A stretch of 64,000 nt of DNA from an uncultured Alphaproteobacteria bacterium (lineage in GTDB: Bacteria; Pseudomonadota; Alphaproteobacteria; Sphingomonadales; Sphingomonadaceae): the NCBI GenBank assembly GCA_963799985.1, contig CAWCZC010000005.1:448977-512976 (forward strand), read 5' to 3'. The stretch's first letter is position 1. Each line of letters starts with the position of its first letter. Positions 1 to 64,000 of this stretch are shown here, piece after piece. Position numbers and translations under genes: made by a program. The notes beneath the pieces were generated by a model. The model made no database searches and was not told where the DNA came from. It worked only from the letters and a program-made list of their open reading frames with translations.

Positions 1-535
1 TTGAAAGCGCGCGCACTTGTTGGAGAAAATAGAGGTTGAGGCCGATGCTGAGTGCGAGCGTCATGCCAAGGAGCAGCGCCAGCCCGAGCTGGCCGCGAGG
101 CCGCTTTTTCGGTTCGACGTCAACATCGCGCTTCGACGGGGGCTCGGCGCATGCGGCAAGGGTGCGCGCGATCGTCAGAGGGGATGAGAATAGTGGGCCC
201 GCCTTCTCGATCCCCCAGAAGCGGCGAAGCAGGCCCTCCGTGTTTCTGCGAAGATCACCGATGAGAGTCCGAGCGTTCGATGGCTCGACATGCGCCGGGG
301 AAAGGAAGCCCTCGCCGACGATGACCGCTCGGCCGGCCTAGTCCAGCACGGTCGAGCCGTCAGCGGCCGCTTCGCACAAGGTGAAGTAGAGATGCCACGG
401 AATGCCCGAAATCGTGACGGTCGCCTCGTTCATGCCGGACATCTGGCCGTCCAGTGCCTGTTCGAGCGCTCGGATCGCCTCCCGGTTGTCCAGCAGCAGC
501 CCGGGCAGGACCAGGAAGGAATAGTCCGTCGGGGC
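1..535 (-). pseudogene. 5'-truncated membrane-anchored hypothetical protein, probable partner of the adjacent GTPase; in-frame TAG at 338-340; runs off the window
   Basis: Not in the ORF track. Manual translation gives PTDYSFLVLPGLLLDNREAIRALEQ...VLD*AGRAVIVGEGFL...LLRRFWG...GQLGLALLLGMTLALSIGLNLYFLQQ: about 175 codons with one stop and a C-terminal hydrophobic helix. Confidence 0.55.
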
Positions 536-1246
536 GGGATTTGGCTCCCGCGACCTTGGCCATGCGCCCGTTGTCGAGAAGTTGCGCGAAGCCTCGTCCC
601 ACCGCGCTCAGGGGGATCAGCCATGTCGTCAGGCCATAGCTTTGCCGCTTCGCCAGCAGATCGCGAAATGCCTCGATCGTGCGGAGGAGCTTGGACACGT
701 CGTCGAGTTCGTTCTGATTGTCGAGAATATCCCACTTCGTAATGACGAAGTGCAGAGGCTTGCTCACGTTGCGTCCGATCAGATGCAATATAGCCTTGAG
801 CTCGTCTTCGACCGCCTTGTGAAGTTTCCCATCTCCGGTCAGCGCCGTGAGGACCTTCGCGCCATCGAGCAGAACCAGATAGGCATCGCTTTCATCGAAC
901 CGCTTGAAGAAATCGTCGTTCCGCTCGGCGTCGCCAGTCAGCAGGCCGCCGGGAAAATCGAGATATTGGAGCTTGGTTACGACGTATCCTCGTGCTTGCT
1001 GTTGGGTATGACGCAATCGAAGGGAAAATCGCGATACTGCGACCCCATGGTTCCCGGCGGCCACCCCCGTTCGGGGTTTTCGATATCCCGATAAAGCTTG
1101 ATGAGCTCCTGGGCGCGCGCCGCTTCGGTTCTCAAACTGAAGCAGGTATCCACGCGCTCCATCGCGAGCCGGTCATAGAGGCTCGCGAGATAGGCCGACT
1201 TTCCCGCGCCGGACACGCCTAGAGGCACGATCTTTGTGGGCTTCAT
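536..1246 (-). pseudogene. TRAFAC-class GTPase domain protein, frameshifted near 990-1010 and apparently 3'-truncated
   Basis: G1 GVSGAGKS and G2 WPPGT in ORF 977..1246; G3 DFPG, G4 TKWD and G5 LSA in ORF 360..1064. Confidence 0.75.
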
Positions 1247-1507
1247 GTCGCTTGTTCCATTTTCAGGTGACGCAGAGGCGTGCTGATGAAGCGAGAACAG
1301 GCGACCGGCTGCCGAACACTACGATGGCGCCGACAATTACTTATGGCACGTTCCTGTCATAGTCGATGTGGCTTCGCAGCGGGCATCTACGGACGCGAGA
1401 TCGTCCGACTGAAGCCGGGGCGCTCCGCGCGTTGACGTTGCGCCGAGCCCGAAAACGCGCTTATAGGCTCGGCCCCTGACTCTTCCCCGGACGAGGATCT
1501 CCTCATC

Positions 1508-2558
1508 GTGGCCAAATCGCCCGCCAAGAAAGCTTCCAACCCGCCCGCGACACCCAACCGCGAGCGCCCCGACGAACCGGAACGGTACAAGGCCAGCAAG
1601 GACGAGCTGCTCGGCTTCTACAAGCAGATGCTGCTGATCCGCCGCTTCGAGGAGCGCGCCGGCCAGCTCTATGGGCTCGGCTTCATCGGCGGCTTCTGCC
1701 ATCTCTACATCGGCCAGGAAGCGGTCGCTGTGGGACTCCAGTCGGCGCTCGACGGCGACAAGGACAGCGTGATCACCGGCTATCGCGATCACGGCCATAT
1801 GCTGGCCTACGGCATCGACCCCAAGGTCATCATGGCCGAGTTGACCGGGCGCCAAGCCGGCATCTCGAAGGGCAAGGGCGGCTCGATGCACATGTTCTCC
1901 ACCGAGAAGAAGTTCTACGGCGGCCATGGCATCGTCGGCGCGCAGGTCTCGCTCGGCACCGGCCTCGCGTTCGCGCACAAGTACAACGAGGACGGCGGCG
2001 TCACGCTGGCCTATTTCGGTGACGGCGCGGCAAACCAGGGCCAGGTCTATGAGAGCTTCAACATGGCCGAGCTGTGGAAGCTGCCGATCATCTATGTGAT
2101 CGAGAACAACCAATATGCGATGGGCACCAGCGTCAACCGCTCGTCGGCCGAGGACCAGCTCTACAAGCGCGGCGAAAGCTTCCGCATCCCCGGCATCCAG
2201 GTCGACGGGATGGACGTGCTCGCCTGCCGCGGCGCCGCCGAGGAGGCGCTGGCCTGGGTCCGCGCGGGCAAGGGGCCGATCATCCTCGAGATGAAGACCT
2301 ATCGATATCGCGGCCACTCGATGTCCGATCCCGCCAAGTACCGCAGCCGCGAGGAAGTCCAGGCGGTGCGTGACAAGTCCGACCCGATCGAGCAGGCCAA
2401 GAAGGAGCTCGAGGCAATGGGAATGAAGGAGGACGACTTCAAGCCGATCGAGACGGAGATCCGCAAGATCGTTGTACGAAGCAGCTGATTTTGCTGAACA
2501 AACTCCAGAGCCGGAGCCCGCCGAACTGTACACCGACGTGCTGGTGGAGTCCTACTGA
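1508..2558 (+). CDS. pdhA: Pyruvate dehydrogenase E1 alpha (one-base indel near 2475, probably a sequencing error)
   Basis: [20 protein letters not shown] (TPP motif), [11 protein letters not shown]. The shifted frame gives the normal end [26 protein letters not shown] with a TGATG overlap onto pdhB. Confidence 0.95.
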
Positions 2559-3970
2559 TGGCGATCGAACTCAAGATGCCGGCGCTGTCGCCCACGATGG
2601 AAGAAGGCACGCTCGCCAAGTGGCTGGTCAAGGAAGGCGACACGGTCAAGTCGGGCGACATCCTCGCCGAGATCGAGACCGACAAGGCGACGATGGAATT
2701 CGAGGCGGTCGACGAAGGCACGATCGGCCAGATCCTGGTCCCCGAGGGCACCGATAACGTCAAGGTCGGCACCGTGATCGCGACGATCGCGGGCGAGGGC
2801 GAGGACACCACGCCGGCGCCCGCCGCGCCCAAGCACGAGCCCGAGGTCGCCAAGAAGGCCGAAGCGCCGCCCGCGCCCGAATCCTCAAGCCCGCAGCCGC
2901 ACCAGGTCGAGACCGGCGCGCGGCAGATGTTCGAGGCCGCCAAGCACGACGCCACCGTCGCCGACCCTCAGGTTCCCGCGGGCACCGAGATGGTCAAGGT
3001 CACGCTGCGCGAGGCGCTGCGCGATGCGATGGCCGAGGAGATGCGCGCCGACAGCCGTGTGTTCGTGATGGGTGAGGAAGTCGCCGAGTATCAGGGCGCG
3101 TACAAGGTGACCCAGGGCCTGCTCGACGAGTTCGGGCCCAAGCGCGTGATCGACACGCCGATCACCGAATACGGCTTCGCCGGCGTCGGTACCGGCGCGG
3201 CGATGGGCGGGCTCCGCCCGATCGTCGAGTTCATGACCTTCAACTTCGCGATGCAGGCGATCGACCACATCATGAACTCCGCCGCCAAGACCAATTACAT
3301 GTCCGGCGGGCAGATGCGCTGCCCGATCGTGTTCCGCGGGCCCAACGGCGCCGCGAGCCGCGTCGGCGCCCAGCATTCGCAGAACTACGGGCCCTGGTAT
3401 GCCAGCGTCCCCGGGCTGATCGTGATCGCGCCCTATGACGCGGCCGACGCCAAGGGGCTGCTCAAGGCGGCGATCCGCACCGAGGATCCGGTGGTCTTCC
3501 TCGAGAACGAATTGCTCTACGGCCGCAGCTTCGAAGTGCCCAAGCTCGACGACTGGGTGCTGCCGATCGGCAAGGCGCGGATCGTGCGGCCGGGCAAGGA
3601 CGTGACGATCGTCAGCTATTCGATCGGCGTCGGCCTCGCGCTCGAGGCGGCCGAGGCGCTGGCGGGCGAGGGGATCGACGCCGAGGTGGTCGATCTGCGC
3701 ACGCTGCGCCCGCTCGACACCTCGACGGTGCTCGCGAGCCTCAAGAAGACCAACCGGATGGTGGTGGTCGAGGAGGGCTGGCCGGTCTGCTCGATCTCGA
3801 GCGAGATCATCGCGGTGGCGATGACCGAGGGCTTCGACGACCTCGACGCGCCGGTACTGCGTGTGACCAACGAGGACGTGCCGCTGCCTTACGCCGCCAA
3901 CCTCGAGAAGCTGGCGCTGGTGAACTCGGCGCGGGTGATCGAGGCGGTGAAGAAGGTGACGTACCGCTGA
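2558..3970 (+). CDS. pdhB: Pyruvate dehydrogenase E1 beta with N-terminal lipoyl domain
   Basis: [11 protein letters not shown]...[10 protein letters not shown] lipoyl domain; [14 protein letters not shown]; DTPITE. Confidence 0.97.
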
Positions 3971-3976
3971 TTTCTG

Positions 3977-4003
3977 AGCCTCCCCTTCAGGGGAGGGGCT
4001 TTA
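3977..4003. terminator. Hairpin between convergent pdhB and tadE
   Basis: CCTCCCC-TTCA-GGGGAGG followed by a short T run. Confidence 0.5.
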
Positions 4004-4009
4004 GAAGGT

Positions 4010-4663
4010 TCAGCAGCTGCTCGCCGTCGCGTGCTCGGTGTTGTAGATCTGGGTGAGGTCGCGAGTGTCGCGGACCATCATCGAGGCGACCTCGGTGAAG
4101 TTGGTGGTCGGCGAGAGCGACGTCTTCACCAGCGGCTGATATTCGTAATAGACCTCGACGAACATCGTTGCGCCGCCGTCCGCGGCGATCGTCTGGCGGC
4201 CGGTGGGACCCATGCCGTTGAGGTTGGTCTGGCCGGCGGTGCCATAGGTCGAGGCATGGCTGGTCTTGGCGCCCGAGCAGCGCTGCCACACGATCTTGTA
4301 CTTGCCGGTCGTGTTGGGATTGGCGATCGGCTCGAGGTCCGAGAGGATCACGCGGCCGTAGGTGTAGAGCCCCATCTCGCCCGATTGGAGGCCGGCGCCG
4401 GTCAACACGTCGTTGATGTCGGTCTCGCTGATCGTTTTGGCCTGGAGCTGCGAGCCGTCGCCCATGCGCGCGGCATTATCCGCCAGATGGAGCGCGATCT
4501 GGCTGATCCGCATCTTGGTGGTGATGTAGTTGGTGAGCTCGGCGCCGGTCAGCGCCATCGTCAGCAGGATCGGCAGCGATAGCGCGAACTCGAGCATCGC
4601 CACGCCGCGCGCATCGCGGCGGAATGCGCGGAAGCGGCGGAGAAGGGTGCGGATGCGAGTCAC
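4010..4663 (-). CDS. TadE/TadF-like pseudopilin
   Basis: Prepilin motif RDARG|VAMLEFALSLP; GTGA overlap with the upstream gene. Confidence 0.88.
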   Translation of the reverse strand: MTRIRTLLRRFRAFRRDARGVAMLEFALSLPILLTMALTGAELTNYITTKMRISQIALHLADNAARMGDGSQLQAKTISETDINDVLTGAGLQSGEMGLYTYGRVILSDLEPIANPNTTGKYKIVWQRCSGAKTSHASTYGTAGQTNLNGMGPTGRQTIAADGGATMFVEVYYEYQPLVKTSLSPTTNFTEVASMMVRDTRDLTQIYNTEHATASSC

Positions 4664-5325
4664 GTGCAGTGCCTCACCACCGGCGAGGCATAACTTCCCT
4701 GGTCGCCGTAGGGCTGGTTCGCGAGCACGGTCGCGCCGCTGATGGTGGTAGTGTGCGAGCCGCCGACGAAATTGTAGATCGGGAAGAAGCGCGGATAGCT
4801 GACGGTCACGGTGTAGAGCACCGCATCCTTCGCACCGCCCTGGCCGGCGTCGGCGCCGTCCTTGTCCCAATTGCTGTTGAGATTGTCGTCCTCATAGGGC
4901 TCGCCGGCGTCGCAGGTGCCGTTGTGGTTGGTGTCGGTCCAGGGCTCGGCGGCGGCGGCGGCGGCCTTGGAGAAGGTGCGGTAGTAGCGCCGCGTGATCG
5001 TCACCGTCGAATTGTTCGCAAGCGCTCGAACCTGCGCCTTCACTTCGTTGTCGAGCGTGGTCTGCTCGTCGGCATCGGTGCCGCTCTCGAGCGCCGCGTC
5101 GCGCCCGACCTTCTGGACGATGCCCTGGAGCACCGATCGCATGTAGAGCGTATGCGCGACATCGAACGCGCCGAGCAGGACCATGCCCATGACGGGCGCC
5201 ACGATCGCGAATTCGACGACCGTGGCGCCCCTCTCGTCGCGCCGGAGCGCGCGGATGTACCGGCAATAGGAAGCCACGAGCGCATCCGCCCGCGACAGCC
5301 AAGGATGGGAGACTTGCCGGTTCAT
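4660..5325 (-). CDS. TadE-like pseudopilin
   Basis: RDERG|ATVVEFAIVAP; EPWTDTNHNGTCDAGE insert; C-terminal NQPY. Start could be slightly downstream. Confidence 0.88.
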   Translation of the reverse strand: MNRQVSHPWLSRADALVASYCRYIRALRRDERGATVVEFAIVAPVMGMVLLGAFDVAHTLYMRSVLQGIVQKVGRDAALESGTDADEQTTLDNEVKAQVRALANNSTVTITRRYYRTFSKAAAAAAEPWTDTNHNGTCDAGEPYEDDNLNSNWDKDGADAGQGGAKDAVLYTVTVSYPRFFPIYNFVGGSHTTTISGATVLANQPYGDQGSYASPVVRHCT

Positions 5326-7322
5326 TTGGTTAGTCGGAGCTCTGAGATCTGCGAGGCGATCGAGGCGAAGGTCGACTGGATCTGCGCAGCGTTGTTCGCG
5401 CTGAAATACTTGCCCGAGGAAGCGCAGGCGGTGAGCCTCGTCACCGTCGTCGAATCGACGCTGCCGAAGGTGATCACCCACAGCGTGATGTTCTTGTTCT
5501 TGATCGCAGTGCACAGCGCGGTGGTGCGGGCGTTGACCTGTGCGGTGAGCGTGCCCGTGGTGGTGCAGCCGTCGGTGGGCGCGGTCGAGGCGCTGGTCTC
5601 GCGCCGGTCGAACCAGTTGACGCCATACGCGGTGTAGTTGCTGATACCGGTGCACGGATCGCCGTCGGTCATGAAGATCATGTGGCGCTCGATGTCGCCG
5701 CCCTGCGGGGTGGTGGCGTTTTCGGTCGAGAAGATGCCGGTCGGCGACATCAGCCGCGCACCCCACAGCAGGCCGATGTCGTGATAGGTGTTGCCGCTGG
5801 GCGTCAGGCTGTCGACATAGGTGTCGAACGCGCTGGCGTCGGTCCACGACTGCAGCTTCTTGGCGGGGGTCGGGCAATAATAGTCCGATCCGTTGACGTA
5901 GTTCGACGTCGTATACTGATCGGTCAGCGTCCAGGTGCCGCTGCCGCCGCCCCAGCCGCCGGGATCGCTGCGCGTGTAGATCATGTCGTCGAGCGCGGGG
6001 GCCCACAGCGTGGTCGAGTCGTTCTGGTTCGGCAGCAGATCGATGTCGAGATCCTTGGCGGCCGCCGGAATCGGATCGTAGCTCGATGCCCGAGTCGTCT
6101 GGCGCTCCTCGATGCAACCGTCCCAGGTGATCGTCTTGGCGGTGCCGTTGCTGCCGATCGGGAGCGTGAACGACGTGTTCCACGCGGTCCCGTTCTTGAG
6201 GCCAGAGATGTCCTGCGTGATCTGGCCGTAGTGCCAGCGGTTGAACGTCGTGGTAGGATATGTCGTCGTCACGTCGGTGCGCTTCCGGCGGCAGCTCTCG
6301 TTGGTGCCGCTGGTGTCCGAAGCGCCGTTATAGCCCCATTCGCCGCTGTTGCCGCCTTGGGTCGCCACGCCGTCATTCGGGAAGCTGCTGACGACGGTCG
6401 CGGTCGGGGCGGGGCCGCCGGAGTTGGTCGCGGTGGGAGAGAAGCCGGAAAACGACTGGTTGTTCATGAATTTGAGGCAGTCGGACTGGGAGATGGAACC
6501 GCCTGAATAGTTCTCCCAATAGGGGCCGTTCGTCGACGTTCCCCCGGTCGTCGTCGTCCACTGCGCCTCGCGCGACTGATACGGCCAGCTGTTCGCGAAA
6601 TAGGTGTTCGGCAGCAGATAGCCGACGTTGACGTTGGTCGAATAGGGCACGAAGCCGAAGCGGATCTGGACCTGGTTGCCGGTGCCGCCGCTGGGGGTGC
6701 CGGTGGTGCAGTTCGCGTCGGTATCGAGCTTAGCGACGATCTCGTAGAAGCATTTCACCGCGACCTTGAGCGACGCCATCTTGGATTGCGAATCGCCGCT
6801 GGGTGTGTCGCCCATCGATCCCGTGGTATCGAGCACGAACATGATGTCGGTGTTGGGCAGCCGCATCTCGGTCTCGCAGGTGACCGAGAGCGTTTCGGTG
6901 GGATGGCCGAAGATGCTCATCAGCGTCATGGGCAGGCTGGCCGACGCGGTTCCGGTCACCTTGCCGGCGTTTTCAGAAAAGGTGCGCGTCAGCCCCGACG
7001 AGCCATAGGCGCCCGACTGGAAGTTGGCGTCGAAGAACTTCGTCGCCGCGACGTTCGGATAGTTTGCGGTCCCGTTGACGGTCTGCGACCAAGTGCCGCC
7101 GCCCATCGCCTTGCGCCCGGCGAGCGCGCCGGCGTCGCAGGCATGTTGCAGCCGGGTCTTGACGATGTACATGCGGCTGATGTCGACGCCGCCGCCGACC
7201 ATGCCCGCGAGCGGGATCAACGCCATCGCCATGATGCCGAGCGTGCTCGCGCGGGCGTCGCGCAAAAGCGCACCCAGGAATCCCCGTGCGCGATGCATGG
7301 TGCGATGGTTCGAATCCGACAT
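5322..7322 (-). CDS. TadG-like pilus protein with vWA domain
   Basis: N-terminal Tad helix (GGVDISR...LQHACDAGALAG); MIDAS FVLDTTGSM...FMTDG; WDGCIEER. Confidence 0.9.
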   Translation of the reverse strand: MSDSNHRTMHRARGFLGALLRDARASTLGIMAMALIPLAGMVGGGVDISRMYIVKTRLQHACDAGALAGRKAMGGGTWSQTVNGTANYPNVAATKFFDANFQSGAYGSSGLTRTFSENAGKVTGTASASLPMTLMSIFGHPTETLSVTCETEMRLPNTDIMFVLDTTGSMGDTPSGDSQSKMASLKVAVKCFYEIVAKLDTDANCTTGTPSGGTGNQVQIRFGFVPYSTNVNVGYLLPNTYFANSWPYQSREAQWTTTTGGTSTNGPYWENYSGGSISQSDCLKFMNNQSFSGFSPTATNSGGPAPTATVVSSFPNDGVATQGGNSGEWGYNGASDTSGTNESCRRKRTDVTTTYPTTTFNRWHYGQITQDISGLKNGTAWNTSFTLPIGSNGTAKTITWDGCIEERQTTRASSYDPIPAAAKDLDIDLLPNQNDSTTLWAPALDDMIYTRSDPGGWGGGSGTWTLTDQYTTSNYVNGSDYYCPTPAKKLQSWTDASAFDTYVDSLTPSGNTYHDIGLLWGARLMSPTGIFSTENATTPQGGDIERHMIFMTDGDPCTGISNYTAYGVNWFDRRETSASTAPTDGCTTTGTLTAQVNARTTALCTAIKNKNITLWVITFGSVDSTTVTRLTACASSGKYFSANNAAQIQSTFASIASQISELRLTK

Positions 7323-7433
7323 ACGCGTTCCCACTCCCCGATCGAACGGTGTTATGCCGCCGTCTGGGATAACTCCGCATAAAGCGGTGCGGTTAACAGG
7401 CCGTTGTCGTCACACCGTGGCAAAGCCGGCGGC

Positions 7434-8092
7434 ATGACGTCAGATGACCCTGAACGCGGGTTGATCCTGGCCTATGCGCCAGCCGCGGGGCGAGGGGCGC
7501 TCGCGGCGCTGCTCGCGCTCGATGACGCGCTCGCACAAGTGCTGCGCACCACCCGCGAACCTGCGTTGGGGCAGCTGAGGCTCGCCTGGTGGCGCGAGGC
7601 GCTCGAGCAGCTTGATAACTCCGCAGGGCCCGCCGAGCCGGTGCTGCGCGCGCTGGCCGCCTACGCGCTTCCCCAGGAGAAGTCACGGGCGCTCGGCTGG
7701 CAGGTCTGGTGAGCGGGTGGGAGGTGCTGATCGAGGCTGAACGGCTCGATGCGAACGCGCTCGCAACCTATGCCGAGGGGAGAGGCGCGTTGTTTACCCT
7801 CGCGGGGGTCGCCCTGGCGGCATCACCGGGCGATCCGCTGGCGGCGGCAGGGCGGGGCTGGGCGCTTGCCGACCTGGCGCGCAACCTCGCGGACCCGGGA
7901 GAAGCGGCGGTGGCGCGGACGATGGCCGCGCCCTGGCTCGACGTGGCGGGCGCGGCCCATTGGAGCCGGAACGCGCGGGCGCTCGGCGCCATGACGCATC
8001 TCGCGCGGCTCGATCTTGCGGACAGTCGTTCGCCGACCGGTGCGCCGGCCCGAGTCGCGCGATTGCTCTGGCATCGGATGACCGGACGCTAG
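7434..8092 (+). CDS. Squalene/phytoene synthase-like protein (indel near 7675-7710)
   Basis: TTREPALGQLRLAWWREAL motif; continues in ORF 7709..8092. Confidence 0.8.
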
Positions 8093-8158
8093 GCCGGGCT
8101 TGTGCGGCGTGGCGCGGGGAGTAGCTTCGTCGAGATCGAACTCAGGGGAGATCGGGCG

Positions 8159-8650
8159 ATGTGGCGCTATTTAGCGGGCGGGGGTGCGGTGCTGCTGCTG
8201 GTCGTGGCCGGCATGTTCCTGTTCCGGGGATCGGCGAGCCCGGAGGCGCACAAGGCGCCGCCGCCCGCGCCCGTCGCCGCCGCGTCCGAGGAGCCGCTGC
8301 CCGACGAACCGCCGAGCGCCGACGACCGGACGCGTGAGCAGAAACGCTTCGACCGGATCGACAAGGACAAGAACGAGGCAGTGTCGCGCGACGAGTTCTT
8401 CGCGCTGCGCCACAAGCTGTTCGCGAAGATGGACACGGATCATGACGGCAAGCTGAGCTTCGACGAATGGGCGATCCGCGGCATCCGCCGCTTCGCTGAG
8501 GCCGACCGCGACAAGTCCGGCACGCTCACCCGCGCCGAATTCGCCACCACCGCGATGAAGCGCAAGGCGGGCGGGGCGAGGCCGAGATGCGATTGCCGCA
8601 AGGCGGAAGCGCGCGCGGCGAAGGACGAGGGGGACGGCGAGGAGAATTAG
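8159..8650 (+). CDS. Membrane-anchored EF-hand protein
   Basis: [24 protein letters not shown] and [12 protein letters not shown] loops; N-terminal TM helix. Confidence 0.85.
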
Positions 8651-9960
8651 GCCGCCATCCACGCCGCCAGTGCGTCGCGCGCTCGTCCGGTGTAGAGCAA
8701 CTTGCGGTCGGCCTTCTTCGAGCGCCCCGGGATCGGCGGGAACAGGCCGAAGTTGACGTTCATCGGCTGGTAGGTCTCGGCCTCCGCGCCGCCGGTGATG
8801 TGCGCGAGCAGGGCGCCGAGCGCGGTTTCGGGCGGGGGCGGGGCGAGGCTTCCGCCCGCGAGCTCCGCCGCGGCGAAGCGCCCGGCGAGCAGCCCGATCG
8901 CGGCGCTTTCGACATAGCCCTCGCAGCCGGTGATCTGCCCGGCGAAGCGGATACGCGGGCGCGACTTGAGACGCAGCACGGGATCGAGCAGCTCGGGCGA
9001 CTTGATGAAAGTGTTGCGATGCAGCCCGCCCAGCCGCGCGAATTCAGCGTTTGAGAGACCAGGAATCGTCCGAAATAGAGTAACTTGATCGGCATATTTT
9101 AGTTTTGTCTGGAAGCCGACCATATTCCACAACGTGCCGCTGGCGTTATCCTGGCGGAGCTGGACGACGGCATAGGGCCAGCGCCCAGTGCGCGGATCGT
9201 CGAGCCCGACCGGCTTCATCGGGCCGTAGCGCAGCGTGTCGACCCCGCGTTCCGCCATCACCTCGATCGGCATGCAGCCTTCGAAATAGGGCACGTTCTC
9301 CCACTCGCGGAATTCGGTCTTTTCGCCCGCGAGCAGCCCGGCGTGGAAAGCCAGGTACTGGTCCTTGTCCATCGCGCAGTTGATGTAATCCTTCCCTTCG
9401 CCCTTGTTCCACCGCGACTGGAACCAGGCCGTCGTCATGTCGATGCTCTCGAAATGGACGATCGGGGCAATCGCATCGAAGAAGGCGAGGGCATCCTTGC
9501 CGGTCGAGCCCGCGATGCTTTCGGCGAGCAAGGGCGCGGTGAGCGGGCCGGTGGCGACGATGGTGAGGCCCACGTCGGGGAGCACGTCCACCCGTTCGCG
9601 GACGATCTCGATGTTGGGATGCGCCTCCAGTGCGGCGGTGACGCCCGCGGCGAAGCCGTCGCGGTCGACGGCGAGCGCGGAGCCGGCGGGCACCTTGTGG
9701 ACATCCCCCTCGCGCAGGATCAAAGAGCTCAAGGCGCGCATCTCGGCGTGGAGCAGGCCCACCGCATTGCGATCGGCGTCGTCCGAGCGGAAGCTGTTCG
9801 AGCAGACCAGCTCGGCGAGCCGGTCGCCCTGGTGCGCCGGCGTCATGCTGCCGGATCCGCGCATCTCGGAGAGGCGCACCTTGTGCCCGGCCTCGGCGAG
9901 CTGCCAAGCGGCTTCGGAGCCGGCGAGGCCGCCGCCGATGATATGGATGTCGTGAGTCAC
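8647..9960 (-). CDS. trmFO: Folate/FAD-dependent tRNA (U54-C5) methyltransferase
   Basis: [45 protein letters not shown]. Confidence 0.97.
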
Positions 9961-10006
9961 GGCCGGGCAGATAGCGCAGCCGTGGCGCGCCCGCTATGCT
10001 GGCGCG

Positions 10007-10645
10007 ATGCGTTACAAGCCGATCGATCTGCTCGTCCTCGTCGCCCTGATCGCGGGCATGGCCTATTTCTGCGAATACCGGCTCGGCGCGCGCGGCGAAG
10101 TCATGATCGTCGCGAAGGGCACGTGCGTCGCGCTGCTGGCGGTGTGGGCGGGGGCGCAGGCGCGCAGCCTCGACGGCTGGCTGATCGCGGCGGTGATGGC
10201 GCTCGGCGCGCTGGGCGACGTGGTGATCGAGACCAGCGGCATGAAGGTGGGAGGGGCCGCATTCCTCGTCGCGCACATCGTCGCGATCGGGCTCTATCTG
10301 CGCAACGGCAGCGGCAGCCCGTGGATCGCCGCGGGGGTGGCGGTGGCGGTCGCGGCGATCGCGTGGTTCCTGCCGATCTTCCGCGACATGGCGCCCGGAT
10401 TCGCGCTCTATGCGCTGGGAGTGGGCGCGATGGCGGGGACCGCGCTGATCAGCCGGTTCCCCCGCAACAGCGTGGGCGCGGGCGCGTTGATGTTCGTGGC
10501 GTCGGACCTGTTGATCTTCTCGCGGTTCGGGCCGCTCCACGGCTCGGCGCTGCCCAGCTTGCTGGTCTGGCCGCTCTATGTCGCCGCGCAGACCTCGATC
10601 GCCTGGGGCGTCGTGACGACGCTGCGGCACGAGGCCGTGCCATGA
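10007..10645 (+). CDS. YhhN/lysoplasmalogenase family membrane protein
   Basis: GALGDV, AFLVAH, GALMFVASDLLI motifs; multiple TM helices. Confidence 0.85.
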   Translation: MRYKPIDLLVLVALIAGMAYFCEYRLGARGEVMIVAKGTCVALLAVWAGAQARSLDGWLIAAVMALGALGDVVIETSGMKVGGAAFLVAHIVAIGLYLRNGSGSPWIAAGVAVAVAAIAWFLPIFRDMAPGFALYALGVGAMAGTALISRFPRNSVGAGALMFVASDLLIFSRFGPLHGSALPSLLVWPLYVAAQTSIAWGVVTTLRHEAVP

Positions 10646-11073
10646 GGATCTTAACGATCGGCTACGAGCAGACGACGATGGCCGATTTCCTTGCGGCGCT
10701 CGCCCGCGCCGGAGTGGAGCGCGTGATCGATGTGCGCGCGCTGCCGTTGTCACGGCGACCGGGGTTCTCCAAGTCGAGCCTGGCCGCGAGCCTGAAGGAA
10801 GCGGGGATCGACTATGTCCACCTCAAGGCGCTCGGCACGCCCAAGCGCGGCCGCGATGCCGCCAAGAAGGGCGACCGAGCGACGCTCGAGGCGGTCTACG
10901 AGGACCAGCTGGGGCTGCCCGAGGCGCAGGCCGCGGCCGCGCGGATGCGTGTTCTGGCGGCGGAGAGGCCATCGGCGTTGCTCTGCTACGAGCGCGATCC
11001 GGCCTGCTGCCACCGTACCCTGCTGCTCGCCGCGGAGGGCGACGGCGCCGAAGTCATCGACCTGTACGCTTGA
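10642..11073 (+). CDS. DUF488 family protein
   Basis: ILTIGYE, DVRALPLSRRPGFSK, LLCYERDPACCHR; ATGA overlap with the upstream gene. Confidence 0.88.
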   Translation: MRILTIGYEQTTMADFLAALARAGVERVIDVRALPLSRRPGFSKSSLAASLKEAGIDYVHLKALGTPKRGRDAAKKGDRATLEAVYEDQLGLPEAQAAAARMRVLAAERPSALLCYERDPACCHRTLLLAAEGDGAEVIDLYA

Positions 11074-11084
11074 AGGAGGGGCTC

Positions 11085-11471
11085 ATGCTCGACCATATCG
11101 GCATCGCCGCGACCGACTATCCCGCCTCGCGCGCCTTCTACGAGGCCGCGCTGGCGCCGCTGGGCATCGGCACGGTGATGGAACTTACCGCCGAGCAGAC
11201 CGGCGGCTATGCCGGGATCGGCATGGGAAAGGACGACAAGCCCTTCTTCTGGGTCGGCAGCGGTGGACCCAAGGGCGCGGGGATGCACGTCGCCTTCGCC
11301 GCCGCGACTCGCGCCGAGGTCGATGCCTTCTATGCCGCGGCGATGGGCGCGGGCGGCAAGGACAGTGGCGGGCCGGGGCTCAGGCCCTGGTATCACCCGA
11401 ACTACTATGGCGCGTTCGTGCTCGATCCGGACGGGATCAACGTCGAGGCGGTGTGCCATCGGGCGGAGTGA
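11085..11471 (+). CDS. VOC/glyoxalase family protein
   Basis: MLDHIGI, HVAF, YHPNYYGAFVLDPDGINVEAV; AGGAGG RBS. Confidence 0.9.
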   Translation: MLDHIGIAATDYPASRAFYEAALAPLGIGTVMELTAEQTGGYAGIGMGKDDKPFFWVGSGGPKGAGMHVAFAAATRAEVDAFYAAAMGAGGKDSGGPGLRPWYHPNYYGAFVLDPDGINVEAVCHRAE

Positions 11472-11588
11472 AGGGTGGGCGGGCCGCAACTCATCGCCGC
11501 AATGTCGCCTTCTGGTGGATTTGCGACTGTCAGCTTTTGGCGAAAGGATCGCGATAACTGCCGTTGCAGGGCGTAATCAATTCGATGG

Positions 11589-12198
11589 TCATCGAGTGAA
11601 TGTCCGAGATTGTTGGGATGGGCCGGGACAAGGTACTACCGCGCCCGGATCGAACGCCAAACTCGACGAGCGCATGATGCGGATCGCAGTGTCGTTGCGC
11701 TCGGTGTCTGCACGCAGGCAATAACCGCTGGACGGCATATCCTCAGCGTCAGCGAAAATAACTTTATATTCCCGGGGGTCGATACAGAAATCGCCGAAAT
11801 AGTCACGGAGCTGGATATGGCTGCACGCGTTCTTACCGTGGGTTTTGTAAGCGCGAGCGATAGCGAAATCTTCAACTCTGCGCCCGAGGTGGGGTCCGGA
11901 GAAGTCGATAAGCTGGAAGGCCTCGCCTACCAAAGTCATTCCCATGAGCGTTCCCGTGATAAGTCCGACGAAGAAAAAGGCTATTTGCGGTCACCGTCGT
12001 CGACGAGCGTGATGCCGGTTTGACAATCGCAATCAGCAATGAAAACCCGGCTCCGGTGGCTACTCCCAAACAAAGGGCACTCGTAATAACAACGTCACTA
12101 CGATCAGGGTATAACTCAGTCGTATTTCCAAAAATCCATAGCAGTGGAATAGCCACGATCATCGCGAAAATTAGCACAATGATAAGGTTGCGCTGCAT
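11589..12198 (-). CDS. Low-GC hypothetical membrane protein (frameshift near 11990)
   Basis: ORFs 11872..12234 and 11589..11945 join into one protein with three hydrophobic helices (...QIAFFFVGLITGTLMGMTLVGE...) and a Cys-containing soluble tail. Confidence 0.55.
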
Positions 12199-12370
12199 GA
12201 AACTGCGGCGGTCGGCCTCGACTTCGCTCAGCACCTAGGCGTTACTCCTCGATGACAGCTTATGGCTTGGGTCGACGCACCGCGAAACGACTAAGTTTGG
12301 GGGAGTGCGGACAGGGCGAGCCGGTTGCGGCCGCGGAGAGGTATTCGGCGAACGCAAGTGACGAAGGCAC

Positions 12371-12711
12371 TTACCCCGCCACCGGCAGTTTGATGCTCCC
12401 GTCAGGCTCATATTCGAGCGGGCCGTAGGAGATCACCGCGGCGAGCGGGAGGGGGCCGTGGATGTGGGGGAACAGCGCACCGCCGCGCGAGGGCTCCCAC
12501 CGCACGGTCTCGTCGAGCGCTTCGAGGTCGACCGCGGCGAGCCACAGGCCTTCCTGACCGGCGAAATGCTTCGCCAGCGTCTCGCCGAGCTGGTCGGCGG
12601 TGGAGAGGTGGATGAAGCCGTCGGCGAGATCGACCGGCGCGCCCGCGAACGAGCCGGCCTCTAGCGCGTCGATCTGGTCTGCGGTGAGGATTTTGTAGGC
12701 GGTCGTCTCGT

Positions 12712-12715
<4 letters not shown>
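12371..12715 (-). CDS. DUF952 family protein
   Basis: AYKILT, DLADGFIHLST, WEPSRGGALFPHIHG. Confidence 0.92.
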
Positions 12716-15450
<2,735 letters not shown>

Positions 15451-15563
15451 GTTTCGATGCTTTCCGGAGTTTGTTTCAATTCCGGGACCGCTCTAGCCGC
15501 CCGCCGTCCTGCTGCCAACCCTCGCGTGCGCGCGCATACGCGCACGCGAGGTCTCGGCGAGCC

Positions 15564-16196
15564 TCAGCTATTGGCGCTTTTCTCACAGGCGAGGCCGATC
15601 GAGTATACATTGCCGATTTCGAGCGAGGCCGCGTACTGCCGGTCAAAGAGCGAGTATATCTTCTGCGGACTGTCGAAGCCCCGTGTCGCCAATTCTCCCT
15701 GGTCGTGCCGCTCTCCGATGATCGCACTGACGCGTTTCCATCTTGGATATTCGCTCAAATCGATCCCGCTCGTTTTCAGGTGTTCGGCGAAATTGACGAC
15801 CGGCTGCAACGTGATCGGGCAGAATATATCCTGCTCGAACGCGTCACCCGGCAGGGCGACGTTGGTCTTTCGAGCAACCGGGAAGCGCGTATCGCATTCG
15901 CGGACAAGGGCCTCGGCGTTTCCACGCTCGGGGCGAACCATGGAAACCAGTTCCCGTGCGCGTTGATCGAGGCGCGGTGCGAGCGCTCTAGGGGTGATTC
16001 CTTGCCAATGCACGTCCGCCGCCGCCGCCGTCATGAGGTAATATTCGACCTCCGCATAAGCTCTCATCCGCGGAACGTTTGCATCGTCGTTGACGACCGC
16101 GACCGCACTGGCACAGGCCATCGCCGCCTTCGATGTGTCGGCGTCCAGCGCCGGGGTCGCGGCTTGCGCGGCCAGCGCGAGTAAGGTCGGCATCAT
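15564..16196 (-). CDS. Hypothetical exported protein
   Basis: Signal-like N-terminus, four Cys, GGGGGA RBS-like sequence, fills the intergenic gap. Confidence 0.6.
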   Translation of the reverse strand: MMPTLLALAAQAATPALDADTSKAAMACASAVAVVNDDANVPRMRAYAEVEYYLMTAAAADVHWQGITPRALAPRLDQRARELVSMVRPERGNAEALVRECDTRFPVARKTNVALPGDAFEQDIFCPITLQPVVNFAEHLKTSGIDLSEYPRWKRVSAIIGERHDQGELATRGFDSPQKIYSLFDRQYAASLEIGNVYSIGLACEKSANS

Positions 16197-16397
16197 GGTC
16201 GATTTCCCCCGCTTCTTATCATCCTAGACGAGGTTGCGCTCTTGGAGCAACTCGCGGATCGTTGCGTTCGATCGCGGCTAACAGACACACCGCCATCGGC
16301 GCGGGCTCAAGCAGGCGCTTGTCTGGCGCGGTGGCCCCCGGTAGAGCGTGCCCGTTTCGCCGAGCCGCGGGGCGGCCCACGAGGAGAGTTGTTGGTC

Positions 16398-17688
16398 ATG
16401 AAGAAGGTTTCGAAGCTCGCGCTGGCGGCCGTGCTGTCGCTTGGCGCCGTCTCGATGGGCGCCGTCCCCGCCGTCGCGCAGAAAGCTGACAAGAAGGGTA
16501 AGGACCAAGTTCAAGTTCCCGCGCCGCAGGTCAGCGACGAATTCCGCAAGGCCGCGACCGACGCTCAGCTCGCGATCAACGCCAAGGACCCGAAGGCCGA
16601 GGGGCTGCTGACCGCCGCCGAGGCGCTGGTCAAGACGAGCGACGAGAAATATTACGGAGCGAAGCTGCGACTTACCTTCGAGCTGGGCAAGATCCAGGCC
16701 GATCCCAACCATTCGTTTCAAGACATCATCGCGCCACTTAACGAATTGCTGAGCAACCCCAAGACCACCCCCGCCGAACTTCCCGAAATAAACTATCTGC
16801 GCGGACTGGCCGCGTTCAACACCAAGCACCGCCCCGAACTCGGTGCCCTATTTCCTCAAGGCCCGCGAGCTGGGCGCCAAGCACGACGACATCACACAGA
16901 TGGTCGCGCAGGGCTATTTCGACGGCGGCAAGATCGACGAAGGCATCGCCGAGATCAGCCGCCTGATCGATGAGGAAAAGGCCGCGGGCCGGGCGCCGCT
17001 CGAATCCTGGTATTCCTATGTGATCGCCCGGCTTAACCAGCGCGGCGATCGGGCGGGTATCGCGAACTGGATGATGCGCGAGGTCCGCGACCTTCCGACG
17101 CTCGCCAACTGGCGCAAGGTGATCGTGACCTACCGCAACAGCCTCGATACGCAGCACCAGCCGCTCTCGCGCGACCAGAAGATCGACCTGTACCGCCTGA
17201 TGCGCGGCACCGGGGCGCTGGTCGATCTCAACGACTATGTCGAGTACGCCCAGGAAGCGATCAACGGCGGGCTGCCGTGGGAAGCGCTGACGGTGCTCGA
17301 CGCGGGCCGTAAGGCGGGCAAGATCCCGGCGGGCGACCCCGATGCGGGCGGGCTCACGAGCTCGGCCAACAACGGCGTCCGCAATGAAGGCTCCCTCGAA
17401 ACGCTCGCCAAGCAGGCGGCGACGGACAGGGACGGCAAGGGCCTTGCCGCCACCGCCGACGCCTTTTTCGCATCCGGCGACTATGCCCGCGCGATCCAGC
17501 TCTACGACGCGGCTCTGCCGAAGGGCGGGGTCGACGCCGACACGATCAACCTGCGCCGCGGCGCGGCGATGGTATTCGGCGGCCAGAAGGATCAGGCGCG
17601 CGTCGCCTTCGCGCTGGTCAAGGCCGGCCCGAACGGCGACATCGCCCGCTTCTGGCTGGCGTGGATGGATCTGCCGCCGCTCAGCTGA
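16398..17688 (+). CDS. Exported TPR-like helical protein (indel near 16835)
   Basis: Signal peptide MKKVSKLALAAVL...AVA; TPR-like helices; GAGGAG RBS; continues in ORF 16843..17688. Confidence 0.8.
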
Positions 17689-17707
17689 GCCCGCGCGAAA
17701 CCGGAAT

Positions 17708-17733
17708 GGGGGCGGGGCTTCCCGCCCCTTTTT
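17708..17733 (+). terminator. Rho-independent terminator
   Basis: GGGGCGGG-GCTT-CCCGCCCC-TTTTT. Confidence 0.85.
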
Positions 17734-18200
17734 CATGTCCGGTCGACGGGAACCCCGGGGAGCGCCTTCGACGTGCGGATCGTGAGCGACGTCTTGACGT
17801 GCTCGACGTTGGGCGCGGGCGTCAATCGCGTCGTCAAAAGCTTTTGAAAGCTCTGAAGATCGGTTGCCACGATCTTGAGAATGAAGTCGATTTCGCCGTT
17901 CAGCATATGACATTCGCGGACTTCTGGGATCGCCGCGACGTGCTCCTCAAAAGCGAGCAGATCGCTCTCGGCCTGGCTGCGCAAGCTGACCATCGCGAAC
18001 ACGGTGAGGTTGTAGCCGAGTTGCTCCGAATCGAGCGCCGCGTGATAGCCGCGGATCGCGCCTTGCTGCTCGAGCGCACGCACGCGTCGCAGGCACGGCG
18101 GCGCGGTGAGGCCCACGCGCTCGGCGAGTTCGACGTTGGTCATGCGGCCATCTTCCTGCAACAGTTTCAGGATACGCATGTCGATCTCGTCGAATCGCAT
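17733..18200 (-). CDS. Lrp/AsnC family transcriptional regulator
   Basis: DEIDMRILKLLQEDGRMTNVELAERVGLTAPPCLRRVRALE; ECHMLNGEIDFILK. Confidence 0.95.
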   Translation of the reverse strand: MRFDEIDMRILKLLQEDGRMTNVELAERVGLTAPPCLRRVRALEQQGAIRGYHAALDSEQLGYNLTVFAMVSLRSQAESDLLAFEEHVAAIPEVRECHMLNGEIDFILKIVATDLQSFQKLLTTRLTPAPNVEHVKTSLTIRTSKALPGVPVDRT

Positions 18201-18352
18201 CGTTCGATCACCTCCCTGTTGCATGGGCCCGTGGCCGGCCTGATGCATTTGTGCCTGCCGCCAGCGGTAATCATAAGATTGTTACACGGCAACGCAATTG
18301 TCCCACAATGCGACGTGCCGAAATCGGCTGTTCCGCCTGCTGCGCCAACGAG

Positions 18353-18367
18353 TTAATGATTCGTTAC
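18353..18367 (+). promoter_or_regulatory. Candidate CtrA box
   Basis: TTAA-TGATTCG-TTAC, one mismatch to TTAA-N7-TTAA, about 40 bp upstream of the kinase gene. Confidence 0.55.
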
Positions 18368-18404
18368 GACGCGCTTTCGGGCGTCGGCCAAGGGTGACCC
18401 GCGG

Positions 18405-20522
18405 GTGCGTTTCGACGATACATTGGAGACGGTGCTGGCAGCCGATCTCGGCACGCCGTTCGGCATCCAGTCGGCGTGGCGGCAGATCGTCGATCTGATG
18501 GGGCGCCGCCGGGTTCCCGCCGATGCCCGCGCTCTCCGCATCCTCCGCGCGATTCGCGACGACGTGCCGCTGTCGGTGCGCGCCGCGAGCGCGCGCGGCC
18601 TCGAATTCGCCGATCCGCCGCCGCCACTTGTCCGCCTGTTCGCGGTCGACGAGTTGGCCGTGGCGCTGCCGGTGCTCCGAAGCGCGCGGATGCCCTCAGC
18701 CGAATGGGTCCAGCTGCTTCCCGACCTCGCCCCCGCGGGGCGCGCGGTGCTGCGCAACCGGCGCGATCTGAGCCCGGTGGTGCGGCGCGCGCTCGAGGCG
18801 TTCGGCCCGATTGACTTCGTGCTTCCGGACGAGTCGCCGAAGGTGGCGGAAGTGGCGGCGCCGATTTCAGTGCTCGACGCGCCGCCGATGCTGGCGGTCG
18901 AGGCGCCGATCGTCGACGCGTCCATCGTCGAAGCGCCCGCCGTGCGGGCCATCTCGGAGCCAGTCGCGGAAACGGCGGTCGCCGTGATCGAACCGGCCAG
19001 CGCGCTGCCGCCCGAGCAACTCGTCGATTGGACGCATGTACTCGAATCGCCAGCCGCGCGGCCCGAGCCGGCCACGGCCTCCGCCGCCGCCATGCTCGCA
19101 GCATCGCCGGAAGTCCCGGCGCCCGCTCCAGCCGTCGAACCCGCCAATCCCGAGCCGATAATCGAAACCGTTTTGGAGGATCTTTCCTTCATTGCGCTGG
19201 CAGGATCCGCCGCTTCGCTCACGAATGCGACGAGCTTCATGCACGCGCCGGTCCAATCCGGGACAGTCGAGGCAAGTGCCCCGTTGCGGCCGATTGCGGA
19301 GCGCGAGCGACCGGCTCAGGTAAATCTCATGGAACAAGGGGATACCGGTTTCGCCACGCGGCCAGAGGCAGCCGAACCGCTGCCCGAGCTGGGCGATGGC
19401 GCGGCGGACGGTACCTTCCCCATCTCCGAGGTCGTGGCGCGGATCGACGCCTTCTGGCGTAACCGCGAGGAGGCGAGCGAGGCTCCGTTCCGCGCGCCGA
19501 CCCCCGCCGAGCATTTCCGCTTCGAGACCGACGCAATGGGCGCAATCCGTTGGGTCGAGGGTGCCTCGCGCGCGCCGATCGTCGGGCTTTCGCTCGATTT
19601 GCAGGGCGCGGCCCCGGGCGGCGGGCAGATCGACGGAATCGCCGCCGGAGCATTCCGCCGCCGCGCGGGCTTCTCGAACGCGCGCCTGCAGATCGACGGT
19701 GAATCGGACGCGGCAGGGGCCTGGCTGATCTCGGCAATCCCGGTGTTCGATCCCGCCAACGGCCGCTTCACCGGCTATCGCGGCACCGCGCGGCGCCCGC
19801 GCGTCGACGAGCGCGCCGAGCCCGCGCGGCCCGCACCCAATGTCTCGCCGGATTCGCTTCGCCAGCTCGTCCACGAACTTCGCAACCCGATCGGCGCCAT
19901 CGACGGCTTCGCCGAGATGATCGAGACTCAGATGCTCGGTCCCGTCGCCGATCCCTATCGCGACCGCGCGCAGGTGATTCGCGCTCAGGCCAAGGACCTG
20001 CTCGGCGCAATCGACGATCTCGATCTCGCCGCGCGGATCGACAGCGCGGCGCTATCGCTGATGCCGGGCCGGGTGCCGCTGCGCCCGGTACTCGCGGGGA
20101 TCGCCGACGATCTCGCACAGCTCGCTGCGCTGCGCGGCTCGGCGATCGCGTTGCCGGTCGACGATCTGGCGGTCACCGGCGACCGGCGCGCGGTCGAGCG
20201 GCTGCTCGCGCGGCTGATGGCCACCCTGGTCTCTGCAAGCTGCGCCGGCGAGCGGATCGGCGTGCGGATGGCACGCGACGGCGATAAGGTGACGATCGCG
20301 ATCGACCGCCCGGCGGCGCTGGCCGACTATCCGGGCGAATCGGTGCTCGGCATCGACGACGAGGGCGGCGATTCGACGCTGCTCGGCACCGGCTTCGCGC
20401 TTCGCCTTGCGCGCAACCTCGCGCGCGAGCTGGGCGGGGGCCTCGTAATCGAGCCCGAGAGCTTGACTTTGCGGCTTCCGGCATCCTTGGATCAACAGGT
20501 GGGCCAGGCGCATCTGAGCTGA
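18405..20522 (+). CDS. Cytoplasmic HisKA protein (PleC/DivJ-like H-box) with degenerate HATPase domain
   Basis: HELRNPIGAIDGFAEMI; PAS-like FETDAMG...FTGYRG; no recognisable N or G1 box. Confidence 0.8.
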   Translation: MRFDDTLETVLAADLGTPFGIQSAWRQIVDLMGRRRVPADARALRILRAIRDDVPLSVRAASARGLEFADPPPPLVRLFAVDELAVALPVLRSARMPSAEWVQLLPDLAPAGRAVLRNRRDLSPVVRRALEAFGPIDFVLPDESPKVAEVAAPISVLDAPPMLAVEAPIVDASIVEAPAVRAISEPVAETAVAVIEPASALPPEQLVDWTHVLESPAARPEPATASAAAMLAASPEVPAPAPAVEPANPEPIIETVLEDLSFIALAGSAASLTNATSFMHAPVQSGTVEASAPLRPIAERERPAQVNLMEQGDTGFATRPEAAEPLPELGDGAADGTFPISEVVARIDAFWRNREEASEAPFRAPTPAEHFRFETDAMGAIRWVEGASRAPIVGLSLDLQGAAPGGGQIDGIAAGAFRRRAGFSNARLQIDGESDAAGAWLISAIPVFDPANGRFTGYRGTARRPRVDERAEPARPAPNVSPDSLRQLVHELRNPIGAIDGFAEMIETQMLGPVADPYRDRAQVIRAQAKDLLGAIDDLDLAARIDSAALSLMPGRVPLRPVLAGIADDLAQLAALRGSAIALPVDDLAVTGDRRAVERLLARLMATLVSASCAGERIGVRMARDGDKVTIAIDRPAALADYPGESVLGIDDEGGDSTLLGTGFALRLARNLARELGGGLVIEPESLTLRLPASLDQQVGQAHLS

Positions 20523-20524
20523 TC

Positions 20525-21586
20525 GTGGAGGGAGGCCGCAGCGCGTATCGCGTGCCGCCGCCGGAGCAGCGTGCGCTCGTCGCTTGGCCCGCGGATTTCG
20601 GCAGCCGCTTCACCGTCTTCGTCGATACCGAGGAGGAGTTCGAGTGGCGCGCGCCGTTCAGCCGCGACGCGCATTCGACCCGCGCGATCGCCGCTCTGCC
20701 GACGGCACACCGCCGCTTCGCCGATCGGGAAGTGCCGCTGACCTATCTGGTCGATTATCCGGTCGCGACCGCGCTGGAAGCGGTGGAGGTGCTGCGTGGT
20801 CTGATCGCGGACGGGAGATCGGCGATCGGCGCGCAGCTTCATCCCTGGGTCAATCCACCGTTCGATGAGGAATTGAACGGATACAACAGCTTCTGCGGGA
20901 ATCTGCCGAAATCGTTGGAGGCGGCCAAGCTGGCCACGCTGACCGAGATGATCGCTGGGAGCTTCGGGCAGCGGCCGCTCGCGTTCCGGGCCGGACGCTA
21001 CGGGATCGGGCCGGAGACGCTCGGGCTGCTGAGGGCGCAGGGATACCGTGTCGATACCTCGATCCGGGCATTCTATGACTATGGCGCGGAGGGCGGCCCC
21101 GATTTCCGTGGTGTGGGCGACGCCGCGTTCCGCACGGGCCCCGACGGCGCGATCCTCGAGCTGCCGTTCTCGACCGTGTTCACCGGCCGGATGCGCGGGC
21201 GCGGGGAACCGCTCTACCGCGCGCTCGGGCGGATCCCGCGCGCGCGGGGCGTGGCGGCGCGGCTCGGGCTGCTTTCGCGGGTGTCGCTCACGCCCGAGGA
21301 CATGCCGCTCGGCGATGCGATCGAGGCGATCCGAGTCGCAGCGGGCGAGGGACAGCGGCTGCTCAATCTCGCCTTCCACTCGCCGTCGCTCGAGCCGGGG
21401 CACACACCCTACGTCCGCGACGCGGCCGATCTGGCGGCGTTCTGGCGCTGGTGGGATGCGGTGCTCGACCTGCTCGACCGGTCCGGCATCCGCCCCGCCG
21501 CGCTGGGCGCGGTGATCGCCGCGGCCGACGCCGCTTGCGGGGCAGGCGCGGCTTCCGCTACTGCGACGGCCGCTGGGGGCCTGTAG
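20525..21586 (+). CDS. WalW-like polysaccharide deacetylase family protein
   Basis: VDTEEEFEW, IGAQLHPWVNPP, FRAGRYG, FHSPSLEPGHTPY. The stop codon lies inside the tRNA 5' end. Confidence 0.85.
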   Translation: MEGGRSAYRVPPPEQRALVAWPADFGSRFTVFVDTEEEFEWRAPFSRDAHSTRAIAALPTAHRRFADREVPLTYLVDYPVATALEAVEVLRGLIADGRSAIGAQLHPWVNPPFDEELNGYNSFCGNLPKSLEAAKLATLTEMIAGSFGQRPLAFRAGRYGIGPETLGLLRAQGYRVDTSIRAFYDYGAEGGPDFRGVGDAAFRTGPDGAILELPFSTVFTGRMRGRGEPLYRALGRIPRARGVAARLGLLSRVSLTPEDMPLGDAIEAIRVAAGEGQRLLNLAFHSPSLEPGHTPYVRDAADLAAFWRWWDAVLDLLDRSGIRPAALGAVIAAADAACGAGAASATATAAGGL

Positions 21587-21653
21587 CTCAACTGGTTAGA
21601 GCTGGCCGCTCATAACGGCTAGGTTGCGGGTTCAAGTCCTGCCGGGCCCACCA
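21577..21653 (+). tRNA. tRNA-Ile2 (CAT anticodon, lysidine type); elongator Met less likely
   Basis: GGGCCTG/CGGGCCC acceptor stem, GCCG-CTCATAA-CGGC anticodon arm, GGTTCAAGTCC T loop, ACCA end. Confidence 0.9.
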
Positions 21654-22275
21654 GCCGCCCCTCCGGGGCGGCTGAGCCCCCCAAAAGCGTGAAAGGTAAA
21701 GAGGTTACGGCGGTTCTAAAGCCACCATTTCGCGCATATTGAAGGCGGTCGGCAAAGGCCAATTTCATGACCAATCGGCGCAGATCAAAACGTCCAGAAA
21801 GCCAGAGTTTCTGCGGGTTTGCGAGGAAGTCGAGGGCGGTTCTAAAGCCGGTCGTGAAGTCGCCGCGTGGCTTAACAGTATTCTCCATGCGCTCACGTAA
21901 CGCGACCTTGCGGCGCTCAAGCTCGCCGATGCGTTCCTCGTAGGCAGCAATCACCACAGGCAGTTTCGCTTCCACAATGCGATCTACAAGCTGCGCGACA
22001 TCGCGGTCGATCCCGGCAAGCTCTGCCCTGATCGTGGCGGCTTCCTCTTTCGCCCGCGCAGCGCAGCGATCCCATGCCCTGCGGAACGAGTCCCGCGCGT
22101 ACGCAAAGAGCGAGTGGCTTGGGCGCAGCGTGTCGAGTAGTTCGGCGAACTCCCGCTCCATCTAATCGCGGCGGATCGACTTGCCGTACTCGCCGCAGTC
22201 TTTGGTCACGCAAAGATAGTACGGGTAGCTCCGGGTGCGACCCTTGGACCAGCAGCCATAGAGCGCCTTGCCGCA
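21619..22275 (-). pseudogene. Large serine recombinase, C-terminal half only (zinc ribbon plus coiled coil); in-frame TAG at 22162-22164
   Basis: CGKALYGCWSKGRTRSYPYYLCVTKDC...SIRRD*MEREF...coiled coil...GFRTA. Catalytic domain absent; reads into the tRNA antisense. Confidence 0.85.
21648..21655 (+). repeat. Left att core CCACCAGC
   Basis: Overlaps the tRNA ACCA end; repeated at 27487-27494; 16/20 identity over the 20 nt ending at each copy. Confidence 0.75.
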
Positions 22276-22349
22276 TGATGTATCCTCCCCGGTAGCTCGA
22301 AACCTTTGCCAAAAAGCTGGGCGCGAGACGAAGGCCGATTGTTCCAGTA

Positions 22350-24365
22350 TCAAGACCTCTTTTCCCTATCGTATTCCCCAATCGCGTCTATCGCAAACCG
22401 CAGTTTCTTATGCAGAAGTAGCTGCTCGAAGTGAATCCGGTGGTGAAAGCGCCCTCCGACCGGCCTCGAACCGGTAGAATGCAAAATTTGATCCTCCGGC
22501 TGCTCGGCCGACAAATCCACGTAAATCCCGCCAGAAAAGGACTCGCCCTTAAGCCCGTAAATATACTCGACATCTCGGTTCTCCTTGTCGAAGAGCAGAC
22601 TCGGTACCTGCTGCTCCCACTCCTCCTTAGGCACCTCGGCAAGCTCTGGATGTTCGTCTTTTAGCAGCGATCTGTATGACTCTTCCCTGTCTAGCTCATC
22701 TTCCACCGGGTTGAGATAAAAGAGAGGAATGCGCAGGGCGTCGTGCATCTTGCAGAACGACTTTCCGTCTTCGGAGCACAATATCTCTTTGCTCCACAGC
22801 AGTACCCTCGCGATCTCAATTGACGTCTCATCCCCGGCATCTCGTACTTCTACGTGAGTACCATCTCCAAGACGTGAATTAGACCTAAAATAGGTGTGCG
22901 TGGTACGCTTTATGTTCGCTAGCGCAATCTTTATCGCTTCGTCGACAAGCGGTGTCACTCGCAGGGTCCAACGGTTAGTGTCGGCATCCAACGCCTTCGC
23001 AACATAGCGGGGTATCTGCAAACAAAAATAGTAAAACACCAGGGGGTCGAGCCATGCATCGAAAGCCTGCACGTCAACGGCGTAGATCCTATTGGCCTTC
23101 GACACCCAATCGCCCAGATCGTTCACGCGATCAGCGTGCAGGGTAGGAGGAAGCTCAAAGTTCTTGAAGAAGCTCGCGAGTTTCTCGTGAGCCTTCTGTG
23201 CGTTGTGGCGCCTCGAATTCTCCGCCCTCGAAGAGCGGGCCTCATGGATGGCGAGGTGCCGGTTCATTGCCTGCTGGTTCCGCTCGACAAAGAATGTACC
23301 GAGCGGACCCGCGGACTTAATCTTTCCTTTCTCGCTCTCGAACTTTGTTGTGCGGCAAAGCCACCCGTCGGTCTCGCCCGACGCTGCCGACAGGAGCATC
23401 GGCTCAAACTCAAGGGAGGTAAAACAATCCTGTGTGTCGCCGTAGCTTCCGAATGTTCCACCAATCAATGAAAAAATGCCCCATCCAAAGTTCTCGTTAT
23501 CAACCGGATATTGCAAGACCATATCGTGACTATGGACATGACCTGACAGAACGACGTGAACCCGCTGATTCGAAAGCTCCGCGCGCAACAAACCGGCGTT
23601 AATGAGCATCGGAAATTGATCGACATCCTGCGTGGCCGCCGAGTGAATCGGATGATGGACGACGCAGATCTTCAGCGCATGGCGTGGAATAACGGGGGCA
23701 TCGGCCAGCCCTCTTTTGAGTTCCTCCGGATTGACAAAGCCAGGATCTAATCTTGCGATCGCCTTAAGTGTGCTTGCAGCGTCGGAGCGGCTGTCCGGCT
23801 GCAACAGCTTCCGCACTTCCTCGATAGCAGGTTCATTGACATTGCCAGCTATGCCGCACGAGTCGACGCAGTAAAAAGCAACTGGCCCGGTGCGATCGGT
23901 ATGCAAATTGTGGACGGTGACACCAGTATATTTATTGCCCTCTAGCTTTTGGTGGGGCGTGATATATTCCCCGAAAAGACTGTTAAACTGTTCTCTAGCG
24001 AACATTCTTCCAGTATCATCGACGGCGTCGTATGAGTAGTCGTGATTTCCCGGTACAATGACGATACGCTCACGTGCGCGCGCGTTGGTGTCGCCATCCC
24101 AGATAGATCTCAAAGCGTCCCTTATTCCTTCGATAAATCTTTGAGCCTGCATCAACTCTTGAAACGAACCAAAACTGGTTAAGTCGCCACTTATTACAAC
24201 GAAATCGGGAGCTGTTGTCTTATTTAACGCTGACAGATGCGCTAGATACTGATCGTAGACGGAGAGCGGCGCGGGTATTCCGCGCGACAAGCCAGAGTTG
24301 ATGTGCCCTGCTGCCTTGCTCAAAGGGCCGAAGTGAATATCGGAAAGATGGTGAATGCGGATCAT
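22350..24365 (-). CDS. Calcineurin-like metallophosphoesterase with ~300-aa unknown C-terminal domain
   Basis: All five metal motifs present: SDIHFG, SGDLT, PGNHD, HH, GHVH. Confidence 0.9.
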   Translation of the reverse strand: MIRIHHLSDIHFGPLSKAAGHINSGLSRGIPAPLSVYDQYLAHLSALNKTTAPDFVVISGDLTSFGSFQELMQAQRFIEGIRDALRSIWDGDTNARARERIVIVPGNHDYSYDAVDDTGRMFAREQFNSLFGEYITPHQKLEGNKYTGVTVHNLHTDRTGPVAFYCVDSCGIAGNVNEPAIEEVRKLLQPDSRSDAASTLKAIARLDPGFVNPEELKRGLADAPVIPRHALKICVVHHPIHSAATQDVDQFPMLINAGLLRAELSNQRVHVVLSGHVHSHDMVLQYPVDNENFGWGIFSLIGGTFGSYGDTQDCFTSLEFEPMLLSAASGETDGWLCRTTKFESEKGKIKSAGPLGTFFVERNQQAMNRHLAIHEARSSRAENSRRHNAQKAHEKLASFFKNFELPPTLHADRVNDLGDWVSKANRIYAVDVQAFDAWLDPLVFYYFCLQIPRYVAKALDADTNRWTLRVTPLVDEAIKIALANIKRTTHTYFRSNSRLGDGTHVEVRDAGDETSIEIARVLLWSKEILCSEDGKSFCKMHDALRIPLFYLNPVEDELDREESYRSLLKDEHPELAEVPKEEWEQQVPSLLFDKENRDVEYIYGLKGESFSGGIYVDLSAEQPEDQILHSTGSRPVGGRFHHRIHFEQLLLHKKLRFAIDAIGEYDREKRS

Positions 24366-24374
24366 CCTGGGACC

Positions 24375-25583
24375 TTACACCGAGATGTCATGCAGGACGT
24401 TGTTCCGCGAAATAAGCTCCCGGGGACGGGTTGCGCCAAGAAAGCGCATACTCATGCTGGCGCAATAGGCACCGGCGTTGCTGAAGGCCAGCCGGTCCCC
24501 CGGCTGTAGATCAGGCAGCATACAGCCGAGGTGAAGCAGATCACCCGAGTAGGTCGTGCTTCCAGCGATCATGTATTTCCTGGCCACCGCGTCGCCCTCG
24601 CGGCCGACTACCGATACGGGGTGCTGTTCGGACGCCTTTTCGTAGAAGATAGGTCGGGGGAATGAGCAGGCTTCCCCGTCGCAGATCGCTATGTTGCCGT
24701 GGTCCGTCTCCACGATGTCTAGCACCGTCGTAAGGAACACTCCGGCGCGGGCAACCACGGCGCGGCCGATCTCGAAAATCACTCGCGGCCTGTCTCCGCC
24801 ACTTTCAACTGAGCGAGCAACACCCTCCAGCACCCTCTGCCAGTCCTGCCAGAACGGTTGGTCGAGCGGCACCTGGAACGTTGACGGCAGGCCACCTCCG
24901 AAATCAAGGATCGAGATTCCGGGTAGCCGATCTATGATTTCGAGAATCGACTGATAGGCTGATTGAAGCGGGCGCGCGGTTTCAATGTCGGTGCCCGGAT
25001 ATATATGCAGGCCGACCGGTTTCACTCCCTCCCGCCCGGACAAGTTCCAAGCCTGAGCCACTTGCTCGCGAGGCAAACCAATGCGCAGCCCCGCCGCATT
25101 GACGTGGCGCGTTGCATGCGACCGTGTCGACCCGTCTTGCCGTTGCGTTTGGACCCTCAGCCCGATCTGGTTATCGGGAAGTTGTTCGGCGAGATAGAGA
25201 AATTGGCGGATCGAGTTAGCGAACACGATCGTACCGGAAACCCGCCGGACCAGCTCAACTGCCTCAGGAGAAACCGCCGAGGGAGCGAAGACTACTTTCT
25301 GATCGCCAGCCTCCAAATCGTAGATCCTCGCCAAGTGATAATGTGACCCGGCGAAGAATCCAAAACCCTCCTCTTGCACGATCCGCAGGATCTCAGGATT
25401 GTCGTTGGCCATCAGCGCGAAGAACGCCTCAAAGCTCCTAGGCATTAGCCGAGTGATAGCGGCGCTGTCGCCGCGGATCGCCTCCTCGGAGTACAGGTAG
25501 CAGGGTGTCGTGACCTGCTTTACCAAATCGGCCAGTTCGTCGGCCTCGAATGGGCCGGTTCTCTGGAATGTTCCGGGGGCCAT
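24375..25583 (-). CDS. Diaminopimelate/ornithine decarboxylase-fold (PLP fold III) protein with non-canonical active site
   Basis: TPCYLY, FALMAN (usually YAxKAN), LDFGGG, EIGR, GSTTYSGD, AGAY. Confidence 0.88.
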   Translation of the reverse strand: MAPGTFQRTGPFEADELADLVKQVTTPCYLYSEEAIRGDSAAITRLMPRSFEAFFALMANDNPEILRIVQEEGFGFFAGSHYHLARIYDLEAGDQKVVFAPSAVSPEAVELVRRVSGTIVFANSIRQFLYLAEQLPDNQIGLRVQTQRQDGSTRSHATRHVNAAGLRIGLPREQVAQAWNLSGREGVKPVGLHIYPGTDIETARPLQSAYQSILEIIDRLPGISILDFGGGLPSTFQVPLDQPFWQDWQRVLEGVARSVESGGDRPRVIFEIGRAVVARAGVFLTTVLDIVETDHGNIAICDGEACSFPRPIFYEKASEQHPVSVVGREGDAVARKYMIAGSTTYSGDLLHLGCMLPDLQPGDRLAFSNAGAYCASMSMRFLGATRPRELISRNNVLHDISV

Positions 25584-26236
25584 CACTCCGACACTAGTCT
25601 CGTGATGATAAGGTGCCGGCCCTTGCCGCCACTCTTTCGACTGATCGTAATGTCACCGACCTCGGCGATCTCGCGCAGGTGCACGCCCCCGCAGGGAACG
25701 ACGACGCCCTTACAACGCCAGTACCGGAGTTTACGGTCCTGGTCGTCCTCGGAGGTCTCGATCGCCCCACCTTCGTCTATGAATGCCTGGCACTTCTTGG
25801 TTATGCGGGTGATCAGTTCCGGAGGCATCGCCCCTTCGTACTCGTAGGTGCACTTGTCGCCGGATTCCGTCAGGAAGTTCCCTACCCGTGCCAGTTCTCC
25901 TAGTTCAGAATACAGGTAGTGCTCCATCAGGTGCGACGCGGAGTGAAGGCGCATAATCCGGAACCTGCGATTCCAGTTCAGATTTACCATGACCCGCTGG
26001 CCTGGCACGATCGACGCGGGATCGCTGACCAGGTGGGCGATCCTCGCTTCTCCATCCATTAGCGTATCGCTAACCTGCGCATCGCCGATGAAGCCGGTGT
26101 CTCCAGGGCACCCACCGCCGCGAGGCGAGAATGCGCTCCGGTCCAGATAAACCCGGTTATCGTGCACGGAAAGCACCGTCGCCTCGAACTGCGACAGGTA
26201 CGGGTCGTCGTAATAAAGAATCCGGGTTTTCGTCAC
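25583..26236 (-). CDS. AlaX-type alanyl-tRNA editing (deacylase) protein
   Basis: YYDDPYL, GGGCPGDTG, MRLHSASH (HxxxH), PCGGVH (CxxxH). GTG start inferred; TGATG overlap with the next gene. Confidence 0.9.
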   Translation of the reverse strand: MTKTRILYYDDPYLSQFEATVLSVHDNRVYLDRSAFSPRGGGCPGDTGFIGDAQVSDTLMDGEARIAHLVSDPASIVPGQRVMVNLNWNRRFRIMRLHSASHLMEHYLYSELGELARVGNFLTESGDKCTYEYEGAMPPELITRITKKCQAFIDEGGAIETSEDDQDRKLRYWRCKGVVVPCGGVHLREIAEVGDITISRKSGGKGRHLIITRLVSE

Positions 26237-26298
26237 TAAGGCTACCTGCTCACCAACGGGCCAATGGACGCGGCCGGCCAGCGCTCGCTGACAGTCAG

Positions 26299-26326
26299 AT
26301 TTTATCCTAATCCGATCAAGACGCAA
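26299..26326 (-). promoter_or_regulatory. Putative sigma70 promoter for the cargo operon
   Basis: TTGCGT-N16-TAAAAT about 60 bp upstream of the inferred alaX start. Confidence 0.45.
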
Positions 26327-26357
26327 TGCCGACCCGAGGATAGAAATGGCCTGTGAG

Positions 26358-26617
26358 GTGGTTGGTGGATAGGGCGATCGGCAAGACCCGGCATATTGGC
26401 GCGACCCCGTACACCTCGCGATGCACGTCGATGATTAACACCATCACCTCGCTAGTCAGACGCTCGAAGGTGGAGCTCCGCCATCGCAAAATATGCGGAC
26501 GCCTTGCGCAGGTTCTCATTGGCCCGGCGCAGCTCCCGGTTTTCACGCTCCGGCGCCTTCATCCGCTCAGCGACATCGCTCGGCAGACCGGCACTCGCAC
26601 CGTTGCCGACTTCGTCG
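26358..26617 (-). mobile_element. IS3-family transposase remnant (orfA end / orfB start)
   Basis: ERMKAPERENRELRRANENLRKASAYFAMAEL followed by IDVHREVYGVAPICRVLPIALST. Confidence 0.88.
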
Positions 26618-26892
26618 ACCAGAGGGATAGGCGCAGCGCGGCGCTGAAGGCCAGTCCGACATTCCGCGACTTGCGCGTCATCCCAGTCGACAATCCGCCA
26701 TCTTTATGAGTCGACGATCGCTGAACAAACGACCGTTTTCGGGATCTGTTTTCGGCTGCACGAATGACCGATATTGGGGCGCAAGCGGTGAAAACCGCTC
26801 ACCTCATTAAGTCACTGAAAAGAAATAATACTAGATGCAACAAAATTGCCGATAGTGTTGCATCGCCGTAGATTCAGACCGTCGCTGACGGG

Positions 26893-27138
26893 ATGGAACT
26901 CATGCGGAAACGGCTTGCTATCGCGGCAATCGCGCTTGCCGCCTCGTCGCTCGCGACGCCCTCGGCTATGGGCCAGCAAACGCGCCCGGCCCCCGTTTCG
27001 GAAATAAGCGTTCCGCTTCGCGACGCTCGAACGGCGGGCGCTAGATCGGTGCGCTTCGCGGCGGCGCAGTTCACGAAGACGGAGCCGGTGGTGGTTCTGC
27101 TCCTCGGTGGGCGGCGCGGGCAAAGAGGCGGGATTTGA
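26893..27138 (+). pseudogene. Small exported protein, probably 3'-truncated
   Basis: Signal peptide MRKRLAIAAIALAASSLATPSAMG; runs head-on into the mobC remnant. Confidence 0.5.
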
Positions 27139-27246
27139 CGTAGGCTCCAAGCGCCAGTCCGCCCGCGTCGCGCTCAAGCTGGGCGCGCTCTGCCGCCGAC
27201 AGCCGGATGCAGAACGGCGAGGGCCCTTGGGTTTGGACCCTGACAT
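27110..27246 (-). pseudogene. MobC-like ribbon-helix-helix protein, N-terminal fragment
   Basis: PSPFCIRLSAAERAQLERDAGGLALGAYVKSRLF; frameshifted from the ATG at 27246 and truncated. Confidence 0.7.
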
Positions 27247-27343
27247 GGGATCGGAATTCGACAAACGACAACACGCCGCATCCGGCAGGGTGCGAGGTAT
27301 GCGCCTCGGTTAGAGGTGAGACGGGGGTTAGGAAAAGCGCCGG

Positions 27344-27493
27344 TCAGGGGCCGGATGGTTCCGGCGGCTCTGGATCAGGGCCGAGAAATTCGGCAGGAAC
27401 GTCCCGCAGGTTGGATTCCCAATCGGCAAGCGTTCGAAATAGCTCGTCCGAGTCGAACGGCGGGTTCGAGGATTGTCCCTCGGGGACCACCAG
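27344..27493 (-). other. Displaced C-terminal tail of the serine recombinase (joined only in the excised circle)
   Basis: [49 protein letters not shown] in the same codon phase across the att core as the recombinase's LVGPAGLEPAT*. Confidence 0.7.
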
Positions 27494-27494
27494 C
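27487..27494 (+). repeat. Right att core CCACCAGC
   Basis: GTCCCTCGGGGA-CCACCAGC versus the tRNA end GTCCTGCCGGGC-CCACCAGC. Confidence 0.75.
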
Positions 27495-27540
27495 GGCGCC
27501 CTTGTGCCTCTTGCCGAGAAGCCCTAGGCGGCATCCGCGT

Positions 27541-27617
<77 letters not shown>

Positions 27618-27667
27618 CCGCGCGACTGGTCTGTTCCGCGCCGCGGCGAGCATGGTACAGCGTGAGG

Positions 27668-29359
27668 GTGGCGATCACCGACGATCAGATTGCGCAGGCG
27701 CGCGCCGCGTTCCGGAGCGGACGCCTCGACGGGGCGGCGACGTTGGCAGGCGCGGCGCTGGCGCGCGAACCTGCCTCGCTCGACGCGATCGAGGTGCTGG
27801 CGCTGGTCCGCCGCGAGCAGGGCCGGTTCGACGAGGCCGAGCGGTTACTGCGCGCGGCGATCGCGACGGCGCCGGAGCGGCACTGGCCCTTCGACGATCT
27901 GGCGCGGCTGTTGCTCGCCCAAGGCCGCGCCGAGGATGCCGAGCAGGTCTGCCGCGACGGCGTCGTCGCTGATCCCGCCAACGCCAATGCGCAGGCGATG
28001 CTCGGCGGGTTGCTCTCCGAACGCGAAGCGCTTGTCGAGGGGGCGGCGTACCTGCGCGCGGCGATCTCGCTCGCTGGGCGGCATCCCGAGCTGGTCGCCG
28101 ACCTGGGGCGGAACCTTGGCCGCCAGGGCCATATCGCCGAGGCGGAAACGCTTCTGCGCGAGGCGATCGCGGCGGACTCCGAAGCGGTGCGTCCGCGCGC
28201 GTGGCTCGCCGAGCTGCTCGAGCGGGTGCGGCGGTTCGACGAGGCGGGGGCCGTGCTCGACGCCGCCGAGGCGCTGGCAGTGCGGCAGGGAGACGACGTC
28301 ACCCTCCAGCGCGCGGCGTTGCTGTCGCGTACCGAAGCATGGCGCGATGGCCTCGCGCTGCTCGACGGTCCGGGCGAACGCTCAGGGGCGGCGTTGCTCC
28401 AGCGTGGGCGGCTGCGCGACCGTGCCGGGCGACACGACGAGGCTTGGACGGACTTCGTCGCGGGCAAGGCTGCGCTCGCGCGGGCTTCGGGACGGCGCTA
28501 TCCGCACGAGGCGGTCGGCGCGCTGATCGAGGCGCTCCGGGGCTTTTTCACTCCGGAGAACCTAGCGGCGATGACGCCGGCGCCAGTCCGCGGAGAGGTG
28601 CCGCAACCGATCTTCATCCTCGGCTTCCCACGCTCGGGGACGACGCTGACCGAGCAATTGCTCGCGAGCCATTCGCGAATCCGCGCGGGCGGCGAACTGC
28701 CGTTCGTCGCCGAACTGGCCGCGCTCGCCACCGAGCGGACCGGCGGGGCCTTTCCGGGCCGGTTCGAAAAGCTCGACGCGGCGCTGCGGGCCGAGTTCGG
28801 CGCGGTTCTCCGCGATCACTATCTCTCGCGCGCCGAAGCTTACGGCCTGCTCGCGCCCGGCGCGGCCTTCTTCACCGACAAGATGCCGCTCAACGAGCTC
28901 TATTTGCCGCTGCTCGCGCTCGCCTTTCCCGAATCGCCGCGGGTGACCGTGGCGCGCGATCCGCGCGACGTGCTCGTCTCGACGATGAGCCATGACCTCA
29001 CGCACGGCTTCGATTGCGGGTACCGGCCGGGCGATCTCGCGCGCCATCTCGCGGCGATGCATGTCCTGGCCACGCATTGGCGCGCGCAGTTTAGCGGGCA
29101 CCTGTTGGTCTATGAGCGACTGGTCGCCGACCAAGCCGGCGAGACCGCGGCGTTGATGGCGGCGTGTGGGCTCGCGGTCGAGCCCGCGCAGGCGCGGTTC
29201 CACGAGAGCCGGCGGATCGCGCCGACCCCGAGCTATGCTCAGGTGCAGGAGCCGCTCAACGACCGCTCGATCGGCCGCTGGCGCGCTTATGCTGCGATGC
29301 TGGAGCCGGTGCGGGGGGTGCTCGCCGAGGCGATCGCGGCGGGCGGCTACGCGGGCTGA
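27668..29359 (+). CDS. TPR-sulfotransferase
   Basis: N-terminal TPR helices; PAPS motif [13 protein letters not shown]; TDKMPLN; TPSYAQV. Confidence 0.92.
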
Positions 29360-31066
29360 AGCCCCGCGGCAATTGCCTCTGCGTCGCCGATGATCAGCTG
29401 GAGCGTGCCGGCCGAGGGGCGCGTCAGCATCCGCACGCCCAGCACGCCGAGCGCGGCTTCATCGACCCGCGCGGGATCGGCGAGGTCGAGCCAGATGCGG
29501 CTCGAGGCCGCACCGACCGCAGTGACGTTGCCGCGCCCCCCCAGTGCCGCGAGCCAGGGGGCAGGATCGATCCTGGAAGCTTGCAGGAGCGGCGCCGTCA
29601 TGACCGGCGCGGACGAAGAGAGCGTTCCGGCGGCGGTGCGCATCTCCATCGCCACCCCGTCGGCGATCGGGCCGAGCACCACCTGCAGCCCGTCGGGCGA
29701 GGGGCGCACGAATCCCTTGGCGCCGAGCGCGCGGAGACGTGGCTCGCTGATCAGCGCGGGGTCGCGCAGCACCAGCCGTAGCCGCGTCGTGCACGCGTCG
29801 ATCGCTTGCCAGGTTCCCGGCGCCGCCCAGCGCCGCGACGAACGCCGCGCCACGCTCAGCGGGAAGCGCGTCTCGCGACTTCCTCGCCCACCGGTTCGAC
29901 CTCGCGGCCGGGCGTCTTGAGATCGAAGCGGACGATCGCCCAGCGGAACACGCCGTAATAGATCGCGAAATAGGCAAGCCCGACCGGGATCAGCAGCCAG
30001 GGCCGCGTCGCCTTGGAGAAGTTGAGCACGTAATCGAGGAAGCCCGCCGAGAAGCCGAAGCCGAGCTTGACCCCGAGGACGTGCATCAGCGCCATCGCCA
30101 CGCCCGGTCAGCACCGCGTGCATCGCGTAGAGCAACGGCGCCAGGAACATGAAGCTGAACTCGATCGGCTCGGTCACGCCGGTGAGGAAAGCAGTCAGCG
30201 CCATCGAGATGAGCATGCCCGCCCACGGCCTTGCGCCGCTCGGGCAGCGCGGCGCGGTACATCGCCAGGCACGCGGCGGGCAGGCCGAACATCATCACCG
30301 GGAAGAAGCCGGACATGAACCCGCCCGCGCTCGGATCGCCCGCGAAGAAGCGGTTCAGGTCGCCGGTCGCGCCGTGATAGTCGCCGATGATGAACCAGGC
30401 GACGTTGTTGATGATATGGTGCAGCCCGGTGACGATCAGCAGCCGGTTGAGTACGCCGTAGGCGAACAGTCCGAGCGTGCCCGATCCGACCACGCCGCGG
30501 CTCAGCGCGTCCATCCCGCTCACGATCGGGGCGTAGCCGAGGCCGACCAGCGCGGCGAGTGCGAGGCCCGCGAGCCCCGCCAGGATCGGCACGAAGCGCC
30601 GTCCGCCGAAGAAGGCGAGGTAGTCGGGCAGCCGGATGCCGGCGAACCGGTTGTAGCACCCGCCCGCGATCAGCCCCGAGGCGATGCCGATCGGCACCGT
30701 CAGCTTGGCGATCGCCGCGGTCCGCCAGGCGTCGTCGGCGAGCGCGGCCATCCCCTTGGCGAGACCGGCGGTGGTTTCAGCGGGCACGTGGAGCAGAGTC
30801 ATCGCGCCGCGCGTCGCGACGAGGAAGCAGACGAGGCCGGCCAGGCCCGCCGCGCCGTTGTTGTCCTTCGCGATGCCGACTCCGATGCCGAGCGCGAACA
30901 GCAGCCCGAGATTGTCGAAGATCGCCTCGCCCGCCGCCGCGACGAAGGGGATGTTCAGCAGGTCGGGCTGGCCAAGGCGGAGCAGCAGGCCCGCGATCGG
31001 CAGCACCGCGATCGGCAGCATCAGCGCGCGGCCGAGCGGCTGGAGCGATTGCAGCGAGAGCTTCAT
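29347..31066 (-). CDS. nagE: PTS N-acetylglucosamine EIICB (indels near 30220, 30100 and about 29830-29880)
   Basis: [49 protein letters not shown]. Confidence 0.9.
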
Positions 31067-33519
31067 GCGGCTTCCTCAAGCAAGGGCGCGACCAGGGCGC
31101 GGACGGTGGCGGCATCGGGCGCGGCGAGCGCGGCTTCGGCGAGCACGCGGCAATGGGCGAGCTCGAGGGTGCGGACCAGCGCCTTGGTCTCGGCGATCAT
31201 CGCGACCGGGACCGACAGCTCGGTGACGCCGAGCCCGACCAGCAGCGGCACCGCCGCGGCCTCGGCGGCGAGCCCGCCGCATACGCCGGTCCAGCGCCCG
31301 TGGTCCGAGCCGCCGCGCACCGTCGCGTCGATCAGCCGCAGCACCGCCGGGTGCAGCCCGTCGTGCCCAGCGGCGAACTCCAGCGTTGGTGCGGTCGCGC
31401 GCCAGGGCGTATTGCGAGAGGTCGTTGCTGCCGATCGAGAAGAAGGCGGCGTCGCGCGGCGAGGCTCGTGGCGGTGAGCGCGGCGGCGGGGGTCTCGACC
31501 ATGATGCCGAGCTCGGGCGCGGCGAGGCCCAGCGCCTGCGCGTGGCCGACGAGCGCGTCGCGAGCGGCGACCAGCTCGGCCAGGTCGGCGACCATCGGCA
31601 GCATGATGCGCAGCGGCGCCTCGGTTCTCACGCGAAGCAAGGCGCGCAGCTGGCTGTCGAGCAGATCGGGCCGCGCGAGCTGGAGGCGGATGCCGCGCAG
31701 GCCCAGCGCCGGATTCTCCTCTGCCGCCATCGGCAGGTAGGGCGCGGGCTTGTCGGCACCGATGTCGAGCGTGCGGACGATCAGCGGGCGCGGCACCGAG
31801 CGCATCGGCGATCGCCTGGTAGGCCTCGCGCTGCTCTTCTTCGTCGGGCGGCGCGGCGCGATCGAGGAACAGGAATTCGGTGCGCAGCAGGCCGCAACCC
31901 TCGGCGCCTTCGGCCGCGGCGGCGCGGGCGTCGGCGATCGAGCCGAGGTTGGCGAATACCTCGATACGCGTGCCGTCGCGGGTGAGGGCGTGCTCGTGTG
32001 CGCGCGCCGCTGCCGCATGGCGCCGGGCGGCGCGTGTTGCCATTCCGGTGCGAAGCTGGTCGATCGTCGCGGAGTCGGGGTCGATCAAGAGGCGACCGTC
32101 GTCGATCACCAGCATGGTGCCGCCGGGGATCCGCTCGACCGCGGCGCCGAGCGACACCAGTGTCGGCAGGCCGAGCCCGGCGGCGATGATCGCGACGTGC
32201 GAGGTGGCGCCGCCGCTCGCGGTGGCGATGCCGGCGAGACCGGCACCGGCATAGGCCATCAGCTGCGACGGCAGCAGTTCGCCCGCGACGAGGATCGCGC
32301 CGGGCGGCGCGGGCGACAGCTCGGGTTCGCCGTACAGCGCTGCGATCACGCGCCGCTCCAGGTCGATCAGGTCGTCGACCCGTTCGGCGAAGCGCGAGCC
32401 GGCGGCCTGGAGCGTCGCGACTTGGCCTTCGATTGCCCGGCGCCAGGCGATTCCCGCGCTCGCGTCGCTCGCGATGGCGCCGGCGGCGGCTTCGGCCAGC
32501 TCGGGATCGTCGAGGAAGACGAGGTGCGCAGCCGCGATATCGGCCTGCGCGCCCAGTCCGGCCGCCTCGGCTTCGAGCGCGACGCGGACCTTGTCCTTTG
32601 CGGCGGCGAGCGCTCGGGTCTCCGGGCCGGGGCCCGCGCCGGTCTTGGGGATCGCGGCGGTGCGGGCTTCGAGGCGGAAGGCCGGGCCGATCGCGGTTCC
32701 GGGCACGGCGACGATTCCCGGAAGCGTCGCGGGGAGGGGAGACTGCTCCGCCGTGAGCGGCGCGAAGGCGAGTAGCTCGCCCATGCCGCTTTCGAGCAGT
32801 TCGGCGACGGCGTCAACGCCCGTCGGATCGCTGCCGCGCACCGCGACCTCGGCGCCGTGTGGCAGCGCCAGCGCGAGCATCGCCACCGCGCTTCGTGCCG
32901 AGGCGGCGCGTCCTTCGGGGCCGACGATTTCGATTGTGCCGGGATGTGCTGCCGCCAGCTTGGCGATTCGCGCCGCCGGACGGGCATGGAGACCGTAGGC
33001 GAGCGGCAGTCGTAGCGTGCGGGTTACGCTTGGCGCGGTTTCGACCGCCTCGGCGATCGCGCCGGTCGCGTCGAGCTCGAACAACGGTTCGCCGACTGCT
33101 ACCGCTTGCCCGCTGATCGCGTCATGGAGCGCGAACGCTTCGCCATTGGTGATGATAACCGGCGTGATCAGGCTCCGCGCGGTGCGCGCGAGCCGGTCGA
33201 GATCGAAGTCGATCAGCGTTGCACCTGCCGCGACGTGGTCTCCGTCCTTCACTCGCGGGGTGAAGCCGACGCCGCCGAGTCCGACCGTGTCGAGCCCGAT
33301 GTGCATCAGCAACACCGGTCCGGCATCGAGCGCGAGCGTCACCGCGTGCCCGGCGGCGTGGATCGAGACCACGGTTCCCGCACCGGGCGCCGCGAGCCGG
33401 CCCTCGACCGGGTCGATCGCGATGCCGTCGCCGAGCATCCGCTCGGCGAACACCGGATCGGGAACCTGGTCGAGCGGGACGGCCCAGCCCGCGAGCGGGC
33501 TCGCGACGGCAATCGTCAC
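31063..33519 (-). CDS. nagF: Multiphosphoryl transfer protein EIIA-HPr-EI (compensating indels about 31390-31800)
   Basis: EIIA DPVFAERMLGDG...HIGLDTV; HPr GLHARPA; EI TSHVAI, GLLRTEFLF, RTLDIGADK. Confidence 0.88.
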   Translation of the reverse strand: MTIAVASPLAGWAVPLDQVPDPVFAERMLGDGIAIDPVEGRLAAPGAGTVVSIHAAGHAVTLALDAGPVLLMHIGLDTVGLGGVGFTPRVKDGDHVAAGATLIDFDLDRLARTARSLITPVIITNGEAFALHDAISGQAVAVGEPLFELDATGAIAEAVETAPSVTRTLRLPLAYGLHARPAARIAKLAAAHPGTIEIVGPEGRAASARSAVAMLALALPHGAEVAVRGSDPTGVDAVAELLESGMGELLAFAPLTAEQSPLPATLPGIVAVPGTAIGPAFRLEARTAAIPKTGAGPGPETRALAAAKDKVRVALEAEAAGLGAQADIAAAHLVFLDDPELAEAAAGAIASDASAGIAWRRAIEGQVATLQAAGSRFAERVDDLIDLERRVIAALYGEPELSPAPPGAILVAGELLPSQLMAYAGAGLAGIATASGGATSHVAIIAAGLGLPTLVSLGAAVERIPGGTMLVIDDGRLLIDPDSATIDQLRTGMATRAARRHAAAARAHEHALTRDGTRIEVFANLGSIADARAAAAEGAEGCGLLRTEFLFLDRAAPPDEEEQREAYQAIADALGAAPADRPHARHRCRQARALPADGGRGESGAGPARHPPPARAARSARQPAARLASRENRGAAAHHAADGRRPGRAGRRSRRARRPRAGAGPRRARARHHGRDPRRRAHRHEPRRATPPSSRSAATTSRNTPWRATAPTLEFAAGHDGLHPAVLRLIDATVRGGSDHGRWTGVCGGLAAEAAAVPLLVGLGVTELSVPVAMIAETKALVRTLELAHCRVLAEAALAAPDAATVRALVAPLLEEAA

Positions 33520-35765
33520 GGGGCCGGATCCAGCGTCAGCCGGTCGAGCATCCACAGCGGATCGGGACCGTTCTGGGCGAAGCGCATACAGAGGTCGTGC
33601 GACCCGGTCTGCGCCGGAATCGCGCCTGTCAATCGGCTGACGCCCGCGTTCTTCGCGGCCGCGGCGAGCGGCAGGCGCGCGACGATCGGCCCGGCGCAAT
33701 CGTCGAGCCGGACGATCAGCTCGCCCGCGGGCGTTTGGGGCGCATCGAACTTTACCTGCGCGAGCGAGGCACCGATCGAGAAATTGTACGGCACTTGCCC
33801 GACTTCGGCGGAGATGCTCGCGACGCCGTCGAGCGGCGCGGCCTTCCAGATCCAGCATGGGCGCATGATATCGCCCCAGAGCACGCGGCGCGTGCCTACG
33901 GTGGCATCATCGTCCTCGAGCCGGAGCGCGATCGCTTGCGAGCAGAGCGTGAGTTCTGCGGCGCCGCGGGTGCGAGTCATCGCCGGATCGATCCGCCATT
34001 CGCGCACCGTGCCGAGGGGAACCGTCCCCGCGAAGGCCTGGGCAGCAAGTCGCGTGTTTGACGTCAGCGTAAGCGGCTCGGCGTAAACGGGGGAAGCGGG
34101 GCCCGGCATGGTGCCGTCGGTGGTGTAGCGAAGCGTGCCGAGGCCGGCGGGCTCGCGCAGCGTTGCGGTGACGCGGTCGCCCGCGGCGTCGAAGGCGGCG
34201 AGGGGCTCGAGCGGCGTCCGGTCATAACCGAACCCCAGCCGGCCGTAGCGGGCGAACTCGGCGGGCAGTCGCGCCGCGAAGTTCGCCCAGTCGCGCTGCG
34301 CTGCCGGAGTCCAGCCGAGCTCGGCGAGCGCGGCGGCGCGGGGCCACAACATGCGATCGGCGTAAGCGGTGATGCGGACGTGCTCGGTCCACAGATTCGC
34401 CTGGACGCCGAGCAGGTGACGCCGCTCGTCTGGGGTGAGCGCCGCCGGCGCAGCATCGAACTCGTAGATGTGTCGCCAGTCCATCACGCCGGGCCGGCCC
34501 GGGGGTTCGTCGCCCGACTCGCTCTGGAAATGGTCGAGGTAGAAATCGGGGGCAGGGGCGAGCACCGCGTCGTGCCCGGCCTTGGCGGCGGTGATCGCCC
34601 CGGCGGTGCCGCGCCACGACATCACCGTCGCCGAGGCCGGCACCGAGCCTTCGAGGATCTCGTCCCACCCGATCAGCTTGCGGCCGCGCTCGGCAAGGTG
34701 ATCGGCGATGCGCGCGACGAACCAGCCCTGGAGCGCGGTCTCGTCGGCGAGGCCGAGCGCCTTGATCCGCGCCTGGGTGGCGGGATCGGCTTTCCACTGG
34801 GTCTTCACCGCCTCGTCGCCGCCGACGTGGATGTAGCGCGACGGGAAGAGCGCTGTCACCTCGTCGAGCACATTGGTGAGGAAGGTGAAGGTCTTGTCGT
34901 CGGTATTGAAGAGGTTGTCGAAGATTCCCCAGCCGTTCGCAGGTGCCCTGGGCGCCGCCGCGAAGCCCAGCTCGGGATAGGCGGCGATCGCCGCGCTGGC
35001 GTGGCCCGGCATCTCGATCTCGGGGACGACGGTGATGTGGCGCGCGGCGGCATAGGCGACGATCGCCCTGATCTCGGCCTTGGTGTAATAGCCGCCATAG
35101 CGAACCGGCTTGCCGGTCTTCGGGTCGCGCCCCGCAGCGCCCGCGGGCTGGCGCCAGGCGCCGACCGAGGTGAGGCGCGGATAGCGGTCGATCTCGATCC
35201 GCCACCCCTGGTCGTCGGTCAAATGCCAGTGGAACGTGTTGAGCTTCTCCATCGCCATCCGGTCGATCAGCTGGCGGACATAGGCTGCGGGCTGAAAGTG
35301 GCGCGCGGAATCGAGCATCACGCCGCGCCAGGCGAAGGCGGGGGCGTCGTCGATGGAGAGCGCCGGGATGCGGCCGCTCTTCGAGGCGGCGATCAGCTGC
35401 CACAGCGTGGTCGCGCCGTAGAAGAGCCCGGCGTCGGTCGAGGCCGAGACGGTGGCGCCGACGGGGGTGATGTGGAGGCGGTAGGCTTCGCTCCCCACAA
35501 TCGACCGATCGCGACGGAAGCGGATCGTGCCAGCCTTGGCGATCGCGAGCTTGGGCCCGCCCGCTCGGGCTATCAGATCGGTAAGGCGGTGCGCCGCCGC
35601 GGCGCCACCGGCATCTCCGGCCGAGATCGCGGCGTGAGCGAACGAAAAGCTGCCGGTGCCGGTCGTCACCGAAGCCGGCATCGGCAGCAGGGGGAGAATT
35701 GGATCCGCCTTAGCCGCGGTCATGCCGAGCAGCATGACCGCGGCGAGGGAAGTGAGGAGACGCAT
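33516..35765 (-). CDS. GH20 beta-N-acetylhexosaminidase, exported
   Basis: WRGVMLDSARH, HWHLTDDQGWR, HVGGDEA, LWTEH. Confidence 0.95.
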   Translation of the reverse strand: MRLLTSLAAVMLLGMTAAKADPILPLLPMPASVTTGTGSFSFAHAAISAGDAGGAAAAHRLTDLIARAGGPKLAIAKAGTIRFRRDRSIVGSEAYRLHITPVGATVSASTDAGLFYGATTLWQLIAASKSGRIPALSIDDAPAFAWRGVMLDSARHFQPAAYVRQLIDRMAMEKLNTFHWHLTDDQGWRIEIDRYPRLTSVGAWRQPAGAAGRDPKTGKPVRYGGYYTKAEIRAIVAYAAARHITVVPEIEMPGHASAAIAAYPELGFAAAPRAPANGWGIFDNLFNTDDKTFTFLTNVLDEVTALFPSRYIHVGGDEAVKTQWKADPATQARIKALGLADETALQGWFVARIADHLAERGRKLIGWDEILEGSVPASATVMSWRGTAGAITAAKAGHDAVLAPAPDFYLDHFQSESGDEPPGRPGVMDWRHIYEFDAAPAALTPDERRHLLGVQANLWTEHVRITAYADRMLWPRAAALAELGWTPAAQRDWANFAARLPAEFARYGRLGFGYDRTPLEPLAAFDAAGDRVTATLREPAGLGTLRYTTDGTMPGPASPVYAEPLTLTSNTRLAAQAFAGTVPLGTVREWRIDPAMTRTRGAAELTLCSQAIALRLEDDDATVGTRRVLWGDIMRPCWIWKAAPLDGVASISAEVGQVPYNFSIGASLAQVKFDAPQTPAGELIVRLDDCAGPIVARLPLAAAAKNAGVSRLTGAIPAQTGSHDLCMRFAQNGPDPLWMLDRLTLDPAP

Positions 35766-35803
35766 CGTGCCAGTCTAGGCCGAGTCCGCCCGGTGCAACA
35801 GGC

Positions 35804-38494
35804 TCAGAATTGCACCTTGCCGCCGAGCCAGAAGGTGCGCCCGTTGTCGTAATAGGCGCGCGGGATCGCGGGATCGCCGACGAAGTAATAGAGCTTCTTG
35901 TCGAGCAGGTTCTGCGCGTCGGCGGTGAGCGCGAAGTTCTTGGTCAGGTTGACCGTCACCGATGCGTCGAGCGAACCGAAATCGTCCTGCCACATCGGCG
36001 TCGAGCGATCGATGCCCGAGCGGAACTTCGAGCGGTAGGTGTAGGAGACGCGGGTCGAGAGCAATGAGTTCTCGAAATAGCCGGTCACGTTGAACGTGTG
36101 CTTCGAGTTGCCGTCGATCACCCCACCGCCCGCGGCCTGCGCGTCCGAATAGGTGTAGTTCGCCAGCACGCCGAACCCGCCGCCGATCGGCTGCTGCCAG
36201 TTGACCTCGACGCCCTTGTTGGTGCCGCCCGCGCCGTTGACGGGGCCCGTGATCAGGAAGTTCGCGCCCGTCGGGTGCTGCTGGGTGATCAGGAAGCGCG
36301 TGCTGGTCGTGGTGGTGATGTAGCTGTCGATGTTGAGGTAGAAGAGGTTCACCGAAAGGAGCGCCTGCTTGGCGTAGTACCATTCCGCGGCGGCGTTGAA
36401 CTGCCAGGCGCGGTAGGGCTTGAGGTAGGGGTTGCCGCCCGCGTTGCCCGTTAGCGCGAGATCGCTGACGGTGAAGGCCCCGGCGAGCTGGGCATAGCCC
36501 GGCCGAGTCATCACCCGGTCCGCCGCGACGCGCAGCAGCAGGTTCGGCTGAGCGTTGAAGGTGAGGTTGGCGCTGGGCAGGATATCCCAATAGCTGCGGT
36601 TGACGATCACCGTGCCGCAGGTGCCGCAGAACGGGGTGATTGTGTTCGCCACGGTGGCGTTGGGCGAATATTGCAGCGTCTGGAGCTCGGTATGCACCGC
36701 GCGGACGCCGATGTTGCCGCGCCAGCTGCTGTCGTTGCCGAGCTTGGCCATCGCGTAACCGGCCTCGGTCTTCTCCTTCACCGAGAAGCTCGCCTGCGGA
36801 TAGAAAGCGAACTGGCGGCCGCCGTTGGTCGCGAGTTCGGCAAGCACCTTGTCCTTGTCCGACACCGAATAGGGCGTGAGGCCGAGGTTGAGGCCGTCGC
36901 CATAATCGGCCGGGGTCAGCCCGCCGGCGAAGACGGTGCCGAGGCCGATCGTGTTGGTGCCCGAATAGAGGCCGTTCCCCGCCCAGCTATAGGCGGTGTA
37001 GTTCAGCTCGCGGGTGTGATCGGTGTAGCGTCCGCCGACCTTGATCGACTTGATGAAGCCGTCGTTGATCGCATATTCGGCGTCGAGGCGGCCATAGGTT
37101 TCCTCGTCGGGCGAGATGATCTTGCCGCCCCACGACCAGCTGTAATAATTGTGGAGATAGGCCGCCGACGTCGGATCGGCGGGAAGACCCGGATAGTTCA
37201 CCGCCGCGCCCTTGCCGCCGATTTGGTAGTTGACGCCGGTGTTCCAATAGGTCTCCCACGCGAACGTGTCGGTGGTCGCGCCCATGCCCTTGGTGTAGCC
37301 GGCCTCGGCGTCGATCGTCAGCGCCTCGGTCGGGTGCCATTTGGTGTCGAGGTTGAGCACCCAGGTCGACGAATAGGCCTGGCGGTAGATGTCGTCCTGA
37401 ACTCGGCCCTGCACTGCGGCGCCGCTCGCGTCGGTGGCGTTCCACGAGGCCTGGGTCAGGTAGCCGTCCTTGATCGTGTAGCTCGCCAGCGCATAGCCCG
37501 GCGTGCCGGGGGTCGAGTTGTTGCCGATCGTGCGGCTGATCCACGCCATCGAGTTGCGGTTGACGTTGTTGGCGTCCATCCGCGTGTAGATCGCGTTCGC
37601 GGTGATCTCGAACGTATCGTTCGGCTTGTACTGCATCGCGACGGTGCCGCCCTTGCGGACGCGCTGCTGGGTGAAATAGGCCGAGCCGATCAGATTGGGC
37701 GCGGCGGCGGTTTTGCCCGAGTTCGCGAAGTTGGTGTAGGTCGTGTAGCCGAGGAACTCCTGCCCGTCGCGGCGGAACTCGCGGTCCTGATAGAAGCCCG
37801 AGATCAGCACGCCGAAGGTGCCGTCCTGGCTCTTCCAGCTGTAGAGGCCCGAGACCTGCGGTTTCCACTTGCCCGCGAGATCGTTGTAATTGACCTGCCC
37901 GGTGAGGCTGAAGGTGTTGGCCTTGAGCTCGAGCGGGGTGCGGCTGTGGAGGTTGATCGTGCCGCCGATCCCGCCTTCGGGAAGATCGGCCTCGGAGGAT
38001 TTGAACACCTCGAGCTTGCCGACGATTTCCGACGGCAGCAGGCTGAAGTCGAAGCTGCGGCCGCCCGAGGTTTGGTCGAGCACGAACCAGTCGCCGGTCG
38101 CGACCGAATGGCCGTCGAGCAGGGTCAGGTTGAGCGTCGGATCGGTGCCGCGGATCGAGACCGACTGGTTCTCGCCGAAGCCGCCAGCGTTGGCCGAGCC
38201 GGTGACGACATTGACGCCGGTCAGGCGGCCGAGCGAGTCGGCGACGTTCTTGTCGGGGAACTTTCCGATGTCCTGCGCGGTCACTACTTCGGAGATCACG
38301 TCGTTGTCGCGCTTGGCCTGGAGCGAAGCCTGGATCGATGCGCGCAGACCGGTGACGACGATCTGGTTGCCGTCCGACTGGCTGTCGGCGGATTGCGTGG
38401 TGGCGGGCGCATCCTGCGCCAGGGCGGGACTGGCGATGGCCAGTGCCAGCAGACTTGCGGTAGAGGCGAACAACGCCTTGTTGATCATGACCAT
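35804..38494 (-). CDS. TonB-dependent receptor (GlcNAc/chito-oligosaccharide locus)
   Basis: IVVTGLRAS, DIGKFPDKNVADSL plug, C-terminal GGKVQF. Confidence 0.95.
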   Translation of the reverse strand: MVMINKALFASTASLLALAIASPALAQDAPATTQSADSQSDGNQIVVTGLRASIQASLQAKRDNDVISEVVTAQDIGKFPDKNVADSLGRLTGVNVVTGSANAGGFGENQSVSIRGTDPTLNLTLLDGHSVATGDWFVLDQTSGGRSFDFSLLPSEIVGKLEVFKSSEADLPEGGIGGTINLHSRTPLELKANTFSLTGQVNYNDLAGKWKPQVSGLYSWKSQDGTFGVLISGFYQDREFRRDGQEFLGYTTYTNFANSGKTAAAPNLIGSAYFTQQRVRKGGTVAMQYKPNDTFEITANAIYTRMDANNVNRNSMAWISRTIGNNSTPGTPGYALASYTIKDGYLTQASWNATDASGAAVQGRVQDDIYRQAYSSTWVLNLDTKWHPTEALTIDAEAGYTKGMGATTDTFAWETYWNTGVNYQIGGKGAAVNYPGLPADPTSAAYLHNYYSWSWGGKIISPDEETYGRLDAEYAINDGFIKSIKVGGRYTDHTRELNYTAYSWAGNGLYSGTNTIGLGTVFAGGLTPADYGDGLNLGLTPYSVSDKDKVLAELATNGGRQFAFYPQASFSVKEKTEAGYAMAKLGNDSSWRGNIGVRAVHTELQTLQYSPNATVANTITPFCGTCGTVIVNRSYWDILPSANLTFNAQPNLLLRVAADRVMTRPGYAQLAGAFTVSDLALTGNAGGNPYLKPYRAWQFNAAAEWYYAKQALLSVNLFYLNIDSYITTTTSTRFLITQQHPTGANFLITGPVNGAGGTNKGVEVNWQQPIGGGFGVLANYTYSDAQAAGGGVIDGNSKHTFNVTGYFENSLLSTRVSYTYRSKFRSGIDRSTPMWQDDFGSLDASVTVNLTKNFALTADAQNLLDKKLYYFVGDPAIPRAYYDNGRTFWLGGKVQF

Positions 38495-38631
38495 GAGCTT
38501 CCCCTTCTCCCTGTCGCGATTGGACGCGACCAAAGCCGGACCAATCCCTATCCCGGTTCCTGCCGCAAGTTGCTTTTGCGCGGCTCAGGCCCCTAACGAG
38601 CGTGATAAAGCGACATTGGTCGCAAATATGC

Positions 38632-38700
38632 AATACCAAAAATGATACCATTACGAGATTATTTAATTTTGGTATTGAAATGGCATTGTCGAATGGCATA
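38632..38700. promoter_or_regulatory. NagQ-type operator array (TGGYATH heptamers) in divergent promoter
   Basis: AATACCA 38632, GATACCA 38644, TGGTATT 38670, TGGCATT 38681, TGGCATA 38694. Confidence 0.7.
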
Positions 38701-38730
38701 GGAAGATGAGGACGGAGGGGTAGTCCAACC

Positions 38731-39465
38731 ATGTTTGTCGATCGGGTCGGAAAGCTGGCGGAAGGGGATACCGCCCCGCTTTATCAACAGCTTCAGCGCG
38801 TTCTGCGCAGTGCGATCGAGCGTCAGGTGCTCTCACCGGACGAGGCCCTGCCGCCCGAGCGCGACCTCGCGGTCGCCTACAGTGTCTCGCGCGTCACGGT
38901 GCGCAAGGCGCTCGACGGGCTGGTCGACGCGCGGCTGCTCACGCGTCGGCAGGGGGCGGGCACCTTCGTCGCCGCCCGAGTCGAAAAGAATTTCGCGACG
39001 ATCTCGTCGTTCACCGAAGACATGCGCGCGCGCGGCCGCGTGCCGCACAGCGAATGGCTCGCGCGCACCGAAGGCACCGTCACGCCCGAGGAAGCGATGG
39101 CGCTGGGATTGAGCCCGGGCAGCCCGGTCTACCGCTTCACCCGTATCCGCTATGCCGACGGCGTCTCGATGGCGCTCGAGCACGCGACAGTGCCGGCGAG
39201 CTCGCTGCCCTCGCACGACGCGGTGACCGATTCGCTCTACGACGCGCTCGGCGCAGACCGGCCGGTGCGCGTCCTCCAGCGGCTGCGCGCGGTGCTGTTC
39301 ACCGACGAGCAGTCCGAGCTGCTCAAGATCGAGCGCGACACGCCGGGGCTCGAAATCGAGCGAAGGGGCTATACGCAGGACGGCCGCACGGTAGAGTTCA
39401 CCAAATCCTGGTATCGCGGCGATGCCTATGACTTCGTTGCCGAACTCAGCGTCGCCCCCAATTGA
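38731..39465 (+). CDS. nagQ: GntR/HutC-family regulator with UTRA domain
   Basis: PLYQQL, LPPERDLA...VSRVTVRKAL, RQGAGTFV, YRGDAY; nag locus context. Confidence 0.88.
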   Translation: MFVDRVGKLAEGDTAPLYQQLQRVLRSAIERQVLSPDEALPPERDLAVAYSVSRVTVRKALDGLVDARLLTRRQGAGTFVAARVEKNFATISSFTEDMRARGRVPHSEWLARTEGTVTPEEAMALGLSPGSPVYRFTRIRYADGVSMALEHATVPASSLPSHDAVTDSLYDALGADRPVRVLQRLRAVLFTDEQSELLKIERDTPGLEIERRGYTQDGRTVEFTKSWYRGDAYDFVAELSVAPN

Positions 39466-40511
39466 CTCGAGACCCGCCCTTGCCCGTGACCCCCGAGACC
39501 CTGATGTTCGCCGAAGCCGCCGAGGCGCCCGCCGTGGTGGCGCGGCAGCAGGCGCTGCTGCGCGAGCCGGTCGCGTTGCTCGCGGAGCGGCTGCGGCGCG
39601 ATCCGCCGCGTGCGGTGGTGACGCTCGCGCGCGGGAGTTCGGACAACGCCGCCACCGTCGCGCGCTATCTGATCGAGACTCACCTGCGCCTGCTCACCAG
39701 CTCGGCGGCACCCTCGGTCGCGTCGATCTACGAGTCGGGCCCGGACTATGCCGGCACACTGATGATCGCGATCTCGCAGTCCGGAAAGAGCCCCGACCTG
39801 ATCGCCGCGGCTGAAGCCGCGCACAACGGTGGGGCGCAACTGGTCGCGCTGGTCAACGACGCGGGGTCGCCGCTCGCCACCATCGCCGATCTCGTGCTGC
39901 CGCTGGCCGCCGGTCCCGAGAAGAGCGTGGCCGCGACCAAGAGCTTCATCGCCAGCGTCTCCGCGCTGACGATGCTCGTCGCCGAATGGAGCGGGGAAGC
40001 GGATTTGCGCGAGGCAGTCGCCGCGCTGCCCGCGCTGCTCGAACAGGCATGGGCGCTCGACTGGTCGCCCGCGCTGCCGCCGCTGATCCGGGCGAGCGAC
40101 CTTTATGTCGTCGCGCGCGGCCCGGCGTTCGGCATCGCGCAGGAAGTCGCGCTCAAGATCAAGGAGACCTGCGGTTTCCACGCCGAGGCGTTCAGTGCCG
40201 CCGAGGTGCGGCACGGGCCGATGGCGCTGGTCGGCGCGGGCTTCCCGGTGCTGCTGCTCGGCCAGGACGACGAGTCGCGCGACAGCGTCGACGAACTCGC
40301 GCGCGCGTTCGCCGCGCGCGGCGCCACGGTGATCGGCGCGGGAATCGGTGAGGGACCTGGCTTGAGGCTGCCCACGCTCGAAGCGCATCCGGCGGTGCAG
40401 CCGCTGTTGCTCGTCCAGAGTTTCTACCGGCTTGCCAATGCGCTGGCGGTGGCGCGCGGGCACGATCCCGACCATCCGCCGCACCTCGCCAAGGTGACCG
40501 AGACCGTCTGA
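39462..40511 (+). CDS. SIS-domain glucosamine-6-phosphate deaminase (NagB-II)
   Basis: ARGSSDNAA, ISQSGKSPD, EKSVAATKS, EVALKIKE, AEVRHGP. Confidence 0.9.
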   Translation: MTRDPPLPVTPETLMFAEAAEAPAVVARQQALLREPVALLAERLRRDPPRAVVTLARGSSDNAATVARYLIETHLRLLTSSAAPSVASIYESGPDYAGTLMIAISQSGKSPDLIAAAEAAHNGGAQLVALVNDAGSPLATIADLVLPLAAGPEKSVAATKSFIASVSALTMLVAEWSGEADLREAVAALPALLEQAWALDWSPALPPLIRASDLYVVARGPAFGIAQEVALKIKETCGFHAEAFSAAEVRHGPMALVGAGFPVLLLGQDDESRDSVDELARAFAARGATVIGAGIGEGPGLRLPTLEAHPAVQPLLLVQSFYRLANALAVARGHDPDHPPHLAKVTETV

Positions 40512-41674
40512 TGCGCAGCGCCCTCGTCAACGGCCGAGTCCTGCTGCCTTCGGGCCTTCGCGAGGACGTGTGCGTCGTGATCGGCGACGGCGAGATCCGC
40601 GCGCTCGCCTCGGCGCCGCCCGCCGATGCCGAAGTGATCGATCTCGGCGGCAAGCTGCTGCTTCCCGGCTTCATCGACACCCAGGTCAACGGCGGTGGCG
40701 GCAAGCTGTTCAACGACGATCCGAGCGTCGCCGCGATCTGCACCATCGCCACCACCCACGCGCGCTTCGGCACCACCGGGCTGCTTCCGACCCTGATCAG
40801 CGACGATCTCTCGGTAGTCGAGGCCGGCATCCGCGCGGTCGACGATGCGATCGAGGCAGGGGTGCCCGGCGTGCTCGGCATCCATATCGAGGGGCCGTTC
40901 CTCAGCCAGCGGCGGCGCGGCATCCATAGCGAATCGAAACTCCAGCCGATGCGCGACGAGCATCTGGCGCTACTAACCTCCGCGCGACACGGACGAACCG
41001 TGGTGACGCTCGCCCCCGAATGCGTGGCGCCGGATCAGATCGCGCATCTCGTCGCGAAGGGCGTGATCGTCTCGGCGGGTCATTCGGACGCGCCCTATGA
41101 GGTGGTCCGCACCGCGATCGAGCATGGGTTGACCGGCTTCACCCACCTTTTCAACGCGATGTCGCAGCTCGCCAACCGCGCGCCTGGGATGGTCGGCGCC
41201 GCGCTCGAGGACGATCTGACCTATGCTGGGATCATCGCCGACGGCCACCACCTCCATCCCGCGACGCTGAGGGTGGCGGTGCGTGCCAAGGGGGCCAGGC
41301 GGCTGATGCTGGTGACCGACGCGATGCCGACCGTCGGCATCGACGCAACGAGCTTCCAGCTCCAGGGTCGCGAGATCTGGCGCGACGGCGAGACGCTTCA
41401 TGGCGCCGACGGCGTGCTCGCGGGCTCGACCCTCACCATGGCGGGCGCGCTGCGGGGCATGATCGCGCAAGGGCGGGTGCCGCTGGTCGATGCGGCGCGA
41501 ATGGCGTCGGCGACACCGGCCGCGTTCCTAGGCCTGGGCGACCGAATCGGCGCGATCGCGCCGGGGATGCGCGCCGACTTGGTGCTGCTCGACGATGCGC
41601 TGGCGGTTCAGGAAACCTGGATCGGCGGAGTCTCCTCGGTCCGCGCGAGCGAACCTCAGCGCGTCATCATCTGA
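40511..41674 (+). CDS. nagA: N-acetylglucosamine-6-phosphate deacetylase
   Basis: PGFIDTQVNG, HIEGPF, THLFNAM, VTDAM, LAGS. Confidence 0.95.
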   Translation: MRSALVNGRVLLPSGLREDVCVVIGDGEIRALASAPPADAEVIDLGGKLLLPGFIDTQVNGGGGKLFNDDPSVAAICTIATTHARFGTTGLLPTLISDDLSVVEAGIRAVDDAIEAGVPGVLGIHIEGPFLSQRRRGIHSESKLQPMRDEHLALLTSARHGRTVVTLAPECVAPDQIAHLVAKGVIVSAGHSDAPYEVVRTAIEHGLTGFTHLFNAMSQLANRAPGMVGAALEDDLTYAGIIADGHHLHPATLRVAVRAKGARRLMLVTDAMPTVGIDATSFQLQGREIWRDGETLHGADGVLAGSTLTMAGALRGMIAQGRVPLVDAARMASATPAAFLGLGDRIGAIAPGMRADLVLLDDALAVQETWIGGVSSVRASEPQRVII

Positions 41675-42633
41675 CCGATCTGGCGGCGCAGCCGTTCCTT
41701 GCTGTCCTCGCCGAGCGTGCCGCGAATGCCGCGCCGCTCGGGCGGGATGTGATCGGGGGCCGGCCCGAACACGAACGCCTCGAACATCGCCGCCCACGCT
41801 GCGCGCTGATTCTCGGGGAGGCCGGAGAAGGTCAGCATCGCGTGCATCATCGCGTCGATCGGGGCGAGCCCGGGCTGGGGAGGGGGCGCTTCGTCCCACC
41901 AGTAGTTGACGAGGATGCTCAGCGGGTCGAGCGAGCGCACGTGATGCCACCACATATGGGGCAAGAACAGCGCGTCGCCCGGCGTCAACTCGGCCACCTG
42001 GGCGTGCGCCATCGCCTCGACGGCGCGGGGAAAGCGCTCGAGATCGGGCGCCTCGGGATCGAACAGGCTCACCGGCGTGCCCGCGGGGGTGAACTCGAAC
42101 GGGCCGATGTAGAGGTTGGCGGCCTGCTCGGGCGGAAACAGGGTGAAGCGGCGCCGGCCGGCCATGACCACCGCCACGTTGCTCGACATGTCGTGGTGCG
42201 TGGCGACGCGGACTCGGTTGCCGATCCAGATGCGCGGCGCGACTCCCTCGGGCACCAGGTCGAGGCGGTTCTCCTCGGCGAACCCGGGCAGCGCCTCCGG
42301 CACCATCACTGCCTGCGCGGCGATCGCGGGCGGCGCGGGATCGGAGGCGGCGGCGGCGAGCCGGTCGAGCAGCGTGGCGAGGGTGCCGTTCTCGCGCCGG
42401 AAACCGAGCTCGGTCAGGTCGGGGGTGTAGAAGATCCGCCCCTCTGCTTCGGGCGGCGCGATCGTCAGCGTGACCGGTGCGCCGACCTCGAAGCGCGCGA
42501 GATAGGCGACCGGGTCCGCTGCACGTACCGCGGGCCAGTCCGCGGCGAGCCCGCGGATCACCGCCGGTGTAGTGCGCGTGCGGAGGTCCGCCGCCGCTTC
42601 GCGCGTAATATCCTCGATCTGGCGTACCGTCAT
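41656..42633 (-). CDS. Cupin-like/JmjC (Cupin_8) protein
   Basis: RIWIGN, THHD, FTLFPP, GDALFLPHMWWHHV, VNYWW. Confidence 0.9.
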   Translation of the reverse strand: MTVRQIEDITREAAADLRTRTTPAVIRGLAADWPAVRAADPVAYLARFEVGAPVTLTIAPPEAEGRIFYTPDLTELGFRRENGTLATLLDRLAAAASDPAPPAIAAQAVMVPEALPGFAEENRLDLVPEGVAPRIWIGNRVRVATHHDMSSNVAVVMAGRRRFTLFPPEQAANLYIGPFEFTPAGTPVSLFDPEAPDLERFPRAVEAMAHAQVAELTPGDALFLPHMWWHHVRSLDPLSILVNYWWDEAPPPQPGLAPIDAMMHAMLTFSGLPENQRAAWAAMFEAFVFGPAPDHIPPERRGIRGTLGEDSKERLRRQIGQMMTR

Positions 42634-42693
42634 GGCGCAGCTATGCACGCGAAGGGGCGGGGACCGCAACGCGCCGGTCCAGGAGAAGGCGGG

Positions 42694-42707
42694 TGTAACC
42701 GTTTACT
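42694..42707. promoter_or_regulatory. LacI-type operator
   Basis: TGTAACCGTTTACT between the divergent cupin and halogenase genes. Confidence 0.65.
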
Positions 42708-42758
42708 TTTCCGGAGCCGGGGGCCTAAAAAGCCGCGGGCCGCCCAGGGAGATGGACC

Positions 42759-44288
42759 GTGACTGCCGAAAACGCCCCGCTCGAGACGATCACGATCGTC
42801 GGCGGCGGCACCGCGGGGTGGATGGCCGCCGCGCTGCTCTCGAAGCTGTTCGTCCGCGGCTACCGGATTCAGCTGATCGAATCCGAGGAGATCGGCACGA
42901 TCGGCGTGGGCGAGGCGACGATCCCCGCGATCCGCGACTTCAACACGCTCGCCGGCATCGACGAGGTCGAGATGGTCCGCGAGACCAAGGCGACCTTCAA
43001 GCTGGGGATCGAGTTCGTCAACTGGCGCGAGCCCGGCCACAGCTACATCCACGGCTTCGGCAAGATCGGGCAGGACATCTGGTGGCTCCATGCGCACCAG
43101 CTATGGCTCAAGGCCAGCGCGAGGGGCCGCGCGAAGACCTTCGATCACTATGCGCTCAACTGCGTCGCCGCGCGGAAGAACCGGTTCTGCTTCCCCGATC
43201 CGCGCAACCCGACCTCGCCGATCTCCGGTCTCGACTATGCCTATCACTTCGATGCGTCGCTTTACGCAGCCTTCCTGCGGCGCCAGAGCGAGGCGCGCGG
43301 GGTGACTCGGATCGAGGGACGGATCGTCGATGTCGCGCTCCGCCCCGGCGACGGCTTCGTCGATCATGTGACGCTGGCCGACGGGCGCAAGGTCGGTGGC
43401 GACTTGTTCGTCGATTGCTCGGGGATGCGCGGGCTGCTGATCGGCGACGCGCTCGGCGTCGGCTACGAGGACTGGAACCGCTGGCTGCTCAACGACCGCG
43501 CGCTCGCGGTGCCGTGCGAGAGCGTTCCCGAGCTGACGCCCTACACCCGCTCGACCGCGCATGGCAGCGGCTGGCAATGGCGGATCGCGCTCCAGCACCG
43601 GATCGGCAACGGCCACGTCTATTCGAGCAACCACATCTCCGACGACGAGGCGGCGGCGGTGCTGCTGGGCAACCTCGACGGCGCGCCGCTCGCCGACCCG
43701 CGCCCGGTGCGCTTCAGGCCGGGCAAGCGCAACTGGGCGTGGGAGAAGAACGTCGTCGCGATCGGGCTGGCGAGCGGGTTCCTCGAGCCGCTCGAATCGA
43801 CCAGCATCCACCTGATCCAGACCGGACTGCTGCGGCTCGTCGCGCTGTTTCCCGGCCGCGGCTTCAACCCCGCCGACCGCGCCGAATACAATCGCCAGAC
43901 CGACTTCGAATATCGCGACCTGCGCGACTTCATCGTCGCCCACTATGCGGTCAGCAATCGCGAGGACACGCCCTATTGGGCGTATCTCAAGCAGATGGCG
44001 CTGCCGGCGAGCCTGGCCGAGCGGCTCGCATTGTTCCGCGAATCCGCGCGCTTCTTCATGCACGGCAAGGCCGAGCTGTTCCGCGAGGAGAGCTGGGCGC
44101 AGGTGCTGATCGGGCAGGGGCTGCCGATGCGCTACGATCCGATGGTCGACATGATCGCGGAAGACCAGCTCACCCTGTTCCTCGACGACATGGTCGATGT
44201 GATCGAGGACGTGGCCGAGGCGATGCCGACCCACGCCGAGTTCGTCGCGCGCTTCTGCGGCGCACCGCGAGTCACTGTTGCGGGATGA
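42759..44288 (+). CDS. Tryptophan-halogenase-like flavoprotein
   Basis: GGGTAGW, GVGEAT, ATFKLGIEF (catalytic Lys), WQWRI, FLEPLESTSI. Confidence 0.93.
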   Translation: MTAENAPLETITIVGGGTAGWMAAALLSKLFVRGYRIQLIESEEIGTIGVGEATIPAIRDFNTLAGIDEVEMVRETKATFKLGIEFVNWREPGHSYIHGFGKIGQDIWWLHAHQLWLKASARGRAKTFDHYALNCVAARKNRFCFPDPRNPTSPISGLDYAYHFDASLYAAFLRRQSEARGVTRIEGRIVDVALRPGDGFVDHVTLADGRKVGGDLFVDCSGMRGLLIGDALGVGYEDWNRWLLNDRALAVPCESVPELTPYTRSTAHGSGWQWRIALQHRIGNGHVYSSNHISDDEAAAVLLGNLDGAPLADPRPVRFRPGKRNWAWEKNVVAIGLASGFLEPLESTSIHLIQTGLLRLVALFPGRGFNPADRAEYNRQTDFEYRDLRDFIVAHYAVSNREDTPYWAYLKQMALPASLAERLALFRESARFFMHGKAELFREESWAQVLIGQGLPMRYDPMVDMIAEDQLTLFLDDMVDVIEDVAEAMPTHAEFVARFCGAPRVTVAG

Positions 44289-44341
44289 GCACAACCGCCG
44301 CGAGATGCGTGCCGACCGACAAGGCTGACAAGGGCGGGCAA

Positions 44342-44433
44342 TTGACAGGTGCCATGAAACCGGTTCCATGGCCGCAGTTACAACTCAGCATCGTTGCCGA
44401 TGGAAATTATGCGAGCGTATGTAACCGGTTACG
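44342..44433 (+). promoter_or_regulatory. TBDR promoter with two LacI-type operators
   Basis: TTGACA at 44342; CATGAAACCGGTTCCATG at 44353-44370; TGTAACCGGTTACG at 44420-44433. Confidence 0.8.
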
Positions 44434-44456
44434 GTTTGGGGATTGGAGAGGATAAG

Positions 44457-47400
44457 ATGAACAATATCAGCGCCAAACGCGCATTTCTCACCCGGGGCAT
44501 CTCGGCGGTTGCGGTCGCCGCGGCGCTGATGGTCGCCGCGCCGTCCTATGCGCAGTCTTCCACCTCGACGTTGCAGGGCCACGTTGACGGCGCCAGCGCC
44601 GACAGCACCGTGACCGCGACCGACACCTTCACCGGGCAGGTCGTCACGGTCCACGTCGGCAGCGACGGCAACTACTTCATCCCCGGCCTCCGCCCGAGCA
44701 GCTACCACGTCGCCGTTTCCGGCGGCGGCGAGGCGCAGGACGTGATCATCCCGGTCTCGCAGACCGTGACCGTCGACCTCAGCGCATCGAACACCACGAT
44801 CGTCGTCACCGGCGGGCGCAACCGCACCGAGGTGCGCACCGCCCAGGTCACCACCAACGTCACCCCCGAGCAGATCGAGAACCTGCCGCAGAACGACCGC
44901 AACTTCCTGAACTTCGCCGCGCTGGCGCCAGGCGTGTCGGTGAGCCCGACCGGCGGCGCGCGGCAGGTCCAGGCGGGGGCGGTGAGCTCGGCGCAGACCA
45001 ATGTGTTCGTCGACGGGCTCAGCCTCAAGAACCCGATCAACCACGGCGGCGTGGTCGGGCAGAACTTCTCGCGCGGCAATCCTTTTCCGCAGCTGGCGGT
45101 GCAGGAATTCGCGGTCGATACGCAGAACTTCAAGGCCGAGTATGAGCAGGCCGGCTCCGCGATCATCACCGCGGTGACCAAGACCGGCGGCGACAAGTTC
45201 CACGGCGACATCTTCGGCGAATGGCAGCCCAAGGCGTTCATCGGCCAACCCTTCTTCGATCGCGGCCACACGCCCAAGCCCGACTACAACCGCTGGCAGT
45301 ACGGCGGCGATATCGGCGGTCCGATCATCAAGGACCTGCTGCACTTCTACTTCGCGTTCGAAGGCACCAACCAGACCCTGCCTTCGGCCTCGGTCAACCT
45401 GACTCCGGGCGCGACCGATCTCGTCCCGGCATCGATCGCGAGCCAGTACAACCGTAGCTACGCGCAGAGCTTCGACCAGAAGCTCTATTTCGGCAAGCTG
45501 ACGCTGTTCGCGAGCGCGGACGACACGATGAATGCCAGCGCCTTCATCCGGCGGGAGAACAACCTGTCCGATTATGGCGGGAACGCGGTCCCGTCGCACG
45601 GGCATATCCTGCAGAGCGACGTCGAGGTTTACCAGTTCGACTGGACTCACCGGGGCGGCAACTGGCTCAACCAGTTCACCGGGGCCTACAACATTGCCGC
45701 CAACGGCACGCCGCGCGTGACCAGCGGCCCGCAGCTCGTCCTCGAGCGCCAGCAACGCAACAGCGGCGTGCTGCAATATGAGGGCGCCGGCGCCGCCTGC
45801 GGCAGCGCGGTGACCGCAATCCCGTGCGTCTCGACCGGTAACGAGGACGCGTTCCTGGGCGCGAACAGCTTCTACCAGAACGATCACCAGCGGATCGTCA
45901 CGCTCCAGGATCACCTGTCCTATTACGCCGGCAAGCATTCCTTCAAGATTGGCGCCAAGGTCTCGTTCACGACCCTACAGCGCACCGAGGATTCGCAGAG
46001 TAACGGCTCGTACTACTTCCTCGACAGCGCCTTCACCGACCTGGCCAGCTCGACGCCGTTCGCGGCGCGCGTGTCGACCGTCGCGGTCCAGCCCGCGACC
46101 GCCAAGGACACCCAGATCGGCCTGTTCGTCCAGGACGACTGGACGGTGAACGACCACCTGACCGTCAACGCCGGCCTGCGCTGGGACTATGAGACCAACG
46201 CCAAGAACGAGAAGTTCGTGACTCCCGCGAACGTCGCGGCGGCGCTGCGCGCGTACCAGCCGTGGCAGGCCGCGGGGATCAACCCCGAGGACTATATCTC
46301 GAACGGCCACAACCGGCATCCCGAAGCGGCTGCGTTCCAGCCGCGGCTGGGTATCTCGTACGACGTCAACGGCGACCGCGACCTGGTGCTGTTCGGCGGC
46401 GCGGGCCGCTATTTCGACAGGCCGCTGTTCATCGAATTGGGCATCGAGACCGTCAAGAACCTCTATCAGTCGGTCACGACGCTCAGCTTCTGCAACCCGA
46501 CCGGCGGGACGTTCACGACGCTCACGCCGTGCGCGTCCCACGTCGGCCAGGCCAACTTCGTCGCCTACAACCCCGGCCTCAAGGACGTGACCAACCTCCG
46601 CGCGGCGGCGGTGGCGACCGGGCTCGGTGGTGACGTCTGGCTGCTCAACAACAACATGAAGCTGCCCTTCTCGGACGAGTTCGACATCGGCATCCGCAAA
46701 CGGTTCGGGCAGATCCAGACCTCGCTCACCTTCTCGCACATCCGCAGCCATAACATCTTCCAGTTCGTGCGCGGCAACCGGCTGCCCAGCGGCCAGTACA
46801 CGCCGGCGGGTGACCAGTGGATCGACGACGGCTTCCCGGCGGCGGGCCAGCTTCCCGGGTTCAACGGCAAGCTCGATATCGGCTCGAACGGCGGCAAAGC
46901 GGACTACAACGCGATCTATCTGACCGCCGAGAAGCCGTTCAACAAGAACAGCCGCTGGGGCTTCACCAGCGCTCTCACGCTGCAGTTGGCGCGCACCAAC
47001 GACGCGCAGGAGCTCAACGCCGACGAGTTCTACAACGGCCCGCGGCAGGATGCCTATGGCTGGGAGTGGGTGAACGGCGTCGAGAAATGGCGCTTCGTCG
47101 GCACCGGCATCGTGCGCGGCCCGTGGCACACGACGCTTTCGGCGACGGCGACGCTGTCGTCGGGCCCGTCGTTCGGTTCGGTGATCTTCGGCTTGCCGAA
47201 CACGCCGCCGACGGCGTGCTGCTACGGCAACATGGGCGGCGTCTACTTCCCGCACACGTTCCTCGGCTACAAGAACATCGACATGCGCATCGCCAAGACG
47301 GTCACGCTGCCGTGGGGCCATGAGCTGACGCTCGATTTCCAGGCGTACAACGTGTTCGACTGGGTCAACCGCAACTATTCGTCGTGGGGCGCGGGCAGCC

Positions 47401-47501
47401 GCAGCTACAACGGGACGACGATCTCCGATCCGACTTTCCTGGAGAACGGCACCGTGGGCAACGCCCGCAGCTTCCAGGTCAGTGCCAAATACTCGTTCTG
47501 A
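44457..47501 (+). CDS. TonB-dependent receptor (Oar-like, N-terminal carboxypeptidase-regulatory-like domain)
   Basis: LPQNDRNFLNFAALAPGV, FKAEYEQAGSAIITAVTKTG, NAGLRWDY, C-terminal KYSF. Confidence 0.95.
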   Translation: MNNISAKRAFLTRGISAVAVAAALMVAAPSYAQSSTSTLQGHVDGASADSTVTATDTFTGQVVTVHVGSDGNYFIPGLRPSSYHVAVSGGGEAQDVIIPVSQTVTVDLSASNTTIVVTGGRNRTEVRTAQVTTNVTPEQIENLPQNDRNFLNFAALAPGVSVSPTGGARQVQAGAVSSAQTNVFVDGLSLKNPINHGGVVGQNFSRGNPFPQLAVQEFAVDTQNFKAEYEQAGSAIITAVTKTGGDKFHGDIFGEWQPKAFIGQPFFDRGHTPKPDYNRWQYGGDIGGPIIKDLLHFYFAFEGTNQTLPSASVNLTPGATDLVPASIASQYNRSYAQSFDQKLYFGKLTLFASADDTMNASAFIRRENNLSDYGGNAVPSHGHILQSDVEVYQFDWTHRGGNWLNQFTGAYNIAANGTPRVTSGPQLVLERQQRNSGVLQYEGAGAACGSAVTAIPCVSTGNEDAFLGANSFYQNDHQRIVTLQDHLSYYAGKHSFKIGAKVSFTTLQRTEDSQSNGSYYFLDSAFTDLASSTPFAARVSTVAVQPATAKDTQIGLFVQDDWTVNDHLTVNAGLRWDYETNAKNEKFVTPANVAAALRAYQPWQAAGINPEDYISNGHNRHPEAAAFQPRLGISYDVNGDRDLVLFGGAGRYFDRPLFIELGIETVKNLYQSVTTLSFCNPTGGTFTTLTPCASHVGQANFVAYNPGLKDVTNLRAAAVATGLGGDVWLLNNNMKLPFSDEFDIGIRKRFGQIQTSLTFSHIRSHNIFQFVRGNRLPSGQYTPAGDQWIDDGFPAAGQLPGFNGKLDIGSNGGKADYNAIYLTAEKPFNKNSRWGFTSALTLQLARTNDAQELNADEFYNGPRQDAYGWEWVNGVEKWRFVGTGIVRGPWHTTLSATATLSSGPSFGSVIFGLPNTPPTACCYGNMGGVYFPHTFLGYKNIDMRIAKTVTLPWGHELTLDFQAYNVFDWVNRNYSSWGAGSRSYNGTTISDPTFLENGTVGNARSFQVSAKYSF

Positions 47502-47527
47502 TTCAGCCCCCGGAACGAAAACTCGAA

Positions 47528-47565
47528 GGGGAGGGCGGCCCGCGGGCTTCCCTCCCCGTTTTCTT
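47528..47565 (+). terminator. Rho-independent terminator after the TBDR
   Basis: GGGGAGGG...CCCTCCCC-GTTTTCTT. Confidence 0.7.
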
Positions 47566-47579
47566 GTAAGCTCGACCGA

Positions 47580-48257
47580 ATGACACCCGCGCTGCACCGG
47601 ATGGGGGAGGCCCAGAGTCCCGTCGTCACGATCGACGCGTTCGGCGGCGACTGCGTGACCGCGATCGAACTGGCGGCGGCGCTGGCACCGTTTCCGGCGG
47701 ATCACGGGACCTATTATCCAGGCGCGCGGCGGATCGTCACCGAGGCCGACGGTGCCGCCTACGGTTATGTCGAGCGGATGCTCGAGGCCGCCGCGCCGTT
47801 CGTCGGCGGCGGGTTCGGGTTTGACCGGTTCGACCTGCTCGAGGCGAGCTTCTCGATGGTGACCGCTTCGCCCGCCACGCTCTCGCCCGCGCAGCGCATC
47901 CCGCACTTCGATTCGGTCGATCCCGATTATGTCGCCTTGCTCTACTATCTCCGCGACACCCCCGGCACCGCCTTCTACCGCCAGCGTACCACCGGGATCG
48001 AGATCGTGAGCGAGACCAACATCGACACCTTCATCGACACCGCCAAGCGCGAGAGCGCGACGCTGATCGGCTATACCAGCGCCTCCAACCAGCATTTCGA
48101 GCGGATCGGCAGCGTGGAAGGCAAGGCCGACCGGATGGCGATCTACCAGGGCTGCCTGCTCCATTCGGGCATCATTCCGGAAGGCACGGACCTGAGCGAC
48201 GATCCGCGCCGCGGCCGGCTGACCCTCAACATCTTCATCAAGGGGCACCGGTCGTGA
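47580..48257 (+). CDS. DUF6445-like protein (2OG-Fe(II) oxygenase-like)
   Basis: YYPG, FSMVT, QRIPHFD, GTAFYR, LLHSG, GRLTLN. Confidence 0.8.
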   Translation: MTPALHRMGEAQSPVVTIDAFGGDCVTAIELAAALAPFPADHGTYYPGARRIVTEADGAAYGYVERMLEAAAPFVGGGFGFDRFDLLEASFSMVTASPATLSPAQRIPHFDSVDPDYVALLYYLRDTPGTAFYRQRTTGIEIVSETNIDTFIDTAKRESATLIGYTSASNQHFERIGSVEGKADRMAIYQGCLLHSGIIPEGTDLSDDPRRGRLTLNIFIKGHRS

Positions 48258-50089
48258 AGCGTGCCGCTGTCCTGCTGGCAGCCGGCCTGGTCGCGACCCC
48301 CGCGCACGCCCAGCCGGGCCGGCACACCACGATCAACCCGCTCGACATCGACTACCGCTACAATTTCGAGCAGCTCAACCAGGGCATCTCGTACCGCACC
48401 GGAGCGGATCCGGCGGTGGTACGGTTCAAGGACGCCTACTACCTCTTCCTGACGCTGGCGGATGGCTATTGGCGCTCGACCGACCTCGTCCACTGGCGCT
48501 TCGTCACGCCCAGCCGCTGGCCCACCAACGGTATCGTCGCGCCTGCGGTCTGGCCCGACGGCGAGCGGATCGTGATCCAACCGTCGATGACCGCGCCCGG
48601 ATCGATCCTGTCGAGCAGCGATCCGGCGAGCGGCAAGCTCGACTTCCTCGTCCGGCTGATGCCTGAGCTTCCCGGCGCCGTCCGGCCGGGCATGGAGGAG
48701 ACAATCGCGCCCGGGCAGGTCCCGCCCGGGCCTTGGGATCCCGCGCTGTTCAAGGACGACGACGGCAAATGGTACCTCTATTGGGATTCGTCGAACGTCT
48801 TCCCGGTCTACGGCATCGAGGTCGCGTTCGAGGACGGGCGGTTGGTCTACAAGGACACGCCCAAGCCGCTGATCCAGCTCGACCCCGATCATCACGGCTG
48901 GGAACGCTTCGGCCCCGATCATCGCGGCGCGCTGCTCGGCGGCAAGCCGGCCACGCCGTTCATCGAAGGCGCGTGGATGACCAAGGTCGGCGGGCGCTAC
49001 TATCTCCAATATGCTGCGCCCGGCACCGAATATAACGTCTACGCCAACGGCACCTATGTGGCGGATTCGCCCCTCGGGCCGTTCGAATATGCGCCGTACA
49101 ATCCAGTGGCGTACAAGCCCGGCGGGTTCGTGAACGGGGCGGGGCACGGCTCGACCTTCGAGGACGCCTACGGCAACTGGTGGAACACCGGCACGCCGTG
49201 GATCGGCTACAACTGGACCTTCGAGCGCCGCGTGGGGATGTGGCCCGCGCATTTCGCGGCGGACGGGCAGATGTCGGTCTCGACTCGGTTCGGCGACTTT
49301 CCGCAATACGTGCCTGAGGGGAGGGTCGACGATCCCGACAGCCTGTTCACCGGCTGGATGCTGCTGTCGTACCGCAAGCACGCAGTCGCCTCGTCGACGC
49401 TGGGCGAGTTCGCCGCCGATCGCGTCACCGACGAGGACCCGCGGACCTTCTGGGTCGCCGGCGCGAACAAGCCTGGCGAGACGCTGACGGTTGACCTAGG
49501 CGCGGCCAAGACGCTGCGTGCGGTTCAGGTCGATTTCGCCGACTACCAGTCGGGCCGCTTCGCCGACGCGCCCGACATCTACACCGAGTTCGAGCTGCAA
49601 TCCTCGCTCGACGGCGCGGCCTGGACTCCGCTCGCGCGCACCGAACCGCCGCGGCGCGACCGCCCCAACGCCTATTTCGAGCTCCCCACGTCGGTGATGG
49701 CGCGGTTCGTACGCTACGTTCACGGTCATGTCGGTGCGGCCAACCTCGCGATCAGCGATCTACGGGTGTTCGGCAATGCCGGCGGACGCGCGCCTGCGAT
49801 GCCGGTGGGAGTTACCGTCATGCGCGACGGTGATGCTCGCAACGCTCGTATCGCGTGGCGGCCGGTGAAGGGCGCGGTCGGCTACAACGTGCTGTGGGGC
49901 ATCCGTCCCGACCGGCTGACGCTGACGTACCAGCGCTGGGCCGATCAGGGCGCGGCGCTCGACCTGCGCGCGCTCAATACGGGGCAGGCCTATTGGGTCG
50001 CGGTCGAGGCGTTCGACGAAAACGGGGTTTCCGGGCGGACGCGACCCGTTCAAATTCGCTGGGCGGCAATCGGGGGGAATCGCGGATGA
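48254..50089 (+). CDS. Exported GH43 with CBM32/discoidin and FN3 domains
   Basis: ADPAVV, WDPALFKDDDG, FIEGAWM, GAGHGS; LTVDLG discoidin module. Confidence 0.88.
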   Translation: MKRAAVLLAAGLVATPAHAQPGRHTTINPLDIDYRYNFEQLNQGISYRTGADPAVVRFKDAYYLFLTLADGYWRSTDLVHWRFVTPSRWPTNGIVAPAVWPDGERIVIQPSMTAPGSILSSSDPASGKLDFLVRLMPELPGAVRPGMEETIAPGQVPPGPWDPALFKDDDGKWYLYWDSSNVFPVYGIEVAFEDGRLVYKDTPKPLIQLDPDHHGWERFGPDHRGALLGGKPATPFIEGAWMTKVGGRYYLQYAAPGTEYNVYANGTYVADSPLGPFEYAPYNPVAYKPGGFVNGAGHGSTFEDAYGNWWNTGTPWIGYNWTFERRVGMWPAHFAADGQMSVSTRFGDFPQYVPEGRVDDPDSLFTGWMLLSYRKHAVASSTLGEFAADRVTDEDPRTFWVAGANKPGETLTVDLGAAKTLRAVQVDFADYQSGRFADAPDIYTEFELQSSLDGAAWTPLARTEPPRRDRPNAYFELPTSVMARFVRYVHGHVGAANLAISDLRVFGNAGGRAPAMPVGVTVMRDGDARNARIAWRPVKGAVGYNVLWGIRPDRLTLTYQRWADQGAALDLRALNTGQAYWVAVEAFDENGVSGRTRPVQIRWAAIGGNRG

Positions 50090-50454
50090 AGCTGCGGATG
50101 TGGATGCTCGGAGGCGTGGCGATCCTGTCGGCATCGTGCCGCCATTTGCCCGCCGCGGCGTTGCCGGACGGCTGCTATTATGCCGATCGCGTCCCCGTCT
50201 TCAAAATCACCGGACACGAGGGACTCGTGACGATCCCCGGCGATGTCCGAAAATTCCGCGTCGAACCCGGCGATGCGGAGCATGTCGTTTTCGTGCCCGG
50301 CTTCCTGCTCGACGGCGTCGCCCCAGAGCTGATCAATCACAGCGCCAACATCGACCGCCAGAGCGTCCGGGTAAAGCCGGGTGCGGTTCCCACCGTCGTG
50401 ATCAACTGGGCCGCATACGGCGAATCCGAGGTGCGGCGCGGCAAGCCCTGCTGA
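50086..50454 (+). CDS. Hypothetical small exported protein or lipoprotein
   Basis: MKLRMWMLGGVAILSASC; ATGA overlap with GH43. Confidence 0.6.
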   Translation: MKLRMWMLGGVAILSASCRHLPAAALPDGCYYADRVPVFKITGHEGLVTIPGDVRKFRVEPGDAEHVVFVPGFLLDGVAPELINHSANIDRQSVRVKPGAVPTVVINWAAYGESEVRRGKPC

Positions 50455-51882
50455 TCAGCCCCCGAGCCAGCCTCCGGTGAACCCCGCCAGCTTGAGCCCG
50501 CGGCGGATCGCGGGCGAGCGGCGCATCAGCTTCCACACGAAATCGCTGCGGTGGTTCGCCGCCATCGCCAGGATCGGGCCCTGGTCAATGCCGATATAGT
50601 CGGTGTCGTACCAGCCCTTGACCGGATCGGGCCGGCCCTTCTCGAGCCGCAGCCCCTGGAACTTGAAGCTCGGGTTGAACGAATTGAGGAAGCCGTACTT
50701 GCTGTAGAGTTGGTCGCCATGCTCGCGCATCATCGCTTTGGCGCAGGGGATGACGATCTCGGGCGCGAAGGGCAGCGAGCCGAGTGCGGCGGTGGGCGCC
50801 AGCGTGCCGTCGTCGCGCCCGTCGGGCTGGCCGACGGGGCCGCGCGCCGCGTAGCCGAAGAACTGACGTTCGGCGCCCGGCGACCCCAGCCGGAAGTCGC
50901 CGGGGCCGTCGCACGCGGTAAGACCCCAAATCTCGCTCGAATAGCCGTCCCAGCGCATCGGATTGGCGGTGCAATAGGCGCGGTCGGCATAGGTCGCGCG
51001 ACGGCTGTTCTCGAAATAGTCGAAGCCCGCCTCGCGCATCACGGCGTCGCGGATGCCGCGGAAATCGATCCAGACGTGGCTGAATTGGTGCCCGAACAGC
51101 GGCGCGAAGGCGATGTGCCGGGTCGCGCCCTCGCCGCGCCAGAAGGCAGGGTAGGGCCGAGTCCATTCCTGCCAGCTGTCGGGCGCCACCGGGTGCTCGG
51201 GTGCCCCCAGCGCGAGGATGTAGACGAGCATGCCCTCGTTGTAGCCGTCCCAGTTGCGCTCGATCAGCCCGGCGCCGGGGTGCCAGCCCATCGAGATCGC
51301 CTTGCGACCGTCGGCCTGGAAGAAGGTCCAGTCGGCGCGCGCATAGATGTCGGCGGCGAGCTTGCGGATCTCGGCTTCGACCGGATCGGCGCGGTCGAAA
51401 TAATGCGCGGCGGCGAGCATGCCCATGAACAGCAGCGAGCTGTCGACGCTCGACAGCTCGACGTCGCGGAAGCGCGTGCCACGCTGCATGTCGAGGAAGT
51501 GGTAGAAGAATCCCTTGTGCCCCGCCGTTCCCGCGGGCTGGTCGCCTTGGGGGGCGTTCCAGAGGAAGCGGAGCGTCGTCAGGGTGAGGTCGCGCGCTTC
51601 ACGGCGGGTGCACCAGCCGCGCTCGACTCCGATCGGATAGCAGGTCAGCGCGAAGCCGACCGCGGCGATCGAGCAGAAGGAAGGCGTCGGCCAGCGATCG
51701 GGGACGAGTCCGTTGCTGCGATCGGCGAGGTCCCAGAAATAGCCGAACGTCCGCCGTTCGAGGTCGTCGTAGAATGCCGGGAGCGTCCGGCCCGGCCGGG
51801 AACCGATCGCGGGATTTGCCGCCAGCGCGCCCAGCGCCAGCGCCGATCCGCGCGAGATCAGGGTGCGGCGATCAACGGTCAT
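50455..51882 (-). CDS. GH144-like (glucoamylase-family) endo-beta-1,2-glucanase, Tat-exported
   Basis: DRRTLI Tat motif; GLVPDR, SIAAVGF, GFFYHFLDM, GYNEGM, LFGHQFSH, GIDQGP. Confidence 0.85.
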   Translation of the reverse strand: MTVDRRTLISRGSALALGALAANPAIGSRPGRTLPAFYDDLERRTFGYFWDLADRSNGLVPDRWPTPSFCSIAAVGFALTCYPIGVERGWCTRREARDLTLTTLRFLWNAPQGDQPAGTAGHKGFFYHFLDMQRGTRFRDVELSSVDSSLLFMGMLAAAHYFDRADPVEAEIRKLAADIYARADWTFFQADGRKAISMGWHPGAGLIERNWDGYNEGMLVYILALGAPEHPVAPDSWQEWTRPYPAFWRGEGATRHIAFAPLFGHQFSHVWIDFRGIRDAVMREAGFDYFENSRRATYADRAYCTANPMRWDGYSSEIWGLTACDGPGDFRLGSPGAERQFFGYAARGPVGQPDGRDDGTLAPTAALGSLPFAPEIVIPCAKAMMREHGDQLYSKYGFLNSFNPSFKFQGLRLEKGRPDPVKGWYDTDYIGIDQGPILAMAANHRSDFVWKLMRRSPAIRRGLKLAGFTGGWLGG

Positions 51883-51954
51883 GCCGGCCTTCCTGGAACA
51901 AAAAATGGCGCGGCGCGCAACGGCGCCGCGCCCCAGGAGGAGGCTCGTGAGCGC

Positions 51955-51968
51955 CGGAACCGGTTACA
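51955..51968. promoter_or_regulatory. LacI-type operator upstream of GH144
   Basis: CGGAACCGGTTACA (reverse TGTAACCGGTTCCG). Confidence 0.75.
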
Positions 51969-51993
51969 GCCAGCGCGAAAGGAGGGACGGGAC

Positions 51994-52992
51994 TCAGCCA
52001 CGCGCCGCCCTGGGCGCGGTCGTTGCGCGCGCCACCAGATCAGGGGCGTGGATCTCGCTCATGCCCTCGGCCGGCTTGCCAGCGAGCAGTTCGATCAGCC
52101 GCGCGACCGAGCGCTCGCCCATCTCGGCGATGCGGACTCGGACCGTGGTGAGCTCGAGGTGGTGGGCGAGAGGGACGTCGTCGAACCCGGCGACCGCGAT
52201 GTCCTCGGGCACCCGCTTGCCCGCGCTGCGCAACGTGTGAAGGCAGCCGATCGCCATCATGTCGTTGGCCGCGAAGATCGCGTCGCACGGCTCGGACGAC
52301 GCGAGCACGACGCGGGCGGCCGCTTCGCCGGCCTCCTCGCTGAAGTCGCCCTGGATGATCCGGGGGTCGCGGCCGTGTCGGATCATCGCGCCGCGGAAGC
52401 CCTCGGCGCGTTCCTGCCCGTCGACGTTGTCGCGGGGCCCCGCGACATGGACGATGTGCCGGTAGCCGTTGGCGACAAGGTGATCGACCATCGCCTCGGC
52501 GCCCGCCTTGTTGTCGAAGCGAATCGAGGGGCGCGATTCGATCTCGCCGGGGCAGTTGATCAGCACCGAGGGCAGCGCCGGGGGCAGCATCCGCGCCAGC
52601 GCGTCGTGGCCAATGTGCGGCGCCATCACCAGCAGGCCATCGACTCGCCCGCGCATCGCCCGCAGCGCGATCGCGGCCTGATCGCTGTCGCCGTGGATAT
52701 TCGAGAGCAGCAGCAGATAGCCGCGGCGGCTCGCTTCACGATCCATGCCGCGCACGCATTCGGAGAAGAACTCGCCGTGGAGATCGGGCAGGACCACGCC
52801 GATCGCGTGCGCCCGGGCGAGGCTGAGGCTACGCGCGCCGGCGTGGGGCACGTAGCCGAGCTCGTTCGCGGCGCCGACGATCCGGTCGCGCGTTTCGGCG
52901 CGGACGTTGTCGAGTCCGTTGAGCGCGCGCGACACCGATGCGACCGAAACGCCGGCGCGTCGCGCGACATCCCGGATCGTTGCCTCGCCCAT
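51994..52992 (-). CDS. LacI-family transcriptional regulator
   Basis: ATIRDVARRAGVSVASVSRALN; IFAANDMMAIG; VAGFDD. Confidence 0.95.
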   Translation of the reverse strand: MGEATIRDVARRAGVSVASVSRALNGLDNVRAETRDRIVGAANELGYVPHAGARSLSLARAHAIGVVLPDLHGEFFSECVRGMDREASRRGYLLLLSNIHGDSDQAAIALRAMRGRVDGLLVMAPHIGHDALARMLPPALPSVLINCPGEIESRPSIRFDNKAGAEAMVDHLVANGYRHIVHVAGPRDNVDGQERAEGFRGAMIRHGRDPRIIQGDFSEEAGEAAARVVLASSEPCDAIFAANDMMAIGCLHTLRSAGKRVPEDIAVAGFDDVPLAHHLELTTVRVRIAEMGERSVARLIELLAGKPAEGMSEIHAPDLVARATTAPRAARG

Positions 52993-53074
52993 GTCAGATC
53001 CTCGCTCCGGCCCCACGCATGTTTCCTACGTTTCAGACCGCATCGGCGATTGCAATGCCTGCCTTCTACGGGCA

Positions 53075-53088
53075 TGTAACCGGTTACG
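53075..53088. promoter_or_regulatory. LacI-type operator in the lacI/GH3 divergent region
   Basis: TGTAACCGGTTACG, identical to the site at 44420. Confidence 0.82.
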
Positions 53089-53175
53089 GTCAGCGGTCAC
53101 AAGCGAAAATCGCGGTGGTTCGGAACCGCGGCAAGATGCCCTCCCAAGGGGGACGGGCAATCAGGAGAGGAAACG

Positions 53176-55467
53176 ATGCTCGATCCCAGGATTTCGCGGC
53201 GCGCGGCACTGCTCGGTGCGGGCGCGGTCGCGGCTTGGATCGCGAGCCCGGCGCGCGCGCTGCTCCAGACCGTGTCGCAACTCCCGGTGCCTGCCTTCGT
53301 CGACTCGCTGATCGCGCGGATGACCGTCGCCGAGAAGGCCGGGCAATTGAGCGTGATGGCCTCGGCCTGGGGCGGCGGCGCCGCGACCGCGCTCAATCCG
53401 CCGTCGAACGGCCCGAACTTCGAGGGGCAGCTCGAGGAAGCCCGGCAAATGCGGCTGACCGGCGTGTTCAACGGCAACGGCGCCGAGATGGCGCGGCGGC
53501 TGCAGACCGCGGCGACGACCGAGGCACGGCTCAAGATCCCGCTGATCTTCGCCGCCGACGTGATCCACGGCCACCGCACCATCTTCCCGGTCCCGGTGGG
53601 CGAAGCGGCGAGCTTCGAGCCCGCCCTCGCCGAGCGCACCGCGCGGATGGCGGCCTATGAGGCGGCCGGATCGGGGATCGACTGGACCTTCGCGCCGATG
53701 GTCGACATCGCGCGCGACCAGCGCTGGGGCCGGACGATGGAGGGCGCCGGCGAGGACGTCCACCTCGGCCGCCTGATGGCCGACGCGCGCGTGCGCGGGT
53801 TCCAGGGCAGCGACCTCCGGGCGATCAATTCGATGCTCTCCTGCGCCAAGCATTTCGCAGCCTATGGCGCCGCCGAGGGCGGGCTCGACTACAACACCGC
53901 CGACGTTTCGGAGCGGACGCTGCGCGAGGTCTATCTGCCGCCGTTCAAGGCCGCGGTCGATGCCGGTACCCTGACGCTGATGGCGTCGTTCAACGAGATC
54001 TCGGGCGTGCCCTCGACGGGCAACGATTGGCTGATGCGGACCGTGCTGCGCGGCGAATGGGGTTTCCAAGGCTTCGTCGTCTCCGATTACACGGGCGACG
54101 AGGAGATGATCCTCCACGGCTTCGCCACCGACGCGCGCGAGGCAACGCGGATCGCGATCATGGCGGGCGTCGACATGAGCATGCAGAGCGGCCTTTACCG
54201 CGACCATCTCCCCGACCTCGTCGCCAAGGGCGACGTGCCGATAGCCCGTCTCGACGAGGCGGTGCGGCGGGTGCTGGCGGTCAAGGCGCGGCTCGGCCTG
54301 TTCGACGATCCCTTCCGCCGCATCGACGTCAAGCGCGAGAAGGCACGTTCGCGGACTCAGCCGGCGATCGCGCTGGCGCGCGAGGCGGGACGCAAGTCGA
54401 TCGTGATGCTCAGAAATACCGGCGGCCTGCTGCCGCTGCCCAAGCACGGTAGGAAGATCGCGATCATCGGTCCGTTCGCCGAGGGGCAGCACGATCTTGT
54501 CGGGCCGTGGGTCGTCTATGGCGACAATCGTCAGGCGATCGACCTCGCGACGGGCGTGCGCGAGGCGGTCGCGGATCGGGCGAGCGTGACCGTGACGGCG
54601 GGATCGGGCGTCGAGCAGGCGCTGCCCGGTGGGATCGAGGTTGCGGTTGCCGCCGCGCGCGAGGCCGATGTGGTGCTGCTCGCGATCGGCGAGGACGAGA
54701 CCATGTCCGGCGAGGCACAGTCACGCACCGAGATCGTCGTGCCTGCGCCGCAGCAGGCGCTGGCCGAGGCGGTGGCCGCGACCGGTAAGCCGATCGTCGT
54801 GCTGCTCAAGAACGGGCGCGCGCTGGCGCTCGAAGGCGCGGTCGCCGGTGCTCCGGCGATCCTCGTGACCTGGTTCCTCGGTTCGGAGACCGGCCGCGCG
54901 ATCGCCGACGTGCTGTTCGGCGATTTCAGCCCGTCGGGCCGGCTGCCCTGCAGCTTTCCGCGCGCGTCGGGGCAGGAACCTTATAGCTACGCTCACAAGC
55001 CGACCGGGCGGCCCAACCCGAGCGACGACACACTCGAGAACTACAAGGCGCACTATCGCGGCGTGCCCAATTCGGCGCTCTATCCGTTCGGCCACGGCCT
55101 GACCTATGGCGAGGCCGCCTATTCGGACTTGGCCGTCGCTCCGACGATGGCGTGGAACGGCGCGCTCGAGGTTTCCGCTCGGATCACCAACAAGGGCAGC
55201 CACGCGATCGAGGAGGTGGTCCAGTGCTACGTCCACGACCGCGCGGCGAGCGTCACTCGCCCGGTCCGCGAACTCAAGGCGTTCCGTAAGGTCGCGCTGG
55301 CGGCGGGCGCGTCGGAAACCGTGTCCTTCCGGCTGACCCGCGACTTGCTGCTGTTCATCGGCCGCGAGAACAAGCCCGTGGTCGAGCCCGGCATGTTCGA
55401 TGTGTGGATCGCCCCCTCGGCCGAGACCGAGGGTGTCCACAGCAGCTTCGAGCTTCAGACGGGCTGA
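53176..55467 (+). CDS. GH3 beta-glucosidase (BglX-like), Tat-exported
   Basis: SRRAAL Tat motif; DVIHG, RWGR, KHFAAYG, VVSDY; FN3-like tail. Confidence 0.95.
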   Translation: MLDPRISRRAALLGAGAVAAWIASPARALLQTVSQLPVPAFVDSLIARMTVAEKAGQLSVMASAWGGGAATALNPPSNGPNFEGQLEEARQMRLTGVFNGNGAEMARRLQTAATTEARLKIPLIFAADVIHGHRTIFPVPVGEAASFEPALAERTARMAAYEAAGSGIDWTFAPMVDIARDQRWGRTMEGAGEDVHLGRLMADARVRGFQGSDLRAINSMLSCAKHFAAYGAAEGGLDYNTADVSERTLREVYLPPFKAAVDAGTLTLMASFNEISGVPSTGNDWLMRTVLRGEWGFQGFVVSDYTGDEEMILHGFATDAREATRIAIMAGVDMSMQSGLYRDHLPDLVAKGDVPIARLDEAVRRVLAVKARLGLFDDPFRRIDVKREKARSRTQPAIALAREAGRKSIVMLRNTGGLLPLPKHGRKIAIIGPFAEGQHDLVGPWVVYGDNRQAIDLATGVREAVADRASVTVTAGSGVEQALPGGIEVAVAAAREADVVLLAIGEDETMSGEAQSRTEIVVPAPQQALAEAVAATGKPIVVLLKNGRALALEGAVAGAPAILVTWFLGSETGRAIADVLFGDFSPSGRLPCSFPRASGQEPYSYAHKPTGRPNPSDDTLENYKAHYRGVPNSALYPFGHGLTYGEAAYSDLAVAPTMAWNGALEVSARITNKGSHAIEEVVQCYVHDRAASVTRPVRELKAFRKVALAAGASETVSFRLTRDLLLFIGRENKPVVEPGMFDVWIAPSAETEGVHSSFELQTG

Positions 55468-56805
55468 TCGCCGAGATCGCGCACGATCCGATCGTGCGCG
55501 CCCTTGCCGAGCGGGTTGAACAGCATCAGCAGGCACGAAAGCGCGAAGAAGCCGAGCGGCACCAGCGCGATGGTCAGCCGCATGCCCGTCAGCGTCCCTG
55601 CGCTCTGGGCAACATTCGCCACGTACCCGGACGCGCCGAAGCCGAGCCCGAGCGCGGCGGTGGCGATGCCGATCGCGACTCGCTGGAGCAGCGACGCCAG
55701 CCCGAACACCGCGCCCTCGACGCGCAACCCGGTCATGCGCTCGCCGAACTCGATGGTGTTGGGCAACATCGCCCAGAAGACGAAGTGCAGCCCGACGATC
55801 GCCGCCTGCATCGCGATCAGGAACAGCTCCATCGCGTAGACCTGGTCGATGCCGACGATCGCGAACAAGCTGAGCCCGGCGATGCACGCTCCCGCAGCGA
55901 GGAACCACACGCTGCGCGTGCCGATGCGGCGCTGGAGCAGCATCCACAGCGGCACCGCGATCCCGCTCACCAGCCCCATCCACGCGAGCGCGGTGTGGCC
56001 TGCGGCATCGTCGCCGAGGAAGTATTTGAAGTAATAGAGCACCGACTTGTTGAGCACGGTCACCGCGCCGATCATCGCCATCATCGCGAGGTTGAGCGTC
56101 ACGAAGGCGCGATTGGCGATCAGGCTGCGGACGCTGGCGAGCACTGAGGGCGACGCCGCGGGCGGGAGCAGCACCTCGTCGCGATAGGTGGCGCCGACCA
56201 GCACCAGGATCGCGGTGGCGACGATCGCGAAGAAGACTGCGGCGCCGAGGTAGGTGTGCGCCGAAACGCTGCTGCCGCTAAGCCACGCGCCGATCGGCAC
56301 CGTCCCGCGCGCGACGAGCACCCACGCCATCGTCCCGAACAGCATCCGCATCCCCGCCACGAACGCGCGGTCCTTGCTGTCGAGGCTGATCCGCGCGGTC
56401 ATCGCGAGATAGGGGACATTGACCGCCGCGTAGGCGGTGCGGAACAGCAGGTGGCCGACCGCGACGAAGGCGATGCTCCAGACGCCCGCGACGGGCGGCG
56501 GCGCGTAGGTGAGGATGCACGCCAGCCCCAGGGGCACGCTCCCGAAGATCAGGATGCGGCCATAGCCCCGCCCGGACTTCGCGCCGGTCGGTGATCGCGC
56601 CGGCGGCGAAGTTGACCACGCCGTCCCAGATCGACGCCACGGTGTAGATCGCCGCGGCGGTGGTCACCGGCAGGTCGAGCGCCTCGGTGTAGTAGAACAG
56701 CAGGAAGAGCATGATGCTCTGCCAGTAGAGATTGAACGCGAAGTCCCCGAAGGCGAACAGCAGCAGGCGGAACCTGGGCGACGCCACGCGGAGGCGGGCG
56801 ATCAT
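55455..56805 (-). CDS. GPH/MFS sugar transporter (indel near 56570)
   Basis: FAFGDFAFNLYWQ, FLLFYYT, NVPYLAM, AMLPNTIEFGE. Confidence 0.88.
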
Positions 56806-59186
56806 TTCCGCGCGATGGCGAGATGCAAGGGCCCGCGCTGATCGGGCAGCGTCAAGGCGATGGTGCGAGCCTTGACATCGGCGGTGATTGCCAACCCTTT
56901 CGCCGAGGCGCCGCCGTCCCAGCCGTGCACCGTCACCGCGATCTGGCTCCACCACGGCTTATAGCTACCCTGGCGCGCGCCGAAGTCGACGGTCAGGCCG
57001 GTGGGCGTGATGGCGCAGGTGATCGCCTGGCGCAGCGTCGCGCCGTTCACGGTCGTGCCGTCGTCCCAATAGAGATTGCCGTGGCAATCCTCGCCGGGAT
57101 AGATGTCGAGCCGCAGGAGGCCGTGCGGCGTCTCGGAAGTGCTCTGGACGAGCGGCTGGCGCGGCAGGATCGTGCCCGCGCGGACGAACACCGGCAGGTG
57201 CGCGAGGCTGGGCGTCTCGCTCAGCGCGCCGCCGGGCAGCGCCTTGCCCGTCCAGTAATCGTACCACCGCCCCGGGGGGAGGCAGATGTCGTACGGCTGC
57301 GGCGATTCGGGCTTGGGCGAGGCCGCGATCAGCAGGCTATGCCCCAGCGTGAAGCTCATCGACTGGTCGCATCCCAACGAAAGCGCGGCGGGATAATCGT
57401 AGAACACCGGCCGCATGATCGGATCGCCGGTGTGCGCGCTCGCCTCGGCGACCGCGTAGAGATACGGGAGGAGGCGGTAGCGCTCCTCGATGAATCGGCG
57501 GCGGATCGCGAGTTGCTCGGGTCCGTCGACCCAGGGCTCGACGCGCGGCGTCCCCTTCGAGGCATGGATGCGGAATACCGGCGTGAACGACGCGATCTCG
57601 ATCCAGCGCGTGAGCAGCTCGGGACTGGGCCCGCCGGTGAAGCCGCCGACGTCCGCGCCCGCGTAGGAGAAGCCCGAGAGGCCGAGGCTCATCAGCTGCT
57701 GGACCGAGAGCTTGAGGTGGTCCCAGGTCGAGCTGTTGTCGCCCGTCCAGGTCACCGCGTAGCGCTGGCCGCCGGCATAGGAGGCGCGAGTCATCACGAA
57801 CGGCCGCATGCCCGGCCTCAGCGCTTGCAGCCCTTCGAAGGTGCCGCGCGTGTTCTGCATGCCGTAGACGTTGTGGATTTCGGCGTGCGTGGCATCGCGG
57901 GGCGCGAAATCGTCGCTTTCGATGCGGTGGATGTTGTCGAGCGGCATCGTTTTGGTCGGGGTGTCGAACACCGCGGGCTCGTTCATGTCGTTCCAGAAGC
58001 CGGCGATGCCCTCGTCGGCGAAGCCCTTGAACAGCGTCCCCCACCATTTCCGCGTCGCCGCGCGGGTGAAGTCGGGGAACACCGCGGGCCCGGGCCAGAC
58101 CGGCGCGACATAGGTCTTGCCGGCCGCGTCGTGGACGAAGTGATTGCCCGCGGCGCCGCTGTCGTAGGGCGCATAGCCCTGGTTGGGTGCGGCGGCGACG
58201 TGGAGATCGGTGATCGCGACCAGCTTGATCCCCACCGCGCCCATGTCGTCCGCGAGCTTCTTCAGGTCGGGGAAGGTCTGGTGGTTGACGGTGAAGGGGC
58301 GGTTGCGGTCCTGATAGTCGATGTCGAGCCAGATTACGTCGGCGGGGATGCGCTCGCTGCGCATCCGCGCGGCAATCCCGCGGACTTCGGCGTCGGTCAT
58401 GTAGCTCCAGCGCGATTGCTGGAAGCCGAGCGCCCAGCGCGGCGCGAGCGGGGCCTTGCCGGTCAGGTCGGTATAGCGGCGGACGACGTTGGCCGTGGCG
58501 GGCCCCGCGATGACGTAATAGTCGATCGGGCCGCCCACCGCGCCCATCGCCAGCACGTCCTGCTCGCGATGGCCGAAATCGATCGAGCTGCGCCAGCTGT
58601 TGTCAAGGAAGATGCCGTAGCTCCCGCCCGCGCCGCCCGCGGAGACGAAGAAGGGGATCGACTTGTAGATCGGGTCGTTCGCGCTCGTGTAGCCGAAGAA
58701 ATCGGTGTTCCAGTCGACGAAGCTGCCGCCGCGCCGGTCGAACGGGCCGGTCTTGTCGCCGAGGCCGAAATAATGCTCGCCCTGCGGCATCGCCTTGCGG
58801 AGCGTGAAACCGGTTCCGTCGCGCGCGAAAGGCTCGGCGGCATCGGCGACGATGACCTTGCCTGCTCGATCCTCGACCACCAGCCGCAGCCCCGGGCCGA
58901 CGCGGACTCGCAGCGCGCCGGTCGAGAAACCATCGGCCTCGGTCGTCACCGGCGCGCGCATCGCGCGGACACTGGCGGGCACCGCCCAGCTGGCATCCTC
59001 GTCGAAGCGGCCATCGCGCGCGATGCGAACGCGCAGGATCGAATTGGTGAGTGCCGTGACTCGCAACGTTGCGCCGTCGCTCGTCGTCTCGACGCCGTCG
59101 GGACGCGCCGTGAACGGTTGCTGCGCCATCGCGGGCGCCGCCGCCATGCAGGCGAGCGCGAGGCAGATCATCAGTCGAAGGCGCAT
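56802..59186 (-). CDS. Exported GH31 alpha-glucosidase
   Basis: YKSIPF, WLDIDY, GFWNDMNEP, WTGDN, GADVGGF; signal peptide from 59186. Confidence 0.93.
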   Translation of the reverse strand: MRLRLMICLALACMAAAPAMAQQPFTARPDGVETTSDGATLRVTALTNSILRVRIARDGRFDEDASWAVPASVRAMRAPVTTEADGFSTGALRVRVGPGLRLVVEDRAGKVIVADAAEPFARDGTGFTLRKAMPQGEHYFGLGDKTGPFDRRGGSFVDWNTDFFGYTSANDPIYKSIPFFVSAGGAGGSYGIFLDNSWRSSIDFGHREQDVLAMGAVGGPIDYYVIAGPATANVVRRYTDLTGKAPLAPRWALGFQQSRWSYMTDAEVRGIAARMRSERIPADVIWLDIDYQDRNRPFTVNHQTFPDLKKLADDMGAVGIKLVAITDLHVAAAPNQGYAPYDSGAAGNHFVHDAAGKTYVAPVWPGPAVFPDFTRAATRKWWGTLFKGFADEGIAGFWNDMNEPAVFDTPTKTMPLDNIHRIESDDFAPRDATHAEIHNVYGMQNTRGTFEGLQALRPGMRPFVMTRASYAGGQRYAVTWTGDNSSTWDHLKLSVQQLMSLGLSGFSYAGADVGGFTGGPSPELLTRWIEIASFTPVFRIHASKGTPRVEPWVDGPEQLAIRRRFIEERYRLLPYLYAVAEASAHTGDPIMRPVFYDYPAALSLGCDQSMSFTLGHSLLIAASPKPESPQPYDICLPPGRWYDYWTGKALPGGALSETPSLAHLPVFVRAGTILPRQPLVQSTSETPHGLLRLDIYPGEDCHGNLYWDDGTTVNGATLRQAITCAITPTGLTVDFGARQGSYKPWWSQIAVTVHGWDGGASAKGLAITADVKARTIALTLPDQRGPLHLAIARK

Positions 59187-59221
59187 GGGATTCTCTCTCC
59201 GGTTCCCGCGCTGGATAGCAG

Positions 59222-60376
59222 CTAGCGCCGGTCTTCCACCAGAATTTCGCGGGTGATCGAGGCGATATCGGTGCAGCCGGTCAGCGCCATCGCGACGCGC
59301 ATCTCGGCCTGGATCAGCTTGAGGATGTGGGCGACGCCGGCCTCGCCGCGCGCGCCGAGCGCGAAGGCCCAGGCGCGGCCGAGCAGCACGCCTTTGGCGC
59401 CCAGCGCGAGCATCCGCACTACGTCGAGCCCGGAGCGGACGCCGCCGTCGGCGAGCACGGTCAGCCGGTCGCCCACCGCCTCGGCGATCGCAGGGAGCGC
59501 TCGCGCGGTGGAAGGCGTGCCGTCGAGCTGGCGGCCGCCGTGGTTCGAGACGACGATGCCGTCGGCCCCGACGTCGGCGGCGGTGCGGGCATCCTCGGCG
59601 TCGAGCACGCCCTTGATGATGAGGGGGCCGTCCCAATGCTGGCGGATGAAGTCGAGATCGGCCCAGGTGACGCTCGAATCGAAGCTGGTGCGCATCCAGG
59701 CGAAGAAATCCTCGAGTCCCGAATCCTTGCCGAGCACCGGCGCGACGTTGCCAAGCTGGTGCGGGCGGCCGTGGATGCCGACGTCCCACGCCCAGCCCGG
59801 GCGGCGCATCGCCTGCCAGGTGCGGCGCAGGCTGCCGCGAATGCCGGGCGCGCCCGCCAGCCCCGAACGGACGTCGCGGTAGCGCGAGCCGGGGACGGGC
59901 ATGTCGACGGTGAACAGCAATGCGCTGCACCCCGCCGCCTTCGCCTGGGCGAGCAGATCGACCATGAAGCCGCGGTCGCGGATCATGTAGAGCTGAAACC
60001 AGAAGGGCGCGGTAGTGCCCTGCGCGACCTCGGCGAGCGCGCAGGCCGAGACGGTGGAGAGGGTGAAGGGGATGCCCGCCTTCTCCGCCGCGCGCGCCGC
60101 CTGGACCTCGCCGCGCCGCGCGGCCATCCCGGCGAGCCCGATCGGGCCGAGCGCGACGGGCATCGGCAACGGCTGGCCGAACAGCGTGGTCGAGAGATCG
60201 AGCGCGGAAACGTCGGCGCACACGCGCTGGCGCAGCGCGATGGCAGCCAGGTCGTCGACGTTGCGGCGCAGCGTCACCTCGGCGTAGGAGCCGCCGTCGA
60301 AATATTCGAACAGGAAATGCGGCAGTCGGCGCTGCGCGAGCGCGCGATAGTCGAGGGTGGAAGCGGCTCTCGGCAT
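59222..60376 (-). CDS. lldD: FMN-dependent L-lactate dehydrogenase
   Basis: [35 protein letters not shown]. Confidence 0.92.
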
Positions 60377-60410
60377 GGTGGCGCGGTCCTAGCCCGGGCG
60401 TGCCTAAACG

Positions 60411-60438
60411 AAAAGGGCGCCCCTTTCGGAGCGCCCTT
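60411..60438 (-). terminator. Rho-independent terminator
   Basis: AAGGGCGC...GCGCCCTT stem with a T tract on the minus strand. Confidence 0.75.
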
Positions 60439-60480
60439 CGTGCGGTCGATCTCCCGGCCCTTGGCGAGCCGGGAAGCCGA

Positions 60481-60696
60481 TTACATCGCGTTGCCGGTCA
60501 TGTTCATGTCGGCCGAGTTGCCCACCGTGGCATTGGCGGTCGTGTCGACGTTGGTCGTGGCGGCGGTGTTGTAGTCCGACGCGTTCACCTCGGTGGTCGT
60601 GGTGGTGTTGTCGGTAGTGGTGTTGGTCGTGGCCGTCGAGCAAGCCGCGAGCGTCATCAGGCCGGCGGCCGCAGCAACAATGAGGATCTTCTTCAT
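60481..60696 (-). CDS. Small Thr/Asn-rich lipoprotein
   Basis: MKKILIVAAAAGLMTLAAC lipobox; GGAG RBS. Confidence 0.85.
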   Translation of the reverse strand: MKKILIVAAAAGLMTLAACSTATTNTTTDNTTTTTEVNASDYNTAATTNVDTTANATVGNSADMNMTGNAM

Positions 60697-60866
60697 TTTG
60701 GTTGCTCCGAATAAGAAACAGACGTTTCGCTCCCGACCCGATTGCCGACGCGAAGCTGTCCAAATAGCGGGCGGTGCGATTCCGTCAATCGCATTTTCAC
60801 CGCATGGCACAAAATCGGACAGATTTTCGCCCGGTTCTTGCCACTTCGCCGCCACGGACCGACCAC

Positions 60867-61100
60867 TCAGCCGCGGCTCCGCTCGCGCTCATACTGCTCC
60901 ATCTTCTCGCGGAGGCTGCGCGGGCGCATGTCGGTCCACACTTCATGGATATAGTCGAGGCACTCCTGCTTGAGCCCGGATTTGCCCGCGTCGGACCAGC
61001 CGAGCGGGATCTCGCGATCCGCCGGCCAGATCGAATATTGCTCCTCGTGGTTGATGATGACCCTGTAGATCGTGGTATCGTCCCGATCGTCCCAGGCCAT
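60867..61100 (-). CDS. MbtH-like protein
   Basis: [10 protein letters not shown]...IPLGW...[17 protein letters not shown]. Confidence 0.95.
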
Positions 61101-61166
61101 CGCAATCTCCATCGTTACAGCATCGAAACTATCACGCCGAGGCGCTCGAGGGAGCCGCGATCGGGT

Positions 61167-62544
61167 TCATTTCGGCTTGACCGGGCCGATCTCCTCGGGA
61201 GCGTCGGCAACTATGGCGAGCATCGCGGTCCACGCCGCCACATTTTGCCGCAACTGCGAAAGGTCGATCTTGTCGAGCGTGTCGTCGGGGGTGTGGTGCC
61301 AGTCGAAATAGCGCAGGCCCGACTGGTTGAGATCGACCGCGGCAACCCCGGTCTTGAGCGTCGGCCCCACGTCGGTGCCGTCGCCCGCGACTTCGCGGCC
61401 GCGCTCGATCCCGATCGGGGCGAGCGCCGCGGTCAGCCGGTCGTCCACCGCCTTGGCGCTGTCGGGCAGGTTGACCGCGAATTTCCACACCCGGTCCGCG
61501 CCGAAATCGGATTCGGCGCCGAGGACGTGATGATCGGCCGCGTGCGCCTTGGCATAGGCCTCGCCGCCGAAGCCGCCGGGCTCCTCGGCCCCGAACCATA
61601 CGACGCGGATCGTGCGGCGGGTCTGGCCGGCGTCGTAAACGCGCTTGGCGGCGGCGGTGGTGATCGCCACGCCGGCGCCGTCGTCGATCGCGCCGGTGCC
61701 CAGATCCCAGCTGTCGAGATGGCCGCCGACCAGCACGATCCCCGCACTCGGATCGCTGCCCGGCAGATCGGCGACGACATTGCCCGAATTCGCCCTGGCC
61801 CTTGAACTGGGGGGTGAGCAGCAGGTGGATGCGTACGGGCTGGCCGCGCTTGAGCATCCGCTCGAGCTGCTCGGAATCGGGAAGCGAGAGCGCCGCCGCG
61901 GGGATCGGGCTGACGCCGGTGGCCCAATTGGTCACCCCGGTGTGGGGGATGCGGTTATAATTGGTGCCGATCGACCGGATCAGGATCGCGGCGGCACCCT
62001 TGGTCGCGGCGAGGTTCGGCCCTACCCGGCGCACCTGGCCGAACTGGCCGTATTGCGAGCCGTCTTGGGTCGGCACCATCGCGTGGCTGACGAAGGCGAT
62101 CCTGCCCTTGAGGCTGCCGTCGGGGGCGGCCTGAAGATCGGCGAGCGACGGGAAATAGACGATCTCGGCGTCGATCCCCTTGGGCCCGGTGCTGCCCGAA
62201 TTGCCGAGCGCGGTGAGCACCAGCTTCTGCGGGAAGGGCGAGAGCACGGTCGCGGTCTCGTCGCCGCGCACCCAGACCGGCATCTGATAGGTCTCGATAT
62301 GGACGTTCTGGAAGCCCAATGCGGTGAGCTTCTGGACCGCCCAGGCGCGGGCGCGGGCCTCGGCCTCGGTCGCAGCGAGGCGCTGGCCGACCTCGGTGGT
62401 GAGCCCCTCGACAACATCCCAGGCGATCGTGTCACCAGTGAGCGCGGCGTCGCGCAGCGCGGCCGGATCGGGTGCGGTCTGGGCCAGGGCGGGGAGGGGA
62501 AGGGCGAAGGCGGCGGCGGCCGCGAGCAGGGAGCGCTTGATCAT
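61167..62544 (-). CDS. M28 family carboxypeptidase Q-like peptidase (indel near 61790)
   Basis: GGHLDSWDLGTGAIDDGAG, GAEE, ESD, HHTPDDT; PA-like insert; signal peptide. Confidence 0.9.
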
Positions 62545-62697
62545 GGGCGGAGTGCTAGCGGGGCGGCGCGCGCTTGCCAATGGAAGGGACGTTTCCCGCG
62601 CGTTTCGCTCCGTTCCGCGCGTTGCCATCGGCCCGCGCCGTCGCTACATGCGCGCCAGCTTCCCGCCTGCCCGATATCCCGAACGGAGACACCCCCA

Positions 62698-64000
62698 GTG
62701 GCCGCGCAATACGCCTTTGTCATGAAGGACATGACCAAGACCTTCCCCGGTGCCCCCAAGCCGGTGCTGAGCAACATCAACCTGCAATTCTATCAGGGCG
62801 CCAAGATCGGCATCGTCGGGCCCAACGGCGCCGGCAAATCGACGCTGATGAAGATCATGGCGGGGGTCGACACCGAATATTCGGGCGAGGCCTGGCCGGG
62901 CGAGAACATCACCGTCGGCTATCTGGAGCAGGAGCCGCAGCTCGATCCGACCAAGAACGTCCTGGAAAACGTCAAGCAAGGCGCACGCGAGACCGCCGAT
63001 CTGGTCGATCGCTTCAACGCGATCTCGGCCGAGATGGGCGATCCGAAGGACGATACCGATTTCGACGCGCTGATGGAGGAAATGGGCGAGCTCCAGGCCA
63101 AGATCGACGCGGTCGACGGTTGGAGCCTCGACAACCAGCTCGAGATCGCGATGGAAGCGCTGCGCTGCCCGCCGGGCAATTCGCCGGTCGACAATCTCTC
63201 GGGCGGCGAAAAGCGCCGGGTCGCGCTCACTCGGCTGCTGATCCAGAAGCCGTCGATCCTGCTGCTCGACGAACCGACCAACCATCTCGATGCCGAGAGC
63301 GTGGACTGGCTGGAGAACCACCTCAAGGAATATGCCGGCGCGGTGCTGATGATCACCCATGACCGCTACTTCCTCGACAATGTCGTCGGCTGGATCCTCG
63401 AGATCGATCGCGGGAAATATTTCCCGTACGAAGGCAATTATTCGACCTACCTGGAAAAGAAGGCGAAGCGGCTTGAGCAGGAGGATCGCGAATCCTCGGG
63501 CCGGCAGAAGGCGATCAAGGACGAGCTCGAATGGATTCGGCAGGGCCCCAAGGCCCGCCAAACCAAGTCCAAGGCGCGCATCGCCAAGTTCGACCAGCTC
63601 GTCGCCAGCCAGGAAAACCGCAAGCCGAGTGGCGCTCAGATCGTCATCCAGGTGCCCGAGCGCCTCGGCGGCAAGGTAATCGAGGTCGAGAACCTCTCCA
63701 AGGCCTATGGCGACAAATTGTTGTTCGAGGACCTCTCGTTCACGCTGCCCGCCGGCGGCATCGTCGGCGTGATCGGCCCGAACGGCGCCGGAAAATCGAC
63801 GCTGTTCAAGCTCCTCACCGGCCAGGAATCCCCGGATTCGGGCACGATCGACATCGGCACCACGGTGCGCCTCGGCTATGTCGACCAGAGCCGCGACGAT
63901 CTCGATCCCAAGCACAACGTGTGGGAAGAGATTTCGGACGGCCTCGACTATGTGAAGGTCAACGGCCACGACATGTCGACCCGTGCCTATGTCGGCGCGT
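62698..64000 (+). CDS. ettA: Energy-dependent translational throttle ABC-F protein (3'-partial)
   Basis: Absent from the ORF track because there is no stop. MAAQYAFVMK...GPNGAGKST, LSGGEKRRV, LLLDEPTNHLD, second GPNGAGKST. Confidence 0.95.
   Translation, partial: MAAQYAFVMKDMTKTFPGAPKPVLSNINLQFYQGAKIGIVGPNGAGKSTLMKIMAGVDTEYSGEAWPGENITVGYLEQEPQLDPTKNVLENVKQGARETADLVDRFNAISAEMGDPKDDTDFDALMEEMGELQAKIDAVDGWSLDNQLEIAMEALRCPPGNSPVDNLSGGEKRRVALTRLLIQKPSILLLDEPTNHLDAESVDWLENHLKEYAGAVLMITHDRYFLDNVVGWILEIDRGKYFPYEGNYSTYLEKKAKRLEQEDRESSGRQKAIKDELEWIRQGPKARQTKSKARIAKFDQLVASQENRKPSGAQIVIQVPERLGGKVIEVENLSKAYGDKLLFEDLSFTLPAGGIVGVIGPNGAGKSTLFKLLTGQESPDSGTIDIGTTVRLGYVDQSRDDLDPKHNVWEEISDGLDYVKVNGHDMSTRAYVGA

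Follow-up and report, generated by a model that had tools for sequence, protein, structure and literature searches.

Serine integrases are the tools most used to insert DNA in one direction. Those of the phages A118/LI (Listeria), phiC31, Bxb1, and SPbeta target protein genes or intergenic sites, and the direction of recombination is set by a separate directionality factor (RDF). To our knowledge, the direction of serine integrases is thought to be set only by such separate factors, and we know of none among these four phage systems in which attP lies inside the int coding sequence.

The large serine recombinases (LSRs) of these phages (Listeria A118/LI, phiC31, Bxb1, and SPbeta) have the same domain set as the intact members of the family described here, a short core, and a motif that lies 5 bp further out in attP (PMC3783163). 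According to a survey from 2014, no serine integrase was then known to use a tRNA gene as its target (PMC4383910). Published precedents for a design in which attP lies in the recombinase gene are Mx8, SSV, and dsiB of Dehalococcoides. In Mx8 attP is located in the integrase coding sequence, and integration (intP to intX) gives the gene a new 3' end and an altered enzyme that is active but has changed properties (PMC6070905; cited in PMC4383910); the Mx8 enzyme, however, is a tyrosine recombinase of unrelated fold and chemistry, and it belongs to a phage rather than to an integrative mobilizable element (IME) and has another att architecture. SSV-type archaeal integrases have the recombination site within the integrase open reading frame, and the gene is split on integration (PMC7253208). 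These too are tyrosine recombinases, and they are left as two inactive parts, whereas the present family keeps an almost full-length enzyme after integration. The third precedent is the ssrA islands of Dehalococcoides, which are IMEs; the 3' end of their CcrB-like LSR gene, dsiB, invariably overlaps attL, and the gene runs antisense into the tmRNA gene (PMC3146451). McMurdie et al. (2011) remarked that DsiB is perhaps fully functional only when it is encoded on the circle (PMC3146451). The dsiB elements differ in their target (ssrA), a 20-bp repeat, an inferred crossover in the T-loop, and a second, small serine recombinase, DsiA (PMC3146451).

The locus described here lies in the window, by which we mean the whole 64,000-nucleotide stretch of DNA that was analyzed. 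Between a tRNA gene with a CAT anticodon and a gene for tRNA-Pro is an island of low GC content (positions 21654-27494), with GC of 0.49-0.62 inside it as compared with 0.67-0.75 in the flanks. Its features are as follows.

21577..21653, plus strand: tRNA with a CAT anticodon (ARAGORN), the integration target of the element
21619..22353, minus strand: 3' remnant of a large serine recombinase gene, with zinc-ribbon end, coiled coil, and C-terminal extension, and with an in-frame TAG at 22162-22164
21648..21655, no strand: attL common core CCACCAGC, made up of the final 6 nt of the tRNA and the 2 nt that follow
21654..21672, plus strand: hairpin with a perfect 8-bp stem and a 3-nt loop, read from the sequence, directly 3' of tRNA-CAT
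22350..26326, minus strand: intact cargo operon, encoding an AlaX-like editing-domain protein, a PLP-decarboxylase-fold protein, and a 671-aa metallophosphoesterase fusion
26316..26700, minus strand: IS3-family transposase remnant, covering the end of orfA and the beginning of orfB, from minus-strand translations
27089..27274, minus strand: N-terminal fragment of a MobC/NikA-like relaxosome protein, found by tblastn with the MobC proteins of G384, G031, and G224
27344..27493, minus strand: detached recombinase tail, 48 in-phase codons and a stop, acidic, with the family motif and a profile match
27457..27494, no strand: attR, consisting of the core CCACCAGC (27487-27494) and the element P arm, whose T-loop-like motif (27457-27467) is set 5 bp farther from the core than its counterpart in the tRNA
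27495..27617, plus strand: right flank of the empty site, a host spacer of 46 nt followed by tRNA-Pro(TGG), itself at 27541-27617

The genome has three tRNAs with a CAT anticodon, one initiator-like, one elongator-like, and the target at 21577-21653, which by elimination is probably tRNA-Ile2. The T-arm and the 3' strand of the acceptor of this tRNA make up the B arm of attL. The hairpin is located within the recombinase coding remnant, on the P' side of the element; to judge from its sequence, it may be a terminator for the tRNA. The products of the cargo operon matched PF00149, PF02784/PF00278, and, weakly, PF01411/PF07973. The stretch at 26316-26700 we take to be of IS3 origin from its typical orfA and orfB motifs; its 76-aa open reading frame had no Pfam match at E<=0.01. 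The MobC fragment retains about 50 of 127-144 residues, and the remainder of mobC has been deleted together with the relaxase gene.

The recombinase gene is also a fragment. Its closest homolog, P0001 (tblastn), is matched from about residue 302 to residue 519 of 542 at 68% identity, and the N-terminal 300 or so residues, the catalytic domain among them, are missing. No catalytic domain (resolvase-type PF00239, with its serine nucleophile) was found anywhere in the window, and the recombinase fragments themselves had no Pfam match at E<=0.01. With an LSR that lacks its catalytic half and is interrupted by a TAG, the relaxase gene gone, MobC truncated, and an IS3 remnant present, the element is evidently dead, and the island is a decayed remnant of it whose sole intact part is the cargo operon. 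The sequence-only reading had envisaged a working large serine recombinase that may serve as a directionality or stability switch; by its sequence the window copy is instead an LSR pseudogene fragment, truncated and stop-containing, and hence no switch can operate in the window.

What the remnant represents is seen from its relatives. It is 38-69% identical to the corresponding part of 54 homologs that carry PF13408, and the homologs are proteins of 510-550 aa with PF00239, PF07508, and PF13408 that are distributed among Alpha-, Beta-, and Gammaproteobacteria. The relatives thus carry serine-recombinase domains and are not tyrosine recombinases of the Mx8 or SSV kind, although they resemble Mx8 in exchanging the C-terminus. 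An intact element is present, for example, in the cultured strain Halioxenophilus sp. WMMB6 (NZ_JAWMQR010000006.1). Searching plasmid and phage collections with the remnant (tblastn) yielded six weak plasmid matches and no phage match, and hence no free replicon form. In the same order, 28 of the 30 intact family members adjoin the 3' end of a convergent tRNA gene, and these tRNA genes are of seven different amino-acid types. The C-termini of nearly all homologs consist of tRNA-antisense residues, in one phase, and the last codon of the body is xTG over CCA in each of the 26 loci tested. The window conforms: as had been read from the letters alone, the minus-strand frame from 22161 to 21619 runs into the tRNA antisense and terminates with GRLV GPAGLEPAT and a stop, its last 11 codons being the antisense of the T-arm and acceptor.

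The 8-mer CCACCAGC is present at 21648-21655 and at 27487-27494. The offset between the copies, 5839, equals 1 modulo 3, as does the shift between the left and right frames, and therefore the copies are in the same codon phase; positions and frame arithmetic both agree with what had been claimed for the two ends. From 27493 the right frame extends for 48 codons to a TGA at 27344-27346. It had been described as a start-less frame of 50 codons; the frame is real, at 48 codons and a stop, but it is not strictly start-less, having a GTG at 27490 and remaining open for 10 codons more upstream, into the host spacer. Likewise upheld was the idea that the recombinase frame at the left end and the frame at the right end would be fused by circularization, as the phases are compatible and the predicted join is in frame. 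The repeat by itself is within chance (five copies in the window against 1.9 expected, with 5 of 100 shuffles reaching five), and the boundary depends on the surrounding evidence. In a profile (A1) search of the whole genome the tail at 27344-27493 was recovered with E=2e-16.

A tail of this kind is a constant property of the family. All 13 elements that were mapped to both ends (10 intact elements from the same order, the second element of G253, and two gammaproteobacterial elements) have a distal tail that is in phase and contains the motif SNxLFxxLxDWExxL. The sequence-only reading had named, as a check on itself, whether the distal end in intact relatives always encodes an in-phase SSN..LF..LADW tail, and this check did not refute it. 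Distal ends assigned by short repeats for seven genomes (G027, G031, G300, G087, G253, G271, and G408) proved to be wrong or unsupported. Motif or profile searches gave the true end for six of the seven, the tail found in G253 being that of its second element; they did not reveal the distal end of the first G253 element, which is in tRNA-Ala. In near-identical elements that occupy tRNA-Arg(ACG) and tRNA-Arg(TCG), the tRNA-derived ends differ and the distal tail is the same, which shows the long tail to be borne by the element and the short end by the host.

The unsplit gene end exists naturally in public assemblies: in P0060 (Logan assemblies) and P0070 (ENA) the body is joined to the tail exactly as predicted. 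The source contigs of P0060 could derive from tandem copies and not from free circles. Searches of genome contigs and of JGI metagenome contigs revealed no unsplit gene, and two candidates, L101 and L126, were in fact ordinary attR tails with a spurious extension. An AlphaFold2 model of P0060 has a mean pLDDT of 60; the tail is predicted with low confidence to be helical (helix 114-140, pLDDT about 40-55), and the model contains no usable information on where the tail docks. We also note that the tail motif resembles the internal helix that follows the coiled coil, a likeness too weak to build on.

Taken as a structural account, the most probable reading, to which we assign a probability of roughly 0.8, is that the island is a decayed IME of a tRNA-CCA-targeting LSR family in which attP lies in the LSR gene. 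In this family the LSR directs insertion to the CCA ends of tRNA genes, with attP some 35-50 codons ahead of the stop of its gene and the crossover within the last 6 or so nucleotides of the tRNA, which is on that account rebuilt exactly. The left arm of attB consists of the T-arm and acceptor of the tRNA, and the T-loop-like motif recurs in the matching arm of the element at a distance greater by 5 bp. Integration cuts the LSR frame, so that the integrated gene ends in a few tRNA-antisense residues, while the acidic tail, mobC, and the relaxase gene remain at the opposite end of the element. Because attP lies in the recombinase gene, insertion both swaps the conserved tail and detaches the transfer genes from the gene for the enzyme, and excision would restore a single int(tail)-mobC-relaxase unit.

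The ends of intact relatives are in keeping with such a unit. They carry the LSR, a MobC/NikA-like protein (PF05713/PF21983), and a MobA/VirD2 relaxase (PF03432), and the order tail, mobC, relaxase gene is kept in all seven intact elements. The stop of the tail overlaps the ATG of mobC in three of the seven (as ATGA) and extends 1 nt into mobC in a fourth, and the stop of mobC overlaps the start of the relaxase gene in six; the gap between tail and mobC is 109 nt in G384 and 13 nt in G305. Since mobC and the relaxase gene directly follow the tail, excision likely joins the recombinase gene to them as a tightly packed operon, to judge from the gene arrangement, a further consequence that the sequence-only reading had not noted. 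Circularization of Tn916-type elements puts the transfer genes downstream of the promoter and gene at the other end. The joined ends of the present family would similarly place mobilization genes downstream, a coupling to which the gene junctions point, but the integrase of Tn916 is a tyrosine enzyme, and its joint creates no fusion protein.

The excised circle would encode the long enzyme, which must integrate, and would presumably express the mobilization genes, whereas the integrated copy would encode the short enzyme, which must be the excising form. As the long form must integrate and the short form must excise, the enzyme would have or lack the tail according to the state of the element, and the tail is a candidate for the feature that biases direction. 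We advance this view of the long and short enzymes as tentative and far less secure than the structural account. Slightly more doubtful still is the proposal that exchange of the tail by itself controls direction and dispenses with a separate directionality factor, with excision also switching on mobC and the relaxase gene. The long enzyme would then be fit for attP x attB only and the short, tRNA-tailed enzyme for attL x attR, each state encoding the isoform that leaves that state. Alternatively, and with a chance that we put well short of even, assembly of the operon could be the main selected consequence, coupling mobC and relaxase expression to excision, and the tail an ordinary, constitutive part of an integration-competent enzyme. 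The tight or overlapping junctions and the gene order favor this alternative, but the gaps in G384 and G305 do not, and it leaves the conservation of the tail at the protein level unexplained. Operon assembly and a directional tail swap can coexist.

That conservation also bears on whether the distal frame belongs to the recombinase at all. Mean pairwise differences among tails at codon positions 1, 2, and 3 are 0.44, 0.27, and 0.57, a pattern that points to selection on the protein. Were the frame instead a DNA element (an attP arm or oriT) or a separate small gene heading the mob operon, the agreement in phase would be coincidental. With ATG or GTG as a frequent core codon, a stand-alone peptide could start there, and the region immediately precedes mobC, a common location of oriT in MOB modules. 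Nevertheless, we consider a separate frame improbable: the phase matches in 13 of 13 cases, for each of which chance would give one in three; the motif block lies beyond a 25-bp half-site, and variation in it is lowest at position 2 and highest at position 3; at attR the host supplies the first base of the core codon, so that a start is not guaranteed (in the window the codon is CTG); and the frame from body to tail is uninterrupted in P0060.

Our preferred reading, that attP lies within the LSR gene, is also consistent with the geometry of the att sites. The common cores of 10 related elements (G408 included) are 6-13 nt long and straddle the CCA end, their intersection being -5 to +1 relative to the terminal A, and exact identity is confined to 6-13 nt around CCA. 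In all 10 elements, the window included, the T-loop-like motif in the element arm is best matched at a shift of +5 bp, with agreement at 9 of 11 positions in the window. In LSR sites the motif recognized by the zinc-ribbon domain (ZD) is known to be separated from the crossover by 5 bp more in attP than it is in attB (PMC3783163). In the shortness of the common core and in this 5-bp displacement, the att sites of the family resemble those of serine integrases. Inspection of the B' and P' arms by eye showed no clear inverted partner motif, and so the sites look asymmetric. A classical tDNA island, in which the crossover would be deeper in the tRNA, the element would carry its own tRNA 3' part, the recombinase would have the same C-terminus in both states, and the right-hand T-arm-like stretch would be a host tRNA end that has been displaced and has decayed, could appeal to the resemblance of the right end to a tRNA 3' part well past the 8-mer, the usual signature of tyrosine-integrase islands (PMC4383910), but it is already contradicted and very improbable, as the displacement is exactly 5 bp in 10 of 10 elements (a feature of LSR attP sites and not of decay), exact identity is so short, elements in different tRNAs have the same distal arm, and the 4 mismatches in 19 nt and the 5-nt indel in the adjacent 33 nt cannot have arisen by decay after integration, given that the recombinase remnant has one stop and no frameshift over about 730 nt.

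The restored empty site had been expected to place tRNA-Ile2 about 50 bp from tRNA-Pro. The predicted spacer is 48 nt, and in same-genus relatives tRNA-CAT is followed by tRNA-Pro at spacings of 41, 94, 206, 374, and 945 nt, with CCACCAGC at the tRNA end in three of the five. This much of the expectation stands, but the exact junction was not recovered: no same-species empty site was found for the window, and the spacers of the same-genus relatives are poorly conserved and have diverged. We therefore infer the exact junction from the family pattern. A search of relatives for empty sites with the right flanks of two intact elements showed other DNA beside the flank in G355 and the same element in G044. 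As to the central claim of the sequence-only reading, that attP is inside the recombinase gene and that integration swaps the C-terminus, it is borne out by the tails in 13 of 13 elements, the codon-position pattern, P0060 and P0070, and the adjacent tRNAs in relatives. Compared with the present family by description, the account of DsiB (PMC3146451) contains neither conservation of a distal tail, nor the +5 shift of the motif, nor assembly of an int-mobC-relaxase unit.

For the window itself the result is a more modest one: the island is explained as a dead remnant with an intact cargo operon. The family corrects the older view that serine integrases avoid tRNA genes (PMC4383910). Island finders that rely on long tRNA repeats beside tyrosine integrases will miss such elements. 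More generally, this is a widespread natural family in which the enzyme's own end changes with the state of integration. If the change of tail is functional, it would represent a testable, self-contained form of direction control and would also offer landing sites, the ends of tRNA genes, that are present in almost any bacterium.

Between tRNA-CAT and tRNA-Pro the GC content of the window is 0.49–0.62, as against 0.67–0.75 outside, and the island that lies there (21654-27494), probably a remnant of an integrative mobilizable element, contains or borders on the following features:

21577-21653, plus strand: tRNA-CAT (ARAGORN)
21648-21655: left copy of the 8-mer CCACCAGC, the attL core
22350-26326, minus strand: intact three-gene cargo operon (Pfam)
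26316-26700, minus strand: IS3-family remnant (end of orfA, start of orfB), cut off at the cargo operon and neighboring the MobC-like fragment
27089-27250: MobC-like fragment of about 50 residues, all that is left of this protein at the right end
27493 to TGA at 27344-27346, minus strand: right frame (the tail)
27487-27494: right copy of CCACCAGC, the attR core
27541-27617, plus strand: tRNA-Pro(TGG) (ARAGORN)

The left minus-strand frame (22161 to 21619) crosses the 3' end of tRNA-CAT, reading the acceptor and T-arm in antisense over its final 11 codons. The two CCACCAGC copies are 5839 nt apart (1 mod 3), which equals the shift between the left and right frames; they are thus read in the same phase, so that joining 27494 to 21655 would lengthen the left frame by 48 codons. 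By itself the 8-mer lacks significance: the window has five copies, the expectation being 1.9. In all these particulars (tRNAs, antisense end, repeat, phase and right frame) the sequence-only reading was correct. A perfect 8-bp hairpin (21654-21672), supplied by the element and lying within recombinase coding sequence, directly follows tRNA-CAT and may be a replacement terminator for the tRNA; a comparable hairpin, of 7 bp, occupies this position in the element of genome G271, and the other elements have none.

The same reading had spoken of a serine recombinase gene, and what the window holds is a remnant of one. The closest homolog (P0001, 542 amino acids) aligns only through its residues 302-519, an in-frame TAG lies at 22162-22164, the catalytic domain is encoded nowhere in the window, and the recombinase fragments match no Pfam family. 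The 54 homologs of the remnant (357-652 amino acids, mostly 510-550) have resolvase, recombinase and zinc-ribbon domains, as in large serine recombinases. A family member is found in 36 of 401 genomes of the same order, and at 28 of 30 loci the recombinase gene overlaps the 3' end of a convergent tRNA gene (for Arg, Thr, Met/Ile2, Ala, Phe, Leu or Ser). Nearly all of the homologs end in residues of the type G-[LFI]-E-P, which are the T-loop antisense read in one phase, and the last element-encoded codon is xTG over CCA at all 26 loci tested.

In five genomes of the same genus tRNA-CAT is followed by tRNA-Pro after 41, 94, 206, 374 or 945 nt, with CCACCAGC at the tRNA-CAT end in three of them. 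The predicted empty-site spacer for the window is 48 nt; the spacers of the five have diverged too much to place the junction with single-base precision. Three tRNAs with a CAT anticodon occur in the genome, and since the other two are initiator-like and elongator-like, the one in the window is, by elimination, likely tRNA-Ile2.

The proposal that the distal end encodes a conserved, in-phase tail was borne out in relatives. From 10 intact members we took 40 kb of element-side sequence, and in seven of these a frame with the motif SNxLFxxLxDWExxL lies 17–39 kb away, on the strand of the recombinase and in phase with it, beginning at a 6–13-nt copy of the tRNA CCA end. A search with a profile of the tail located two of the remaining three (G408, at 10.7 kb, and G271, at about 42 kb) and also, in G253, a tail belonging to a second element; strand and phase were as expected in every case checked. 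It did not find a distal tail for the first G253 element, at tRNA-Ala. The window's tail matches the family pattern, with a small insertion. Pairwise differences within the motif block average 0.44, 0.27 and 0.57 at codon positions 1, 2 and 3, a sequence pattern that indicates selection on protein rather than on a DNA site.

Two near-identical gammaproteobacterial elements, in Halioxenophilus sp. WMMB6 and a Pseudomonadales MAG, occupy tRNA-Arg(ACG) and tRNA-Arg(TCG). Their integrated recombinases differ in the tRNA-derived ends and their tails, 28–31 kb away, are the same, from which it follows that the short end comes from the host and the long tail from the element. That such similar elements sit in two isoacceptors also implies a target recognized by shared T-arm and acceptor features, not one tRNA.

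The uninterrupted gene end also occurs in nature. The tail profile retrieved P0060, from Logan, and P0070 of the same cluster, from two ENA contigs, of 141 amino acids each, in which the C-terminal body continues into the tail without a stop, as predicted from joining the two Halioxenophilus ends. They may derive from free circles or tandem copies; no unsplit copy was present in species-representative genomes or JGI metagenome contigs. P0060 yielded a weak AlphaFold2 model (mean pLDDT of 60), with a low-confidence helix at residues 114-140 and no docking information. In the two gammaproteobacterial elements at tRNA-Arg genes (L079/L103 and L081/L102) the recombinase end is 96% identical to P0060 in both cases, with the same tail.

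Several further observations concern the tails. The motif is similar to a helix within the same recombinases, just past the coiled coil (in the window, FRTALDFL in the body, 21800-21850, and FRTLADWE in the tail, 27400-27450); MAFFT aligned six divergent tails onto that segment (alignment A2), and blastp gave the same pairing. This could be helix mimicry, or chance likeness between two amphipathic helices. In the distal-end ORFs P0057, P0058 and P0059, from Maricaulis and relatives, the complete tail comes after two or three degenerate repeats, in succession, of the core and tail start, which points to tandem accretion or to several rounds of integration at a single tRNA. In G031 the 3' end of tRNA-Arg recurs twice, once over 19 nt (89% identical) and once over 20 nt (exact), at locus L049, ~10752 and ~15707 (element coordinates 30752 and 35707). 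These copies sit 7 and 12 kb past the serine-integrase element's own distal end and probably mark the edges of other islands stacked at this tRNA.

Every common core spans the CCA, their intersection being −5 to +1 relative to the terminal A, and a T-loop-like motif lies to the left of the distal core. When the 11-nt T-arm segment of the tRNA was slid along the distal arm, the best match was displaced by +5 bp in every one of 10 elements, that of the window among them. In the Listeria integrase (Rutherford et al.) a zinc-ribbon recognition motif occupies positions 16-24 of the attP half-sites and lies 5 bp nearer the center in attB, a shift also seen in other serine integrases (PMC3783163). 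Because the +5 shift is the rule for such enzymes, the window's 5-nt right-end "insertion" is the expected mark of an attP arm and not decay of a displaced tRNA end. No matching inverted motif was seen in the other two att arms. The classical model, a deep crossover with a duplicated 3' part of the tRNA, is ruled out by this shift together with the low decay of the adjacent recombinase remnant, which over ~730 nt has a single stop and no frameshift. In this family attP lies inside the recombinase gene, with two alternative C-termini and a site geometry of the large-serine-recombinase type, and the swap of C-termini on integration that the sequence-only reading described is supported by the conserved in-phase tails of relatives.

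Behind the tail, and on its strand, each of the seven mapped elements carries a MobC/NikA-like gene and then a MobA/VirD2 relaxase gene. In three of them the tail stop and the mobC ATG overlap (ATGA), and in a fourth the stop lies 1 nt into that ATG; between mobC and the relaxase gene there is a stop–start overlap in six of the seven. Given this tight order, excision assembles a compact int(tail)–mobC–relaxase unit across the joint; in the integrated state mobC and the relaxase gene stay at the far end, behind host DNA. The circle would encode the long enzyme, which would carry out integration, and the mobilization genes would be expressed from it by read-through or coupling. The integrated copy could make only the short enzyme, which would have to excise, alone or with a helper, because the mobilization genes would otherwise be useless. 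Candidate roles for the tail, for which a switch had been proposed, are direction bias, enzyme stabilization or support of integration only.

The element in the window is a dead remnant. Its sole intact part is the cargo operon (22350-26326), which encodes an AlaX-like editing-domain protein, a PLP-decarboxylase-fold protein and a 671-residue metallophosphoesterase fusion, the last with a long unassigned C-terminal part. The IS3 remnant may mark the event that removed the relaxase gene and most of mobC.

An attP inside the integrase gene is known from myxophage Mx8, in which the gene acquires a different 3' end on integration and the enzyme, though altered, stays active (PMC6070905), and from SSV-type archaeal integrases, whose gene is split, as outlined in PMC7253208. 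Both share this layout; they are, however, tyrosine recombinases, whereas the present family is of the serine type. The closest published case is that of the Dehalococcoides islands, for which the authors asked if the circle alone encodes a fully functional enzyme (PMC3146451). According to the 2014 Islander paper (PMC4383910), no serine integrase was known to have a tRNA gene as its target, and our literature searches turned up no account of a serine-integrase family that targets tRNA genes and has a conserved, swapped tail. The main weight of the finding lies at the level of the family: in its design, in the +5 shift, in the natural unsplit junction and in a mobilization operon assembled by excision.

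Follow-up and report, generated by a model that had tools for sequence, protein, structure and literature searches.

A mobile three-gene operon of a Sphingomonadaceae bacterium as a candidate member of an undescribed modular system linked to tRNA-Lys

What does an intact three-gene operon do in a short low-GC insertion between two tRNA genes of an uncultured Sphingomonadaceae bacterium, and does it belong to any described system? The operon lies in a window of 64,000 nucleotides (contig CAWCZC010000005.1, positions 448,977 to 512,976) and encodes an AlaX-like protein, a homologue of PLP-dependent decarboxylases lacking the Schiff-base lysine, and a metallophosphoesterase with an additional C-terminal domain. 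Judging from sequence comparisons, it appears to be a functional, mobile member of an undescribed modular system. Our tentative preference, with a probability of roughly 0.4, is for a defence or conflict system of a new kind, with Lys-tRNA or a lysine-derived ligand as its target.

The three genes are co-oriented on the minus strand and none of the three open reading frames (25583..26326, 24375..25586 and 22350..24365) is broken. They are tightly coupled: at the first junction (GTGATG) the AlaX stop codon TGA overlaps the start of the second gene, and 9 nt separate the second gene from the third. The insertion that carries them is 5.9 kb long (21654..27540) and runs from a tRNA-Met gene (21577-21653) to a tRNA-Pro gene (27541-27617). 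Its lower GC content is evident in the GC profile, with 0.54-0.60 over 22-27 kb against 0.68-0.72 on either side. In same-genus relatives the two tRNA genes are about 70-940 nt apart, the trio is absent from all 20 relatives compared, and a contig of run X1 displays the empty site by joining position 21652 to 27539. The operon is horizontally acquired and mobile. Two claims of the earlier note were not borne out, namely that the trio has its own sigma70-like promoter and that every surrounding mobility gene is destroyed. A sigma70 consensus scan gave no site upstream of the AlaX gene, and two sites in the whole island where 2.5 are expected by chance. No mobility gene, whole or broken, is recognisable in the island, because the ORFs flanking the trio matched no Pfam or NCBIfam family and a six-frame reading yielded zero matches to Resolvase, Recombinase or Phage_integrase. 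By eye, a weak TTGCGT-16-TAAAAT was spotted as the only promoter-like candidate upstream of AlaX.

The trio is a conserved unit well beyond close strains, being found in three deep lineages at 26-43% identity. The same three-gene architecture occurs, at 26-33% identity, in a planctomycete (Planctomycetales ZRK34, L004) and in the metagenome contigs L006/L007 and L049. Closer to the window, homology with the loci L002 or L009 spans exactly 22356-26271, that is, the trio only, and four alphaproteobacterial loci have nothing but these three genes in common. All three genes have dN/dS values of 0.17-0.32 and are under purifying selection. The gene family is extremely rare: full-length relatives of the 671-residue phosphoesterase number only 8 among 5.8 billion clusters, and a search of 1.84 billion representatives returned 8 matches with E<1e-30.

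The frame of the first gene is open up to a TTG at 26326, which had been taken as its start; the intact frame stands, and the most likely start is instead GTG 26236, giving a gene at 25583..26236 and a product of 217 residues, like its homologues (the L002 protein, 73% identical, also has 217). The AlaX assignment itself is well founded, with an E-value of 1.8e-38 for the NCBIfam AlaXM model (132.6 bits, below its 300-bit cut-off) and of 3.3e-35 over 207 residues for AlaX-M of Pyrococcus horikoshii (PH0108, PDB 2e1b). Fold, length and the zinc motifs HxxxH and CxxxH are common to both proteins, whereas the Gly-rich motif reads GGGCPGD in the island protein and GGGQPHD in AlaX-M. Six of seven family members retain HSASH and CGG(V/T)H as their zinc motifs. 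AlaX is a conserved part of the unit, but not an obligatory one, since three different deletions have removed it in close relatives (L001 and contigs of runs X1 and X3). Either the gene is unneeded, or those copies are decaying.

The second gene (24375..25586, 403 residues) has the fold-type III architecture of Orn/DAP/Arg decarboxylases (Pfam PF02784 and PF00278), as had been proposed, and its best PDB matches are DAP decarboxylases; BtrK is found at 3.7e-17. The two-domain fold and the ligands of the PLP ring and phosphate are those of LysA and BtrK, and H194, GGG230-232, E272, R275 and Y374 are retained in the clade. In contrast, the lysine that would form the Schiff base is indeed replaced by methionine (FALMANDNP, aligned with FAVKANNNP of 2yxx), and the Cys-Glu of the CE(S/T)xD motif by Thr-Tyr, so that three catalytic residues are missing; with the TIGR01048 lysA model it reaches 169.8 bits, short of the cut-off of 297.9. 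The two replacements are conserved throughout a clade, with the motif (F/Y)(A/P)xM(A/T)ND(N/H)P, that is separate from the lysine-bearing enzymes in the tree, and the homologues from the loci with the trio form one clade (support 94/90). A canonical lysA-like gene is present elsewhere in the same genome.

The third gene (22350..24365, 671 residues) encodes an N-terminal metallophosphoesterase domain (residues 1 to ~330; 23376..24365), a linker and a C-terminal domain (residues ~405-671; 22353..23153). The former is assigned by PF00149 at 45.8 bits and modelled by AF2 with a pLDDT of 80.9. Its metal-binding motifs are complete: D9, H11, D61, N107, H237, H238, H276 and H278 never vary in either of the alignments A2 and A6, and H108 is fixed in A2 and reaches at least 90% conservation in A6. 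With all metal ligands kept, the domain may be read as an active enzyme. The closest PDB structures to its predicted structure are YydB, GpdQ, Rv0805 and purple acid phosphatases, with Mre11 lower. The C-terminal domain, a novel and regulatory-looking tail, is modelled by AF2 (pLDDT 82.5, pTM 0.84) as a PLD-like fold without the HKD motif. All 22 top VIA-align matches have the PLD-superfamily fold, with Z-scores of 9.3 for SauUSI, 7.7 for TrmBL2 and Zucchini and 7.6 for NucT, although, as the tool notes, models lacking any clear match commonly reach scores of 7-9; an atlas search pointed to PLDc_2/TrmB-type and DUF5753 regulator domains (TM 0.39-0.48), and a Foldseek search with the model gave no match. 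This domain also makes up the C-terminal half of ~430-residue CAP12/Pycsar-type TIR proteins (PF10137; P0194, P0202, P0210 and P0221), and D431, Y446, Q450, R520, W524, P547 and F549 stay unchanged in the TIR as well as the phosphoesterase fusions. This lends indirect support to the earlier view of the calcineurin-like domain as an effector of nucleotide signalling; no nucleotide cyclase or other known signal generator is present, however.

The earlier note also proposed a module centred on amino acids and tRNA, and distant versions of the system sharpen this to tRNA-Lys. The fusion partner of the AlaX-like domain is a class II LysRS in L004 (578 bits, cut-off 468), a class I LysRS in L049 (266 bits, cut-off 147.55), and no more than the anticodon-binding domain of class I LysRS in L006; in L051 a class II LysRS adjoins the phosphoesterase. 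These fusions tie the system to tRNA-Lys. Since the AlaX-like domain is joined to LysRS in distant members and not linked to AlaRS, its cognate tRNA is probably tRNA-Lys rather than tRNA-Ala. Partners are exchanged in other variants: the B3_4 domain replaces AlaX in L048, while the place of the decarboxylase-like gene is taken by an FAD amine oxidase (DAO) in L048, L050 and L111, by a B12 radical-SAM enzyme in L051 (weak best matches, the ApyD and PhpK-type models) and by a PhyH dioxygenase in L017. ATP-grasp ligases occur among the replacements as well, the ligase-type partners including a DdaF-like ATP-grasp enzyme and a GSP-synthetase-like ligase.

The neighbourhood differs at every locus and is mostly mobile or defence-type. 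The trio often lies beside defence genes, as had been suspected, this context consisting of about seven loci together with weak PADLOC similarities. TIR genes are found near the trio in L001 and L002, the latter with a McrB-like gene and a SWI2/SNF2 helicase; L004 is surrounded by Cas9, HigB, an integrase and an NB-ARC gene, and L111 by a type I restriction-modification system and a pair of ORC/Cdc6-like and calcineurin-wHTH genes. In L008 the PLD-tailed TIR protein adjoins an amine-oxidase-like gene, a keto-acid decarboxylase, SIR2 and STAND genes. The neighbours of L017 are metabolic-looking (permease, amidohydrolase, peptidase). The gene system of which the trio is a member is rare and undescribed: PADLOC does not contain it, and nothing matching was found there, in NCBIfam or in the literature. 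An undescribed system built around lysine-tRNA enzymes, and found in the defence islands of distant bacteria, is therefore probably a new kind of conflict system.

In this picture the constant component is the metallophosphoesterase fused to the PLD-like, non-HKD domain, accompanied by two kinds of swappable partners. One would have the aminoacylated 3' end of tRNA-Lys as its target, as an AlaX-like zinc hydrolase (free in the window, elsewhere fused to class I or II LysRS or the class I anticodon-binding domain) or a B3_4 editing-type domain. The other would be directed at an amino-acid amine, by the DAP-decarboxylase fold with its PLP-binding residues in the window or by the oxidase, radical-SAM enzyme or dioxygenase in other variants. 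Together they could act on the lysyl end of Lys-tRNA(Lys), or on a small molecule derived from lysine, by reading or converting it. The PLD-like domain would sense the resulting state or ligand and switch on the phosphoesterase, or a TIR effector in sister systems, and growth or phage replication would be halted. The sensing roles, the chemistry of the lysine-less protein, the phosphoesterase substrate and the phenotype are all conjectural. Several observations count against a conflict system. No known signal-generating enzyme (cyclase or TIR partner) is a constant part of it, and the Met-type decarboxylase clade occurs mostly in another conserved cluster, with Phosphodiest/radical-SAM-SPASM, B12 radical-SAM/PNPOx and TldD/PmbA genes, that looks biosynthetic. 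The AlaX deletions, the surroundings of L017, the small number of loci behind the defence context and the modest Z-scores of the PLD-like assignment weigh the same way. Furthermore, the LysRS copies of the system score like true housekeeping enzymes, which resistance or biosynthesis would explain at least as well.

Resistance, unlikely as we hold it to be, has the best standing among the alternatives. The operon could protect against a lysine antimetabolite or an aminoacyl-nucleotide toxin targeting LysRS: the additional LysRS would serve as a bypass target, mischarged tRNA-Lys would be cleared, or an aminoacyl-nucleoside ester split, by the AlaX-like protein, the toxin's phospho-linkage would fall to the phosphoesterase, and the lysine-less protein would bind or neutralise a lysine analogue. 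A second synthetase beside the housekeeping copy is a known pattern of self-resistance, and the system-linked LysRS copies pass curated cut-offs and coexist with such a copy (ZRK34 retains a separate LysRS, 538.7 vs 535.3 bits). The editing-type domains belong to families that hydrolyse wrongly acylated tRNA, the best structural matches of the phosphoesterase include the small-molecule diesterases GpdQ and Rv0805, and glyoxalase/bleomycin-resistance-type genes are close by in L048 and L009. However, the window trio, L001, L002 and L009 contain no LysRS, the tail is that of TIR effectors from defence-type loci, AlaX has been lost repeatedly from loci that keep the other two genes, and B12 radical-SAM, DAO with ATP-grasp ligases and PhyH are hard to read as detoxifiers of one compound.

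Slightly less plausible is the biosynthesis of a lysine- or amino-acid-derived phospho-metabolite or aminoacyl-nucleotide, with Lys-tRNA(Lys), or else ATP-grasp ligases, as the activated donor, the variable redox enzymes as tailoring steps and the phosphoesterase as processing enzyme. The exchanged partners are indeed typical tailoring or ligating enzymes, the Met-type decarboxylase adjoins a phosphoesterase in the radical-SAM/TldD/PmbA cluster too, and a LysRS fused to a Lys-tRNA-using domain recalls LysX, a LysRS-MprF fusion. Yet a pathway would need more than three genes, the module has no conserved transporter, regulator or precursor gene alongside it, its surroundings change from locus to locus, and the decarboxylase-like protein has lost three catalytic residues.

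Healing or quality control of the tRNA-Lys 3' end, against toxins that acylate, (pyro)phosphorylate or cut the acceptor end, seems improbable. Aberrant acyl groups would be taken off by the AlaX-like protein and 3' phosphates by the phosphoesterase, and the fused LysRS would charge the tRNA anew. RNA-end healing by calcineurin-type phosphoesterases is known from Pnkp-type repair enzymes, tRNA-Lys is a known phage-host conflict target, via PrrC and PARIS, the locus is mobile and in conflict-type contexts, and every part recognisably directed at tRNA either works on the 3' end or its vicinity or binds the anticodon of tRNA-Lys. Against this, the most constant partners, the lysine-less protein and its DAO, radical-SAM and PhyH replacements, would have no role, ligase and kinase are both absent, AlaX is dispensable in close relatives, and L050, L111 and L017 lack any tRNA-related gene. 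That the trio is unrelated co-travelling cargo, or a decaying module without present function, is very improbable: the AlaX deletions and the extreme rarity would fit, but the architecture is conserved across phyla, the genes are translationally coupled, all three have dN/dS of about 0.2, and catalytic and metal-binding motifs are invariant.

The conflict system that we favour resembles known systems in part. Like LysX, it has a second LysRS fused to a domain handling Lys-tRNA(Lys), and the L004 and L051 proteins match the LysX model over its LysRS part; the fused partner is an AlaX-type hydrolase fold rather than an MprF transferase, and the window's own version has no LysRS. Its phosphoesterase domain is remotely similar, within the calcineurin-like domain, to the anti-phage families DS-9 and DS-8 of NCBIfam (DS9_1, 2.9e-16; DS8, 2.1e-09) and PDC-S60 of PADLOC (1.9e-05), and B. 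subtilis YydB is its best Foldseek match (1.8e-11). However, the anti-phage scores are far under the family cut-offs (59 vs 420 bits; 36 vs 790), the alignments cover only part of the domain, and none of these systems has AlaX-like, decarboxylase-like or PLD-like parts. As in CBASS, Pycsar and Thoeris, where a sensor domain is fused to interchangeable effectors, one C-terminal domain is found on a phosphoesterase or a PF10137 TIR protein, in defence-type neighbourhoods; here there is neither a CD-NTase nor a pyrimidine cyclase nor a ThsB-type generator, the common domain is PLD-like instead of SAVED, STING, CARF or SLOG, and the partner enzymes act on amino acids or tRNA. PrrC, RloC and PARIS are tRNA-Lys-targeting defences, anticodon nucleases with no sequence relation to the island system; they have in common with it a focus on tRNA-Lys in a mobile, conflict-type module, whose recognisable parts in this case address the aminoacylated 3' end.

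The three genes considered here form a mobile, selected and modular unit that is tied to tRNA-Lys. They lie on the minus strand at 25583..26326 (gene A, an AlaX-like hydrolase), 24375..25586 (gene B, a decarboxylase-like protein) and 22350..24365 (gene C, a phosphoesterase with a PLD-like C-terminal part), and span 3.9 kb. As the earlier note had described, all three reading frames are unbroken and co-oriented, the GC content is low (0.54-0.60 over 22-27 kb against 0.68-0.72 around), and coupling is tight: 9 nt separate B from C, and the A/B junction reads GTGATG, so that the gene A stop overlaps the gene B start. The likeliest start of gene A is the GTG at 26236, which gives 217 aa and matches the length of its homologues. 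Two further elements of that description found no confirmation. No promoter-like site was found upstream of gene A, where a sigma70-like promoter had been proposed, the island containing 2 matches to the consensus where chance alone would give 2.5; and for the mobility genes around the trio, which had been described as destroyed, the flanking ORFs match no family, with no Resolvase, Recombinase or Phage_integrase match in the island. A metatranscriptome contig of 252 nt, identical to 24878-25129, gives a weak hint of transcription, DNA carry-over being possible.

The region between the flanking tRNA-Met (21577-21653) and tRNA-Pro (27541-27617) genes is an insertion. Same-genus relatives show a spacing of about 70-940 nt between the two tRNA genes and none of 20 carries the trio, while a contig of sequencing run X1 corresponds to the empty site and joins 21652 straight to 27539. 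No direct repeats usable as att sites were found at the insertion borders, and every holder recovered in the search of sequencing runs has only small shares of the stretch. Divergent from the operon, a plus-strand ORF of 118 aa (26353-26709) is probably the gene of a small mobile element: it is 82% identical to a gene of the related locus L001, has no family match, and its DNA occurs in several copies at 68-80% identity in same-genus genomes (G012, G004, G006, G007). Conserved with L001 only and multi-copy in relatives, it was rejected as a fourth component.

The same trio occurs at 62-86% identity in the loci L001, L002/L003 and L009, and for L002 and L009 homology to the window stops exactly at the trio borders. 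The trio is conserved as a unit beyond close strains, as the earlier note's reading of it as a system calls for, since it recurs at about 26-31% identity in L004, L006/L007 and L049: L004 (Planctomycetales ZRK34, 31%) encodes a decarboxylase-like protein, a phosphoesterase and a 723-aa fusion protein, and L006/L007 and L049 (about 26%) an AlaX-containing protein together with a decarboxylase-like protein and a phosphoesterase. The decarboxylase homologues of the trio loci form one clade (support 94/90). Full-length relatives of gene C are rare: 5.8 billion protein clusters contained only 8, and from 1.84 billion representatives searched with HMMER came 8 hits below 1e-30. The scan of genome contigs yielded only two full-length relatives, the other 37 loci matching in the phosphoesterase domain alone, and among these 37 the PLD-like tail is found in L017 only. 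A metagenome scan with a smaller alignment of the tail domain found no relative. In viral contigs the scans met the Met-type decarboxylase motif nowhere and a phosphoesterase match just twice, both times a remote one, so the system was not found in that phage collection.

At other loci the partners are replaced. A B3_4 editing-type domain, a ThiO-like FAD oxidase and a glyoxalase accompany gene C in L048, a DAO oxidase with an ATP-grasp or GSP-synthetase-like ligase in L050 and L111, a B12 radical-SAM enzyme in L051, and a PhyH dioxygenase in L017. This replacement identifies the phosphoesterase/PLD-like protein as the constant element of the system, and its company is an enzyme for an amino-acid-type amine, often with a tRNA-Lys-directed component as well.

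The link to tRNA-Lys comes from domain fusions. In the L004 fusion protein an AlaX-like domain comes after a class II LysRS (578 bits, cut-off 468), and in that of L049 the same type of domain comes after a class I LysRS (266 bits, cut-off 147.55); in the L006 protein, all that precedes the AlaX-like domain is the anticodon-binding domain of a class I LysRS. One type of operon thus unites the same editing-type domain with two LysRS classes that are unrelated to each other, and ZRK34 retains a housekeeping LysRS as well. In L051 a class II LysRS adjoins the phosphoesterase; its C-terminal extension was considered as a candidate AlaX-like domain and rejected (hhalign probability 1%). Taken together, the sequences provide strong evidence that the AlaX-like component would work on tRNA-Lys or Lys-tRNA(Lys), and whatever the phenotype, the LysRS-AlaX fusions are an instance, open to test, of an editing domain redirected to tRNA-Lys.

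Gene A itself aligns with the AlaX-M structure 2e1b (E 3.3e-35), and its zinc motifs HxxxH and CxxxH are intact (HSASH and CGGVH), as they are in six of seven members of the system. Motifs and fold place the predicted protein in the AlaX / AlaRS-ThrRS editing-domain superfamily. It scores 132.6 bits against the AlaX-M equivalog NF040865, under the curated cut-off of 300, and is not assigned to that family; for its putative substrate, the fusions with class I and class II LysRS point to tRNA-Lys rather than mischarged tRNA-Ala. Close relatives have lost part or all of AlaX in three different ways, genes B and C being whole each time: about 65 codons, HxxxH among them, are gone in L001, a contig of run X1 skips 25648-26145 within AlaX, and the entire gene, 25582-26233, is missing from a contig of run X3. 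These deletions are independent.

Gene B has the fold of fold-type III decarboxylases, with DAP decarboxylases as its nearest relatives. Both Pfam domains exceed the gathering score (PF02784, 69.3 bits; PF00278, 49.6 bits), and the predicted ligands of the PLP ring and phosphate (H194, G230-G232, E272, R275, Y374) are invariant in the alignments. The position of the Schiff-base lysine in the AxKAN motif is occupied by methionine (FALMAN, against FAVKAN in the DAP decarboxylase structure 2yxx), this residue is kept throughout the gene B clade, and in the CE(S/T)xD motif Cys-Glu is changed to Thr-Tyr. The score against TIGR01048 (lysA), 169.8 bits, falls under the cut-off of 297.9, and a separate canonical lysA-like gene lies elsewhere in the source genome. 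A complex prediction for the gene A and gene B proteins scored 0.00, controls being absent, and is evidence neither way.

In the tree, Met-type and Lys-bearing enzymes are separate (support 93/84); the choice of the metagenome rows by the motif makes this in part an effect of ascertainment. A DNA-pattern scan for the Met motif added about 35 genes, the majority of which belong to another conserved cluster; the Met-type clade extends beyond the system of the trio. That five-gene cluster, present in the metagenome loci L005, L072, L105, L071, L081, L090 and others, encodes in order a Phosphodiest+radical-SAM/SPASM fusion, a B12 radical-SAM+PNPOx fusion, the Met-type decarboxylase, TldD/PmbA and an unknown 332-aa protein, and looks like an undescribed pathway of peptide or cofactor maturation. 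Whatever the trio does, the enzymology of a whole clade of DAP decarboxylase homologues in which methionine replaces the Schiff-base lysine is a well-defined question.

The N-terminal part of gene C is a calcineurin-like domain (PF00149, 45.8 bits against 21.5) in which the family motifs DxH, GD, GNH(D/E), H and GHxH are all present. D9, H11, D61, N107, H237/H238, H276 and H278 are invariant in the gene C alignments, and H108 shows invariance in alignment A2 and a conservation of 90% or more in A6. The phosphoesterase looks active. Its model is closer to YydB, GpdQ and Rv0805 than to Mre11. Against the anti-phage families DS-9 and DS-8 (NF053862, NF053861) gene C reaches 59.4 and 35.7 bits, under the cut-offs of 420 and 790, with matches confined to a portion of the phosphoesterase domain; from PHROGs came no more than a generic phosphoesterase match, and a weak one.

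No Pfam family matched the C-terminal 270 residues. When their AF2 model (pLDDT 82.5) was used for an exhaustive VIA-align search, PLD-fold structures filled the first 22 rows (Z 9.3 to 5.5), and on this search the tentative fold assignment rests; an atlas search returned TrmB/PLDc_2-type domains (TM 0.39-0.48), and Foldseek found nothing in the PDB at E<=0.001. The HxK(x)4D (HKD) motif of PLD enzymes is absent from the tail, where H541 is nearly invariant but position +2 is not Lys and position +7 not Asp (MHDALRIPLFYL). Furthermore, residues ~416-570 match the C-terminal half of proteins of about 430 aa that carry an N-terminal PF10137 TIR domain of the CAP12/Pycsar type, and D431, Y446, Q450, R520, W524, P547 and F549 are invariant in both the phosphoesterase and the TIR fusion types. 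One such TIR protein stands in a row of genes, L008:196-8718, with SIR2_2, nSTAND1 and WD40 proteins, an indolepyruvate-decarboxylase-like TPP enzyme and an amine-oxidase-like protein of 698 aa, which a language-model search placed, as a lead only, in the flavin amine oxidase group (score 0.99). This row may be a sister system to that of the trio.

Genes of several defence types stand near these loci. TIR genes adjoin the trio in L001 and L002 and are missing at other loci; not orthologous to each other and with only the TIR domain in common, they were rejected as fixed partners. L002 also has a McrB-like gene and a SWI2/SNF2 helicase as neighbours, and L051 has SNase and HTH genes. The L004 neighbourhood includes Cas9, HigB, DUF932, integrase and NB-ARC genes: at a distance of 3 kb the system, at L004:890-5669, has the gene of the toxin HigB and a Cas9-like gene of 975 aa (Cas9_a, HNH_4), with an integrase and an NB-ARC/S1 protein on its other side. 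L111 is close to a type I R-M system, and a calcineurin-wHTH gene forms a pair there with an ORC/Cdc6-like gene. Inside this R-M island, L111:11482-15430 encodes in a row a 310-aa unknown protein, the ORC/CDC6-like ATPase and the Metallophos+wHTH-calcineurin-associated protein, and none of the three matched PADLOC at 1e-5. The neighbourhood of L017 is more metabolic in look.

Our leading reading, at a probability of roughly 0.4, is that the system of the trio is a conflict or defence system. Reading or converting either the lysyl end of Lys-tRNA or a ligand derived from lysine would fall to the partner enzymes, and control of the effector to the PLD-like domain. A cassette conferring resistance to lysine analogues or to LysRS-directed toxins is unlikely, and tRNA-dependent biosynthesis of a small molecule less likely again. 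Repair of the tRNA-Lys end is improbable, behind both. That the trio has no function is hardly credible; dN/dS is 0.17-0.32 in all three genes. The small size of the module and its natural AlaX-less variants make direct tests easy. Should the defence reading be right, the system would be the first with aminoacyl-tRNA editing and synthetase domains, and a PLP-fold protein devoid of the catalytic lysine, as working parts. It would also establish the PLD-like domain as a new regulatory domain, one that phosphoesterase and TIR effectors exchange.

With regard to known systems, genes A and B had no match in PADLOC-DB v2, and gene C had only weak matches, to PDC-S60 and to a generic effector model; the component proteins fit no one system of that database, in keeping with the earlier note, which knew of no described system with these three components, and our literature search found no description of the three-gene combination. 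CBASS, Pycsar and Thoeris need an encoded signal generator (a CD-NTase, a cyclase or a ThsB TIR), and in this the system of the trio differs from them: no signal-generating enzyme was found in the window, L004, L006, L049, L051, L048, L050 or L111. A more specific version of the defence reading, which we hold doubtful and place between small-molecule biosynthesis and end repair in likelihood, is an immune pathway that would use aminoacyl-tRNA as raw material or alarm. The tRNA-Lys-directed editing or synthetase module and the lysine-less PLP-fold protein would capture the lysyl end of Lys-tRNA(Lys) or lysine itself, or turn it into a ligand, for example with the substrate's own amine forming the Schiff base that the lysine-less protein cannot. 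Once read by the PLD-like sensor, this ligand would lead to activation of the phosphoesterase or TIR effectors. If so, it would represent an amino-acid-derived signalling chemistry that runs parallel to cyclic-nucleotide immunity.
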